The position numbers and the translations under genes are program-made. The notes beneath the pieces were generated by a model. The model made no database searches, was not told the DNA's origin, and saw only the letters and a program-made list of their open reading frames with translations. DNA of 64,000 nucleotides, taken from contig CM097885.1 of the NCBI GenBank assembly GCA_044892525.1, forward strand, positions 35,032,001 to 35,096,000. The letters run 5' to 3'. The stretch comes from Schmidtea polychroa. Taxonomy: Eukaryota. This document shows, piece by piece, positions 1 through 64,000 of the stretch (positions within the stretch are counted from its first letter, which is position 1; each line of letters opens with the position of its first letter).

Positions 1-60
1 CAAGTATTTTTATTTGTAAATCATCAAAATTCATGGTTTTTATATAAATTAAGATTTATT

Positions 61-138
61 TCGATAAGGCTGCTGAGGCCACACGTGAAGCTCTGGGAGG
101 CCGCATGCGGCCTAAAGGCCACAGGTTCCCCAACCCTG
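61..138. mobile_element. Right end of a hAT-type DNA transposon/MITE (fragment)
   Basis: GC-rich GGCCGCATGCGGCC subterminal motif ending in CAGGTTCCCCAACCCTG, a typical hAT terminus; the left end is not visible. Confidence 0.45.
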
Positions 139-929
139 GTTTATATCATATTTATCTTTTGGTTTCACCTTTGATATTTTTTTAATTCAATAATTTTCAT
201 ATTAATATTTTATTATTATAGATAAAATTATAGATCAAAACAGTAAGGTAAATGATATTTCAACACAGCCTTTATCAAGTGGTGATCCGTATAATAATTA
301 TCTATATCCATATAAAATCAAAATTTAACCCTTAAAAATTACTTAAAATGTTAAAACTTACTTGAAAGCCATTTCTAAAATGGCTAACTAAATTACAGAA
401 AAATAAAAATCATTTTCTGATACACCAACCGGCAATCGATTATCATCAAATGGCCATTGATTTGCAAATTTAATAATATAAATATTAACTTACCTATAAT
501 AAATGTGTGTGTGTGTGTCATAGCCAGAAGGGACATTGAATTAGCTAGGTGACATTAAATTGGCTGTTACACTATACACCTAATTCCACATGTTAAAAGT
601 CTCTATAATACATTTTGGTGTGTTCATCAGTCGATGACTCACCATTTATGAGAGTGTTTATTTCATTTTTTCATTTCAATTCAATTTTATTTTATGGTTT
701 TAGAAATAAGTTTTTTAAATTTAAGTATATTTTAAGACTTGAATTTTGATTTTATATAATTATGAGATTCAAGCTCTTAAATATTACTTGTAATCAGCAT
801 TTATAATATAAAATATTGATAATTAAATTTCAAGTGTTTTCTTAGGTATTTTATGACATGTTATGAATTTGGAATTATTTCAATAAAATGTAAGTTAGAT
901 ATATTTTTAACTAAAAAGAAATAAAATAA

Positions 930-1429
930 TCACCAAACACATTTATTTGTTTAAGAGATTTAGGCGTATATGGATAAAATTGTTTTTTAAGTTTTTGTAA
1001 TCCTCTTTCTCCAGCTCATTTTCAATAGCCTCTTTGACGATATAGACGGATTTTGTCATTTTCTGAAATTCTATGAAAATATTATTTTTTTAAAATAAGT
1101 TATTAAAATTTACGATTTTCGAATTTTTTTCTTCAATTCCAAAGATGTCGAAGGAACTTGTTGAATATCTTCACACAAAGGCGTTTGACTAGAAATATCT
1201 GATATGCTGTAAAATATTTTAATTATTTGTAATCAAATGAAAAAAATTCTTACATTGTCAGATCTTCAACTTCGCAAAATGGAAGTGTTTCCAAAGAAAT
1301 ATCTGAAAATCTAAAGAAATATTAACTTCAAAAATATTTTATAAATAGATCTTACGATGTTTTGTCGTCCTTTTCTCGAAAACTCAAAATTCAGTTGTCC
1401 GATTCAAAATCCAAATTTTTTTCAGCCAT
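930..1429 (-). pseudogene. Internally deleted second copy of a related IS630/Tc1 transposase (three mini-introns; N-terminus joined to C-terminus)
   Basis: ATG at 1429; three phase-2 GT..AG introns of ~45 nt; ISENDKIRL resembles ITIADKKRII of the main transposase; AIENELEKEDYKNLKNNFIHIR resembles its AVIEELSKPDYSNLKNYYNHIKR. Confidence 0.6.
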
Positions 1430-1836
1430 GAATTTTAATAATTTAAAATTAATGATATGTTAACAGTATGTTAATTACTTTCTACTTTCGGAATAAAAAA
1501 AGCTATATTAAATTTGCGTGTATTTTATATTATGTGTGTTGTGTTTGTATGTAAAATTATTTTTTTGTCACTTTCTCAATTCCTATAATAAAACTTTTAA
1601 TATTCGGAACATTAAATTTTTGCACACAGGTAAGTTTGTGTGTTGCTATAATATAATTTTATCGATTTTCTTTAGATTATACACCAAAGCGCATTTGATT
1701 ATCATAAATGAGACATTCATTTAGCTATGTCAAATAAGCATTGTTTTGGATTTTAGTTAATTTTAAGATTTTTTGTTAAAATAATGAATAAAGAAGTAAG
1801 ATATTTATTTATTTATTTAAATATACATTACATTTT

Positions 1837-2945
1837 TCAGAATTCACCTAAAATATCCTGTTTCTTCAAGCATTTAGGGTAAGAACCTTTTAATATGATT
1901 ATAGTAATTTTTCAAATTACTATAATCTGGTTTGCTAAGTTCCTCGATAACTGCTTGGGATATTGCGGTAAATCTGTCATTGAAAGTCATCCTGGAAAAT
2001 CCATTAGCCGAGGAAACTTTAGTCCTTACCCCATTTTTAATATTGCTGAACACACTTTCGATGGTTTTCAAAAATGGACTATATGGAAGCAACTTTTCAA
2101 TGTGATTGTTCAAAGATAATACATTATTGTGGATGGATACATTATCGTGTATCAAAATGAATCCAGAGCCATTCAGTTTCTCAGTCAATTCTGTTATAAA
2201 TGACTGGTATGATTCCTTTCTAAAAGAGCCAATGATGATTTGTGAATGGATTGGCTCATCTTTGGATATTGCCAAAACTAGTGAAATATTGGGACCTCGA
2301 TTTGTTGGCACATTGCTGTAAATTCGAGTGCCTACTCGAGATCTTCCGAATCTCTTGTTTGTCCATGTATTGAAAGAGCATTCATCTATATACATAGATT
2401 TACTGCTCCTCCAACCTTCTTCAAGCAAACGTGTAACATATGTCTGCCGAATATCCAATATTCTATCTGAATTTCTTTCTTCCACACAAGGCCTGATCCT
2501 TTTGAAGGTTAATAATTGATTTTTCAGGTATCTGATATTGATTTTGTTGAAATTTCTACATTGTAATTTGTAGATAAAACAATCTCATTTGATTTAATGT
2601 CGAATAATTATTTCTTTCGACATAGTTCAATAATTCCTGACCAATAATTGTTGTGATAATTGTTGGTCGATTGCCTCCTCTTGTTCCTGCGGATAAAATT
2701 CCAGTCTTCATATATTTCACAATAATGCTGGTTATTGTATTCCGCTTAATTCCAAGAATACAGCCTAATTCATAATAATCATGGCCATCTTCCATGGATT
2801 TAATGATTCTTTTTTTATCAGCAATGGTTATTCTATATAGATTTTATAAAATAACTAAAGTTTAATGAAAAACTTACACATTTCTATGAATTTCTTGAAA
2901 TGGAATAGTCGATTCTGAAGAAACTTCTGAAATATCTTCGAACAT
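1837..2945 (-). pseudogene. IS630/Tc1-like DDE transposase, disrupted, with a 45-nt intron (2833-2877)
   Basis: Exon 1 MFEDISEVSSESTIPFQEIHRNV splices in frame to an HTH region (ELGCILGIKRNTITSII, RGGNRP); catalytic motifs YIDEC, HDNVSIH, LPYSPFLKTIE; frame breaks near 2555 and 1876. Confidence 0.8.
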
Positions 2946-3629
2946 TTTGATAATTATTTGTTTTAAAAATGAAAATTTTTAGCTAATTGAATGTCCGCGT
3001 GATAAATCAATGTCCTATAGTGTGTATTTTTTATTATAGCAATTTTTTGAACCGTGTTTGTATGTATTTATTTATTTTTCTTCCAACAGCGATTTTTTCT
3101 ATCTTTGTATAGTGTAATAGCCAATTTAATGTCACCAAGCTAATTCAATGTCCCATCTGGCTATGACACACACACATATTTATTATAGGTAAGTTAATAT
3201 TTATATTATTAAATTTGCAAATCAATGGCCATTTTATGATTATCAATTGCCGGTTGGTATATAAACTTTTATATTTTAGATTTAGGTGTATTAATCATCT
3301 TCATCAATTTACATTTATCATTTACTGAATTGCTTACAATAATGAATGTTTTTTTGGAAATTTATTTTAGCCATTTTAAAAATGTCTTTCAGGTAAGATA
3401 TTTAATTTTAAGTAAATTTTAATTCTTGAATTTTGATCCATATAGATATGAGATCATTATTCAAGTTCTTAAATTTTACTTTTAGTCAACATTATAATTA
3501 TAAATTATTTTTAATTAATTTTCAGGGATTTTTGATATTTTATGACATTTATTTTTATGACAAGTATTTTGGAATATTTTCGAAAAAATGTGACTCAGAT
3601 ATGTTTTTAATTATAATTAAATAAATGAA

Positions 3630-3805
3630 TTACCAAAAATATTTATTTTTCTAAAACATTTTGGGAAAAATCCCCGAATGATAAAAATAAAATAATTTTT
3701 TTAATTTTTTTTTCTGAGCTCAATATGAAGAGCTTCTTTCAGGAAAGCAAATAAGGATTGAAAAGACATTGAACCAAATTCATCTGCTCTTGAAAATTTC
3801 ATTAA
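3630..3805 (-). pseudogene. Third relic of the same transposase C-terminus, outside the TIRs
   Basis: Translates (with a frameshift) as KFSRADEFGSMSFQSLFAFLKEALHIEL...RGFFPKCFRKINIFG versus KVSSANGFSRMTFNDRFTAISQAVIEEL...KRFLPKCLKKQDILG. Confidence 0.5.
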
Positions 3806-5503
3806 AAATATATTTTTAAAAATTTTCAGCGATCTTTTTATATCTAAAAATTGTCTAAAATAGAATTATTATAGAAACGTATCTCAGCGGTGCATATCGA
3901 TGAATCAAAAGTTTGTATGTGTTTTTTAGTATGTGTTGTGTTTGTGTGCAGTTTTTAATTTTTTTTCCACTTTTCAGATTTCTATAGTATAAGATGTATC
4001 TGACTGCACTCTAAATGAGAACATCAACATGAAATCAAAGTAAGTATGGATGTTTCTATAATGTAAGATTATTGATTTTTTTGTTATATTATAGGAAACA
4101 GTTCTCAGTGGCGTTAGGTGTAAATTAAACACTTTCCTTGTATTGTTTGCGTCTAATCAGAGAGGTGTTTATTTGTGATGTGTATGTTTCTTGTATGTGT
4201 GTTTTAATTTTGATTATTGGTGCATTTAAATTGAGTGTTTTTTAGATATGTGTGTATTGGAATGGTTTGTTTGATTTTTTTGATATATATGCGAGCTTTG
4301 TGAACTTACAAAATTTGTTTATTTAAAGTGGTATTTTTTAAGAGTCGAATAAATATTTTGGAATGCTCTGATTGTGCTCTTGTGGTTTCTGACAGTTTAC
4401 CTGACGCTTGTCAGTTGTCAGTGGATATGATTTTAATCTAGGAATTAATTTTGAATCATTATTCAAATCTTATGGTTTTTGGGAATTCAAGCCACAAGTT
4501 TCTGAAAAGTTGTTGGAGTAATTAATAAGATGATGAGTATGAAAAATATTTCTTTATTTGAAGATGAATCTATCTTTAATCCATTTAACAGAACAATATA
4601 TCTTCGATATACTTCAAATGTAATTTCGTCGAGTTTATTATTCATAGATTGTTCAGCATAATTTATGTCTTCGGCTAACGGTATTGAAGTATTTTATTAA
4701 ATGCATTCAAGCCTATTTTGGCGATTTTCGTAATTTCAATGAAAATGCCTATTGTCAAAAGAGAATTATATATTTTAGGAATATTGTCGTTCCTAATCCA
4801 AATAAAGTGGATTTTGAGAGCTATTTAAGCCCGACTTTACACGTGAAGATTTATTTAAAATTTACCAGCTGTATTTAAATAAAAATTTAATAAATTTTAC
4901 CATTTTTAAAAAATTACAAATGACCTGAAATTCATAATAAATGCGATAGATGAATTTCATTATTAATATTATTAACATTAAAAATTTAAAAACATTTTAA
5001 AAAACCTTAGAAAATGTATTCTTTATTCTTTGCCCATAATATATGTCCTTGTCTCCATATTATATTTATTTCTTCAATATATTCAATAATATACATACAT
5101 AAACATAATATTTTTTATTCTTATTTCGTGCAAACTTTTTTTACTCCTTATTCCTCGATAATATCATCAAAATTTATCTGTTTTGTTACCTGCTCTATTG
5201 ACAACATAGTTCCCCTCTAACCTATCTTGTTGCATGGCTCATCTTAGATAATTTTTAATTAACTTTAATTTGGAAAAGCTGTGTTGTACTTGGTGTCAAA
5301 ATATTGCCCTAGCTACTAATAATTGTTAGGAATATGAAAGCGCGGGGCCTCTGGAAAAATTCCCGAAGTCCAGACTTCTTAACCAGCCCTACTTCTCTCA
5401 CATACCTTATGCGTTTTGGTGTGTTTTGTGTTAATTTTTAATATTTAATTTCCTAGATAAATATTAATTACTGATATTATATATTTACATTTGTTTATTA
5501 TAG

Positions 5504-8500
5504 ATACTTAAAACACTTAACTACCTATCGGTATTGTATGGACTTTTATTTAATTGGAAAGAATCAGCAAAATATTGCAAGGAGTGCATTGAATTAATTA
5601 AAAAAGTAATTCTATTTTTATTGAATAATAAAATTTTGAAATATTCTGTTATTTGAAAAAGATGTTCAAACGTCTAAATGGTCTTTTAATTTTACTAATT
5701 AATATAACATTTTTTTTATCTATGAAATTTATTTTATTTAAATTTGAAATTTAGTTGTGTTTAGTTTACATTTAAAGTGGTTTATTTTAACCCTTAATTG
5801 CATTGTGTAGCAAATTTGCAACATACCAGAATTTCACGTTTAGATCGCCTAAAATAAATAAGGACTAACCATTTTATAGTGTTGCTTGTGAGCTACAAAG
5901 CTGTTTAACGGATTTAGTTCATAAAGTGACCGCTAGATTAAATTATTTTTATAATGATATATTCAGTCAAAGGAACTTATTTTATTCAAAATAAATAAAA
6001 AAATCATGCAATTAAGGGTTAATTTGACTATCTTTATTTTATATATAATTTTGAAACTAATATTGTCTTTCAGTACCAAATTATTAATAACTCAAATATA
6101 AAATCGTTTAAGTTTAGGACAATGTGTAAAGAAAATTAAATAAGAAATTACAAAATATGAAAATCAATATTTTTCAGAGGAAAATATTTAAACAGGTGAT
6201 AAATGAAAAGATAGGAACAAATAAAAAAATTTCAAAACTATGGGGGATTACAAAAACTTATAGTTTCAAAAATACAAACCAATTAATTAATTAAAAAAGT
6301 TGTTTATCTCATTAACTATTATCAAGAGCAAGTAACGAAATTTCCAAGTGTAATATCAGTATGTCAAATTTTATTAAGTAACATTTTCCATTAGATAAAA
6401 GCAATCATATCTAGTATATTCTAGGATACCCGGCTATGTATTGCAAGATCACCCGGTTAGATCCTAGGTGATCAAAATTATAAATTTCAAAGTGAATATT
6501 CAAAGTTTTGTTTAAATTAAGTGAATTTCAGAACTTGAGATACAAATTTGAAAATTTAGTTTAATTGAAATGATAATATCATATCATCTTTCTAACATTG
6601 CGATTCCCAATTCTGTCAAGCAAAATAATATCCTTAATGATTTCTGAGCTTTGTATAAGCTAAAAACTTACATAACAATTTAATTTGATTTCAATAAGTA
6701 TCTAAAAAAGAACGGAGTTCTGTCAGAAAATTAGTTTTATCATATAATTTCACTGTTCCGGAGAGTACACTTTCACCTAATAATATGTTGTATTTTCAAA
6801 CTTTTATTTTTTGCTTAAAGAGAAAAGTTTATGACTCCTTCTTATCCATTCATACTCATTCCTATATTTTTAATTTTAAAGCTATTTAGAATTTGTATTT
6901 TTTATAATATTCTATTTTGTGGTATATTTTATTTTTACAAGGTCTATGGAAGCTCAGATATCCGGCTTGTGAAGGAATTGGAGAACATGGCAATTATTTG
7001 TAAAAATGACAAACAAATGGAGGAAGCAATCAGTTATTTCAGAGATGCACATAATGTTTGCATTCAAAATTCACAACAGGACGAAGCTATGAGACTAACA
7101 AGGCAGATGGTAATGTCTTATTTTTTTAGATTTTATATATACATATTATGTTCATACATAATATAATACACTTATATTATATTCGTATTGTAATACACAT
7201 TTGAATTCAAAATAGAAAGAATGAAAAAATGAATATATAAACAAATATACTTCAATTTAATTTATTGTTATTATATTAAAATTTATTAAATAAAATTAGT
7301 ATATTAAAATATTTATGAAGATTAACGTACTAATAATAATAATAAAATATTAAAACTTCTAATAATCACTAAATAACAATTAATATTATAAAAACCTGCC
7401 AATCATTTTAGATTAAAATGTTTGTGACTCGACAAATAATAAATTATGGGGATCTGTTCATAAGACATTTTCGACTTAAAATGATATAACCCATGTGCTT
7501 TTAAACTATGATAATCGAGTCGCATAATATTCAGTATATATATAAGCTGCTATCTTCCAACAATGCTGGATGAAAAAAATGGAATTTTTGATTTTACTTT
7601 TAATGGGATTATGTAAAATTAATTTAGTAGGCACATAATTGTGTACAAAGCAACTAAATTACAAAATTTAACACAAAAATTCTTAAATAAAATTGAAATG
7701 AATTATATTAAAATTATATAAAATTGAAAAATCGATATTTTCCGAAGAAAAGGAAGAGTATAGGTAGCAAATAAGAAGATAAATACAAATTCATATATAG
7801 TGCGTTTATTCATTACAACGATTCTACATATCGGCATTTTGCATGCATTTTTATTATGTGTTGTGTTTGTGTGTGTCAGTTTATTTTTTCTACCACTTTC
7901 TCACTTTCTATATTAAATGCGTTTACTCATTGAAACGCTAAAAATCAACGCACAAGTAAGTTTGTATGTTTATTTAATATAAGCTAATTGATTTTTCTTT
8001 ACATTATAGATGCATTTGTTCACTGCAAACAGGCGTATAATAGTTTTAAATCGACATGAGTCAATAGGTAGCTTCATTTTAAAAATGATATTTTTATACA
8101 ATATTTGATTATACTATTAGAATTAAAGTTATTTGTTCCAATCCACCAATTACATTTTCTTACACATTTCCTTTACTAGTTAACTCATTGTATTCAGATA
8201 ATTTTAATCCTTGCCGCCTAATGACATGTTTTTCAGATATTATATAAAGTTTTCTATCCATGGGCTTTCAATAATATGCCAACGAGGGTCTGCATCCTAG
8301 GCGGCGGTCTAATTGACTTAATGACAGCACCAATCCTGGCTATGGGCAACAATCTCTTAACAATACATAAATTTTTTTATATAAATTATTATCAATTTTT
8401 ACCTTTAGATCAAATATATAGAAAATTAAATTTTAATTTGGCTTGAATTTTAAATAATTTAAATTTTTTCAATATTATGAAAAAAATTACATTATCTCCT

Positions 8501-11500
8501 TCTTATTTATCTAACTGTTTACCAAATGAATGGCCTTGAGCATTTTTGTTTTAATATTTTTTTATTCATCCACTCTAAACAACAACAATGTCTTAGTCGA
8601 TAATAAGATATGAGGAGTAAAGAGAATTGAATCCCCATATTGTATATGATCGGACAGAATAATTAATTTCCTTAAAAAGCCAACCACTTGGTTGCTGAAT
8701 CCATATTTTAATAGGTCTACGACAACACGATCAATTTCATAGGGGAATATTTCCCAATAAAATATTTCATTTTATCGATTGTAATTTATTGAAATAAATC
8801 ATCAATGTCACTGAAAAAATGTCACGATGTTATGGAAAATATAAATCGGATTTGATTATATTATTAATTATTACCTTATTATAGGGTCGGTTTTGGGATT
8901 TTTGTGTGTTGTGAACAAGACAAAATTTGGCCGCCTCTTCTCAACTAAACTTTTAAAACTCGAACGCAAATAATACATTTCAAGCAATTCCGTCTTTATT
9001 TCCTTTCTATCCTTCAGAGGACTTCAAAACATGAAAAATTTTCAATGCAATTCGAGGAGGGTAAAACTTTACATGTCAAAAATAGGTTTGATATAAATCG
9101 GTGCCCTAAAAATGTACTTGTCATGTCTATAAAATCTTTTACAAAAGTAGTAATTACCTTGCAATATCGTCTTCCAATAAAATAAAAATTTGTTGATGAA
9201 TGTAAGATTAAAATTTTGAATCTTTATCTAATATATAAAGATGAAAGTTTGTTTGTTTGTTACCCATAGAATTCAACACCGTTGGACCTAGGGTGCTGAA
9301 AGTTTGCATGTGACCCTCATTTGACTTGGACAGGTCATAGGCTATGTTTCAACCCCAGGTGATCACCCCTAGGGTACCCTAACCCTACTCAGGGTCACCT
9401 TGATTTACTACAGTAGATACCCCAATGAGGTGAAATTGGCAACAATGTTACAAATAAAAGTTGGAGATCATGTTAGGTTTATAAAATAGGATTAGTGTAC
9501 AACTGCTTCAACTTTTCAAGATTTAAAAGGAAACACAAAACTAATGGGAGGAACAGTTGTGGTATTAGCTGGAGATTTTCGACAAACAAAAAATATAGTC
9601 TATTGACAAGCTTTATCATAAGTGATATATAAATTACATGTACTTTTTTAATTAAATTTTTATGTATTTTTTAAATTATTTTTTTAAATGAATGAATTGA
9701 AATAAATTTCTTTATTTTGAATCTGTTTACTATTTTTTAAATCGTGCAACGCCGGGTACCCCAGCTTTTAATTAAAAATTTTAATTAAAAATTAATACTA
9801 AATTGGGAAAGCGTTGTTGTTTTACTAGAAAGATAATATTTTCGTAAGTTCCACAAATATATTTTGGTTCTTACATATTTGGAACTGATCATCCGGTCAT
9901 ATGTCTTTGTTAAATTTTATAAAGTTGAGCCAATGTGTCTTCTGAGGACTTTCAGTATCTAAATAGAACATTGTTAATTTTTTAAATCATATGCAGAAAA
10001 TTATTTTTAAAATTAACAGCATTTGTAAATCGTGTTATAAATATAATAAGTTTTGTATTTTTCACCATTTTCAAATTGAAACATATTTTGTGGTTAAAAG
10101 AAAAATCATTCAAGTACATTTATACTAAAATTATGTGCTTATTTTATTATTTGATGAATATGAATTGAACCGAATGTATTCAAATGTTCCATGGTTCTGA
10201 CTGAATGTCACTAAAATGTATATGTCATCTGTCTGAAAGTGTACACATTTATTTGCTGATGGCAGATTGAATATGGAAATGCTGTAACAATAATATAGTT
10301 AGTTGATATAAAATTTTTATATAATTTATTTATAATTCATTAACTTAGTATGGAATTAATTAAGTTACATGTTTATAACTTCATATGACTAATGCATCTC
10401 CATCTCTTCTTAAGAAAATGATTGGACTGTTCATTTAAAAAATATAATTCATAATATGTTAAATCTGTATGTTTTTTATTTTATTACCGATTATTTATAT
10501 TATAAGAACTTATTTTTCCAATTTCACCACTGATTTGTTTTCATTGTATTTATTAAAGAGCTTGAAGACTGAATCGGTAGATATATCGATTTTTTTATAT
10601 ATTTACTTATTTATATGCTTCAAGCTCTTTTTAATCGATTATTTATAGTTCTTAGTACTTCTTTTACTATTAGAATATTAACTGAATATTAGGATATTTA
10701 AAACAAAATATGTCGAATAACTGAATGCTCTAGTTGAAATGTTAAAGTCAAATTAGGAAAAATGAATGAAATTGATCCTAAAAATTGGCATAATACAACA
10801 TTCCGACTCTTCAATTCATACATTTTGTAATCATTATTGTTCGTTTTGGTTTTTGCTTATTTGAACGTTATCTTTATCTTTATTTTTATTTTGTGTTTAA
10901 AAATTTGACGAAATACAAATTTTTGATAATAACTCACGTCTATTAATTAACTAAAAGATAAGAAAGCCGACTTTTATTTGGAAACATGTCAAATTAATTC
11001 TACAAAAGTTTCTGACAAAAGTATAATAATAATACGAAATTGTACACAGAGAGATTCGGTAAATTTGCTAATTAAAATTATTTAATTTAGAATTTCGTTC
11101 AAATGTAAATTACATTTCATATTTCAATGATTTTATTTGAATAATAAAAATGACCATAAAAGCAGTAAAATACTTAAAATTAATTAATTATACAATAAGT
11201 CCTCGACATACGTAATTAGTTCGTTCTGAAGGTTTTCGTGTAAATCGAAAAATTGCGGAAGTCGAAAAAATTTTAAATTATGTACTTTTACTAAATAATG
11301 TTTTAGTTTCAAAGGATAGGTAAAAATAAAATGAGCCTTTAAGAAAACATTATTTATTCAAAGACATAAATAATAATTTCTACATACTAGTCCAATGTTA
11401 TATGACTTATATAGGTCTTTTTATTTTTCTTCATAAATGATAATATATCTTGCAATAGCATTATTCACTGCTTTTGAAACTTATACAACAAATTTATTTT

Positions 11501-11930
11501 TAATAGAATATTAATAGAAATTAATTACAAAAAATTTTTTGATTTCAATTTAAGAGCATAATGATATTTATTGATTAAATTAAATTAAATATAATATTTA
11601 TGTTTTTCATCTCAAACGGAATTTTCTGAAATTGAATTCATCTTTGTCAATTAGTCAGCTGCTGATCAGTGTAATTAAGCCCCATAACAATGCATATAAT
11701 TTATCATTTTAGATATTTCCCATTGTAGAACTGCTCTCAAATTCGTTAAAATATATTTTTCAAATTCAACCACATCATTTATATTATATTTTAGATTGTT
11801 ATTATTTTTATTTAGCATTTATTGTACTTTTATTCTGTAATCAATACATTTTTTGTTCATGCATCGTTTATTTGCTTTTATCAATTGAATATTACGTACC
11901 TAAAATACTGGTGAAACTATGGTGTTGATA

Positions 11931-12019
<89 letters not shown>

Positions 12020-12031
12020 ATTAATAATAAT

Positions 12032-12130
<99 letters not shown>

Positions 12131-12188
12131 AGATAACAATAATAATAATTATAATGATAATGATAATAATAATAATTATAATAATGAA

Positions 12189-12265
<77 letters not shown>

Positions 12266-12323
12266 AGATAACAATAATAATAATTATAATGATAATGATA
12301 ATAATAATAATTATAATAATGAA

Positions 12324-12395
<72 letters not shown>

Positions 12396-13072
12396 TTTTA
12401 ACTAAAATATTTTTGACAGTAAATATTATAATGATAATATTCCTTATCTAAATAATTCCTTATTAATAATGAAAATTAATAATACCACAAACATTTCGAA
12501 TTTTTATTTTTTACATACAAAAGCAAATAAAATAAATTTTGGAAAATACAATTATATTTTTCAATTTATTCTCCTTCGGTGGTTCTTAAATGAAATAGAG
12601 TCAAATTGTAACACTTGATCACCAATGAGGTCATCAAATATGTCGCATCTACGAAATCATTCTCCTTAAACAATTTTGGTATTTGATTTTTAAAAATTTT
12701 ATTTTCCTCTGATTGAGCCATATAAATAAATCACTGTTGTATAATCAAATTTTTGTATATGACCGAGTTTCTTTTTCAATTCTTAATTCTAATTTTAACA
12801 CATTTTTTATTAAAACTAACATATCATTATTATAAGAACTTTTTCAATTTTCACCACTGATTTCTTTTCAATTGACATTGTATTTATTAATTAAATTAAA
12901 TTTAATTAAGATTTATTAATTAAAATATAATAACTTAATTTTTGTAATAATTAAATCGTACAATATTAACCTTGTTACTCTGGAATGACCTGTACTACTA
13001 CTGCTATTTGCACCAAATGTTGATATGAAAAGACTTGCATACCGTGTGATCTTTGCAAAATTGGCAGTTTAT

Positions 13073-13118
<46 letters not shown>

Positions 13119-16100
13119 ATATATTGTATAATGTCCGATTTACTTATATAAGTTAAAATAACATACCAACTCGTTGGACGGGTTTTCTACGGTCGCAAAT
13201 TAATTAAAAATATTACAAAGTAGTTCCTTCAAAAAAAGTTTAATTAACTTTGATTTTTTCCATTTGTCATTACACTATAAACATTGAAAACATGAATATT
13301 TAGGAAAAGTAAATAAAGAGGCCCCATTTTTTCACTAAACAAAATACTTAATTCCGTTTGAGGAGTATAATAATTTTTTCTAAGATTCGCTCTGAGATCT
13401 CCTTTATTACATTTCCGTTACAATTCAATTGATTTAAATAAAATAATTAAAATAATTTACGACGAAAATTAATTCAAAGTACAACTTTCATTCACATGTG
13501 TAATATTGGTTCACTAACGTATGAAAAATATTGTCAAAGATTTGGTGTTATCCTTGATAATTTTATACATCTATTGTTTTCAGAAACAACATTTATTTTT
13601 GATTGATGGTAAATAAAAAAAAATTTCACCAAAAGTTATATTTATGGAGAAATTCAAACAAATCTGTACTTCAATTTTAATCAACTTTAACCATAACAAT
13701 TAATAATTTAATTAATATGAATTTTAATTAATCCAGTAATTCTTTAGGCGGACTGTTTTTTATATCTGCATCAATATGAAAAAGCTCTGAAATTGTATAA
13801 AAATGTTTATAATGTTCATCATCAATCAAATGTTTCCTGCATTTGGGGAATCAAAAAACCAATCTGGCAAATTGCTGAAGAACACGAGAACCCAAATATT
13901 GAAGAGCCAGATTCAACACAATTTAATTGGAATGCTTGGAGAAATAATGACAAATTGGACGAGTTAGTTCAAATATTGATAAGTTTGTCGAAATAATTTT
14001 CGTTGAGTTCAAACTTTAACCTTCCAAACGTTACGGGGACCCCAATTTGTATGTTTCAAAAATATTAAATTCATCAAATTTAATGGAGAATTGCATTCAT
14101 ACCTAACATTAATAAAATTTTAATAGTCGCACCTTGATAATTTATGATACTTTTGTTGCTTGTGGTCCTTCATGTACCAGATTTTGGAGTATGTTCCAAG
14201 CTTTTCAATGATATCGAAATTTGTGCGCTTCTATGTATAACGGTTCCTCCAAAATGATAATAAAAAAACAATAATTTTTTTATATAGTTTTTATTTTATT
14301 TAGTTTTTCATGTTACTTTTCACAGATATATGCGTTTCAACGCTGCATTTTTGTACGCTTGTCACCGTCTTTGTCTGCACTCTACATCATGGTCTGATTA
14401 TAGTATCTGGCAATCTCGGATCTTTATTAATGTTAACCACTGCTTTCCCATATACTTTCTTTCTTGCTGTATTTATATTTACTTTATGAATGACTTACAA
14501 AACCTTTTTTCACAATTTACAGATTCCATGGATAAAATCAAAATTATAATTTTATTCATTAAAATTTATTTTTTACCTATTGCACAAATTATTTATTTCA
14601 AAATTCTAGTTCGCAATATGTGACTTGTAAACTGAAATACATGTAGATTCATGTCTTTAAACCATAAAAGTAAATAGATCCAAGATATAGATCCAAGAAT
14701 CTTATCAAAATAATCTTATAACTTATCAACAACAAGAATAAATCTTCTTAACCCTATATTGGTCATGGGATAGGAAAAAGTACATAAAACTGTTTTATCT
14801 ATCAATCAAAACAAAATCTAAAATATTCAAAAACAGGTTTAAGATTACCTTACAAAAGTCTCTTTCATCAACAATCATAACAGATCCATCAACATTTAGC
14901 TCTCAAAGAAGTGCAACTTCTCTTATTTTTTGTTCCAATAAATTCAGCGCTAAGATATATTTACGTTTCGTAAAATGTTTTGAATAAAGGAAAAATATTG
15001 CCGCCAAGATCCTCGGAAGAATTGGCACATTAGAATTTGTTTCACGGTTGGGGTTAATAAGATAATTGTATTTTTCGGCGAGATATTGTGTTTTGGACGT
15101 AATTTATTTATATTTTTAGGCTTAGAAAAGAAGCATTGATATAATTTCAAAATTTGTTAATTTTATTTTTCAAATTTCACCACTGATTTCTTTTCCATTG
15201 ACATTGTATTTATTAAAAAACTTGAATATGAATCTGTAAATATATCGATGTTTTTGATATTCTCGAATTTTCGGCAATGCCTTTTTAATAAATGTTCTAA
15301 TAAATGTTTTAATGCTATATTAAAACAATGTTTTTTAATCTTATAAATAATTATTATAAATAATGGACATCGTATTTATTAAAAATGATTGATTGATTTT
15401 TCACTGTGATTTATAGTCAAGCTTTTTTAATAAATATAAGGTTATAAATAATCATTATAAATTCACATTTCTCTGTCAGAATTTTGACGTTTCATGTGAA
15501 AGGATAAGATATATTGCTATATGTGTTGTTATTATAACTTTTGTTTTAAGTGTACTATTAATTACTGAGTCATTTGTTTTTAAATCCATCTTTAAATCCA
15601 TTTTTAAATTTCGCAGCAAAAATCTTGAAACTAACAATATATATTTAATCAAAGAATTTATAAATAACAAGTTTTAATTAATTCACAAAAACCGCCAATT
15701 CCAAATTATTTAAACAAAAAGATATCTAACTACTCTATTGTAATTACTCTGAATCATTCTTTCCTCTTTATTTTGTAGTACATATATTCACTTATTAATG
15801 ATCTCTTTAATAAGAAAAGGACTATAACTATGATCCAATACCAAATCACGAATTTTAATTTTTTTAGATATTCTTTCTTTATTCTAATACGGTTCTTGAG
15901 TTTCCTGGTTGTTATTGATGTATTGTTATGGATTTCCTTCATTTCTAACCTCTACTGTTCTAAAAATAAATCATTGCCTCAGTTATCCACACCCAAAAAT
16001 GTATTAATTCGAAGTTGATGCCTGAAGAAAACCTCTTAAGGTAAGCATCCGTTGTTTACTGATTGTCATTTTAATCATTTGTAATATCTCATCTCTATCA

Positions 16101-19100
16101 ATAGATCACGATTCTTTCTAACCGCTTGAAATCATTCCATTACATTGTATATTAATCAAAGGATTTATTTAACTTCCATGATTATATTGAATACTTCAAA
16201 TATCTTACCCATGAAGTTTGAACCGTTATTCGAGTGAATTTATTTTTGGTCTACACACTGTGATCTATTAAATTCATTTTGAAACAGAAGTATTTATAGA
16301 GGGATCATATACGAGTGTGTCATTAAGTAATCTACAATACTAATGATATTTCTGTTTCCGTGTGTCGTTATTTAGCCTTCCTAAGGCAGGCTCATATTTC
16401 TTACACGGAAGACCACTTGGGGTAAATTTGTACCCCAATACTTTTTCACTGTTGTTTCAAGGTTTAAAATAATTTTAACGTATAAAAATAAAATATATTC
16501 TATGAAATACAAATATATTACAAAAACAAGTGTTTACAAAATGGGCATTACTTATATTCTTACATATAGCAACACATTACTTATCACAAATTTTACACAT
16601 TATAATGCTAGTGGAATGTTTTATACACACAAATGCTGAATATTTATTACCGTATTTGCCCTATAATAAGACCTACCTCGAAAATAAGACCTAGCATGAA
16701 TTATTCTCCCACAAAAAATATAAGACCTACACTGAAAATAAGACCTACCTTGAAAGATCTGTTTACTTATTTACATAACGAAAAAAAATAGTAATTTTAA
16801 TTCAAATTAGCCATAAATATATGCTTTAAAGTGTCAAATACTGGCAAATCTGTTAGTTATTCAATCCCCAATCTAATGATCATGACCATAATTTTAAAAT
16901 CACATGTGTCGGTTTTACATGGGTTTTTAGGTATATTAATACATGTTCTGTTCAGATGTCTTACATACACCTCCTTCACGTGTAGTTTAGGTTCGAACAT
17001 ATTGAATTGCTCGGGCAATTGCATTTTAGCATATTTTTATAAAATTTATATATTTTTTTATTTATCCCTGGCACTTTCTTTCGATTTTACGTCATAAGGT
17101 TGTTATGCCCGAAAAAAAAAAATTTTTTTGACTGAAAAAAGTTAGTCACATTCATAAGTCACTATAAACGAAACATAAAGATATTAGACCATAAATCGTG
17201 ATTCGCATGGTATACAGGCGTCACGCATGTGAAATGTGTGTTATTTATTTTTCATTAAAATTGGTAACGCACTAAGAGCAGGATACTTGGATAAAAATTG
17301 CTCGTTTGAAGATAGCTATCTTGCCAGGCATTCGAGATTTGGACCGATGAACTTGGATGAAATTGAATCACGGATGGGCAATATTGTAACCCCGACTGAC
17401 AGTAATGATGGTGATGTAAATGAGGTGGATGACATGATTATATTTGAATAAATGTCTAGTTTTTAAACGTAATAAATTTGTTTTGAAAATATGACCCGAG
17501 AATAAGCCCTAGGTAGCTTTTTTTCTGAAAATTTGAAGTAAGACAGTGTCTTATTTTCGGGGAAATACGGTACATATTTTTCGACATTTGCAATCTTGTT
17601 TATGAGTACAAAGTGAATATCTACCACTTGTACTAGCCGCTGGAGTAAATTTGTACCCCAATCAGATTATTTATAATAAATGCGAACAGGATTCTTTTTT
17701 TGTGATGAAATTGATACAAAGTGATATTAAATCATCACATTTGGAATAAGTAAAGTGCGAATGCGGTAGGTTTTAGATTTATCAGAAATTTTCAAAATAA
17801 TATGATGCTGGTCATAGGAAGATTAAAGGATCAAATTCTATTTGAAATGACTGAGATATTGTAAAACTTTGAAGTGCGTTCTAGTCTCTTCATTTTTATC
17901 TTTTCATTCTTGGGAAAATGTACATACATACACTATTTGCAGCAAAAGGCTTAAATTATCATTTTATTGTTTTAGTATAAAAATAGTGTTTAAAAACAAG
18001 TGAATTGTATAAAAATTGTAAGTATATATATATTAATATTAATAATTTGTTAAATAAAATTTATTATATAATAAAATAATCAACGTTAAAAAGAAACCGT
18101 TTAGTTGTTCAAAATGTTGCCAATCTTATGGTAATAAATTTCATTGATCTTCCTTTGGATATATGGAACGCTAAACCATTTGTTGAAACGTGGTTGAGAA
18201 AGAATCACTCTGCAGATGACAGCAGAGTAAAAACCAACACCCAAAAATTATAATTAAAATCAAATTTCAATTTGGAAATATTTACAATAGTTTTAAACAC
18301 ATTAAAATATATATGTTACAGTGAATTTGTATTACCAGTGAGAATATATTTTTACTAAGGTTTCAGTGAATTCATATCCGAATACGTTTTCACCAGTGGA
18401 AATATATTTCTACTGGTGAAAATATAACTTCACTAGCAAGTTTTAGTGAATGTGTATTCTACCCTAACCTATAATTGAATGTCAGTTTTAGAGTTGCGTG
18501 TTTTTTTGTTTTCATTTAAAATACGCATCTAAGTAGATTAAGATATGGAAATGGATTCAATTCGAGTTATTTTACGGTCTAGTTATCAAAAATAATTCTT
18601 ATATTCGATGGAAATGCTTTTTCTGTGTTCTCAAAATTAGGACCTATCGGTCAACCGCGACGAGCGAATAAAATTGACAGTTGGTAGGGCGACACATCGA
18701 TACTTAGGGCCAAATATTTCCACCCGGCGAATTCTCGCTTGTCAATGAATACAAACTCACTAAATTTAACCAGTGAATTTGTATCTTCATTGTTAGATAT
18801 ACATTCACTGACCGGCTTAGCGAAAATATATTTTCATCAGTGAAAATATATTCTCACTGGTAATACAAATTCACTGTAACATATATAAATAATAAGTAAT
18901 ATAGCTATATCCTGTTTCTATTATCTTTATTGAATTCTTTTAAATTAAAATAATTTATGATATTAAATAATAAATTGAAGTTTAATTTTTTTGGGTGAGT
19001 GCGATCAGGTTCTCAAATGTTTTGAGGGTGCGAGCCGGTTATTAAATATTTTGAATCATACCACTGGTTTTAAGCCATAGGAAATTGGTTTCTAATCCAT

Positions 19101-19929
19101 TTTGAATTTGAGAAAGTATTGTATTGATATTGCCATGTGAAGCATTTATATACAAAATAAAATCACCACTATTTTAAAGACTATTTTTTAACAAATGAAA
19201 CGCCACTTCGCCTTGTATTTTGTTGAAAATTTGATCAGATTTGATAAAAATTGGAAGAATTGCATTTATTAAAAAGAGAACTTGAAGACTATAAATTAGT
19301 AATATATCGATTTTTTTCACTTGAAAGAGGCTGTGCCGAAAATTCTTGATTATCAAAAAACATCGATATATTACTGATTTATAGTCTTCAAGCTCTCTTT
19401 AATAAATTCAATGGAAAAAATAGTCAGTGGTGAAATTGGAAAAAAAGTTCCTATAATGGAAGAATTGCATTTAAGTTCTTAGACTTTTATAAAATATTTC
19501 GAACTGTTTCCTAAATTTTCTATAGTTTTTTCGAGAAACAAATTGTGTCTTTAAGTGTAAGGTACATGAAAATATAGTTTATTACTAGATTTCTTTGCAG
19601 AATCTCTCAATACTAAGCCATTGTATTTTTTGTTTTCTTAAGTTTATTTACTTTATTAGATGAATATTCCGAGTTAAGTTTATTACAGCAAATAAATTAA
19701 ATAAATTATGAAATACTCGAGGATTATGAGGCCCCTTACTAATATTACAACCTAAGGTGTTCTAATTTAATTTATAAATTATATAAAATAAAAATTAATG
19801 TTTTCTTTTGAATTTAGACACGATCTCAGAGATATTTTAACCAAAATGTCTCGTATTTACAGACAGTTGAACATGAATAAAGCTAGCAAATTTCTCAAGG
19901 AATGGCCGAAATTTAATATTTTAGTATGA
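5504..19929 (+). CDS. 3' part of a host TPR-repeat protein gene; exons 5504-5605, 6942-7109, 13748-13962, 19818-19929
   Basis: AG/GT boundaries with compatible phases (0,0,2); joined frame ILKTLNYLSVLYGLLFNWKESAKYCKECIELIKK|VYGSSDIRLVKELENMAIICKNDKQMEEAISYFRDA..TRQM|ADCFLYLHQYEKALKLYKNVY..KLDE|HDLRDILTKMSRIYRQLNMNKASKFLKEWPKFNILV*; kinesin-light-chain/NPHP3-style TPRs. Confidence 0.75.
5791..6018. mobile_element. piggyBac-type MITE
   Basis: TTAA on both sides; 13-bp TIR CCCTTAATTGCAT. Confidence 0.85.
9221..9768 (+). mobile_element. Non-autonomous Helitron with a retained RepHel helicase fragment
   Basis: 5' A|TC start with (TTTG)n; ~9511-9588 encodes TFQDLKGNTKLMGGTVVVLAGDFRQT (PIF1-type GDFRQ motif); GC-rich 3' end GCCGGGTACCCCAGCT with degraded CTAG. 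Confidence 0.7.
11930..12392. repeat. Compound (ATG)n/(AAT)n microsatellite with an internal ~135-bp duplicated block
   Basis: Directly visible; the block starting gaagataacaataat occurs twice. Confidence 0.95.
14020..15090 (-). mobile_element. Degenerate piggyBac element with transposase remnants
   Basis: TTAA|CC end at 14016-14021; minus-strand remnants EIARYYNQTM..SADK (cf. YN.TKGGVD..DQ) near 14370-14420 and LMCQFFRGSWR..LALNLLEQK (cf. GSGRN..DN..LA..LL) near 14900-15030. Confidence 0.5.
15960..16370 (-). mobile_element. Highly degenerate Gypsy-type integrase remnant
   Basis: GNRNIISIVDYL (cf. GNRYILV.VDYF) and IHSNNGSNFMGKIF (cf. IHSDQG.NF) on the minus strand. Confidence 0.45.
16650..17570. 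mobile_element. pogo/Tigger-type non-autonomous element
   Basis: TA|CCGTATTT..AATAAGAC left end and GTCTTATTTTCGGGGAAATACGG|TA right end; repeated AATAAGACCTA subterminal motifs. Confidence 0.8.
18314..18881. mobile_element. MITE with TGT..ACA ends and ~39-bp TIRs in a TATA target
   Basis: TGTTACAGTGAATTTGTATTACCAGTGAGAATATATTTT and its reverse complement; TATA on both flanks. Confidence 0.8.
19262..19456. repeat. Fold-back copy of a dispersed ~130-bp repeat family
   Basis: CTTGAAGACTATAAATTAGTAATATATCGAT is mirrored by ATCGATATATTACTGATTTATAGTCTTCAAG; related pieces at ~10500, 12830, 15170, 15390 and 33480. Confidence 0.65.
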
Positions 19930-20385
19930 AATTTTCAATTGAATTTTTATTTAAAATTTTTTTAAAAATTAATTATTACCAACATTTATGATTTTTATGT
20001 TTCTTGAAATTATTCGCGCAAATTCCATCTAGCAATAACAAACCAATTTCAGGAAAATATATTAAAAAATATTTTTATATTCCTTTCTTCTTTAATCTTT
20101 TGTTTGAACCAGGGCTGTCAATATTTGGTCTATTCGCAATATTATATTTACAATTCAAATATTTATTTCCTTTCAAAATTTAAAAATGTATTCTTTAACT
20201 TTTTTTATTTTAATTCTAATTTTAACTTTACACAGTTCGGTAAAAATTTTATTATCTCGAAAATTTAAATTCTGTTCATTGAAATTCTTATTACCTTGCT
20301 TAGAATCTTAAATTATAATATATTTAATAAAGATCATATCAAAGATCATATCATAGGCTCGCAAAATAATCCCGCGTAATACAAC

Positions 20386-20899
20386 TGGGGTTGCCAACTC
20401 CCACAACCTCGAACCCGGGAGATTAAAAAATTGCAAACAGTATAACGCTTAAGAAATAATATAACAGGTGTTTTTCACTTTTATGGTTTACATATGTTAG
20501 TGATTTTAACTATATGATGACTAATACCATAAAGATCTAAACAAAACAATTATTTTTACATATTACATTTTACATTTTTTACATTTTAAAAGTGAAAAAT
20601 CCTGACAGTGGCAGACTAATAACGTGGGTAAGAAGAAAAACATAAAATCGCTCGCCGCAAACAAACAACTTAAACTTCCAGTGACTGTGAGCAAAAATAA
20701 ATTGACTATCATTATTTTAGAGAAATCAAATAAAATATAAAACTTCTAAAACTGCATTTTTTTCTTGAAAAATTGTAAAATATTGTAAAAACGGAAAGAC
20801 GGGAGATTTACATCTCCCGGGTCATAGTTAACCGGGAGACGGGAGACAAAAACCGATTCCAGGAGACTCCCGGCAAAAACGGGAGAGTGGGCAAGCCTA
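20386..20899. mobile_element. hAT MITE
   Basis: Perfect 8-bp TSD AATACAAC; imperfect TIRs TGGGGTTGCC / GGCAAGCCTA; CGGGAGA subterminal repeats. Confidence 0.85.
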
Positions 20900-21326
20900 A
20901 ATACAACCCAGACATTGCCGCGCGAATAAAAATTATAAAATTGAATAAAATGAAAGAAATTGTTTTTTAAAATTCTATTTATTTTGTTTTGTGGACTATT
21001 AATAGTAATATAGTAATATAATAATGTAATATATAACTTCAACACAGCTTAAGTCAGTTAACTATTAATTTTACTTAACAAAACTATGTTAAATTTAATA
21101 AAATAATATATATTTTAATAATAAGTAATATTTATTTTAGTCAAGAAAGAAATTAAATCACAGATGGAGAAAAATCATATTTTTCATGTTTTTTGTTTGA
21201 TTCATTTTAAAATTATAATACTAATAAATAAATATACTTTTTACTTATTTTTATTGCGCGGCTCTGCCGGGTTCACAAATGCAACTTTTCGTCCTGTAAT
21301 TTATTTAAGTATAATTTTAAAGTGAT

Positions 21327-21836
21327 TTAGTCGTTTATGTCATTCACATCGAGCAAAAGTCTAAGTTCAACATAATTTTTAATTTTGAAACCATAGATAT
21401 TACTAAAACCTTTTGCATCATCTGTCATGCTGAAGTTGTCAACAAAATGAAAGACGTGTTCAATGATTTCATTTTGTTGAATTATGTTAGCACATTGAGC
21501 GCATTTGACATATCTCAGGTTTAGGTGCTGTTCTATTCCTGCTAGGTAATCTGATTTTGTCTAGCATCCGATGAAAGAACAGTTAAATGTTAATTCATTG
21601 TTAATATGAATTTGGAAGTGATCATTTTCTATTCTCAATATTTGGGTAGGTCCTCCTCCAATCAATGTTTCTGGTTGGCTAGAGTTGAATTCATTGAGTG
21701 TTGTTTCTTCTTGAAGTTGTTTGATATTTTTAGATGTTGATTTCTTCTCTTTGTTAATAGAGATAATTTCTTCAGTTGGTTTTTCATCATTTAACTTTTT
21801 TACTTGATTTTCTTCGGGTTCATTTGTAGAGTTCAT
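21327..21836 (-). pseudogene. Intronless ORF with Cys/His zinc-finger-like motifs and one in-frame stop
   Basis: Frame stays open past TAG at 21561: FNCSFIGC*TKSDYLAGIEQHLNLRYVKCAQCANIIQQNEIIEHVFH. Confidence 0.4.
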
Positions 21837-21989
21837 TTTCCTTCCAGCTACTAAATGGACTTATAATCCAAGACGTTATTTCCAAACTTTCTAAATTTGT
21901 ATAACGGATTTTGACATCTTCTTTTAATTATTTTAAGTGATATGTGTAGAATTGAATGTAATAAACACTAATTTTATCTTTTTAACAAC

Positions 21990-22250
21990 AGCAAATTGCG
22001 TCAAATTTTCATTTCAATTTAAGATGGAAATAAATGCCAAAAAATTATTGCCACATACATTGGAGAGACTTCCCGTCATCTCTGTATTCGATCTCGAGAA
22101 CATTATAGACAAAATGCATTGATCAACATTAGTGGGCACTATAAAGACTGTAAGAGAAAAAATAAGTGTCTGATTTTAAAATTTTATTAAAAAATTTCAA
22201 TAATTATTAGGAACGTAATTTTGTAAAGCGTTATTGATAAAGTCATTGAA
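21990..22250 (+). mobile_element. Penelope-like element GIY-YIG endonuclease fragment (second family)
   Basis: ATYIGETSRHLCIRSREH..ISGHYKDC. Confidence 0.7.
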
Positions 22251-22266
22251 CGTAAATTAACGTTTT

Positions 22267-22426
<160 letters not shown>

Positions 22427-22653
22427 AACTAAATAATTATTAAATTATTAAATTGGATAATTTTAAATAATAATAATAGATTTCAATATTTTCACATTTC
22501 TCTTTTTTAATTGCTACAATTTAAAAATGATTTATTATTTTAAATTATAATTTTCATAATTTTTAAAGAATAAAATATTTTTATTAAAAATATCATATAA
22601 TTAATATAATTAATAAATTTGTCCAAAAAGCTATAATTTCTATAATTATTCTC

Positions 22654-22698
22654 TTCTACTTGACGATGACAGGAAAACTGTCGAAATATATCGTAAAA
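22654..22698 (+). ncRNA. Minimal type-I hammerhead ribozyme-like motif with a C3U core change
   Basis: ttctac-TTGACGA-t-gacag-gaaaa-ctgtc-GAAA-tata-TC-gtaaaa; downstream of a same-strand Penelope endonuclease fragment. Confidence 0.5.
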
Positions 22699-22754
22699 CG
22701 AATGTTTGAGTAGTGATTTCTTATAATTAAATTGTTGCCATATATGTTTAACTA

Positions 22755-22828
<74 letters not shown>

Positions 22829-22848
22829 CATCATAATTATTATTATCA

Positions 22849-22906
<58 letters not shown>

Positions 22907-23358
22907 CATCATCATCATCATTCTACATTGGTTTGAATTCAAAGCACAAATAACACTTTTATTTATAAAAAGGCAACACCTCTAGCATTTGTACTACATT
23001 ATATTCCCTGAAATTCCTAACATTCATTCCCAATAAATAAATACTTGTTTTCTCAATATTAATTTATCCAAGAAAAATTAGTTGTATAATACTTTTAGAA
23101 GTTTTCAATTGTCTAAATTAAATATTTAATGAAAACTACTTCAATCAATTAAATTTATTATCCAAACCTACATAAAAATCAATGAGTTCAAACACAAATT
23201 AAATATATTTACATAATTCAGATATTCTCAACGCATTGTATCAAAAATGTAACTTTCTAAACTGATTTTTACCAATATTTCTGACATTTTACTGGTTTTA
23301 TTTATCGGCTTGCGCTTTATTGAAATGTTTAATTATTTTAATAATAAAATTTATTATT

Positions 23359-23521
<163 letters not shown>

Positions 23522-23659
23522 GTATTAGTATAAAGTTATGATTTCTTCGTAGCAATATTAATTAAATGTTAAACAATTAAATGATGATTTAAGCATTTGC
23601 TGCGAATTATATATTTTCAAAGAATTTGCAACTGGAATTTAGTTGCTTCTATTTTCAAA

Positions 23660-25320
23660 TGCTTTTTGATTATTTCTTTTATTTCTTTTTTCTTACTTCT
23701 CATTGCTTTATTTTGTTTCTCGTTTTTAATGATATTTACTTTCTGTAAGTATGGAAGTCCTGATCTTTGTCGCATAAATATTTCTTTATGAGCTGGTATT
23801 TTGTAGAACCCGTATGTTGGAGTATCTACTTCTATTTTAATTTTTAGGTCCAATAGATTGAGGGATCTGTATTCGATATTCAATATTCGATATTCGATTT
23901 CAAACTTAATATCTATGTGACGCACTTACTGTATGAAATATTTGCTCCGCTTCTTTGGTGTGATAAAGATACCATCTACATATCTTGTGTAGAAACCGAT
24001 GGATTATTTGGTTCTCAGTGTTTGTCGTTCGATTTTCTCTCGAAATTTTGAAAATTATAATTTAAAATATTGAGATTACTTCGAACACAGAAAAAGAAAT
24101 ATTTTCATCTAAATATTCCATTAATCAGCGACATATTCGACTTCAAGATTATCAAAGAACGTAAACGCATTGGCTTTCAACGCGCTGGCAAACAACACAA
24201 AAAAGAAAACAATTGCACAATGGAAATCTGTCAGACACTGAAGAAAATATGCTTTCGAAAGACGTTGTCTGCTGCATCAAGTACAATCTATGCAAATAAA
24301 TATACATTGGAAATACGCTCAGGACCTTGCATCAAAGAGTTAAAGAACATCTAGATCCTGGTGGAAAATCCTCGGTATACAGACATTTCCAACAATGTCA
24401 ACCAACAAAGGAAAGAAAATATATTTTAATTGAAATCTTAGCCAATAGAAACATCCAAAAGAAAAATATTAGATTATTATTATTATTATCAAATTTGCAT
24501 GCAGTGTACAACTAAAGTCTTTGTTTCATTGCACGTGGGTGGCATTTTCTTTGCTAACATTGCATCCATTATGCATTGTAAACACAGTTTAAGGATGTAG
24601 ACCCTTACTATGTTATGGCCACATCTTAGAACATCGAGGGTATCACCATCATACTCACATGTCAAATACCTTTCGAATGATACCTATATTATATAGTTTT
24701 TCAAATTGTGAAGGTTTTTGACCCTTTGGAGGTTATAAATGCGCCTTAAACCTTCGAGGGTATGACCACTGGATAGTGCTTATCAAGACCTTTCAAATGA
24801 TACCCATAAAGGTTGACCTCATTTGGTCCTTTAAAATTTTGAATTTAAAATGAGTCACCCTCGATTTGGCATATGGATGCATGTGATAAGTCATCGATGA
24901 CATCATTTATTGAGTCATGTCCTTTGTTATGAGCCATCGATGAGTCATATATCTTTGTTTAACGATGACTCATGGATAACACTTCTACCTACTCATTCTC
25001 ATCATAAACTGTCGGCCAACTATCAGAACTAAAGAAGAGATCAATGAAATCATCAGTTTGATTAGTCGTTATTGACCTTGAGATTGAGCATATTTTTTTT
25101 TTAAAATAATAAAATTTTAAGGAAATAAACATTTAGAGATTAATAGAAATAAAAATCAAAATATAAACATTTTTAAAAAATTTTTAAATTGTGTATGTAA
25201 ATAGTTTTTGGAAACTTTATTTTTATAAATATTTTATGATATTATTTATTAAAAGAAGTTTATAGAAGCTTTGAAAACTTAAAAATTTTTTATTGTTTTG
25301 TTTTAAATTTTAGAAGATTG
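23660..25320. mobile_element. Rearranged Penelope-like copy: RT piece on minus (~23660-24032), endonuclease and 3' end on plus (~24080-24475, ~24995-25320)
   Basis: Nucleotide similarity to the 27.3-28.3 kb copy, in opposite orientations for the two halves. Confidence 0.75.
24476..24990. mobile_element. Insertion interrupting the Penelope endonuclease (Helentron/DINE-like repeat)
   Basis: Penelope sequence resumes after it; repeated CTTTC(G/A)AATGATACC and TCGAGGGTAT motifs; TGAGTCA cluster at its end. Confidence 0.45.
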
Positions 25321-27271
25321 TTAATTTTTTTAATCTAATTTTTTAATATAATTATGTGATTTACCAGGAAATATTTATTCGTTTATTTAGTAAAATATCA
25401 ATTGATAAAACGAATTAATATCAAAAAATAAAATTAAAGAATTTTACCTTTCAATGCCTTTTTAAACTCTCTATATTAACTTTTTATGTATGTTTGAATA
25501 TTTGAATTTTTGTATAAGCCACGTAAATCTAGCGACTTCTCGTGATCGATTCGAGCAGAAATCTGGCAGATAGATTCGTTGTCGAGAACAATTCTTTCTT
25601 TCAAAATTTCAGATAGATCGAAGGGACTATAATTAACTTTATTGAAAATTTTCAATTTTATTAATATTTTCAAAATATTAATAAAATATTAATTTCAAAG
25701 TAATTTCTTGACTAGGTGATTTTGCGTAATATTAACTATTTCATAGCATTGAGCACGCATATTGAAATTTTTATTTTGAGAGAATGTAAAAGAGTGAGAT
25801 ATAGAGTTTTAAAAACTATGTTTTTACCGTTAGATTTTATTCAATTAAAAATAAGTAGAATAATACGTGGAAAATTTCACAAAAGTTATAATTTAGAAGA
25901 TTTCATCAAAGACTAATAGAGATATTTTAATATAACCAAAACATCTACCAAAATGCAATTAATTTTAATGACTACGATTTTGAACAGATTGTTAATGAAA
26001 TAATATGAAGCTGCCGAAAGAAAAGCGATTGAAGATGAAAAATGATGCTGCATTTTGGAAGAAATCTGCCCCAAGTATTTCAATCATGCCCATGGATTCC
26101 CCCACATAAGGAATTCGCACTTGAGGTTTTAAATAAATGCAAGGAATGTTTCTAATGTTGTTATAAAATTGTCCTCTCATATTTTTCATTTAAATATTTA
26201 ATTGTATTTAAATATTGTATTATTTTTTCCCATATCCTCAGCTCTATTTGCTACAATTTGCAAGAAAATTAAGAAATGTGTTTCGAAACTTTACATTTTC
26301 CACATCGAACTATAAAGTGAGTTTGTCGGTATATGATACGTTGACAGATATAATTTGTCTCATTAATTTCCCTAAATATCTATGCTCTTATTTTATCGGC
26401 AAATAATATTAGTATTTCTTCGATGATGATTTTCGATAAATATGAAGTTGCTCGTTTCAGTGATTTCCAAAATTTTCAATTTGTATCATCAAAAAGGGTA
26501 TTAAATTCAGTAACTGATTCCACTGCCATAAAAATTTTAAATATGATAGTTCATTCTCATTGGTTCTAAATATAATATATACTTTCGTTTATTTTCTTTT
26601 ATTTATTAAAAATTTTTAAATTTTTATTGAAAATTAAAATTAAAAATAAAATAAAATAAATACCATTTAAAATTTCAAAATGACACAAACTAAAAATTTC
26701 TATTTTTTTTATAAAGCTTATAATGATTAAGAAATTTAAATCTTCTAATCATTATAAAGAATATTTGAATTCAATAAAATAAATTTTGTTGGTTTTACGT
26801 TTATTATTTTCCAAGAAACTAAGTATGGTTACTATGGTTATTTTCAATTCATTTTGATTTTTAAAAGATTTAAATTAAATATAATATAAAGAAAAGTTAA
26901 TCAATTATATTCGAGTACAAAAATTATTAGGAAATCCTTCAAATTGAATTTATAACAAAGCTAGCGTGATCACAATGTTATACGACATCGTACAATTCCA
27001 CCAGTTTAAGTCATCCGACCGAAAACCGGATTATGACGACAAATTGATGGACCAACTTTGTCGTACTGTTTTAATAAAATATTTTAAAGTAAAGCCTCCA
27101 ATAACTACTTATATACGCTATTTAAATATTTCAATAAATTGTCAATTTTGATTTTTTAATCCTATCTTTTGAAAGTATATTTCCTAAAATTTTTTATATT
27201 ATTTTAATTATTACTTTTTAATTTATTATATTTTTTTAAATTTCTTTATATATTGTCAGTTATTCTAAAGG

Positions 27272-28254
27272 TCAATGACAACAGATCAAATTCATGATTT
27301 CATTGATTTTTTCTTTAGTGTTGATCTTTGGCTATCTGTTCATGATGAGAATTGCTTCTTTGATTCTGACATTTTTCTTTTGAATGTTTCCATTAGCTAT
27401 GATTTCGATTGAAATATTTTTTCTTTCCTCTGTTGGCTGACACTGCCGGAGATGTCTGCTCAACGAGGATGTTCCACCAGGATCTATGTGTTCTTTAACT
27501 CTTTGGTGCAAGGTCCTGAGTGTACTTCCAATGTAGATTTCATTGCATACATTGCACGTGATGCAATAGACGATGTTTTTTCTAAAGCACATATCTTTCG
27601 GTGTCTGACAGTTTTTCATTGTGCAATTGTTTTCTCTATTTATCTTGCCTGCCAGAGCCCTTCTCAGTGTCCAAGATTTATGTGCTATATTAATTGGAAG
27701 GCCGGTACGTTTAAGTTCTTTCAGGATCTTGAAGTCGAGTGTGTCACTGATGAATGGGATATTCAGATAGAAATATTTCTGATTCTTTTGTGTTAATTCC
27801 TTAGATCTTTTTGGGGTAGAATTCATTCTTTCAATGTCCTCACCTTGGTATCCGTTTTTATGTAGGATTTTATTGAAATTTGATTGTTCGTTAAAGTTTT
27901 CGTTTTTTCCCTGTATCGATTTACTATTCTTCGTTTCTCGTTTCTTATGACATGTACTTTCTGTAAGCATGGAAGCGCTGATCTTTGGTGCATAAATATT
28001 TCTTTGCGAGTTGGTTTTCTGTAGAACCCGTATGTTGGAGTATTTCCTTCTATTTTAATTCTCAAATCAAATAAATTGAGGGATCCATATTCTTCCGGAT
28101 ATTCGATTTCGAACTTAATATCTCGGTGAGCCGCATTGAATGTATGAAATATTTCCTCCGCTTCTTTTTTGCTTTTGGTCGTGATGGAGATATCATCTAC
28201 ATATCTTGCATAGAAACCGATGGGTTTTATGGTCCTCAGTGTCTGTCGTTCGAG

Positions 28255-28255
<1 letters not shown>
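27272..28255 (-). mobile_element. 5'-truncated Penelope-like retroelement (RT C-terminus + GIY-YIG), frameshifted; 3' UTR extends to ~26630
   Basis: GFYARYVDD, YRKPT, and CFRKNIVYCITCNVCNEIYIGSTLRTLHQRVKEH; abuts an (AAT)n tract at 28256-28335. Confidence 0.9.
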
Positions 28256-28338
<83 letters not shown>

Positions 28339-31153
28339 TTTATTATTAATTACACACATATATATATCATATAAAATGATTGACGTTTATTCGAAGGTTA
28401 ATGTGTAATTCTGACAAATTCATCGCTATTGGTAAATTATGAAAGGGGTCAGTGTTTTGTTCTATATAAATTTTGTTCATATTAAATGTTTTGGGATCAA
28501 GAAATAAATATTTTTTTGTAATTTTATTATTGGTTTCCACAGAGGAAAGAGGACTGTTTACTTGATCGCGAGTTATTGTTTCTGCAGTTTTTCATTTTCA
28601 TATCCGCTCCTTTTTTACCTCCTTTCAGTCAAACCAACCTAAATTATAGCAAAGCTTGTAAAACAAATAAAAGATTAATTCTAATCAAAAATTAACATCA
28701 AAATGAAAAACTTTATTAAAATTTAATTTTGTATACAAATGCTTACATTTTAATGTTTCGTTTATATTTTATCATTTAATTATAAATTTAAAATTAATTT
28801 TGAATATGTGAGAAAGTATTTTTGATGAAATATTTTGCTAACAAATAATATATTAAGTGTTTAGGTTTGCCTATAAACATGTGTCCATTTTCTCTAGGAA
28901 TAATTTTTGATGAAAAGAAATATTATAATTGACGTTTGATAAGATTAATTAAATTACTATTTTTAAAATAGTAATAATTATTTAATTATTTAATTTTCCA
29001 AAATTTGGAATTAATCGATCATTATTTTATGATTACTTGAAAATATTATTTTCTCATTATTATATATTAAACGTCAAAATAATTCAAAATGCAATCAAAG
29101 TACAATTTTAGAAAGGTCTTATTAAAATATTTTATCATATCCAATGAAGTTATTCTATGAAATAGCGAAATGTACTGATTTACCAATCAAAAACCTTCAC
29201 CCAAGATTTACCGAAATTAATTATTCATTAACTCTAGCAATTATTAATCGTAATAAAAATAATTTTAATTGATTGAATTAGGAATTTCGCAATTATAAAA
29301 TAATTTAATCGAATTTTCAATGGTGAAAATCGATTCCACAGAATATTTTTCGAAAATTCCATTAATAAATTTTTATCAATACCGAAAAAAAATATATGTT
29401 ATGAAATCGGAGAATAATAAAATATTCGGCTTTGAAATGCTTCTTATATCTTGTTCACATTTAACTAATTGTTTGCTTTCAAAATTTATTTTCCATTTTG
29501 ATCAAATTCTTTTGAAATACGATGCCAATAGTATGAAGAATTTTTTCTCTTTTTTCCCATATCGACAAATCACATGAAATATCTCGGTTGATTTTGTTAA
29601 AAAATTATTTCTCACAAATTTCTGTAATTAATTTCTATAATTGACTGATTTTTTTTAATCAAAATGCAGAATAGAATAAATTTTCTTTCATTTTGTTTTT
29701 AGAATTTTCATGATTTTTGTTTTTTTTAAAATAAATTCCAAAAAATTTTATTAAAAAAATATATAGATTTCTGAATGGTTCCTCTTTTACTTTTTAATAA
29801 CAAAATGTTGTCAGTGTTGTTGAAGCACTTCAATATTTAAACTGCACTTTTAACTTTAAAATTTAGCTTTAATTATTCTGTATTTGCAATTCAGTACACA
29901 CATTATTCTTTCTTCATTACCTTTATTCTGTTAATATTTTTAAACTAAATTAAACTGCAATATACTCATTTTTTGGTCACCTTCGATCTATTTTCATGTT
30001 TTGATGATATTTGATTTTTTTTCATAAAATAAATAAACTAAAATCTTTATTTAAAATAAAAATGCAATATAATATAATAGTTTTTGATATTGAGGTATAT
30101 TTTGAGAACTTATGATGACAATGGAGATTTTTTTGATAGACTCAAAGACTTTTAATATTAAAATAAAATTAAAAATTTTTGCAAATAATGTTACATTTCA
30201 TAAAAATTTTTATTTTTTATATGCTAAATAAAATTGTGATTTGTACAACATGTCACAATAAAAAGTCCTAGATGTTTTTTACTAATGTTCACTGGATATA
30301 GAAAGAAAAGTGATGAGTGAGTCTTGGCTGTTAGCAAATTTATCAAAGTTAATGACAAATAATAACAAAAAATAATATCTATCAGTGAAAAGTAGTAGTT
30401 GAAATAATTTATCAGAATTCAAGGTTTTACTTAGATTAATACAAATTAATTAATTAAATTAATTTACTTAAAATAAATATTTTTAATTTATTATAATTTT
30501 TATAATACAAACAGTTAGATCTGGATATCGAATAAATTCATTTTCCGTTATACAACAAAAAAATTTGCGCTATATTATGTTATTTAAAAGAAAAACATTT
30601 AATAATTTCCAAAAATCATTTTTTCGGTATTTTTTTGAAATAGTTTTTGATTTATTTTAATAAATATTTCCTTTATAAATTGAACACAATAAAAAAGCGA
30701 AATCCTTTAATTAGATAAATTTGCTGATATTATTCACAGAAAATACCGAAAGTTAATCGCATTGATATCTTTCGACAATTGTATAATAATCTAATTATTA
30801 ATTTGATTCATACATTTCCCGGACAGCCTAGAATTTCCCTGATCATACCTGTGACAATGATCAAATGTTAGAGAGTTTCTTTCTATAAATGGGAATTGAT
30901 AAAATTTATTATAACCAAACAGAAGACCGTTAAATATGGAAATTTTTTTTCTGATTCAATCACTGATATAAAATTGCGACAAATTTAACTGGAAAGTTAT
31001 ATGAAATAAATTTTTAGATATTAAATATTTTACATAAATAAAATGTATAATTGAATGCAAAACATAGATCTGTTGGGTTTACTAAATTTTGGTAGGAATA
31101 AATTTACAGCATAACTTCACATGTTTTTATATAAAAACAAAAAGACTCAACTA

Positions 31154-31367
31154 CCGTATTAGCCCGAATATAACGCGACCCCGAATTTAGAAAAAAATAC
31201 TCATAAAAAAATTAAAATTAAGGAAAATTCAATCAGATAAGCATTTGGTTAGGTAATTGAAAGTAATACATAGGTTATATTCATGACAATAAATTTAATT
31301 AATTTTAACAAAAATTTAATAAAAATAAGATGTTAAAAATTGTCGCGTTATATTCGGGCTAATATGG
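31154..31367. mobile_element. pogo/Tigger-type MITE
   Basis: 26-bp TIR CCGTATTAGCCCGAATATAACGCGAC (one mismatch); TA flanks. Confidence 0.9.
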
Positions 31368-32215
31368 TAATCAAATATTATTTTCATCAAACAAATTTCA
31401 ATTATTCATTTCAACTATTCTTCAATAAGTAATTTCAACAAAATAATACAATTTCATTGAGTAATTCCACGGCAGACCATTTCAAATAATATTATATTTT
31501 AACTACAATGATTAACCTATCAACAAAATGATCAGCAGTATCTATTTCTTCATCTGAACTAAATCATTTAACTTTCTATTTTTAACCTTTCAAAAATTGT
31601 ATTCACTTTTATCTTCAACAAATTTCGTTCAATTTTTTACACTATAAAAGCTACAACATTAATCATTACAATTTGTGACCACATCAATTATTTTCTCAAA
31701 CTGAATTATTAAAACAATTTTCTATTATACTACTGCTGCTACATGCCTAAGTAACGCCTGTCAAGCTCAGTGATTTTGTTTTCCTGTTGAAATTATTAAT
31801 CTCGCTAAAAATATTTTAATTAATTAATTAACTAATAATTTTTTAACGGAGATTCATCTATCGATTTAATATTACTACATTCATTTTCAATCTTCTATTC
31901 ACTATCTGTTCCTAAATTTCTCCCCGAAAAATATTGATTAATTTTTGCACTTAATTTAGCTTCCACAAATTTTGAATTTTACATTTAAATTTTATTTGCA
32001 CTAATTTATATAAATACTGTATTTATTGAAAATTATACTACTCACTATTGACATACAGTCAATACCAATTATCGCAATAAAACAACTATAATCAAAATAT
32101 ATTTAAAATATTTCACTTTTAAGTCAAAAGTACTTTAAGTTTAATGAACCGTAACATTTACTTATGATAATTTTGGATTTTTTTATAAGTTTAAGTTTAT
32201 TGTTGTTTTTTTAAG

Positions 32216-34854
32216 GCCAAGAATAACTTATGCAAACTCTACAAATCTTCATCTATGGTGCAATTAAATGATGAAACATTAATTCAAGACAAAACCTGTC
32301 AGAATGCATTAATGACGGGTTCAAGACATAGGAGATCCAGTGAGGTAAATCATTTTAATTTCCATGATATCTTTGAATTTCATTCCATCTTTCAGAGTGT
32401 GAGGAATAATTTTTCCATAAACAATTTGAAACAGTCTAATAGTAAATCAGATGACGACATCATTATTTATGAATCATGGACAAGATATTTTGTTGGGTTA
32501 GATTATTTAATATTACATAATATACTTGAACCATGTTTGACTTTTCGAATCATTTTTCATTTAATATTAATATTTAATTTAATATCTAAATACATAATTC
32601 TCTGTGTGTATGTGAATGAGTGATTATGGAATAACGCTTAATTAAAACCACATATTACATATTAAAATTACATATCTACAGTGCTCGAAGTGAGGCGGGA
32701 TAGCCGGGATATTATCCCGGCATTGATTATGTAGGCGGAATTGCATCCCGGCACTTCATTTCATATAATCTATAGGTTTATCCCGGTACTTATTTCATTT
32801 TATAGGCACACAAATACTGCAATTAAGGTCACACATAGTACATCCATATATGTATGTATATATATATATATATTCTTTATTCTCTATTCTCTATTCAATT
32901 AAGAATTTCCCAAGCAGCAGTAATGGATAGGTAGGTATATTCTCTTATTTATTTTAGTTAAACCAGCAACTTATGATTAAATGGGTGGACACCCCCCCCC
33001 CAAAATTTTGCAACACCCCCAACTGAAAATTTCTGCATAAAAGCCTGGAATCCTGGGTGCCACAGCATGCGTTTCCCGGCACATATTTTGTTCCACTTCG
33101 AGCACTGCATATCTATGTATCTATATATCAATAAAATGTGGCTGTTTTTATATTTGGTACAAATTTTTTAATATAGAAATTTGTCTACCGTGTGGATTAT
33201 TACTTTTGATTTTTATAATTGGATTTTGTTTTAAATAGATATTTAAAATCTACATTTCAATATGTAAACTGAAACTGTTAATTAATTTTTTTCGAAGTTT
33301 GAGGGCTCCGCGAAAAAATTCCAATCAGACCTCATACTTATTGGATCCGGCCCTCTTTGGATGTATTTGTTATTCTTGTAAAATAATTAATTTTGTTTAA
33401 AAAACTGAATTTTAAATCAAAAGTATTGTTTTTATTAAAACTTTGTATTTATAAAAAAGTTGACTAGGAATCAGTAAAGATATCGATGTTTTTTGATATA
33501 TTTTCTGATTCATAGTCAATTTTGTTTTCAATTCCAATTGAAAAGAAATCAGAGGTGAAAATCAAATGAAGTTCTTATAAGCTTTATTGTTTAATTTTAA
33601 TGGAGAATCACAGTTCAATATTGTTCAAAATGAAGATGACAATTTAGAAATTATTAGAAAACCAATGTATGAATATTGATAAATATGCTAAATATAGTAA
33701 CAAATGTTACTAAATTTAGAATGGTCAATGATAATCCATTCTCTTTTATTACTGATTTCGTCGTTATATAACAGGGGTGGCAAAGGCGTCGACCGCGTGA
33801 CAATTTCTAGTCGCCCGCCTATATAATATCTACATATCTCTGTCATTCCGGGAATCAGCTGCTAAGCGCACGTGCGACAGAGACGACACGCTACAAAGCC
33901 GAAGCTAGCCGATTATCGACGACAGTCTCTTTTTAAAAGCCGACACGCATACTTATCGTCGGGTATAACCATTCCGCGGGTAGTGGTGTAACAAGAGTTG
34001 ATTTTTAGGTTATAAGAGCTCGCCGGCGATCGTAGCGCAGTTTTACAAGTGACACTCCACTATAATTCGCTACATTTGGTTCTGCATGCAGTCTCATTAC
34101 TCATCAGTGGTCTGCTCGCCAGTGTATGGTTCGGTTACGACGTGTTAGTATCGAACCCAACGAAAATTATCAATAGTAATAGTAGGCGTCATTTCATGTA
34201 AGATTCAGCTTTACTAAAGATGCTTTAATTATCATGATATTTTATTGTATTGATTAAAAAATCGATTTATTTTAGTTCCATTATTTGGCTCACAATGGCC
34301 AATAATCATTCGACCACAAATTCAAAAAAGCCGTAAATATATCATTATAATGATAAATGGGAACAGGAATTTTTTTACGATGAAAAATGATAAATGTATT
34401 TGCATTATTTGTCTTTCAATCGTAGCACTTCCTAAAAGGGCCAATGTTGAAAGACATTTTAGAACAGTCTAGAACACATAATACATAATTACAGGATTTC
34501 CTTATGTATGTTGTAAGGAATTTTAATTGATTAAGTTCATTGTAAAAAGCTGTCTCAAACCCAAAAAGTCATCTAATATGTTAATTATGGATATGATTTT
34601 AGTATTTCACCAATTGTTGTTGTTATTGTATAAAAGATTAATATTGAAAACTAATGTAAACGTAAAGGGTTTTTAGGATTTTTACAAAATCACAAAATAA
34701 ATAAAATTTTTAATAACCAAACTGTAAATTATGCAGTTACAGATGACGTAGCAATTTGACAGAAAACTTAATTAATTTTTTTCTTTTCATATTGCTAATT
34801 TCTTCTAGGCATCAGTGGGTATCGTTGTTGAATATCGTTGCAACGTTTAATTAA
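32216..34854 (+). CDS. Putative small spliced gene of unknown function; exons 32216-32344, 32396-32496, 34809-34854
   Basis: 51-nt GTAAAT..TTTCAG intron; phase-2 join to GHQWVSLLNIVATFN*; AATAAA ~20 nt after the stop; no recognisable domain. Confidence 0.35.
32679..33107. mobile_element. hAT MITE
   Basis: TIR CAGTGCTCGAAGTG; perfect 8-bp TSD CATATCTA. Confidence 0.92.
33772..34470 (+). mobile_element. Left end of a hAT (Charlie/SPIN-like) element with a transposase N-terminal fragment
   Basis: CAGGGGTGGCAAA start; frameshifted YNDKWEQEFF..KNDKCICIICLSIVALPKRANVERHF (BED-like finger). Confidence 0.75.
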
Positions 34855-36102
34855 AAATATGTCGACATCAAAGAATAAAAATAATGAAATATATTGTAAA
34901 AATATTATTTGTTTGACAGGTTTTTAGGAATCTTTAATGAAACCCTTAAAAGTGTCTCGATCCCCCAATTCGAATATGGTAGAAAACTTAGCAGTAAACA
35001 TAAATAATTAATTCATTGAAAATATAATAAAATGAATTATTTATTAAGTTTTTTATTTTATTTTCTGTTTTCACAAAAAATTATTATTTCCGATTTATCT
35101 GCATTTTTTCTATCTTTGTTTATATTTTGAAATAATTTAAAGTTTTTATATTTTTACCTCTTATTAGAAAGTCAATGAATAAATATATTAAAAAAATACA
35201 AACCTGGTTTAAGTTTATGAGTTTTTGTGAAGTGACTCTTAAAAATCTTTATGAGCTAACAAAATAATTTCTAATTAACTTATTTTAGTTTAATTAAAAA
35301 ATATGTCGACAAATTTGATTTCAAAAATACTATATGACTTAAAATTAAATTTAAAAAAGTTAAAAAAATTTAAAATAATTTAAATTAAATTTCGAGGAAT
35401 TTTAAAATTGAAAATTGCAATAAATTTCTATATTGTAACAATAATATTTTCTGTCAAAAAGACTATCGGTTGAATTTGGTTGATAAGTGGTCCAATGGAT
35501 ATGAATGATGGGAACTGATTTTTAATGTATTTTAAATGTAAAACAAAATAACATTCATGTCTGTTATATTAGTATTAGTAACATAAAGTGATCTTATAAG
35601 CATGTTACATATTAAACTATTTTCACTAAATGTTGGGATCCCTCAACATGATTTATAAGGTTTTTAACCCTTCCTAAAGTGGTGGCAATATACTGTACAC
35701 CATTTTAAACTAATAAAAATATCTAAGTGTAACGCTGTCGGTAATCATTTTTACTTCTCCCTTCGCCCCTACTCCCTAAAAGCCTCTTTTGTTTTTTTTT
35801 CTATGTCTTCATTTTTTTATGATCATTTGTAACTATATAGTTATTATTAATAAACTTTGAGTTTTACATCACTTTTAGTTTCCTTTGTCTTAGAAAGGGC
35901 AAGTAAATCAAGCAAAAATTAGGAATTAGGTAACTTTATTTTCAGGAAATCATGTTAAATAGACAAAGTTTCTTGCAATAACATCATCGTCTTTAAAGAT
36001 GGAGGTTTGGTTCACTAAAATCAGCTATATAATTTTTACTTTACTACTTATAATTTTTATCCATAAACAAGACATTTACATGATTAAAGAATATGGGTTA
36101 GA

Positions 36103-36771
36103 GCTTTCCAACCGGTGTGTCGCGACACTTTAGTGTGTCGGGAGCGCTGCATAGGTGTGTCGCGTGAACATAATGAAAAGCCACAGAGTCCCTTAATTTT
36201 ATCAACTTTTTAACGATTGTTAGACTGAAATACAATAAACATATATAGTCCGACGTGTGTTAGCTGCAAGAACGCTTGTTTACCCTATTTATTAGTTAAT
36301 CGTTGGAATTCGTTATTAAAACAGAAAAAGAACCAACCAAAAGACATTTTTTTTCACATATAAACTTAATTAAATTACATTTATTCTCCGTGTTTTTAGC
36401 GTTCAACCGGAAAGAATAATATTCCACCAAATATTCAAAGGTTGTATTCTTCCCATCCAGCTCAAATATCTCATTAAAATTGTAAATATATATTGGCGTT
36501 ATTCAAATTTTTAAATTCTTAATTAATTACATATTTTTACTTATAAACGATACCATCCACATTAAATCTTGTTTTCAGTCATGAACTATCCTTTTCTGCC
36601 ATTTATTTCGATATTTATATTTAAATATGTTTCATTGTCTCTTGTATAACGGTTTATCATATGGCGTAAGTTGTATGACGTCTGGTTTTCTGGTAAAACT
36701 GATTTGCTGTGTCGCGAAATTATGGAAGTCTAAAAAGTGTGTCACAAGCATGAAAAGGTTGGAAAGCACTG
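36103..36771. mobile_element. hAT MITE with a slightly eroded left TIR
   Basis: GCTTTCCAACC / GGTTGGAAAGCACTG; GGTTAGA repeated on both flanks; GTGTGTCGCG subterminal repeats. Confidence 0.75.
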
Positions 36772-37095
36772 GGTTAGATGAATATTAATACAAAAAATTA
36801 AATATCACTAAATCAGACAACAGATCAATATTTTGATTTATTTAACGTGAATTCACGTCACAGCTTTTTACAGGTAATGAAATGAATAAAAAGAAACTGA
36901 TAAAATTAAATTTCTAAAACTTTACGAAAGATATCAGTATTTTGGTTGGCGAATAATATTTAATATATTATTTATTTCGTTTCCCATCATTGCTATGGAG
37001 ATTATTTGTTATTGTTTGCCTAGCTCTACGTGTCTACATTAATTGCAATTTAAAAAAATGGATCAATTAATGATTTTAATAATGTCAACATTTTA

Positions 37096-37241
<146 letters not shown>

Positions 37242-38617
37242 TTTTTATTATTATGGTTGATTTTTGTTTAAATGTTTCAGATTCCCTGTCAATTCCCCAA
37301 CATAAAATGTAAAATTGACTTTCTAACTATTTTTGTTAATATTTTATTTTAGTTATATATTTTTGTTTTACCCACTGCATATAAACGATTTGTACCATGA
37401 AAACAATTCGATTTTTACTAATTAATCTATATTGTTTAACGTTATTTTACGATTAAAATTATTAATATTTTTTTTGTTGCACTCGATATTTGAATTAAAT
37501 ATTATTCTAATGAGATATTAATTGTATTTCATTTATTCTGTTTAAATCTACTTTTAAATAATACTTTTAGTTGTTTTTAAATGACTGCTATCAGTTTCTT
37601 GTCATGATTTATTGACTCTGTTGTCATTTTTGTGATGGAAATGTGAATAAAGATTTTCCTATGTGTTAATTTGTTATTATTTGTGACTTTTTAATAAAAT
37701 ATTTTAATTTTAATAATAATTATGATATGAAGATTTTAATATTGTTGTTTTTGGTAATCGGGATGTCTTTGATATAAGTAGAACCAAAAATATAAAGTAT
37801 ACCGTAATGATTTTTTATAGTTAAAATATGCAATGTGGTACAGACTGAACGTATTTGGTGAGCTCATCCGTCATAGAGCGTTGGTGATGAATATGTATAT
37901 AAATACTTACGAATAAGTACACTAATTTTACTAGGTCTTTTAACAGCTCAAAAGATCCATAGCAATAAAACAAATTTTAATTAATAAATCAACTATATTC
38001 ATGGTCAGTATGAATATAGTTGAATATAGTCAGAATCTCCTAAACAAATAGACTGGTTATGTAAAGGTGTATCAAAAGGTTGTCCAAAAATCCACTAAGT
38101 TTTATCAATTAGTATGACGGAATCATTAGACATAAACTGCAGTAGACTACCGTCTCAGTTAAAATGTTATGACGTTGGTTTGAATAATTAATTATTAGCC
38201 CAAAGGAACAAAGCCAATAATAAATTTGCAAAAGTGTAAAAAATAAAAAATATAGTTTATATTTAAAATAATTCATTAAAGTAAAAATTTAAAAATGTAA
38301 TTATTTTAATAATTAATTTTAAAAAATCTTGAAATAAATATATTTTTCGTGGAAACTGCTGTGGACGGCTACCAAACGATAAGAATAATCTAAATATAAT
38401 AAAAAAAAATAATGAATGGGAGGAGGGGAGGTTCCAAGAAGTAAATATTTAAAGAAAATTAAAAATAAATATCTAATGGAAAACCCGAGCAGTATATAAG
38501 AAAGCCGGGTTGTCAACAAAATTATTTATTTAAAAATAGGCAATATGGAGTATAAAGGAAAACCCAAGATAAAAGGTAACGCGAATTTAATTTGAAAACT
38601 GATAAAATTACCTAGAA

Positions 38618-38960
38618 TAATATTTCCTTCTAAATACTTCTAAATTCTTAATTTTATACCGTTTAAACCTAATTTTATACCGTTCAAATTTTCAAACATT
38701 CCTCTAATGAATATTTGATTGATTTATTTAATTATGATAAATGCATTTTGAAGTTATCTAGTTATTTAATGTATTTAGAAAATAAGTTTTGTGAAAGCCC
38801 CAAGATCTAGAAATTGACAATAAATTAGTTAGTGAAGAAAACCCGGTGAGATTAATTAAAATTGATAGCCTTATCAATGAACCAATTTAAATGAAAAGCG
38901 AATTCAATTACGAGAACGGTATAAAATTAAGAATTTAGAAGTATTTTGAAGGAAATATTA
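38618..38960. repeat. AT-rich inverted-repeat (MITE-like) element
   Basis: 38618-38663 is the near-perfect reverse complement of 38915-38960. Confidence 0.65.
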
Positions 38961-39291
38961 ATTATAGTGCCAGGAAATATTAAATCGATTCTAAGTGTAC
39001 CAAATTTCCCTTTGGAAGACCTATCCCAGCGCGAAATAATAAAAGTGCTGTTGAAAATGATGCAAATTAAAAGCGTTATTGAGAATTGTAATGATTTAAA
39101 TTTTTATTGAAAAGTGTGCAGATTGAAGATGTTTTTTTTTAAATTGTGTGAATATAAAATGTTATAAACAATTGTGTTGGGTTGTTTGATTTATCGAAAT
39201 AAGGACTTCGAGAAGTCAGAAACTAGTACCGACTTTTAAAAAATACCCATCAACTAATAATAATAATAAGTAGATAGAAGGGGGCCATCTA

Positions 39292-42833
<3,542 letters not shown>

Positions 42834-43806
42834 CATCTTCTGAAACATTTTTAAAAATATTTAAATTGTGTTAATAGTTATTGGAAACTATATTTTATAA
42901 ATATTTTAATATATTATTTATTAAAAGAGCTAATTATAGAAGCTTTAAAAAATTAAAAATTTTTTTTAGTGTTTCGTTTTGAATTTTAGAGGATATTTAA
43001 TTAATAAAAATTTTTATATTTTAAATTCTTCAGAAAAAAAGTTTACTATTATTTTTAACCAGTGAGAAGTAAGAAAAAGGAAATAAAAGAGAAGATCACA
43101 GAGCATTTTGAAAATTGAAGAAGCTAAATTCCAGGAAATTGGAAAGGGCTATTTTATAGTCGAGAATTCTTTCATTTGTATTAAATATATTATTCACAGC
43201 AAAAGGCTTAAATTATCATTTAATTGTTTAAAATAATAACTATTATATTATATTTATTATGTAAATTATGATTTTAAATAGAAATTATTTGCGAAAAATT
43301 AAATTTTCTTCAAGCAAAACTATTTTAAAGAATTGACTATTTTTGATAAAGACAAATGTTAATTAAGATCCCGAAGTGAGATTTTTTTCTGAATACATTA
43401 AAACTCTGCTCATTGGGAAAACATTTAAAGTATTTAAATTCCAATTCTTTTCTGAAATTCTGTCAAATGAAATCGTTGATTGCACTTTAATAAAATTTCT
43501 AAATTTTCAGGCGATAAAAATTTAATTTTTCTTCCTTCGAATTCTCGTTCCAATAAACTGTCAATCAATGTAAAATTTCGGAAAACGATTTTCAAACAAT
43601 TAGAGAATTACATGCGACGGAAGTCATTTAAAAGTAATTAAAACAAATTAATTACTGGACACTTTTTAATGACACTCAATAATTATTTAATACAAACCGA
43701 TTTGTGAAAAATTGTTATTAGTTATTTATTATTAATATAATTTATCTTTGTATTTTTTTTATAACAATTTTATCACCATTTAAAATTTTTAAACGAAGCT
43801 TTATTA

Positions 43807-44037
43807 CAGTGGCGTACAGAGGGGGGGGGGGTTACTGGGGGTTTAAACCCCCCCCCCCCCCCCCATGATTCCAAAAACAATATAAAAAACTATAATTAAT
43901 AAATATATAAACTTAAAACAATTTAAGAAATATTCCGAATGCCGATATATATATATATATATATATATAACCCCCTCTATATATAAAAATAATATATATA
44001 ACCCCCCCCCCATGGATTCATCCTGCGTACGCGCCTG
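43807..44037. mobile_element. hAT MITE
   Basis: CAGTGGCGTAC..GTACGCGCCTG; perfect 8-bp TSD CTTTATTA. Confidence 0.88.
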
Positions 44038-45564
44038 CTTTATTATATAAATGTTAAGGTGTAGAAGTTGAGATGAAGCTTAATTAAATAAAAGAATTTA
44101 ATAAACTTGGATTATTAATTACACAAAAATTGTTAAGATCAATTAATATAATAATCTTATTAAAACAATAAACAAAATTTATATTAAATTAAAGATTTAA
44201 TATTTATTCAGTTGATAATTCAGTAGTTATATATTTTGAATCCCAATCTGTGGTACCCGATAAGTGATAAATTATTATTAATAATGAAAACAATATTTTG
44301 TGTAATATTTCTTTACAAGTTGATCACATTCATTTTTGGCGTAAAAATTGCATTTTTAATTGTAAATTACCAGTTAATAATTTAGGAAAATTTTATTGTG
44401 GTAGGCCTAATGGTTTTTTAGCTAGACAAAACTTTTAATAGAGACAAGTAACGAAAAATAGTCAATACTTAAATATCTATGAAACATTTTTACGACTCGG
44501 GTTTCAAAATATATTTACCTTACTAATACGCCCTCTAGTAGACAGTTGATAAGCAGAATTTGCAATAATTCTCCTAGAAAATAAAGACTGGAACCTCTGA
44601 TATTTGTGAGTCAAAATTCTTATGGGTCCTCTACTACCGACCTTACTTCCTAAATCTTATTGTAATTTATGAGACATTTTAATTTGTAATCTGTAACATT
44701 GCAATTTAGTACAATAAATGCAATTAAATCAAAAAAATGAAATAACCTGCGATCATTTGATAAGAATGAAAATGTTAATTAATGTTTAATAAAAACTGAT
44801 TTAAACATCACGTAAAAATACTAAACAAAAATTTAAACAAAAATCTGAAAAAATACAACAAAATACAACAAAATAAATGATAATGTTAAAAAATTTGATG
44901 TTGATTTTATTCGAAATTAAGTTTATAATTTCTTTAATATTTGCAGTGTTTTTGATATTTGAGAAAAAATAGCACTAGTTATGTTTTATCACACAACGGA
45001 AAAAGTAAATTAAAGGGAAGACTGGTTGAAGATTTATTATAAGTTTTGAAAATATAATTAAATTTTAAAAAATAATTAATAATTAATATTAAAAATTAAA
45101 AAAAACAGAATACCTCTGATTATTTCATATTCTATAAAATAGTTTTTGATAAAATGTATTTTCTTTAATACCAATAAAAACAAATTTTATCATACAATCT
45201 GCCATTTTTCTTTTGAAATTCAATTCATTCTGTAGGCTTTCAGTTTTTAGGGAGCCTTTGAATTTTTAGCTTTTAGATTATTGAGTCCACGCTAGGAATA
45301 ATGTTTGGATCCACTGATCCATTCCAGTATTTATTTAAGTCCAACACTTTAATACTTTAAAGCATTTGCTCCAGTTCTCCAAACAAAGTAGTTGGGTACT
45401 CTTCTTGAATCCGCAACACTTTGAACACTTTCTAATGATTTGTATTAAACAAATTATATATCCTGTTCACCATAACCCTGATATTTGATGACCGATGCGT
45501 GAGTGTTTGTGTGCTTTGAAGTGGAATAAGTTTACATGTGATCTATATCAATAATATTGCTTAA

Positions 45565-45811
45565 CCTCTTAAGTGGTTTATTTCGTCAAACAAAATGCGC
45601 TCCTCAACGGCGAGTTTTGTTATCCGCTAGCGCATATGTCTTGGGTTAGGGGTTAAGGTTTTACAAAAAAATTAAATAATATCTTATTGGATGATATTTA
45701 TTAAGATAATATGTTAACAAAAGTAATATTTATGATATATTTTTATTCGTCTTATGCGTTTTGTAATGCATATGTTGATGACGTATATATCCGTCATAGG
45801 CACTTAAGAGG
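45565..45811. mobile_element. piggyBac-type MITE
   Basis: TTAA flanks; TIR CCTCTTAAGTG. Confidence 0.85.
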
Positions 45812-45926
45812 TTAAACTAATAATAATAAACTAATAACCTATTAAACTAATAATTTCTCCATTTTCTAGATTAAGCAATTGACAATACTATAAATTATAT
45901 TTCAATTGCATTTTCCGGCTTGGAAT

Positions 45927-46166
45927 CATCACTGATAAGAAGGCGATGCAAATCATCGGGGCCCGCGATATAATTATATTTGGATTTTTTATATAATTAA
46001 ATAATTTTAAAAATCTTCGTTTGTGATAATTTAAGTTTATATGGAATTTCATAAGTAATAAATAGGATAACTAAAATAAATGTTTTATAAAATATATATA
46101 TAAGTTTTTAATTGCAAAGTAATGACAAATTGCATCGGGGGCCCGGCCTAGCTCTCGACGGCCCTG
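45927..46166. mobile_element. hAT MITE with a lost left TIR
   Basis: 8-bp direct repeat CTTGGAAT on both sides; right end CGACGGCCCTG; GGGGCCC subterminal motifs. Confidence 0.6.
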
Positions 46167-46843
46167 CTTGGAATATCTTATATAAATATTATATGATAAT
46201 ATTTTACTATCAATGGTGAAAGATTTAACAGGAAGTCACAACTAACTGGTTATATATTTGACACCTGCAAATATAAAGGTTGTACTAAAAATTATTTTTA
46301 AAATATTGGTTTTGGTAGTTTAAGTTACTTATAAAGTTCTGCTTATAAATGTCTTTAAAAAATGGGGTTCCTTGAATTTGAAAATCTAGGAATGTTTATC
46401 AAAGTTACTGAATGGTATGCAAAAGTCTGATAAATAAAATATTTATATCCAAATCCAATTGTGTCTAATAAAATTAAACTCAAAACAAAACATTCTCAAC
46501 CGAGTGCCATGGGACTCGGGGGGACCACAAAGCAAAAACTCACATATTGAAAACTTTTAAATTTCATACCTTAATTTTGACAAAAGTATAACTTATTTCT
46601 TATTAATAATTTCTTATAAAGTATTTCTTGTATGGATTCAAACACATTTTCTTAGGTATGTATTATAAATACTTTCATCAATATCTAGTAATGAGGCACT
46701 TAGTTCTCTATGCCTCCCTTCAAGTGACGGGAACAGGGGAAAATATCTTACAGGTTGGTCAATGGTTGGGACCGTGGAATAATTTCGAGCTTAACAAAAT
46801 ACCACAGGATGACACAGATTGAGGAATACTGATAAACAATTTA

Positions 46844-46925
<82 letters not shown>

Positions 46926-47238
46926 ATTGTTTTTATTGGTAAAAAAGATTACGCAAATAAATCAAAACAATGAGATTTAAGATATTCCTGTCTGCAATGA
47001 ACAAGACTCATGAGATTTCCCAACAGTGGGCATCAATAATTAACCAACTAAACCAACCGATCTCAATAATGAACAGATAAATAAATATTTGACTTTAATA
47101 ATAAAAGATTTATTCAGAATGAAGAATAATTGTATGAACTCATCTAAAAAAATGTATTAAAATATTTATAACACTTGACAATTAAATCCTCTTATTAAAT
47201 AAAATAGGCTTCATTTGATATTTATTGATACAAAAAAT

Positions 47239-47352
<114 letters not shown>

Positions 47353-47589
47353 TACGTTAATATTGATAAAATTATTAAAAATTAATGCAAATCCAAAAAC
47401 TTGACACTAGTTAATTAATAAATTTCAAATAATATTAATTTCTTGATGATATTAAATAAAGAGAATAATAAATCAAATTACGGGTACCTTATCTGTTGTC
47501 AGTGATATGCAGATTAATGAGACAAAACCAATTATTTTATAAAATTATATATATTCAAGAAATTAATCAGTATTAATAATTTAATGGTG

Positions 47590-47663
<74 letters not shown>

Positions 47664-47729
47664 TATAATAATAATAGTACAATAATGATATACTTTCATT
47701 TTTCTGGATTTTTTTTAAAAACTTTACTT

Positions 47730-48266
47730 AAAATTAAAATTAAAATTAAAATAAAATAATTAAATAAATATCATTTAAAATTCAAAATGACAAAAACTAA
47801 AACCTTTAAATATTTTAAAGCTTCTATAATTAGCTTCTAGAAGCCTAATAAAATATTTCAAAATATTTTCAAATAAAGTCTCCAATAACCATTTATATAC
47901 GCTATTTAAATATTTCAATAAATGTGTCAATTTTGATTTTTAAATCCTATCTTTTGAAAGTATATTTCCTAAAATTTTCTATATTATTTTAATTATTACT
48001 TTAAATTTATAATATTTTTTATTTTTTATATATTATCAGATATTCTCAAGGTGAATGACAACAGACCAAATTCATGATTTCATTGATTTCTTCTTTAGTT
48101 TTGATTTTTGGCTGTCTGTTTATGATGAGAATTGCTTCTTTTAATCTGACATTTTTCTTTTGGATGTTTCCATTAGCTATGATTTCGATTGAAATATTTT
48201 TTCTTTCCTCTGTTGACTGACATTGTTGGAGGTGTCTGTTTATCGAGGATGTTCCACCAGGATCTA
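47730..48266 (-). mobile_element. Short 3' fragment of the Penelope-like family (endonuclease end + 3' UTR)
   Basis: DPGGTSSINRHLQQCQSTEERKNISIEII..KEAILIINRQPKI matches the 27.3-kb copy, and the downstream non-coding sequence is shared. Confidence 0.85.
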
Positions 48267-48284
48267 AATCTTTGCGTCTCCTGC

Positions 48285-48326
48285 ATATTACTGATGAGAG
48301 CCAAAAGCTCGAAACTAGTCTACTAT
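48285..48326 (+). ncRNA. Minimal type-I hammerhead ribozyme with a canonical core
   Basis: atatta-CTGATGA-gagc-caaaa-gctc-GAAA-ctag-TC-tactat: perfect stem II, palindromic stem III, stem I with one mismatch. Confidence 0.75.
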
Positions 48327-48639
48327 TGGGATTGGCACTGGGTATCACCAAGCTTGTACTGTTTATTTTATTGAAGTGAGACATCCGACAAAAAAATTTT
48401 ACACCATTACTTTATAAGTTAAAAATGCTAAAGGTAATCGGATGTACTTGTAAACAGTTTCTGTGTATCGACTAATTTTTTAGTCCGCTGAGGTGATTAT
48501 GATTTTTCATACGCCATGTTTACAAGTTTACAGATTTTTTCTATGACCAAGCTAATTTGCAAGTGATGTGATTTCCAGTGTACCGGGGAAAGTATGCAAT
48601 TGAGTTGAATCAGCAATATAAAATAACTTTATAAAATAA

Positions 48640-48722
<83 letters not shown>

Positions 48723-48726
48723 TAAT

Positions 48727-48796
<70 letters not shown>

Positions 48797-48941
48797 CAAT
48801 AAAATGATATAATTTAAGCCTCTTGTCAAGGACTATCTTATAGTCGAAAATCTTTTCATTAAATACATTATATGCAGCAAAAGGCTTAAATTATCATTTT
48901 ATTGTTTTAAATAATAAATGCTGCTAACAAGAAATCATCAC

Positions 48942-49132
<191 letters not shown>

Positions 49133-49377
49133 TACATTGAAAAATATTAACACGCAAATAAATTTGTAATATACCATGAAATCATATACAAATTTCACTA
49201 TAAGACCTTATAAAAATAAAATATTAAAAAGGGGACAAATGATTAAGTCCTACATATAGAAAAGCAAAAACAATTATTAGTAATGTAAGATCTGCTTATT
49301 TAAGGGTAAATGAAAATGCAATATGTAATTTCAATTTTTTATTATATTATTGGGTATTTATCATTTTCTCACATGTT

Positions 49378-49566
49378 CAGTGGCATAGCCAGGGGTTTAG
49401 GGACCTACCACCCCCCTCCATTGGATTTTTCGTGTACAAATATTTGTCGACGTAAAGTGCCTAAAAGATCATTCACCTAAATACTCTGTAGACATTTAAA
49501 GTACATTGTGATTATTTATCCACCCCCCCCCCCCTTTCCCTTCAAAAATTCCTGGCTGCGCCACTG
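49378..49566. mobile_element. hAT MITE
   Basis: CAGTGGCATAGCCAGG / CCTGGCTGCGCCACTG; TSD CACATGTT vs CCCATGTT (7/8). Confidence 0.85.
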
Positions 49567-49760
49567 CCCATGTTTTATTACAAATTCATTAATAATGTCA
49601 TCTTAACTTAAACTTTTGGCTGATTGAGACTTAATAGATAAAATGACTAAAAAGCTAAAACGTTCTTGACTAATAACTAATTTTCTTAAATAGCAATTTA
49701 CAGAAAAACATCAATTATTTTTGACTTTTGGAAAATCGTAGTTTTTTTACTTGAATCACG

Positions 49761-49976
49761 AGTAGTGTAGGAACCTAGCACTTGACCACTCACACCCCAC
49801 AGCTTCCAACTCCACAGCCCTCAATTATTACCCTTTAATGTAAAAAAATAACAGTTTTTTTAAACCTTTTAATCTTTTTAACCCCCAAATTCTAAAACAC
49901 TCACTCTAATAAAGGAGATGATGGAAGGGGAAAAAGGCGAAAGGCGAAAGGTCAAGTGCTAGGTTCCTACACTACT
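49761..49976. repeat. Left terminal unit bounded by a perfect 27-bp inverted repeat
   Basis: AGTAGTGTAGGAACCTAGCACTTGACC (49761-49787) and GGTCAAGTGCTAGGTTCCTACACTACT (49950-49976). Confidence 0.95.
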
Positions 49977-50059
49977 TGCAATCTGCGCAATTTGCTAATA
50001 TAAAAAATATTTTAAAAATTCTAAAACACCCCACTCCAATAAAAAAATATTTTTAAAAA

Positions 50060-53000
50060 ATGAATTGTGAAGTTTGTAAAAAAACTTTTAAAAATAAATC
50101 TGCACTAATGTCTCATCAAAGATCAAAGATTCATTTATTAAAAACCAATCAACTAAATAATACCAACTCGAAAATTTGTACAAAATGTAAACAAAGATTT
50201 TTAATTTCTGGATACGATCGACATTTTGAAAGTTGTATTGGTATTCCTGAAAATAGAAAAAAATTTGAATGTCCAATATGTAAAATAAAAATTACTACAG
50301 AATTTTATTTTAAAAAACATGTAAAAAAATGTACCATAGAAAATATAGTCCCAACTCCCAAAGAAGATGAAGAGGAAGTGTATGAAGAAGAACCTGAACA
50401 CATTGAAAAAGAAAAATATAATTGGGATGGTTTTAATCATATAGATTTATTTGAAGAAGCATTTCAAGATTCATCGGTCTCAGAATATGTAAAGAAAAAC
50501 AAACAAAATATAAAAAATTCAATGGAAGATGCTTTGGATAAATTTGGTAAATCAAGATTTAATGTTATAAAATATAAAGTTATAATCCAGGCAAGATATT
50601 GGAGAGGAGAAGAAGCAAATACAGTTCCTTTAATTTCTGATATTGAAACACCATATAAATATTTATATTCAACCAAAGGGGTTAAAAAAATTATTAAAGA
50701 AATAATTAAAGAGGCTCAAGAACAACAAGAACAAGCAGAACAAGAATTGAGGGAATCAGATTTAAGATTTCACTCCTTTCAAAATATGCAAATTATATAT
50801 TGGAGAGGGGCACCCCCTAACCCCAAATCATACATCCCTACACCTTTTCGTTCTAATTCTCTTGTAAACGTGGAAAATAGTGATAATAAATGTTTTCAAT
50901 GGTCAGTCCTTGCACATTTACATCCTCAAGCTACAAACCCTCAAAGAGTATCAAAATACAAACCCTATGAGGGTGAATTGATATATCCAAAAGAGTTTAA
51001 ACATCCAATGAAAATTTGTGATGTACCAAAATTTGAAAGTTTAAATAATATCAAAATTAATATTTATGAATATATACACCATAAACATGATGATTTTAAG
51101 AAACATATCATTCCAATATACATTTCAGATAAAGAATTATTAGAACAAGATAGAAATCGGGAAATAGATCTTTTAATATTAGAGGAAGACATTGAAACCC
51201 CCATAGAAGGGGATTTAAATATTGAAAACATACAAGAAGAAAATATTGAAAGAAAACAACACTATGTTCTCATAAAAAACTTTCAAGCTTTTATGAGATT
51301 AAAAACACAAGTCAGAGGGGGAATAACATGTAAAAGATGTCTTCATTATTCAACATCTCCATCTTCAATAATTAAACATGAAAGGTTGTGCAGTAAAAAC
51401 CAACCAGCTTTAATTAAAATGCCTTTACCTATAAACGCAAAGATGCTTTTTAAAAACTTTTCAAACCTACTAGAAACATAAGGAGTAATATATGGATACT
51501 TTGAAGCCATAAATATAAAACAGGATCTAGACCAAGAATATTTCAAACTAATAGAAAAAAATAATCTAAATCTACAAAATGGGAGGACATGAAAGCCCTT
51601 TTAAAATTAAATAATAAATCCTACACTGTAAAACTAACAAAACAAGTGGCATCGGCCTATAAATTATTTTTCAAAAGTAATTACCCCGAGATTATAAACT
51701 CTGAAGAATTTTCATTTAGAGGATCCTCGGAAGAAGAGGTTTTAAATCATTTTACTAAAGACATGAATGATTTGGAACATAAACATTTTAAAACCTTAAA
51801 AATAAAACATTTAATAAACTTTTCAGAACAACAATGGGAAGAATATGAAGATTGCACAACTTGCTGGATGTGCAAACAGCCATTTGAGGATCAACTCTTT
51901 GAGGATCAACTCTTTGAGAATCAACTCTTTGAGGATCAAGGTCTTCCAGAGTCTATTGAAGAAGAAGAACAAAGATTATTCCATGAGGGTCAAACTCAAA
52001 ACATAAAAGTTCCTGACCATGACCACTTTAAAAAAGAAAATAATTATAGGGGAGCAGCCCATAAAAATTGCAATATAAACTGTAAAAGACCTGCATTTAT
52101 ACCGGTTATATTTCATAATCTTTTTGGTTATGACATCCACCTATTTATAAAACATCTAGCTGTAAATGCTAAAAATTCCTTTAAAGTCATAGGACTTACA
52201 AAATAAAAATATAAATGTGTACAATATGGGTGTTTAAAATTTATAGATTCTCTAAACTTTTTACAAATGTCTCTAGATGGAATATCAAAAACCATGAAAC
52301 CTGAAGATTTTACATTTACAAGAGAAATATTAATAAAAAATAATATTCCAGAACATGAATTTCCAACCTGTTTCGCTAAAGGAATCTATCCTTATGATTA
52401 TATCAACTCTTTTGATTGTTATAATGAAACATCTTTACCAGAGAAAGACTTGTTTTTTTTCAAAATTAAATCAAGCGGGTATAACTGATCAAGAATATAC
52501 TCGAGCAAATAAAATGTGGGAACTTTTCAAATGTAAAAACATTGGGGATTATACTGACATGTATTTATCCCTTGATGTTTATATCCTTGCAGATTGTTTC
52601 GAAGGATTCACAAAAGCCTTTACTCTTAAACCCTATAATTATATATCTTCTCCATCTTTAGCTTGGGATATTTTATTATATACTGTATGGACCTCTTCTG
52701 TTCCAGAGGATATACACCTATTAATTGAAATCGACATGTTTAATATATTTAAAGAAAATATTCGTGGAGGTGTTAGCTCCGTGATGGGAGATCGAGAACT
52801 AACAGCAAACAACTTTATATCTCTCCACAAGAAATTCTTTAAAGAAGATGAAGATTATGTAGAAATAAAAACTAAACAGGATTTAAATTTAATAATGGAG
52901 GGTTTAAATAATCCATCTGAAATAATGTATATTGATGCAACCGCTCTATATTCGGGAATCATGACTCAATATCTTCCAATTGGAAACTTTGAAGTCTCCG

Positions 53001-54433
53001 AGGATGAAATCTCTAAAATTTTAAAAACTGAAAAGGATTCAGAATTTGGATATGTTATAGAATGTGATCTTGAATACCCAGATGATATAAAACCTTCAAC
53101 TAGATACTTTCCATTTGCACCAGTAAAAAGAAAAATAGATCCAAATGAACTTTTACCTTGGCAGATTGAACAAAATAGGCCTACAACCACAAAGTTTTTA
53201 TGTGATCAAACTGATTAAACCTATTATCTTTGTCATTATAGATTATTACAATTTTATCTTTCTCATGGAATGGTTTTAAAAAATGTTCACTCAATCATAA
53301 AGTTTAGACAACTTCCATTCATGAAAACCTTTATAGAGGGAAATATCAAATCTAGGAATGAAGCAAAAAGAAATGGAAACGCTTTCCTCGATATGATTTA
53401 TAAACTTTTAAATAATTCAGTCTTTGGAAAGACAATGGAAAATGTTGACAAATATACACGTGTGGAATTATTAACAAATAGTCCAAAGGATTTTGCAAGG
53501 TATAATCGAATGCTTGGAAAACCTACATTTAAAAATGCCCAAGTATTCTCCGAGAACCTTTTAGCCGTTGAACTTCAAAATAGTGAAAAGACTTATAACA
53601 AACCAATCTTTATAGGCTTTTCAATTTTAGAATTATCAAAACTTCAAATGTATGAAACCTATTATGATATCCTAGTGCCACATTTTAAAAATAGAATATC
53701 TATGCATGCAATGGATACCGACAGTATGTTTTTAAAAATATATAGTAAAAATGTGAAAAAAGAAATATCAGAAAATGAAACCCTAAGGAATGTAATAAAT
53801 TCATCTGGAGAATTATTCACCTTTAAAGATGAAAAACCAAACACCCCAATACTTGATGCTGTATTTATTAGATCTAAACAATATTCACTTGAAATGATTG
53901 AAGGAGTAAAGACTGAAACCCATTCAATAAAAATAGAAGAAAAGGATTATACATTTGAAAGACCTATAGTTGAAAAGGTTAAAACATCCAAGGAAAACAA
54001 AAGTAAAGGAATACAAAAATGCATATCAAAAAGATTAACACATCAAGATTATAAAGATTCTCTAAATAAAAATCATGTAGATAAAATAGTTGAAGTTCAT
54101 CAGCTTAAATCTGAGAGACATAACATGTATTTAGAAGAATCAAATAAAGTTGCAATATCAAATTATGATGATAAACGTTGTATACTAAGTAATTTGAAAA
54201 CAACACTTCCTATTGGGAATAATTTAATCCCGATAATAAAAAACTTGAAAAGATTAAATGACTTGTATGCCACAAACTTCACAGATGTCCAACTGAGTAA
54301 ACTTGAAATTATAAACTTAAAATATTTAAATACTAACCCTGATTACATTCAAAGCCTATCAGAAAAAGAATTTGAAGATCATAGATTGGAGATTAAAAGA
54401 TATGAACAGTCATCCATGAAGGAAAGTCTCTGA
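50060..54433 (+). pseudogene. polB: Protein-primed family B DNA polymerase with N-terminal zinc fingers and an endonuclease VII-like insert; disrupted
   Basis: DNKCFQWSVLA, VIYGYFEA (Exo I), DHDH..YRGAAHKNCN, FHNLFGYD (Exo II), KGIYPYDY, IRGG, YIDATALY, KLLNNSVFGK, DTDS; stops at 51479, 52204, 53216; frameshifts near 51585 and 52455. Confidence 0.93.
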
Positions 54434-54475
54434 AGGTCTCCGAAAGTCTCCGAAAGTCATTCTAGAATCTTAAAA

Positions 54476-54688
54476 ATGACTGAAATACCCTTAAAATCCA
54501 TTTTTGAAAACTTAAAGTCTTTGACAGATGACAAAATATTGATTGATATTATTAAAGCTTTGAATAAATTAAAAAACAAACCATCTGTTTCAATAATAAA
54601 AATCTTTTCTTTTATAGTTATAACATCTTTTTTATTTTCTCTTTTATTTTCTCTTGGTTTACCTTGGTTGAAAACTTTCTGGCTTTAA
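54476..54688 (+). CDS. Small protein with a C-terminal hydrophobic (TM-like) segment
   Basis: AAAAATG start like other element genes; IIKIFSFIVITSFLFSLLFSLGLPWL; overlaps the convergent ORF. Confidence 0.45.
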   Translation: MTEIPLKSIFENLKSLTDDKILIDIIKALNKLKNKPSVSIIKIFSFIVITSFLFSLLFSLGLPWLKTFWL

Positions 54689-54905
54689 TCTCTTTATGGA
54701 CTTCGTTCAACTGTTGTTTCAGAGTATCTCTTTCAGTCTCTATATCATTTATAATCCAAAGTAATACAGGCTCTCGAATGGCAAGTTGCACAGCGAGCAA
54801 GGCTTTATCCTCTAAAGATTTCTCATTATATTCTTTTAATGCAAGACTTGATTGCTTTTTAATAATAGGATTACTTTTTATCAAATTTAAATCACGTTCG
54901 TTCAT
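54618..54905 (-). CDS. Hypothetical coiled-coil protein
   Basis: 95-aa ORF in the gene-dense array; heptad-like C-terminal half. Confidence 0.55.
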   Translation of the reverse strand: MNERDLNLIKSNPIIKKQSSLALKEYNEKSLEDKALLAVQLAIREPVLLWIINDIETERDTLKQQLNEVHKEIKARKFSTKVNQEKIKEKIKKML

Positions 54906-54987
54906 TTATTAAAGCTTTTAAACATGATACTAGTTCGATCTAAAATATCTTCAACATCTTCAGTCGTAGAGACTTCTGTCCCAGAGG

Positions 54988-55347
54988 CTAAAGGATCTTT
55001 TTTTGCCTTTTATATTTCTTAGACTTGATGCATTGATGATTTTGTTGAAGTACATTAGTTGAACAATCATTACAATAAACACCCTTTTTCTCTATAGCCT
55101 TCTTCCCTTTGACCTTCGGACATTTACCTGTATGCCTATAAGGAGAATCAATTCCTAAATCTTTTCTAATTCTTCTCATTGTAGAATCTGAAGTACCAAT
55201 CATTTTACAAATTTGAGTTTGAGAAAAAGTAGGGTTTTCACTCTTTATTCTAGCAAATTCAAAAGCCTTCTCTTTTTGTTGAATCTTATTTAATATTAAA
55301 GGATCAATTATTGAAAGTTGTTCAATTTTTTTTATAAAGACATCCAT
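54988..55347 (-). CDS. Helix-turn-helix DNA-binding protein with a degenerate C-terminal zinc finger
   Basis: NPTFSQTQICKMIGTSDSTMRRIRKDLG; YCNDC..H. Confidence 0.7.
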   Translation of the reverse strand: MDVFIKKIEQLSIIDPLILNKIQQKEKAFEFARIKSENPTFSQTQICKMIGTSDSTMRRIRKDLGIDSPYRHTGKCPKVKGKKAIEKKGVYCNDCSTNVLQQNHQCIKSKKYKRQKKIL

Positions 55348-55403
55348 TTTTATATGTTTTATTTTCTAATCTTTGTTCCTCTATCCTTTAATCTTTTAAT
55401 CAG

Positions 55404-55607
55404 TTAGGGGAATAAAGCAAAATAATATTCTCCTCTAATTATTTGGTGTCGAGGTGATAAAGATTGAAATTTAGTTATTTTATTTAAATAATCACAATCA
55501 TTAATTCCTACAAGATAAAAGATGTAACACTTTTCACCTATTCTAATTTTATCCTCTAATGATAAACTTCTAAAATCATTCAACCTAGATTTCATTATTT
55601 CTTCCAT
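55404..55607 (-). CDS. Hypothetical protein with an internal repeat
   Basis: AAAAAATG start; FRSLSLEDKIRIGE is echoed by FQSLSPRHQIIRGE. Confidence 0.55.
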   Translation of the reverse strand: MEEIMKSRLNDFRSLSLEDKIRIGEKCYIFYLVGINDCDYLNKITKFQSLSPRHQIIRGEYYFALFP

Positions 55608-55640
55608 TTTTTAATTTAAAAATTATATAGTCTTACGAAG

Positions 55641-56222
55641 TTACGTCGAAGTCTTTAACCATTTCTCTCTATATTGTTTTTTAGAATATTCATCACCTTT
55701 AACCTTTGTAGTTTTCAACTTTATAACTTCATTTTTAATATCCCTTATTATTTGATTTGATTTCATTATTTCTTCATCTGTTAGGATTCCATCTTCCAAG
55801 GCTTTTAATTGAAATAAAAATAATTTTGATATCCCCAAGTCGATTGTCAAACAAACTTCACGATATAAACTTTTCTTTTTTGAAGTATAAGATAAAGAAA
55901 CTATTTCAGTCAAGAAAGAATCTGCAACAGAAATACTTCCAAGTATTACGGGTGCAAGAGTAACAACTGGTAAAGTTATAGGTAAAACAATTGTAAGTAT
56001 TGCAGATGAAAATCCTAAGGAGTAACCTATAATCTTTAAAGCTGTATTCCCTTTATTCCATCTTTTTTTAATTTTTTTATAATGCTTTAGTAAGTCTTGT
56101 AAATGTAAAGTTTCTGATTTAAATTCTTTCACTCTCATAACTTCAAGTTCTGTAGGAGCAGAAGGAGTCAATACTGGATATCGTACTATTGGACTTTGTA
56201 CTTCTGGACTTCGTACTTCCAT
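55641..56222 (-). CDS. Polinton/adintovirus membrane protein (hydrophobic hairpin, KAL.DG.L..EE motif) with N-terminal YPxL and PSAP
   Basis: YPVLTPSAP; IIGYSLGFSSAILTIVLPITLPVVTLAPVILGSISVA; KALEDGILTDEE. Confidence 0.75.
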   Translation of the reverse strand: MEVRSPEVQSPIVRYPVLTPSAPTELEVMRVKEFKSETLHLQDLLKHYKKIKKRWNKGNTALKIIGYSLGFSSAILTIVLPITLPVVTLAPVILGSISVADSFLTEIVSLSYTSKKKSLYREVCLTIDLGISKLFLFQLKALEDGILTDEEIMKSNQIIRDIKNEVIKLKTTKVKGDEYSKKQYREKWLKTST

Positions 56223-56230
56223 TTTAATAA

Positions 56231-57079
56231 TTAAAAAAATAAGACTTTATTATCTGGTACCAACGCTCGCATATCATAAGAAACTCTTTTTGAGAGAATG
56301 TCTTTATACAATTCTATCAACGCTTTACGAACTTCATCAACATCAACCTTTTTTTCATAAAATATTAAATCTATATAACTTACAAGTGTGCTTTTAAAAA
56401 TAATATTCTTACTTTTAACTTTATGTGTTTTATGTGAATCAGTTTTATCATGCCAATGTCCGTGTGGTAAATCATAACCAGTTATTATAACATCATCCTT
56501 TTCAAACTTACTATTATAATCACATTTTACAAACTATTTCATTGTTTCACCATCATCATTAAATAAAAAGAAATAAGGATCAATAATCTTTACAACCATA
56601 AAACAAGACCATTCTTTACTATTTGTTATTATTAAAGTTGGTTCTATAAAATGTTTATATCTATTGGGTAATAATGTATTATTCTGTTCTAATTCAGCAG
56701 CTCTTTTTCTAATAGTGTGTGTTGTGTTAATGTGTGTTGTATGAGACTCTAATTTAACAAGTCTTGCATTAAATGATGTAATCATCTCATTTATTATATT
56801 ATATATTGTATTAATTTTATTATCCATAAGTCTTTTATTAAGCTTGGATTCTATAGAATTACTCGATTTAAGAGACTTAAGATTTTCATCTACATATTTT
56901 TTATTAGTTGCATCAAAATCATTGATTGGAGGACCTAAATCTTTTATCTTGTGAGCATTTAAATTTAAATCTCCCTTCATTGAATCTCCTACTTCATTAA
57001 TAAATCTTTTTTCTGTAAGGTTTATAACATCTTCATCTTTTAATCCTTCATTAGATAATCCTAATTTATTATAATTCAT
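56231..57079 (-). pseudogene. Fibre/adhesin-like protein of ~282 codons with one in-frame TAG (56534-56536)
   Basis: GDSMKGDLNLNAHKIKDLGPPINDFDATNKKYVD fibre-type motif followed by a coiled coil; frame stays open for 100 codons after the TAG. Confidence 0.65.
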
Positions 57080-57088
57080 TTTTATAGT

Positions 57089-57816
57089 CTAAACTTGTTT
57101 CAAATGTAAACACATTGAAATCTTTTCTCCATTAAAATTAATTAATTCTCCATTTTCATCAACAATTCTAAAATGAATATCCATTAGGTTTTTCTTTCAA
57201 CCATTTTATATCCAACTCGAACAACATTGGAAGGAAAGGAATGTAAAATATTTGCATGTTTACCATTATTGTATGATCCCATTATACAATCACACTCTAT
57301 ATTTATAGAATTTATATTTGTTATTTGTATAATATTTTTAGATTTAATAGTTGATGGTAGATATCCTCCAACTTCAAAACCTAAAATAGTATGAAAGAAA
57401 CTAGAAGCATGAACATCAAGTTCAACATTTTTTAAAGTTGCAATACATTTTGAAGTTTGAATATCTACTTTTATTTCTACGGCTCCATTTATTTCTTTTA
57501 GAATTGCTTTAGCCAAATCTACTATTTCATATGATCCTGGTTCGATTGTTATAGTGTTGTATTCTTCAGTATTTATCATTGTCTTGGGGTTAATATACTT
57601 CTTAACTATAAGAAATTTATTATTATTAATATTTATATTAAAAATAGTATTAAAACAGCTAAACCACAAGAGTCCTAATTCATAATTTAAATTTTGATCT
57701 AAATTTATTGAATCTTCAAAATTTATACTAAAATCTGATTCATTTGAATTTATTAATAAACTTCTTGAATATTTATCTGACATTATGTTTACCATTTTTT
57801 TTAAATTATCTTCCAT
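57089..57816 (-). pseudogene. Minor capsid protein (penton, single jelly roll); frame broken near the C-terminus
   Basis: YELGL..NTIFNI..NNKF, TIEPGSYEI, INIECDCIMGSY..ILHSF; the C-terminal IHFRIVDENGELINFNGEKISMCLHLK lies in another frame. Confidence 0.8.
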
Positions 57817-57875
57817 TTTTATAATAGAGGTTTTAAATCATTATAAATTTCTTGGATTATAGATTCAAAGCCCTC

Positions 57876-58247
57876 TCATTTGGACGCATTCAATCTATAC
57901 AAAACATATAAACTTAAAATACCACATATTTTAGTATTATTAGGTTGAACTTGTAAAGAATTAAAGGTGTAGCCTTTTTCAAGATAGTCTTCTACTTCTT
58001 TAGTGGGTTTAATCCCAAAAGAATCAAAGTATATAGATTTATTATATATACAAACCCAATGAGATCCTTTTTCATTTGAATCTTGATAATTGATTATTAT
58101 ATTATCCTTTGGTCCTTTCAGACTTGACAATTCATCATTCATTAATATTTTATTTTTTAAATTTAAATAATTTTCATAATCTTTTAAATCAAAATTTGTT
58201 TTTACATTTATTCCAAATGTTTTTAAAAAATCTAATATACTAGTCAT
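57876..58247 (-). CDS. Adenain-like cysteine maturation protease
   Basis: GSHWVC, YFDSFG, QVQ..ICG: His-Asp-Gln-Cys in the adenain order. Confidence 0.9.
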   Translation of the reverse strand: MTSILDFLKTFGINVKTNFDLKDYENYLNLKNKILMNDELSSLKGPKDNIIINYQDSNEKGSHWVCIYNKSIYFDSFGIKPTKEVEDYLEKGYTFNSLQVQPNNTKICGILSLYVLYRLNASK

Positions 58248-59076
58248 TTGTATATTTATTAAATTTATCTTTTGAAATTATTCCTTGTTTTAATAATTCT
58301 TTAGAAATCTTTAAAATATCAGAATCTAAATTATTATGTCCTGCTTTTTTAGTTGCTAATAGTTTTCTCAATTCTATAAACTTAGAGATTGGATCTAGCC
58401 CCTCACCTTCTTTAACAATATAACCCCTTTCATTTTTATTTAAATAATTCTTTAAATCTTGAATATGTTTTGCTTTTGGACTACCACCTACTAATTTTAT
58501 AAAATTTAAATATTTTTCAATTTCTTTAATATCATCTGAAGGATATCCACAAATTAATCTATAAAAATCATCTCTAAATTCAAAGTCTAAATATTCATTA
58601 TTATAAACATTTTGTGAATGAATATGTGATTTATTTTCTGGAGTTATATATAAAGTAAAGTTTTGTTTATTAATTGTTATTATTTGATATCCTTCAGTAT
58701 TAGTATTAAATGTGGGTTTAATTGTTTCACTTAAACCCTCTCTAATTTTAGGATCAACTTTAAGAGGTTTTGTTTTTAAAAACATTTCTTCTTCTTCCAC
58801 ATTAGAGGTTCTTCTACGTTTTCCTTGATTTCTTTCGGCAGACTTTTCGGTATGCCACTCCAATTCTTTAGTCCTTGGACTCTGTCCTTCCAGCTCTTTA
58901 GTCCTTGGACTCTGTCCTTCTAATCCTTTTATAGCTTTAATTGTTGGTTGTTGTTTTTGTGTCATTTCTTCATTTGCTGTTATAGATTCACTATGTTGGG
59001 TTGTATCTTTTATATTATACTTATCTTGTTCTGATTGTAATTTTTTTAAAAGTGCTAATCTTTCTTCATATACCAT
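58240..59076 (-). CDS. Conserved Polinton-type protein of unknown function (likely virion-associated)
   Basis: C-terminal GEGLDP..ELRKLLATKKAGHNN..ILKISKELLKQGII motif; duplicated LEGQSPRTKE; start placed at TATAAAATG. Confidence 0.65.
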   Translation of the reverse strand: MVYEERLALLKKLQSEQDKYNIKDTTQHSESITANEEMTQKQQPTIKAIKGLEGQSPRTKELEGQSPRTKELEWHTEKSAERNQGKRRRTSNVEEEEMFLKTKPLKVDPKIREGLSETIKPTFNTNTEGYQIITINKQNFTLYITPENKSHIHSQNVYNNEYLDFEFRDDFYRLICGYPSDDIKEIEKYLNFIKLVGGSPKAKHIQDLKNYLNKNERGYIVKEGEGLDPISKFIELRKLLATKKAGHNNLDSDILKISKELLKQGIISKDKFNKYTND

Positions 59077-59077
59077 T

Positions 59078-59641
59078 TTATATACCATCAATGTACCATT
59101 CTTCTTCTTCTTCAGATTCTGATTCAAAAAGTTGTAAATATAAACCTTTACCATTTTTAAGTTTACAAAGGCATCCTTTCTTCAAAGATTTACACATTTT
59201 TTTAAAATCATCTTTATCTTTTGAAGATAAAGATTCAGATGTAGAAATTTGATTTTTTAAAAAATCATTTAAACCTCTACCTTTATATGGATCGAGATAT
59301 AAACCTCGACCTTTATAAGGATTGAGATATAAACCCTTACCCTTCTTTTTCATTGAATCGATTTCAGTTTGTAATTTTTCTTTTTCTAGGTCTGTCTTTT
59401 GAGATTCTTTAGCTTTTTGAACTGTATTTGCAATTCCTCCAGCTATTCCAGCAGCACCTGATAAACCTGCAATGATTGCAGGTATTAAAGCCATTAGGGG
59501 AAGAATGCCACCTTGCTTCATCTGTCTCTCTTTAACTTGTTCTTTTACATGTTTTCCAATAAAATATTTTTTACCATCAATTACAACTGATTTATTTTTA
59601 TTTGAATTTATTAATTCTTGTAAAGATTCTTCAGTTGTCAT
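59078..59641 (-). CDS. Core/membrane-active precursor protein (adenovirus pX/pVI-like organisation)
   Basis: KQGG|ILPLMALIPAIIAGLSGAAGIAGGIA and four G(K/R)GL repeats. Confidence 0.65.
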   Translation of the reverse strand: MTTEESLQELINSNKNKSVVIDGKKYFIGKHVKEQVKERQMKQGGILPLMALIPAIIAGLSGAAGIAGGIANTVQKAKESQKTDLEKEKLQTEIDSMKKKGKGLYLNPYKGRGLYLDPYKGRGLNDFLKNQISTSESLSSKDKDDFKKMCKSLKKGCLCKLKNGKGLYLQLFESESEEEEEWYIDGI

Positions 59642-59657
59642 TTTATAATAAATAAAA

Positions 59658-60441
59658 ATGGATACTTGGAAACCAATTTTAACTCGGCACAAGAGTAAAT
59701 TTAATAATAAATTATTTCCTGATAATTTTAGATTATTAATCGTTGGGTCTTCAGGATGTGGAAAGAATGTACTTCTTTTGAGAATATTACTAGAAGAATG
59801 TTTTTTAGATTATAATAATTTAATCTTTTATTCTACAACCATAAATCAACCAGAGTTACAACTTTTGAAATGTGGATTTGAAAATAAATTAACTAAAAAA
59901 GCTATAATTGATATTTTTAAAAATCAACATAGATGTCCTGACGAGGTTTTTCAACCTTTTGATATGATTGATTGGTATAAGGAAAAGATTTTAGAATCAG
60001 ATATTGATAATAAAAGTGATTACATTTCTGAGAATGAATGGATTAAAGTTTTATTCTCTAATAAACCTAAAGATGTTTTACATTGTGATTTACTTCCTAA
60101 AGATGTAAAGAATCTAGTTATATTCGATGATGTTGTTAATATGAAAAACCAAGAGATTCAAAATAGTTACTTTACACGAGGTCGACATAATAATTGTAAT
60201 GTTATTTATATTTCTCAAACTTATTATGCTTTAGATAAAAATTCAATAAGAAATAATTCCAATTGTTTTATATTTAAAATTAGAAAAGCGTGATAAGAAT
60301 ATGATTTATAGTGATTTATTTTCAAATGTTGAACCTGATAAGCAAATGTTTGATATGTTTGTAGATAATCATTGGAAAGAAAAATATAATTATATTTATT
60401 TGGATAGAGAAGAAGGAGAAATATGGAAATGTTTATTTTAG
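59658..60441 (+). pseudogene. A32/FtsK-HerA packaging ATPase, frameshifted near 60278
   Basis: Walker A GSSGCGKN, Walker B LVIFDD, RGRH..IYISQ; the C-terminus continues in another frame to TAG 60441. Confidence 0.9.
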
Positions 60442-61794
60442 AAATCTGTTTTCTGTAGTTCATTATTATAAAATCTACCTAATATTTTTTTCATTATTTA
60501 AATCAATGATGCTATATGTTATTGGAATTGTATAATGTATTTTATTTATAATAAAAATTTCATTTGTCCATTTTGCTGTGAATCCTTTTTCAAATTTATT
60601 TTTATATTTAAATATTCTTACTCGGTCACCAATTTTAAACTTTGGTTTTTCATTTACCACTTTAGCGGTTTCAGGATTTATAAGTTTTAAAGGATTCAAG
60701 GAAGCATTTAAAGGTGTTGATTTTATAGAACTATGTACATCATTATTATATTCATTTACAATCTTTTGTAACAATTCATTGTTCCATTTTTGTTTTCCAA
60801 TAGCAGTAAAATATTTCCACATTTTATTTTTTAATGTTCTATTTAATCTTTCAACTACAACTGCTTTTCCTTCATTTTCTGTTGAATATAATTTAATATC
60901 ATTTTCATTTAAAAACTTTGTAAAAACTTTGTTATAAAATTCTGTTCCTTTATCGCACCATAAATATTTTGGAATTCTTTGATGTTCTTCAAATATATTT
61001 TCAAATGCTTCTGTAATAGAATATCCTGTTTTGGTTTCTAAACATCTTGCAAAAGCAAATCTCGTATATAAATCTATTACTGTTAAAATTATTTTATATT
61101 TTTCAGGGTCTGATGATTTGGTTGGCATAAAGACTAAATCAGCAGACCAAGTATGATCTTTTTCATGTACTTGAACTTTTAAATATTTTTTATTTTTTCT
61201 AAATTCATGGTGTAATTCGTTGGCATATTTTATTTGTGATTCTGTTGGGGTTTTTTAATTTGTAGAATCAAGGGTGTGATTCTCAATATCTGCTTGTTCA
61301 ATAATCTTTTTATTAGCAACATCTTTTGCTATTCTAGGAAGTCCTGCTCCAAAGAAGATCTTACCTTTCATTGCTAATTTAACTAGAGCTCTTTGAATCT
61401 TTTCTTGGGTTGATGGGTTTTGAATACTATTTAAATCATGTATTAAATTAACATCTGCAAGATGTCTATCCCTAAGGTCTTCAGAATAATAAGCAATATC
61501 ATGTTTTAAAGCTGCTTGATCAATTCTATTCACTGGTTCTTCTCCAGGTTTGGGATTATTATTTTCATCTAATCTAAGGTCTAGACGTGTTCCTGGTCCA
61601 GTATAGTTGTGATGGAATAAATGTCTTTCACCTGGATATTTTTCAGTAGTAAAGGGTTTTAATATTGAAGATGTTGTTTTTGAAGATTGAAGGTCTCCTC
61701 CCACTCGAGATGTATGTTTTTTAGTTTTAACATGACTTGCTTTATGATGTTTTCTAACTTGACAATTACAAATTTCACATTTTCAATAAGACAT
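60438..61794 (-). pseudogene. Zinc finger-phospholipase A2-retroviral-like DDE integrase, in one reading frame
   Basis: ATG 61794, CEIC..H..H; NYTGPGT..DQAALKHDIAY (parvovirus VP1u-type PLA2); ELH..WSADL..WCDKGTEF..VERLNRTLK; stops at codon 4 and 61255-61257; frameshift near 60485. Confidence 0.88.
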
Positions 61795-61810
61795 TTTTAA
61801 AAGTTAAAAA

Positions 61811-63082
61811 CTATGAATCGCCTCGTACATTTTCAATTATTGAAATCTTTCCACCATATAATTTCATTTCTATTTTCTTTTCTTCTAATATTAATGTATA
61901 TATTTTTGCTTTAAAATTAGAATTCTTTGTTATATGAAGTGTAACATCAACATTATTTATAGCTAGACGATCGTCTTGATCTGATACATTTATACAAAAT
62001 ATAGAATATAAATTTTTGAAATCTTCTAAACTTAATTGTGGTTCAACTTTAAAATCATAACATGTTTCAATATAATTTAGATATGGGAATATGTTTTCAT
62101 TATTTTCAATATTAAATTCCATTCTATTTATTGGATAATAAGAACTATTTAATTGAATTTGTATTGATTTTAAATTATCATCTCCAATCTTTTGAATAAA
62201 CAAGTTGTTATTTTTTTGGAAAGATGAATCTACTTCTTTGAATCCAATCAAGATATATCTTGGTCGGTATGCTAAATTTGCTACCTTTATAGAATATGTT
62301 GAACCCTCTGTCATACTAAATTCACTACAGACTCTATTTAAATAATTTACATTTATAGATTTGTTGGAATTTAATCTTTCAAGGAGTTTAATTTCAGATT
62401 GAGGATTTAAAGTGCATTCAGGTATATGTAATTCAAGTGTTGATAATTTTAATTTAGCTTTTGTATCTACACCTCCATAGAACAATTTCTTATCACCTTC
62501 TAGTCTATTACAGGTTAATTTTATAAAAACATTATGAAGTATACGATTATAGTTTTGAAGGAATCCAAATAAGTGTTTTAATTCAAAATAACCTTCAAAT
62601 TTTTTAGATTTATAAAGTTCAACTCTTTTATAATAACCATAATTTATATCTAAACCATCTTTATCTAAATCTCCTTTATTAGTATCAGGAATCCAACCTG
62701 TTAATTCACCATATTCATTTTTATAATCACAACCAGTTAAAATAAAATTTAACATTGTAGAATATACTCCTGGATGTAAAACAGTTTCAATTTCTGATGA
62801 TCCTAGTTTTAATCTCATGTTGGAGAATAAATTTGGAAAGAAATTATTTTCTAGGGTTATATCTTTGTTTGCTTCAATTTCTAATTCAATTTTATAATAT
62901 AATTTAGCATTACAAATATCTATTGGGTTTGATGTTTGAAGAGATTGAAAAACTATATCTCCCCTACGATTTAAGTTTGCAATAGATCCCGAGGTTGGAG
63001 AGATTTTTAAAATATCAATTTTTTTAATTTCATGCATAAATTCTTTATTGTAATCAAGATTTAATTTATTTTTATTACTCAT
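61811..63082 (-). CDS. Major capsid protein (double jelly roll), intact 423 aa
   Basis: LENNFFPNLFSNMRLKLGSSEIE, LKHLFGF, RPRYILIGF, YPINRMEFN, YSIFCINVS; size and position match Polinton MCP. Confidence 0.85.
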   Translation of the reverse strand: MSNKNKLNLDYNKEFMHEIKKIDILKISPTSGSIANLNRRGDIVFQSLQTSNPIDICNAKLYYKIELEIEANKDITLENNFFPNLFSNMRLKLGSSEIETVLHPGVYSTMLNFILTGCDYKNEYGELTGWIPDTNKGDLDKDGLDINYGYYKRVELYKSKKFEGYFELKHLFGFLQNYNRILHNVFIKLTCNRLEGDKKLFYGGVDTKAKLKLSTLELHIPECTLNPQSEIKLLERLNSNKSINVNYLNRVCSEFSMTEGSTYSIKVANLAYRPRYILIGFKEVDSSFQKNNNLFIQKIGDDNLKSIQIQLNSSYYPINRMEFNIENNENIFPYLNYIETCYDFKVEPQLSLEDFKNLYSIFCINVSDQDDRLAINNVDVTLHITKNSNFKAKIYTLILEEKKIEMKLYGGKISIIENVRGDS

Positions 63083-63143
63083 TTTTTATATTACTAAATT
63101 AGCAATTGCGCAGCTTGCTAGTTTTTAAGATTTAAAATTTTTA

Positions 63144-63773
63144 GAATTTTATAAATATAAAATTTTAAAAAATGACAAAAATCCGAACCCTAATAGCGCA
63201 GTGGGAATAGACTGGCACAGTGGTTCAAATGGATAGTGGTTCCCAACTGACATTATTTTTTTTCAACATAAAATAATATTAAAAATTTGAAAATAATTTT
63301 TGAAAATAATTTTGAAAATAGTGTGGGTATCTTGTATATTTTATTTTTTTATTAATTAATTAATTTTTAAACATAAATATGAAAAAAAAATTATTGAAAC
63401 GGGTGTGGTGGCGAACCGGTAATTATCGCCACCAGTCTTTCGAACACACCCGGATCGATCCCATAATGTGCACATTTATTTCTCAGTTGTTTTCGGACCT
63501 CTTTCGGATTCGCTTTCGAATTTATTTGTACTTTCGAGCAGCACGCTTAAAACAAAGAAGCGAATAATAAGGTGTGCTGCTATTATCAAATTGATTCTGA
63601 TGTATGAGTCTGGCCAGCTTGTATGTTGGAAGAGATTTGATAAACGAAAGAGGTTGAAATTGATCCGGATCAAAAAACTGTTGAGAGGACAGTGAAAAAA
63701 AAACAAATACTCTCAGTCCTCTCAGAGCAGTTTTACTATTTCATAAATTTTTTTATTCTTCAAGGCATCAAGA
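63144..63773. other. ~630-bp segment flanked by a perfect 19-bp direct repeat (probable secondary insertion)
   Basis: TTAAGATTTAAAATTTTTA at 63125-63143 and 63774-63792. Confidence 0.55.
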
Positions 63774-63803
63774 TTAAGATTTAAAATTTTTATAGTTTTT
63801 TAT

Positions 63804-64000
63804 AGTAGTGGATGTATGGCCTTCACGGACGTAACCTTTTTCCGCGGTTCCCTGTCAAGGGGATGGGGGGATTACAGATTTGGGTTGGTAAATTAGGGGT
63901 TTTTATGAATAAAAGATGTAAAAATAAAGGGTTAAAAAGATGGAAATGTTTAAAATTTATTAGGTTTTGAGACGGGCGTCCGAGGGTGGGTTGGGTCCGT
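63804..64000. repeat. Probable right terminal unit, truncated by the window edge
   Basis: Begins AGTAGTGGATGTATGGCCTTCACGGAC; the window ends GTCCGT, the first 6 nt of its reverse complement; the interior mirrors the left unit (GGGTTAAAAAGAT..GTTTAAAA, CCTTTTTCC). Confidence 0.7.

Follow-up and report, generated by a model that had tools for sequence, protein, structure and literature searches.

Self-complementary end units of Polintons in Schmidtea polychroa and a single insertion whose two ends do not match

The standard model of Polinton replication requires a long stem between matching ends (the description of Polintons/Mavericks and the racket model of Kapitonov and Jurka are taken second-hand from PMC4196379). 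A Polinton of Schmidtea polychroa has two ends that differ in sequence, each of which could fold back on itself. The window is the whole stretch of DNA that was analyzed, 64,000 nucleotides of contig CM097885.1 (assembly GCA_044892525.1, positions 35,032,001 to 35,096,000, forward strand), and contains the following features:

49755..49760, no strand: left copy of the target-site duplication (TSD) ATCACG; the right copy lies 22-27 bases beyond the window end
49761..49976, + strand: left end unit, 216 bp, arm class L1 (outer arm 49761-49787, loop of 162 bp, inner inverted arm 49950-49976)
49985..49998, + strand: short box just inside the left unit, found in similar form ahead of the polymerase and capsid genes in L- and R-ended copies
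50060..54433, + strand: polymerase gene, protein-primed family B (pPolB; PF12874, PF03175)
57184..57816, - strand: probable minor capsid protein, labeled from its position; no significant Pfam match
57876..58247, - strand: probable maturation cysteine protease; no Pfam match above cut-off
59078..59641, - strand: small protein, core-like, with a weak resemblance to adenovirus protein X (PF05829 at E 3e-4, under the cut-off)
59658..60293, + strand: A32-like packaging ATPase (PF04665, E 1e-9)
60475..61128, - strand: retroviral-type (rve) integrase ORF (PF00665, E 2.5e-9)
61811..63082, - strand: double jelly-roll major capsid protein, 423 aa, open frame (PF21738, E 1e-25)
63099..63121, - strand: the short box again, within the leader of the capsid gene
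63141..63773, no strand: spacer of ~630 bp from the capsid leader to the right end, flanked by the two copies of a ~17-bp direct repeat
63804..64000, + strand: right end unit, 218 bp, arm class R, reaching 64021, 21 bases beyond the window (inner arm 63804-63830, outer arm 63995-64021)

The window element is a single Polinton insertion of 14,261 bp that was inserted in one piece and is now decayed. Its polymerase gene is split into four ORFs (PF03175, E 7e-8 over 53270-54433), and the 5' part belongs to the L clade and is unique in the genome, the closest other copy being 88% identical. The N-terminal region of the polymerase opens with a C2H2 finger, and a PDB search with the N-terminal ORF returned only weak zinc-finger matches. 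The minor capsid protein and the adenain-like protease are candidates by position and by motif, the ORF at 57876..58247 carrying what we take to be the motif of a maturation cysteine protease. The ~630-bp spacer is common to other copies with the same right end, mostly at 94-100%.

A sequence-only reading of the window had described the left end as a self-complementary unit of 216 bp with no TSD of its own, and had predicted that the right end would complete a 218-bp unit followed by ATCACG. The left arms are complementary at 27/27 positions across the 162-bp spacer, and no direct repeat surrounds the unit. The bases after 64000 are exactly those predicted, GAAGGCCATACATCCACTACT, and complete a right unit whose arms are likewise complementary at 27/27; they are followed by ATCACG, the same 6 bp that precede 49761. 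The element is therefore flanked on both sides by a 6-bp TSD, and its termini, AGTAGT...ACTACT, have the Polinton 5'-AG...CT-3' form. Folded as DNA, both units are far more stable than their shuffled versions (z -7.6 for the left, -8.5 for the right; 0/200 shuffles as stable). Each arm is confined to its own end of the element. The two units are 55% identical with gaps and 62% without, and their outer arms have the same base at 13/27 positions. At 55% identity the window copy has no long matching pair of terminal inverted repeats (TIRs); each end is instead the homologous TIR of a sister family. The mirror-image blocks within the two units are remnants of common ancestry, because the units align in register with other Polinton ends.

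The nested inverted arms had been read as part of the oddity of this locus. The arms are real, but they are general: Polintons in this genome normally end in a self-complementary unit. The genome holds roughly a thousand or more homologous Polintons, and some 160 nt into each of their TIRs the terminal 15-33 bp recur in inverted orientation. Pattern searches, which favor units that keep both arms, found ~2,400 units above background (257 versus 84 in the control, and 2255 versus 76), and a unit was present at 30/30 loci found through the polymerase gene, the window included. Across the genome's pPolB elements the arms lie ~110-260 nt apart. Arm types number a dozen or more, and from one to another the outer arm varies in step with the inner arm. 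The perfect arm of one large family is only 15-21 bp long, which is shorter than the ~31 bp of adenovirus panhandles and was counted against snap-back.

The agreement between outer and inner arms within a unit has a sharp boundary. In 182 distinct units it is 0.92-1.00 over positions 1-26, 0.70 at position 27 and 0.07 at position 28. Arms of class R covary at position 10 in 86/89 cases, where 38 would be expected if they were independent, and L2 arms covary at positions 11 and 22 in 73/75 cases each (51 expected), these counts being inflated by relatedness among units. These data show concerted copying of the two arms along some 26 bp. The suggestion that each end folds back locally gains support from this concerted change, and the covariation points to local snap-back pairing as likely, with a putative role while the DNA is copied or repaired; the evidence consists of folding energies and covariation in integrated copies.

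Alternatively, the arms could be inverted binding sites for an element protein (the integrase or the zinc-finger N terminus of the polymerase) on duplex DNA, with pairing and copying as a side effect and with hybrid elements as dead ends, since each polymerase would read only its own arm class. One protein on two inverted sites would account for much of the conservation without any snap-back, hybrids are rare and single-copy, and arm class follows the polymerase N-terminal clade, with its C2H2 finger, almost perfectly. The L/R label requires 2 changes over 93 rows of the polymerase tree (shuffled mean 30), one of them an artefact of a nested element, and 7 changes over 64 rows of the capsid tree (AU p 0.0004), even though several discordant copies have a capsid start no more than 39-75 bp away from the unit. 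On these trees end class is tied to the polymerase N terminus and not to the capsid gene; close linkage also adds to the association between polymerase and arm class. Against binding sites, a single polymerase clade can contain both alleles at several positions of the arm, and yet the two arms change together, which requires physical copying. The inner arm also retains the exact terminal bases 1-7. We consider the binding-site explanation unlikely.

It had also been suggested that the ends might exist in flip and flop orientations, and the units could then be parvovirus-like self-priming hairpins that are resolved by nicking. Judging from sequence, the geometry would let a folded 3' end prime synthesis, and a preprint (10.64898/2026.07.28.741278, in the part available) proposes hairpin priming at the tight terminal palindromes of protist virophages. 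Against this, 0/73 TSD-paired rows, all from integrated copies, align better when the loop is inverted, the C-rich side faces outward in 78/79 TSD-defined ends, a palindrome is centred on the unit in 0/253 units, and the element encodes a protein-primed polymerase. Such hairpins are very improbable here. Flip-flop ends of the parvovirus/AAV type were rejected, the terminal loop having a single orientation throughout these rows.

Could the units be separate MITEs, or the locus a misassembly? Four of the 253 units are TSD-flanked mini elements of 158-310 bp, and no single Logan contig was found that spans the whole element. The minis are single-copy, belong to other families, and none is a clean excised unit: in two of them a pair of outer half-ends has fused, one (310 bp) is a unit with only a ~14-bp stub of the left tip, TSD included, and one has no assigned structure. 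They look like deletion derivatives. The units themselves are terminal, oriented and tied to polymerase clade; the TSD matches across 14 kb; and the junction from flank to left unit is bridged without differences by Logan contigs in 3 of the 4 runs examined, which belong to one study and of which the best-matching may be the source sample itself. Either version of this explanation is extremely unlikely. Misassembly was rejected on the matching TSD and the bridged junction, and MITE identity because a lone unit with its own TSD occurred in 0/199 units of the first catalogue, the later minis being single-copy and not clean units. Independent mobilization of the end units is not supported by the same count, and unrelated MITEs at the ends are ruled out.

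The proposal that unlike ends are a design of the family is not supported; most copies match, and the window element combines ends of two families, one of the outcomes that the sequence-only reading had named as refuting it. Most copies have matching TIRs of about 200-300 bp, and the ends match at >=96% in 59/70 independent TSD-bounded copies. Cross-family pairs make up 1/32 in an unselected stretch, where free assortment, a soft null, would give 10.4. A few per cent of copies have nevertheless integrated with unlike ends, from which no long racket stem could form: if the two units of the window element are paired end to end, the pairing is weak (-46 versus about -283 kcal/mol in matched copies), and the self-pairing arms of its units reach about -35 kcal/mol. 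Three independent cross-family hybrids, the window element included, have perfect 6-bp TSDs and intact arms, and the ends of each have only 7 contiguous terminal bases in common (13-14/27 positions). For the ten most mismatched L/R-class elements examined, a twin of every end, 88-100% identical, is present in some other element.

The mismatch might instead have arisen after integration, if one end was exchanged where it stood, by ectopic gene conversion or template switching, and the TSD was kept. About a thousand or more homologous donors are at hand, and within the R class a common outer arm of 21-27 bp could anchor conversion. The three cross-family cases offer just their 7 shared terminal bases as an anchor, with TSDs and arms intact, and we regard this origin as quite improbable.

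No amplified hybrid lineage was found; the polymerase end of the window element has no second copy, and a pair of hybrids with similar ends proved to be mosaics instead of clones. What hybrids demonstrate is thus that unlike ends are tolerated when an element integrates, not that they are tolerated when it replicates, and the low number of hybrids is consistent with a requirement for ends that match. The stretches read contain no L1|L1 parent: of the 5 L1 units, two are in hybrids, and the other three, of which two represent a single duplicated locus, lack a partner end there. In a copy at C1:267.57 Mb an L1 unit is joined at the short box to a capsid leader resembling the window's. By its sequence this copy is the predicted product of re-matching, and the box is a candidate promoter and swap point.

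On balance, the window element probably arose by recombination between two Polinton genomes replicating together and was integrated with its ends not yet re-matched; each end likely snaps back when single-stranded. The TSD of the 310-bp mini element, whose left tip is only ~14 bp long, is counted in favor of this reading. On a displaced single strand the terminal arm would pair with the inner arm ~160 nt away to form a short local panhandle, which could restore both a duplex origin for protein priming and a template for tip repair. Crossovers within the shared core would generate genomes with unlike ends. If the integrase requires little beyond the common AGTAGTG tip, some of these hybrids would be inserted unchanged; most would be re-matched, the polymerase-side end being copied onto the capsid side at the shared box just inside the unit.

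A broader proposal, which we put forward tentatively and with some doubt, is that a widespread group of Polintons has autonomous snap-back telomeres. The built-in inverted copy of the tip would regenerate each duplex origin, so that the ends need not match; ends would be swappable modules with a cognate polymerase N terminus, and the polymerase-side end would be a master that overwrites the capsid side. If so, the two ends are free to differ, and hybrids like the window element are trapped intermediates of the cycle. To our knowledge, Polinton replication has not so far been reconstituted. The conserved, concertedly evolving inner tip copy and the natural unlike-ended insertions distinguish the demands of integration, which are few apart from the tip, from those that replication may make, and they offer concrete substrates for testing this biochemically. 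One gene pool that holds roughly a thousand or more copies in at least a dozen arm classes amounts to a natural experiment in origin-polymerase specificity and in the repair of ends. For annotation, TIR-based methods will overlook hybrid copies and can mistake end units for MITEs.

A metagenome alignment scan gave 24 loci, most too short to reach an end, and 1 had a unit; this distant metagenomic Polinton has the same nested-arm end design. Capsid searches of viral contigs and a single-protein metagenome scan found no relative, and a search of RNA data found none. No description of spaced nested arms or of unlike Polinton ends was found in the literature searched, including the accessible parts of PMC12368964, PMC8502044 and PMC11296320; Repbase Reports, subscription papers or bioRxiv supplements may hold one.

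Several known systems can be set beside these ends. In the casposons, which are also self-synthesizing transposons, some TIRs have internal palindromes, but casposons are prokaryotic and use a Cas1 integrase, and the part of PMC4046053 available does not describe the palindromes as copies of the terminus. Streptomyces telomeres, the ~150-bp termini of replicons capped by terminal protein, fold back with compensatory changes (PMC8743542, in part), and a title cited there concerns chimeric chromosomes formed by crossover with a linear plasmid; these telomeres differ in having several short palindromes and in serving end patching after replication from an internal origin, and they are bacterial, with no integrase. 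Halocafeteria virophages and PLVs are integrating Polinton-related viruses with self-complementary TIR tips and a proposed role in replication (10.64898/2026.07.28.741278, in part). Their palindromes are tight (52 nt in one example; screen gap <=10 nt) and linked to non-pPolB replication, whereas the arms described here are ~110-260 nt apart, belong to pPolB elements and are never flipped.

In the protein-primed linear genomes of adenovirus and phage PRD1, the displaced strand is thought to pair through its inverted repeats, and homology-restoring repair to re-match the ends; according to PMC11886824, direct evidence for panhandles is still lacking. There two distant ends pair, whereas here each end has a local partner arm. 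Polintons/Mavericks (polintoviruses, adintoviruses) share with the window element the pPolB, rve integrase, A32 ATPase and double jelly-roll capsid genes, the 6-bp TSD, the AGTAGT termini and a length of ~14 kb; what sets the S. polychroa elements apart is that each TIR contains an inverted copy of its own tip and that a few per cent of the copies are unlike-ended.

The Polinton that begins at position 49761 of the window, which spans C1:35032001-35096000, is bounded by two end units, each made up of an outer arm, a loop and an inverted inner arm. The sequence-only reading had predicted that the right-hand inverted repeat would be completed past the window end and that the 6-bp left flank might recur there as a target-site duplication (TSD). 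Both predictions were borne out, and the element measures 14,261 bp:

Window 49761-49976: left (polymerase-side) unit, arm class L1, perfect 27-bp inverted arms
Window 63804 to 21 bases beyond the window end: right (capsid-side) unit, arm class R, perfect 27-bp inverted arms, followed by the same 6 bp that precede the left unit

Each unit folds far better than 200 shuffles. The two are 55% identical with gaps counted, and their outer arms are equal at 13 of 27 positions; both align in register with other ends, and they are diverged homologues. The left flank-to-unit junction is bridged without differences by contigs from three of four public runs (all from one study), and no contig of those runs spans the full element. 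Pfam analysis of 15 ORFs detected a protein-primed polymerase domain, an A32 ATPase, an rve integrase and a double jelly-roll capsid. The polymerase gene is broken into four ORFs, which marks the copy in the window as a decayed Polinton. A direct repeat of about 25 bp is common to the left-unit loop (49888-49918) and the polymerase leader (50016-50045), and the host flank (46790-49150) holds long stretches of TAA/TTA microsatellite that generate spurious poly-Ile ORFs and repeat matches.

The nested-arm unit is real, and is the general design of Polinton ends in this genome. Across the 781-Mb assembly, the pattern AGTAGTG-gap-CACTACT gave 257 matches at 204-234 bp (control, 84) and 2255 at 235-264 bp (control, 76), and class-specific arm patterns gave 90, 77, 17, 33 and 1749 matches, with a control of 0 for each. 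Pattern searches favor units with arms, and hence a separate gene-anchored sample was used. All 30 polymerase-anchored loci, which include the window and are otherwise mostly of one class, have a unit; a whole unit was found at 8 of 30 capsid-anchored loci, in most others of which the end lies at the 1.5-kb flank or past it, or was undetected. The approximately 2,400 units genome-wide, among which two end families predominate, point to about a thousand Polinton copies or more, and 99 of the 101 capsid matches that were scored contain no stop. Outside this genome, one of 24 metagenome loci (L217, a distant Polinton whose capsid is 35% identical to query P0011) starts with a unit of 150 bp whose 21-bp arms open AGTAGT; most of the other loci stop short of an end. 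A decayed third arm lies downstream of that unit (L217:222-243), inside a short direct duplication.

Among 182 distinct units (exact duplicates and one unrelated match removed), the outer and inner arms of the same unit agree at 0.92-1.00 at positions 1-26, dropping to 0.70 at position 27 and 0.07 at position 28; the perfectly matched arms span just 15-21 bp in one large family. Positions 8-27 vary widely from class to class. Both arms have changed in step in 86 of 89 cases at R position 10, and in 73 of 75 at each of two positions in another class, L2, counts that include relatives and so overstate the number of events. Where a single family contains both alleles of a site, such change in step needs copying between arms. 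The simplest route would be for a single strand to pair its terminal arm with its inner one, and such a snap-back would serve as a duplex origin or in tip repair. The main rival takes the matched arms to be a pair of protein-binding sites; set beside the changes shared by both arms, it seems rather unlikely. A functional snap-back, taken together with a recombinant origin of the window copy, is somewhat favored.

The proposal that the ends might flip-flop was not upheld: a reversed loop was the better fit in none of 73 TSD-paired rows, and none of 253 units is the centre of a palindrome. As for the suggestion of solo units with their own 6-bp TSD, four units are flanked by their own 6-bp direct repeat, as mini-Polintons of 158-310 bp:

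Locus L320, 1501-1658: TSD-flanked mini-Polinton
Locus L329, 1501-1675: TSD-flanked mini-Polinton
Locus L333, 1501-1732: TSD-flanked mini-Polinton
Locus L401, 1271-1580: TSD-flanked mini-Polinton

These look like deletion derivatives. Two of the four are fusions of two outer halves, one of these being a 91% palindrome; a third consists of a full unit and a tip of about 14 bp; and in the fourth most of the right half matches no family. The four minis suggest that the integrase requires little beyond the tip.

TSD pairing of 199 units gave 73 rows (70 exact, 3 with one mismatch) and left 54 units without a partner. Removal of three duplicate rows leaves 70 insertions, a sample enriched through a targeted search for unpaired ends. 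With gaps ignored, the two ends are at least 96% alike in 59 of these insertions, 90-94% in 4, 77-86% in 5, and 62-64% in 2 cross-class cases, namely the window copy and C3:120672037-120687108 (TSD GTCCAG), which carries its L1 end on the capsid side, opposite to the window. An unselected sample (of 1749 oriented units, the 100 that come first, on C1 at 0-41 Mb; TSD checked in 5 of 32 pairs) contained 1 cross-class pair among 32, versus 10.4 expected under free assortment; this hybrid, C1:6493452-6508347, has a perfect TSD. The window's right-end type is accompanied by a non-matching left end in all four TSD-bounded copies that have it. Unlike ends are the exception, and the window copy is most probably a rare trapped hybrid, a rarity compatible with replication that still needs matching ends. 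L083 and L084 (C1:13755888 and C1:13774853) are matched ends, and in place of a TSD their outer flanks form an inverted pair. Polintons are nested within other Polintons at C1:40.65 Mb (L079-L080) and C3:80.96-80.99 Mb (L050), one nested case being a deleted copy of 4.2 kb, with units of 167 bp, whose L1-ended host copy is in turn inserted in a polymerase gene.

Among the L/R-class elements examined, the 10 with the greatest mismatch all have, for each end, a twin of 88-100% identity at another place, frequently within a copy with matching ends of its own. The twins rule out decay as the source of mismatch and argue for recombination. The window copy has a mosaic structure: its identity to R-family copies is about 75% across the first 1.4 kb and climbs to mostly 94-100% over the last 1 kb. 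Its recombinant origin, taken alone, is highly probable, and conversion in place as the cause of the mismatch improbable. At its polymerase 5' end, none of the 40 copies scored, out of 1904 candidates, exceeds 88%, and two hybrids of a similar kind are not clonal, so that there is no sign of hybrid multiplication.

End class follows the polymerase, not the capsid. The L/R end label requires two changes on the polymerase-side tree (93 stretches), one of them due to a nested element read twice, and seven on the capsid-side tree (64 stretches), for which the AU test rejects one common clade of R copies (p 0.0004). Several discordant copies have just 39-75 bp between unit and capsid start. L and R copies have a common box just inside the unit, ahead of the polymerase and capsid genes; matched TIRs extend 0-166 bp beyond the inner arm, and in the copy at C1:267.57 Mb an L1 unit is joined at the box to a window-like capsid leader. 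Recombinants would usually be re-matched through overwriting of the capsid-side end by a copy of the polymerase-side one, a direction we infer from the two trees. The unit-to-capsid-start distance ranges from 31 to >1,300 bp across copies, which points to an insertion hot spot. In the window, a spacer of about 630 bp between capsid leader and right end (63141-63773) is flanked by a direct repeat of about 17 bp and contains no ORF above 62 aa.

No account of Polintons with spaced nested arms, or with unlike ends, was found in the literature covered, which did not extend to Repbase Reports, subscription papers or preprint supplements. The racket model and the definition of Polintons are taken second-hand from PMC4196379. 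The nearest description, in 10.64898/2026.07.28.741278, is of terminal palindromes in Halocafeteria virophages and Polinton-like viruses; these are tight and are tied to non-pPolB replication. Analogues are provided by repair through panhandles in adenovirus and PRD1 (PMC11886824), Streptomyces telomeres (PMC8743542) and the TIR palindromes of casposons (PMC4046053).

Follow-up and report, generated by a model that had tools for sequence, protein, structure and literature searches.

The locus described here raises the question of whether a small membrane protein encoded by a Maverick/Polinton of Schmidtea polychroa could draw the cellular ESCRT machinery into virus exit. A preliminary description of this DNA read the N-terminal sequence YPVLTPSAP as two adjacent late-domain motifs, one of the type bound by ALIX (YPxL) and one of the type bound by TSG101 (PSAP), on a viral membrane protein that might serve egress or quasi-envelopment. 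Collectively, our comparisons suggest that the motif feature is real and selected, that it is stronger at the level of the family than a single sequence could reveal, and that a role in egress is plausible.

The element and its hairpin-protein gene

The window, meaning the whole stretch that was analyzed, comprises 64,000 nt of S. polychroa DNA (assembly GCA_044892525.1, CM097885.1, positions 35,032,001-35,096,000, forward strand) and consists of AT-rich eukaryotic DNA with simple repeats and transposon remnants. It holds a Tc1-like DDE transposase in two frames (1874-2843, minus strand) and a fragment with reverse transcriptase and GIY-YIG sequence (27332-28386, minus strand), presumably of Penelope type, with related pieces near 23617-24354 and 48046-48384. 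A Maverick/Polinton (adintovirus) spans 50060 to at least 63082. Its hallmark genes are all present, namely those for a protein-primed B-family DNA polymerase (PolB), an rve integrase, an A32 ATPase, and a double jelly-roll capsid protein, and a phospholipase A2 (PLA2) gene is found with them:

50060-54433, plus strand: protein-primed B-family DNA polymerase region, four ORFs with frame breaks, PF03175 on the last piece
55641-56222, minus strand: gene for the SLATT-like hairpin membrane protein (193 aa; P0001), an ORF without a Pfam family
59078-59641, minus strand: gene with a pX-like segment (PF05829, E 3.4e-4, below cut-off)
59658-60293, plus strand: A32-type packaging ATPase (PF04665)
60475-61254, minus strand: retroviral-type integrase (PF00665)
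61255-61782, minus strand: parvovirus-type phospholipase A2 gene, PLA2X-like (PF08398, E 1.5e-9)
61811-63082, minus strand: double jelly-roll major capsid protein (PF21738, E 1.1e-25)

All four polymerase pieces match a single intact ORF of one metagenome locus (L003), so the copy in the window is probably decayed, or its polymerase contains assembly errors. The frame of the A32 ATPase stops early, and similar sequence seems to continue in another frame. The protein had been called viral; this is right insofar as the gene belongs to a Maverick/Polinton, but its source here is an integrated and probably decayed copy. Among 14 metagenome loci that encode a homologue of the 193-aa protein, eight also carry a relative of another gene of the element, which makes the hairpin-protein gene a regular member of the Polinton gene set; in the other six, which are 1.2-2.5 kb long, no such relative was seen.

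Other features of the element deserve mention. The pX-like protein contains three G[K/R]GLYL repeats, with a 30-bp tandem copy at 59267-59326, and we take such repeats to be typical of a protease-cleaved core protein. The PLA2 frame has no ATG, and its product is likely the element's entry enzyme. With this gene the element comes close to the class in Starrett et al. 2021 that bears PLA2X; the same work describes GasderminX of adintoviruses with a pX-like domain (PMC8502044), a domain not found in the 193-aa protein. Just left of PolB lies a perfect 27-bp inverted repeat that starts with AGTAGT (49761-49976), its arms 162 bp apart; no right-hand partner was found within the window, which ends 0.9 kb beyond the capsid gene. 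This pair, which we take to resemble two Polinton-type ends placed close together, looks like a miniature element or a rearranged terminus. A short imperfect inverted similarity, noticed by eye, between 49978-50000 (upstream of the PolB start) and about 63098-63119 (upstream of the capsid start) is possibly a shared promoter element or the remnant of a terminal repeat.

Conservation of the two motif classes

Three segments of the hairpin protein are central to the argument:

56169-56180, minus strand: YPVL, residues 15-18, a YPx[L/I] motif of ALIX type (pattern and conservation), in the conserved N-terminal core of the family
56154-56165, minus strand: PSAP, residues 20-23, a motif of TSG101 type (pattern), optional in this branch
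55923-56033, minus strand: uncharged hydrophobic stretch, residues 64-100, forming a hairpin with a turn at residues 84-89 (hydropathy and model)

As first described, residues 15-23 of the protein read YPVLTPSAP and map exactly to 56180-56154 on the minus strand, in an N-terminus that is indeed rich in proline (five prolines in residues 1-24). Across all six frames of the entire 64-kb window, this site is the sole occurrence of P[S/T]AP. YPx[L/I], with 10 occurrences in 26,042 six-frame residues of the element, is common, and its weight therefore rests on conservation. Within the 15 annotated ORFs of the element, P[S/T]AP is confined to the hairpin protein and YPx[LIV] is found additionally in one polymerase piece; no late-domain motif was found in the capsid protein of the window.

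An exhaustive homologue search returned 178 clusters (E <= 0.001), with a listing of the best 150, and since most matches begin after residue 24, the motifs did not steer the selection of homologues. From 152 proteins, a 4358-aa outlier, one near-copy, and 31 sequences cut short or unaligned before the HY anchor were removed, leaving 119 including the query, and motif counts were compared with composition-matched shuffles. One of the 31 (P0018) is full-length and bears neither motif; the outlier (P0132), which is outside all counts, contains nine stretches that weakly match query residues 45-104. The homologues are mutually related and the counts are not independent events: YP is present in 108 of the 119 N-termini and YPx[L/I] in 89 (shuffle mean 1.6, maximum 8), while the wider YPx[LIV] occurs in 96 (mean 1.9, maximum 8) and the narrower YPxL in 48 (shuffle 0.9). 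Outside the N-terminus, in a remainder three times longer, YPx[LIV] is found in a single protein of the 119. In an alignment of 107 full-length members, which are 19-42% identical to the query except for one at 80%, Y15 and P16 are among the six positions conserved at 90% or more. The third residue after the tyrosine is L or I at 90 of 114 YP sites, F once, and M never, and YPXL/I is the form bound by ALIX and by its fungal counterpart PalA (PMC3244986, citing Vincent et al. 2003). PPxY is absent from all 119 N-termini of this branch and from all 119 of a distant branch described below. Farther along the protein, residues 140-151 form the KAL.DG...EE motif of the family (55770-55805, minus strand), with D144 and E151 in 98% of the 107 aligned homologues. 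On these counts, the putative ALIX-type motif, and not PSAP, is the core of the family in this branch.

P[S/T]AP behaves as a movable partner. It occurs in 17 of the 119 N-termini of this branch (shuffle mean 0.05, maximum 2), 11 of which also contain YPx[L/I], at positions from 19 residues before YP to 39 after it; in six proteins the two are fused as YP[S/T]AP, and in three they overlap as P[S/T]APLYP. On a tree of the core domain, whose few columns leave gain and loss indistinguishable, 16 of 107 members carry P[S/T]AP and 13 changes are needed, at least eight of them forced by well-supported branches. A test of whether PSAP makes up for an absent YPx[L/I] gave no support, since its frequency does not differ significantly between N-termini without and with that motif (6/30 vs 11/89, P 0.37). 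Downstream of the anchor, P[S/T]AP was seen in 4 of the 119 homologues. Judged from its enrichment and its scatter on the tree, P[S/T]AP is a real yet optional add-on in this branch.

A weak hit, P0176, led to a distant branch that contains coral proteins; the hit itself reads PSAL rather than PSAP. This second branch is homologous to the branch of the query (hhalign probability 98.6% over 154 columns, with YP aligned), and the few named sequences among the best 120 of 278 hits are coral proteins. Among 119 sequences with an N-terminus, YPx[L/I] is found in 107 and P[S/T]AP in 95; the sequences are closely related and therefore stand for no more than about ten lineages, and each motif is present in 9 of 10 once the set is thinned at 70% identity. 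The order is reversed in this branch, PSAP preceding YPx[L/I]. Scans of viral contigs, metagenome contigs, and a phage collection found no locus. The motifs thus proved to be conserved, YPx[L/I] throughout the family and P[S/T]AP as a recurrent feature that is dominant in the sister branch.

The juxtaposition of the two motifs fared differently: it is present in this copy but is not a family trait, given the range of offsets and the fact that all eight of the nearest relatives have IYPE[L/V] and then, 12-22 residues farther on, ASAP. The one-residue spacing is peculiar to this copy, so that the earlier emphasis on adjacency is misplaced, and the exact adjacency may be accidental. An Arg precedes YP here, whereas L, I, V, or M stands at that position in 97 of 108 YP-bearing homologues. 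An ITIM-type reading, considered by eye, was rejected because the hydrophobic residue sits at -1, not at -2 as in the ITIM consensus. Neither the Arg nor the ASAP of the nearest relatives need be fatal to motif function, since in EIAV p9 only Y, P, and L mattered (PMC8402826) and in the tiger frog virus protein VP065L an ASAP motif bound Tsg101 in co-precipitation; ASAP added little to arenavirus budding (both PMC4880917).

The N-terminus of this copy also contains a short duplication, EVRSPEVQSP (56181-56222), at which its nearest relatives differ, and indels among near-copies concentrate in the same interval. In four DNA-like runs from one study, many divergent contigs cover the gene and their summed depth, which is not copy number, drops about 10- to 40-fold over 56151-56212, a dip that fits with most related copies carrying another N-terminus. 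The two contig differences listed for the motif region both fall at third codon positions; 45 further differences lie beyond the listing.

Predicted topology and fold

An AlphaFold2 model built on 107 sequences (mean pLDDT 86.6) predicts helices at residues 25-83, 90-144, 149-172, and 179-192, preceded by an extended segment (residues 1-24, pLDDT about 62) with no helix before residue 25; in the model of the second branch (pLDDT 64.4), residues 10-19 fall under 50. The hydrophobic stretch at residues 64-100 is modeled as a hairpin that may form two membrane helices or a re-entrant loop. A 19-residue hydropathy peak above 1.6 is present in 107 of 107 members, the flanks of the hairpin have a median net charge of +4 and +4 in the same set, and a hydrophobic signal-like segment within the first 30 residues was found in 0 of 107. 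A hairpin, spanning or re-entrant, leaves both ends of the protein in the cytosol; with basic flanks on either side and no signal peptide, the N-terminus is predicted to be cytosolic. The location that the preliminary description had called for is thus the one that hydropathy and charge predict.

Sequence searches of Pfam, PHROGs, and the PDB returned no family match for the query, and no SLATT model of Pfam was reached at its curated cut-off. Nonetheless the predicted helix, hydrophobic hairpin, helix arrangement fits that of SLATT (SMODS and SLOG-associating 2TM) proteins, which are known from Polinton-like viruses, from giant viruses, and from bacteria, and weak profile matches exist: SLATT_5 in 2 of 107 homologues (E 0.01) and, below threshold in the distant branch, SLATT_1 (5 of 18), SLATT_fungal (1), DUF4231 (1), and an RTX N-terminal model. 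In addition, the PADLOC '2TM effector' model matches 18 of 70 members (best E 2.6e-6). SLATT-annotated viral proteins appear among the fold matches at weak E values (0.036-0.6; giant-virus proteins at 0.04-0.25 with the first model), helical bundles being easily matched, and the ESM Atlas gives unnamed clusters from molluscs, Nucleocytoviricota, and Preplasmiviricota, with a low DUF4231 lead. The models point to a SLATT-like fold that lies below family cut-offs, and we do not class the protein as a SLATT member.

The five best viral structures are the same for the models of both branches, and three of them are invertebrate iridovirus proteins named as uncharacterized (S6DF61, A0A068QKD3, and A0A5B8RH66; E 9e-7 to 7e-4, 16-21% identity) and are probable homologues of the Polinton hairpin protein. 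An iridovirus, tiger frog virus, buds through Alix and Tsg101 (PMC4880917). Weak-E matches to Ranid herpesvirus 2 ORF97 and ORF81 and to several small Acinetobacter phage proteins are possibly further members of this viral hairpin group. A fold search of the PDB gave nothing beyond BAR domains and helical bundles of a generic kind (best match Z 10.8, rmsd 4.0, 155 residues aligned); these scores fall short of what helical proteins require, and we do not read them as a sign of kinship with BAR domains or ESCRT-III.

A putative ESCRT adaptor and its alternatives

Among the closest known systems is NS3/NS3A of bluetongue virus, which, like the Polinton protein as predicted here, has about 200-230 aa, two hydrophobic segments, and a long cytosolic N-terminus bearing late-domain motifs, PSAP included, and is encoded by a non-enveloped virus, as Polintons are presumed to be (PMC4452911). 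NS3 itself has 228 aa, two membrane helices, and cytosolic ends, the PSAP in its N-terminus binds Tsg101, and its C-terminus binds the outer capsid (PMC4452911). However, NS3 carries PSAP and PPRY, whereas the Polinton family has YPx[L/I], P[S/T]AP as an option, and PPxY nowhere in its N-termini; the loop of the Polinton hairpin is about six residues, unlike that of NS3; and NS3 belongs to a dsRNA virus, whereas the Polinton is a DNA virus. Orbivirus NS3 appears in one row of the fold matches of the first model, a weak one (Foldseek E 0.12, TM 0.26), and was not found among the best 50 rows for the second-branch model. The same motif classes, multiple and movable, are known from EIAV p9 (YPDL type), HIV-1 p6 (PTAP and LYPXnL), and hepatitis A virus VP2 (YPXnL) (PMC7923801, PMC8402826); these reside on Gag or capsid proteins, whereas the Polinton motifs sit on a separate membrane protein. 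Hepatitis A virus provides an example of the ALIX-dependent quasi-envelopment of a naked capsid (PMC8402826).

Our comparisons show that two motif classes of ESCRT type have been selected in the putatively flexible end of the Polinton hairpin protein. From the identity, selectivity, and conservation of these motifs, it is quite probable that they bind ALIX and TSG101, whatever the purpose. To the further proposal, that the protein is an NS3-like, membrane-anchored ESCRT adaptor for non-lytic release, we assign a probability of about one in two. In such a mechanism the central hydrophobic hairpin would insert in the membrane with both ends, as predicted, in the cytosol. The V domain of ALIX would dock on YPx[L/I] in the flexible N-terminus, and in certain lineages the TSG101 UEV domain would dock on P[S/T]AP or ASAP. 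ESCRT-III and VPS4 would thereby be drawn to a membrane patch at which the basic and C-terminal helices might tether capsids. Budding of these capsids, whether into multivesicular bodies or to the cell exterior, would proceed without lysis, in the manner of bluetongue virus and its NS3. That such an ESCRT ligand serves virion egress or quasi-envelopment is a further step that we infer, and the sorting or restraint of a SLATT-like pore former would fit the same data.

According to that alternative, the motifs do bind ALIX and TSG101, but the protein is a SLATT-type pore former; the contact with ESCRT would send it to endosomal vesicles, set its timing, or mend the damage that it does, and the capsids would stay unwrapped. 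The pore might serve holin-like lysis or an abortive defense against co-infecting viruses. The sub-threshold SLATT, DUF4231, and RTX matches of the distant branch, the '2TM effector' matches, and the weak fold matches to SLATT-annotated giant-virus proteins all favor it, and pores for entry, lysis, or defense have been proposed for the SLATT genes of Polinton-like viruses (PMC12220804, 10.64898/2026.10.13.758929). However, the query reaches no family cut-off, and late-domain motifs of two classes, variable in their order, are what viral budding proteins show (PMC7923801, PMC8402826). An entry pore would moreover be less needed, because the element encodes its own PLA2. NS3 has viroporin activity and shows that pore and budding roles need not exclude each other. 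We regard this explanation as possible, if somewhat unlikely.

Alternatively, YPx[L/I] could have a role in structure or oligomerization, packing against the helical bundle or against a different viral protein, with PSAP incidental. Y15 and P16 are conserved as strongly as core residues, residues 1-20 have a pLDDT of about 62 rather than below 50 in the first model, and a conserved YPX3L of BK polyomavirus VP1 proved to be structural (PMC11281352). That motif, however, sits inside a folded capsid protein, whereas here YP lies anywhere from 25 to 74 residues away from the helix anchor that is conserved first, depending on the homologue, and residues 10-19 have a pLDDT under 50 in the second-branch model. 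A structural role would also leave unexplained why P[S/T]AP occurs at about 340 times its shuffle mean in one branch and in 95 of 119 sequences of the other, and we consider it improbable.

The tyrosine motif might instead be a YxxPhi sorting signal read by the clathrin adaptors AP-1, AP-2, or AP-3 for endosome routing or retrieval from the surface, since YPVL fits that pattern and lies in the predicted cytosolic tail of a membrane protein. The YxxPhi consensus imposes neither a Pro after Tyr nor the exclusion of F and M from the last position, whereas in the family N-termini Pro follows Tyr at 98 of 121 Yxx[LIVMF] sites and F and M are almost absent; P[S/T]AP would again be left unexplained, and this reading is less credible still. 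Chance motifs in a proline-rich, repeat-prone N-terminus of a decayed element, for which the short internal duplication, the divergence of this copy from most related ones, and the broken polymerase might speak, are very improbable and are contradicted at the family level by enrichment over composition-matched shuffles in two branches.

A full-text search, the coverage of which leaves out most subscription papers, found no report of late domains, ESCRT, or PSAP in Mavericks, Polintons, or adintoviruses, and a search of the same kind found no paper on a Polinton transmembrane protein and virion egress. Burroughs et al. 2015 may have linked SLATT domains to viral release proteins; a literature search for such a link found nothing relevant. 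Starrett et al. 2021 name membrane-active genes and label a SLATT gene in their adintovirus maps, and late domains, ESCRT, ALIX, and PSAP are absent from their main text, the supplement being only partly covered (PMC8502044). 'ESCRT' is likewise absent from the accessible parts of papers on Polinton-like viruses that treat SLATT as a pore or a label (including PMC12220804 and 10.64898/2026.10.13.758929), and PMC8097293 and a leafhopper preprint provide, in their accessible parts, background only.

As far as these sources extend, the literature on Polinton exit leaves such membrane genes without a function or guesses pores. An ALIX-type motif throughout the family, joined recurrently by one of TSG101 type, points the search for particles to the vesicle fraction and not to naked capsids. 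If the adaptor reading is true, the NS3 mode of non-lytic exit would extend to integrated DNA viruses, and a group of uncharacterized iridovirus proteins would gain its first functional handle. More speculatively, and we hold this to be doubtful, animal Mavericks/Polintons and invertebrate iridoviruses may have in common an ancient egress adaptor of SLATT descent, by which jelly-roll capsids are wrapped in vesicles made by ESCRT. In that case these Polintons would be quasi-enveloped viruses and would spread within extracellular vesicles, a possible route for jumps between species. The wrapping would offer a reason for the few reports of free naked Polinton particles, which to our knowledge are seldom described, and a defense pore of bacterial type would have become a scaffold for budding, comparable to NS3 of orbiviruses.

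Follow-up and report, generated by a model that had tools for sequence, protein, structure and literature searches.

The gene on the reverse strand at positions 60438 to 61794 of the window (the whole stretch of 64,000 nucleotides of Schmidtea polychroa DNA that was analysed) is a dead copy of a real and widespread fusion between a PLA2 and an rve integrase, a fusion that has already been annotated but is unstudied. Intact relatives carry both enzymes in one open frame, with both active sites and the Gly motifs at the domain borders conserved, and the stops found in the window copy are peculiar to that copy. On balance, it seems probable from these sequence features that the intact protein is a virion-core polyprotein precursor, which would be packed and then cut by the maturation protease to give an entry lipase and an integrase that accompanies the DNA.

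The element and its PLA2-integrase gene

The gene lies within a decayed Polinton/Maverick of the adintovirus type, which begins at about 49761, continues past the end of the window at 64000 and is surrounded by an AT-rich eukaryotic genome. Several Polinton/Maverick hallmarks are present, namely a protein-primed PolB, an rve integrase, a double jelly-roll capsid protein, an A32 ATPase and an adenain-type protease. PolB is itself decayed and was found in four pieces on the forward strand (50057..54433, PF03175 E 6.5e-8 on the last piece); the A32-type packaging ATPase is also on the forward strand (59652..60293, PF04665 E 1e-9) and the capsid gene on the reverse strand (61811..63085, PF21738 E 1e-25). 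The PLA2-integrase gene follows immediately on the capsid gene, shares its strand and is separated from the capsid stop by 16 bases. The adenain-type (vUlp1) maturation protease (57876..58247, reverse strand) was recognised by its HW, FDSFG, Q and CG motifs. It had no Peptidase_C5 match of its own in Pfam, and BLASTP aligned it with P0283 (32% over 77 aa, E 1e-11) and with P0292 (E 3e-5), the latter itself matching Peptidase_C5 with an E of 3.6e-4; its C-terminus may be shortened. The reverse-strand ORF at 57184..57837 had no Pfam match and is probably the minor capsid protein (penton), judging by its likeness by eye to Adinto6405_Penton. A separate gene for a pX-like core protein occupies 59078..59809 on the reverse strand (PF05829 E 5e-4, below cut-off; 36% over 69 aa to P0074). 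The ORF at 55641-56246, with two hydrophobic stretches and no Pfam match, is perhaps a membrane-active accessory protein.

The element family is present in many copies, with 27,572 contigs of run X1 mapping onto 60300-63200 in a copy survey that covered reads from 4 of the 24 listed runs. As regards terminal inverted repeats and a target-site duplication, AGTAGT is present at 49761 and only 27-29 nt inverted matches exist between the ends, the right end being cut by the window. An AGTAGT-initial unit lies at each end (49761-49976 and 63804-64000). The left-end unit has perfect 27-nt inverted arms and terminates in ACTACT, the partner arm of the right-end unit seems by eye to begin at about 63995, where it is cut by the window end, and the arms of the two units differ in sequence. 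A motif around CTGCGCAATT, possibly a promoter or terminal-repeat remnant, is common to 49983-50010 (forward) and 63090-63107 (reverse), upstream of PolB and of the capsid gene, respectively. The N-terminus of PolB (50060-50140) is a C2H2 finger (zf-met E 4.5e-10) that resembles the finger on the PLA2 gene. Elsewhere in the window, fragments like a DDE transposase and a Penelope-type RT/GIY-YIG were seen by eye at 1874-2584, 27332-28386 and 48046-48411, amid many AAT microsatellites. Adintoviruses as defined in PMC11071296 have an integrase with a C-terminal chromodomain. A chromodomain (PF00385) was absent by Pfam from both the window and P0002; since the Adinto6405 entry of that paper, like the window clade, also ends without one, this lowers only the strict wording of the definition.

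The fusion gene, all features of which are on the reverse strand, starts with an ATG at 61792..61794, with P0002 aligning from residue 4 at 61788. A C2H2-type zinc finger (C6, C9, H21 and H27; 61714..61779) was read by eye, the PLA2 ORF having no zinc-finger match in Pfam at E 0.1, and is followed by an RVGG-D motif at 61693..61707. The parvovirus VP1u-type PLA2 domain at 61378..61623 (PF08398 E 1.5e-9, above cut-off) has the calcium loop, HD, Y and D features of its type in YTGPG (residues 64-68), H98-D99, Y102 and D114. Next come a K-x-x-x-G-x-G-L motif (KIFFGAG-L) at 61339..61362 and a variable linker at 61219..61338, the distance from the K to the ELH motif being 10-73 residues in relatives. 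The rve integrase extends from ELH onwards (60438..61218; D219, D281 and E315; PF00665 E 1.3e-11, above cut-off), with no chromodomain. The initial annotation had also counted the zinc finger as part of the protein; the C6/C9/H21/H27 pattern can indeed be made out by eye, but it occurs in only 6/46 relatives (CxxC in 13/46) and is thus no constant part, and as a defining part of the fusion it was rejected.

The frame of the window copy is broken by a TGA at codon 4 (61783..61785), where P0002, P0181 and P0180 are open, and by a TAA at codon 180, inside the linker (61255..61257), where P0002 and P0181 are open. The initial annotation had described the ATG, these two stops and the common frame correctly and had located RVGG-DL and FGAG-LP where we find them, but its statement that the frame is broken only by the two stops is inexact, since there is a third lesion, a frameshift at 60485..60491 before the last 17 codons. 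The tblastn alignment of P0002 shifts frame between 60491 and 60487; the integrase frame stops early at 60475, a different frame holding the final 17 codons as far as the stop at 60438-60440. A length variant at this site was present in contigs of 4/4 runs (among 40 of 197 variant rows, in which the two stop positions do not figure). It had further been noted that no in-frame ATG lies between the TAA and the WSAD motif, and this agrees with our reading, in which the first Met is residue 43 of the integrase ORF and WSAD residues 36-39. Residue 142, which is upstream of the TAA in the last PLA2 helix, is an in-frame Met.

Spread of the fusion and its active sites

On comparison with other proteins, the fusion is both real and widespread. 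In all, 93 intact, full-length fusions of PLA2 and integrase were found, which form 50 clusters under 70% identity, with 31% to about 46% median identity to P0002. The closest relatives of the window copy, P0002 and P0181, are 89% identical to it and open at both stop positions. The window PLA2 ORF matched 31 longer proteins, comprising 11 PLA2-integrase fusions and 20 Lottia gene models. Among the best 150 of 821 cluster representatives in the PLA2 search, 17 were joined to the start of an integrase, and among the 131 others 14 reached the integrase-start motif before their end, and a second PLA2 query gave 59 matches, 28 of them with both Pfam families (hand count). When approached from the integrase, PLA2 was carried by 27/30 and 64/120 of the best-listed relatives (of 428), and the three without PLA2 among the best 30 have their first residue within the PLA2 tail or at the junction. 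A metagenome scan produced six short loci, one of which crosses the PLA2-integrase junction in frame; scans of IMG/VR produced no match.

A quick tree of 91 integrases places the window in a branch of 44 rows (SH-aLRT 100) that contains no stand-alone integrase: apart from the window itself, its members are 39 fusions and 4 proteins whose first residue falls within the PLA2 tail or the linker. A further 12 fusions are scattered in the tree, several of them among chromodomain-bearing stand-alone integrases. The 16 label changes in the tree include late-starting gene calls, and therefore no number of origins is claimed. A conserved stop with a separate integrase start, the pattern that the initial annotation had set against its own reading, was not found in relatives, since the nearest relatives and the 93 fusions all have one open frame. 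Outside the main branch, other PLA2 subtypes are found on chromodomain-bearing or other integrases (P0333, P0341 and P0325; P0262, P0303, P0306 and P0317), two of these proteins being Oculina patagonica gene models, which suggests repeated fusion or splitting. In the Lottia gigantea gene models P0013, P0025, P0030 and P0031, the PLA2 is followed by the integrase-start motif, after which the sequence is unrelated, and these are probably mis-spliced versions of the PLA2-integrase fusion.

Both enzymes are under selection in the relatives, as judged from their catalytic residues: the His, Asp, Tyr and second Asp of PLA2 and the D, D and E of the integrase are kept in 50/50 fusion clusters, and the second Gly of the PLA2 calcium loop in 39/50. 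The structure model of P0002 (pLDDT 80.6, pTM 0.52) matches the foamy-virus intasome (E 3e-15) and also the integrases of a MELD virus and of mavirus (the latter with E 8e-13). The PLA2 model matches the PLA2 domains of densovirus VP1 (best E 4.5e-4), as well as rice sPLA2 (Z 7.5, rmsd 3.8, 90 aligned) and bee-venom PLA2 (Z 5.7); the Z of 7.5 is below the tool's caution level of 8 and the remaining rows are helical bundles, and the match is modest for a helical fold. A sequence search of the PDB with the PLA2 ORF returned nothing significant.

Gly motifs at the domain borders

Counted on profile columns, with 4 of the 50 clusters unmapped and with a PLA2 profile that was built from fusion rows and so is biased in favour of the motif, the last PLA2 helix is followed by GG or GxG in 44/46 mapped clusters (GxG in 40/46), against 2/1484 eight-residue background windows in the relatives' integrase parts; since the motifs are inherited, these are not independent events. 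Before the PLA2, GG was present in 32 of the 38 relatives with a long enough N-terminus, the background for GG/GxG being 2/357. K145, G149 and G151 were invariant in 12 aligned rows. The integrase part of the window has no GG/GxG motif, whereas the pX-like ORF has six. Furthermore, Gly motifs border unfused PLA2 as well (59/87), so that they would be inherited and not made for the fusion.

A parvovirus-type PLA2 flanked by GG/GxG, as in the window, is also found in PLA2X of Alpha adintoviruses (Starrett et al. 2021, PMC8502044) and in Sf Maverick CAP (PMC5803895), where it is proposed to be a core protein, and PLA2X entries in the supplement of PMC11071296 are flanked in the same way. In PLA2X as defined, the PLA2 and a C-terminal pX-like part form one protein and the integrase is separate, whereas in the window the pX-like part is a separate ORF and the PLA2 is carried by the integrase. 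Since the borders of unfused PLA2 and the pX-like gene bear the same motifs, the module looks like one half of PLA2X that has moved onto the integrase. In P0074, a pX-like part, a zinc finger and a PLA2 are joined in one protein with GG/GxG borders, in the reverse order of PLA2X. P0245 has several tandem repeats, each ending in GG, between its zinc finger and PLA2.

The initial annotation had likened the two motifs of the window to adenain-type sites. This holds insofar as Gly-Gly-type motifs are conserved at both borders, but not for the strict adenovirus-protease consensus, (M/I/L)xGG or (M/I/L)xGxG, which was rejected since it fits 9/46 downstream and 4/38 upstream sites and neither RVGG nor FFGAG of the window; the commonest downstream P4 is Lys (18/24). 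The related protease of ASFV processes polyproteins at Gly-Gly-Xaa (PMC7178854), a form that the upstream motif takes at the domain border, the downstream one being chiefly GxG. The core protein of adomaviruses is found as smaller products in virions and has (MIL)XGXG or L(LR)GG motifs (10.1101/341131). Six relatives carry an adenain-type protease in frame before the integrase at the protein level (P0275, P0283 and P0298; P0292, P0322 and P0336); these fall in two separate branches of the quick tree, and 5/6 have (M/I/L)xGG just before the integrase start. We regard the protease-integrase fusions as the best independent support for the predicted cleavage. Stand-alone integrases have their ELH 3-25 residues in from the N-terminus (n=25), which suggests that they begin at about the point to which a cut would trim the shorter fusions.

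In the P0002 model, GxG forms a five-residue coil between helices, and in the PLA2-only model it is a one-residue kink in a long helix; the upstream GG lies in a low-confidence segment in both (pLDDT < 50 in the P0002 model). The kink would be consistent with a different and somewhat unlikely reading, that the fusion works uncut, or is cut only at the upstream GG, with GxG as a hinge that ends the last PLA2 helix and the PLA2 tethered to the integrase-DNA complex. A P4 that is mostly Lys and not M, I or L, and a linker as short as 10 residues, would also fit. However, the same class of motif borders unrelated partners (the protease-integrase fusions, the pX-like ORF and the pX-zinc finger-PLA2 protein P0074), the linker varies freely in length and sequence, unlike that of a docked two-domain enzyme, and the pTM of the whole model (0.52) likewise speaks against such a tethered arrangement.

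It is improbable that two products are made with no polyprotein stage, the PLA2 from the long mRNA and the integrase by initiation at an inner AUG or from an mRNA that is shorter or spliced, since no Met is found among the nearly invariant columns, only 12/46 relatives have a Met after the GxG, and there would then be nothing to keep 93 proteins in one frame across a free linker. An inner start is nonetheless possible given that 46/46 have a Met somewhere between the His of PLA2 and the integrase's first Asp (near the junction in 28/46); the database proteins P0244, P0307 and P0297 begin there, and the window has M142.

We give little credence to a role outside the virion, in which the PLA2 would help the integrase-DNA complex to reach the nucleus or to exit the cell from inside, during within-host transposition. 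The high calcium that PLA2 of the secreted type requires is found in endosomes, and this, like the position of the gene immediately behind the capsid gene, argues against such a role. PLA2X, moreover, is classed as a core protein (PMC8502044). The expression of coral integrases clustered apart from that of capsid genes (PMC11131425), which would favour the idea but is not specific to fused forms. Finally, there is next to no chance that programmed read-through occurs at the TAA or that two separate genes lie in frame by chance, a candidate that was rejected: beyond the stop in the window copy nothing speaks for it, and since the closest relatives and the 93 fusions have one open frame, and the copy has in addition its codon-4 stop, its frameshift and a PolB in four pieces, the two stops are on this comparison copy-specific decay and not read-through.

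Prior naming, known systems and the proposed precursor

Whether the fusion had been described was left open by the initial annotation. It had already been labelled twice, among the 59 places where 'PLA2' occurs in supplement file 2 of Buck et al. 2024 (PMC11071296), as Adinto15303_PLA2-Integrase (BK066759, sediment) and Adinto6405_PLA2-integrase (BK066529, acoel worm), and 'never described' was therefore rejected; in the main text of that paper, as available, 'PLA2' does not occur. Like the window gene, both entries have a GG-PLA2 N-terminus joined to an rve integrase (by eye); unlike it, they have no zinc finger in the first 120 residues. They are names in a sequence file, which as available gives neither a cleavage model nor the spread. 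Discussion of the fusion or of its cleavage was not found in the literature searched, as available and including PMC11161782, 10.1101/2023.08.22.554363, 10.64898/2026.06.19.733378 and PMC11131425, and the available part of PMC10301787 has no relevant passage; Repbase, subscription reviews and some supplements lay outside the search, so that more prior naming is possible. The papers searched contained neither the spread of the fusion (a whole integrase branch together with scattered cases among gene models of coral and limpet) nor the splitting of PLA2X nor the joining of protease to integrase, and 'n-Integrase' does not occur in supplement file 2 of PMC11071296 as available.

The window PLA2 has the same calcium loop and HD/Y/D residues as parvovirus VP1u PLA2 (PF08398), and its model gives the fold match to densovirus VP1, but the parvovirus PLA2 is tethered to a capsid protein and that of the window to an integrase. 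The enzymes of retroviral Pol are loaded as a precursor and freed by the viral protease, and a comparable route is taken by the core proteins of ASFV pp220/pp62; for the present fusion this is an analogy only, with no shared precursor. In mavirus, a virophage, the lipase is a separate, unrelated gene, and we have seen no PLA2-integrase fusion reported for it, unlike the window family. The rve integrase of mavirus, which gave the fold match noted above, is reported to be packaged in the particle (review PMC6723459), and there is a maturation protease in mavirus too. PLA2 genes are known in polintons (PMC3671162, PMC5803895, PMC8502044), whose lipases are likely to be packed in virions (PMC4642659) and whose particles are unobserved (10.1101/2023.08.22.554363). 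The literature searched yielded no virion proteome of a polinton.

We therefore return to the precursor that is packed and cut. In intact elements of this one integrase lineage, a single protein runs from an optional zinc finger through GG, PLA2, GxG and a linker to the rve integrase, the PLA2 half of PLA2X having presumably moved onto the integrase together with its flanking Gly sites while the pX-like half stayed as its own gene. This precursor would be packed into the capsid and, in the course of maturation, cut at the Gly sites by the cysteine protease of the element. During entry, the PLA2 so released would attack the endosomal membrane, and the freed integrase, with a new N-terminus near the starts of stand-alone integrases, would travel with the DNA and integrate it.

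The fusion bears on the question of how an incoming polinton obtains its integrase. That an enzyme presumed to act in entry is joined to the integrase in a conserved fusion, with candidate protease sites, constitutes sequence evidence for the integrase as virion cargo, and the fusion and the protease together offer a two-protein test that needs no virus. More tentatively, polinton integrases in general may be protease-activated virion cargo, with the N-terminus serving as a socket for core partners joined via Gly-Gly sites. If this is true, the partners in the socket would include the PLA2 in several lineages and the maturation protease in at least two. On this same general reading, a DNA virus would have a retrovirus-like Pol precursor, by which escape from the endosome and integration would be tied to one and the same incoming particle.
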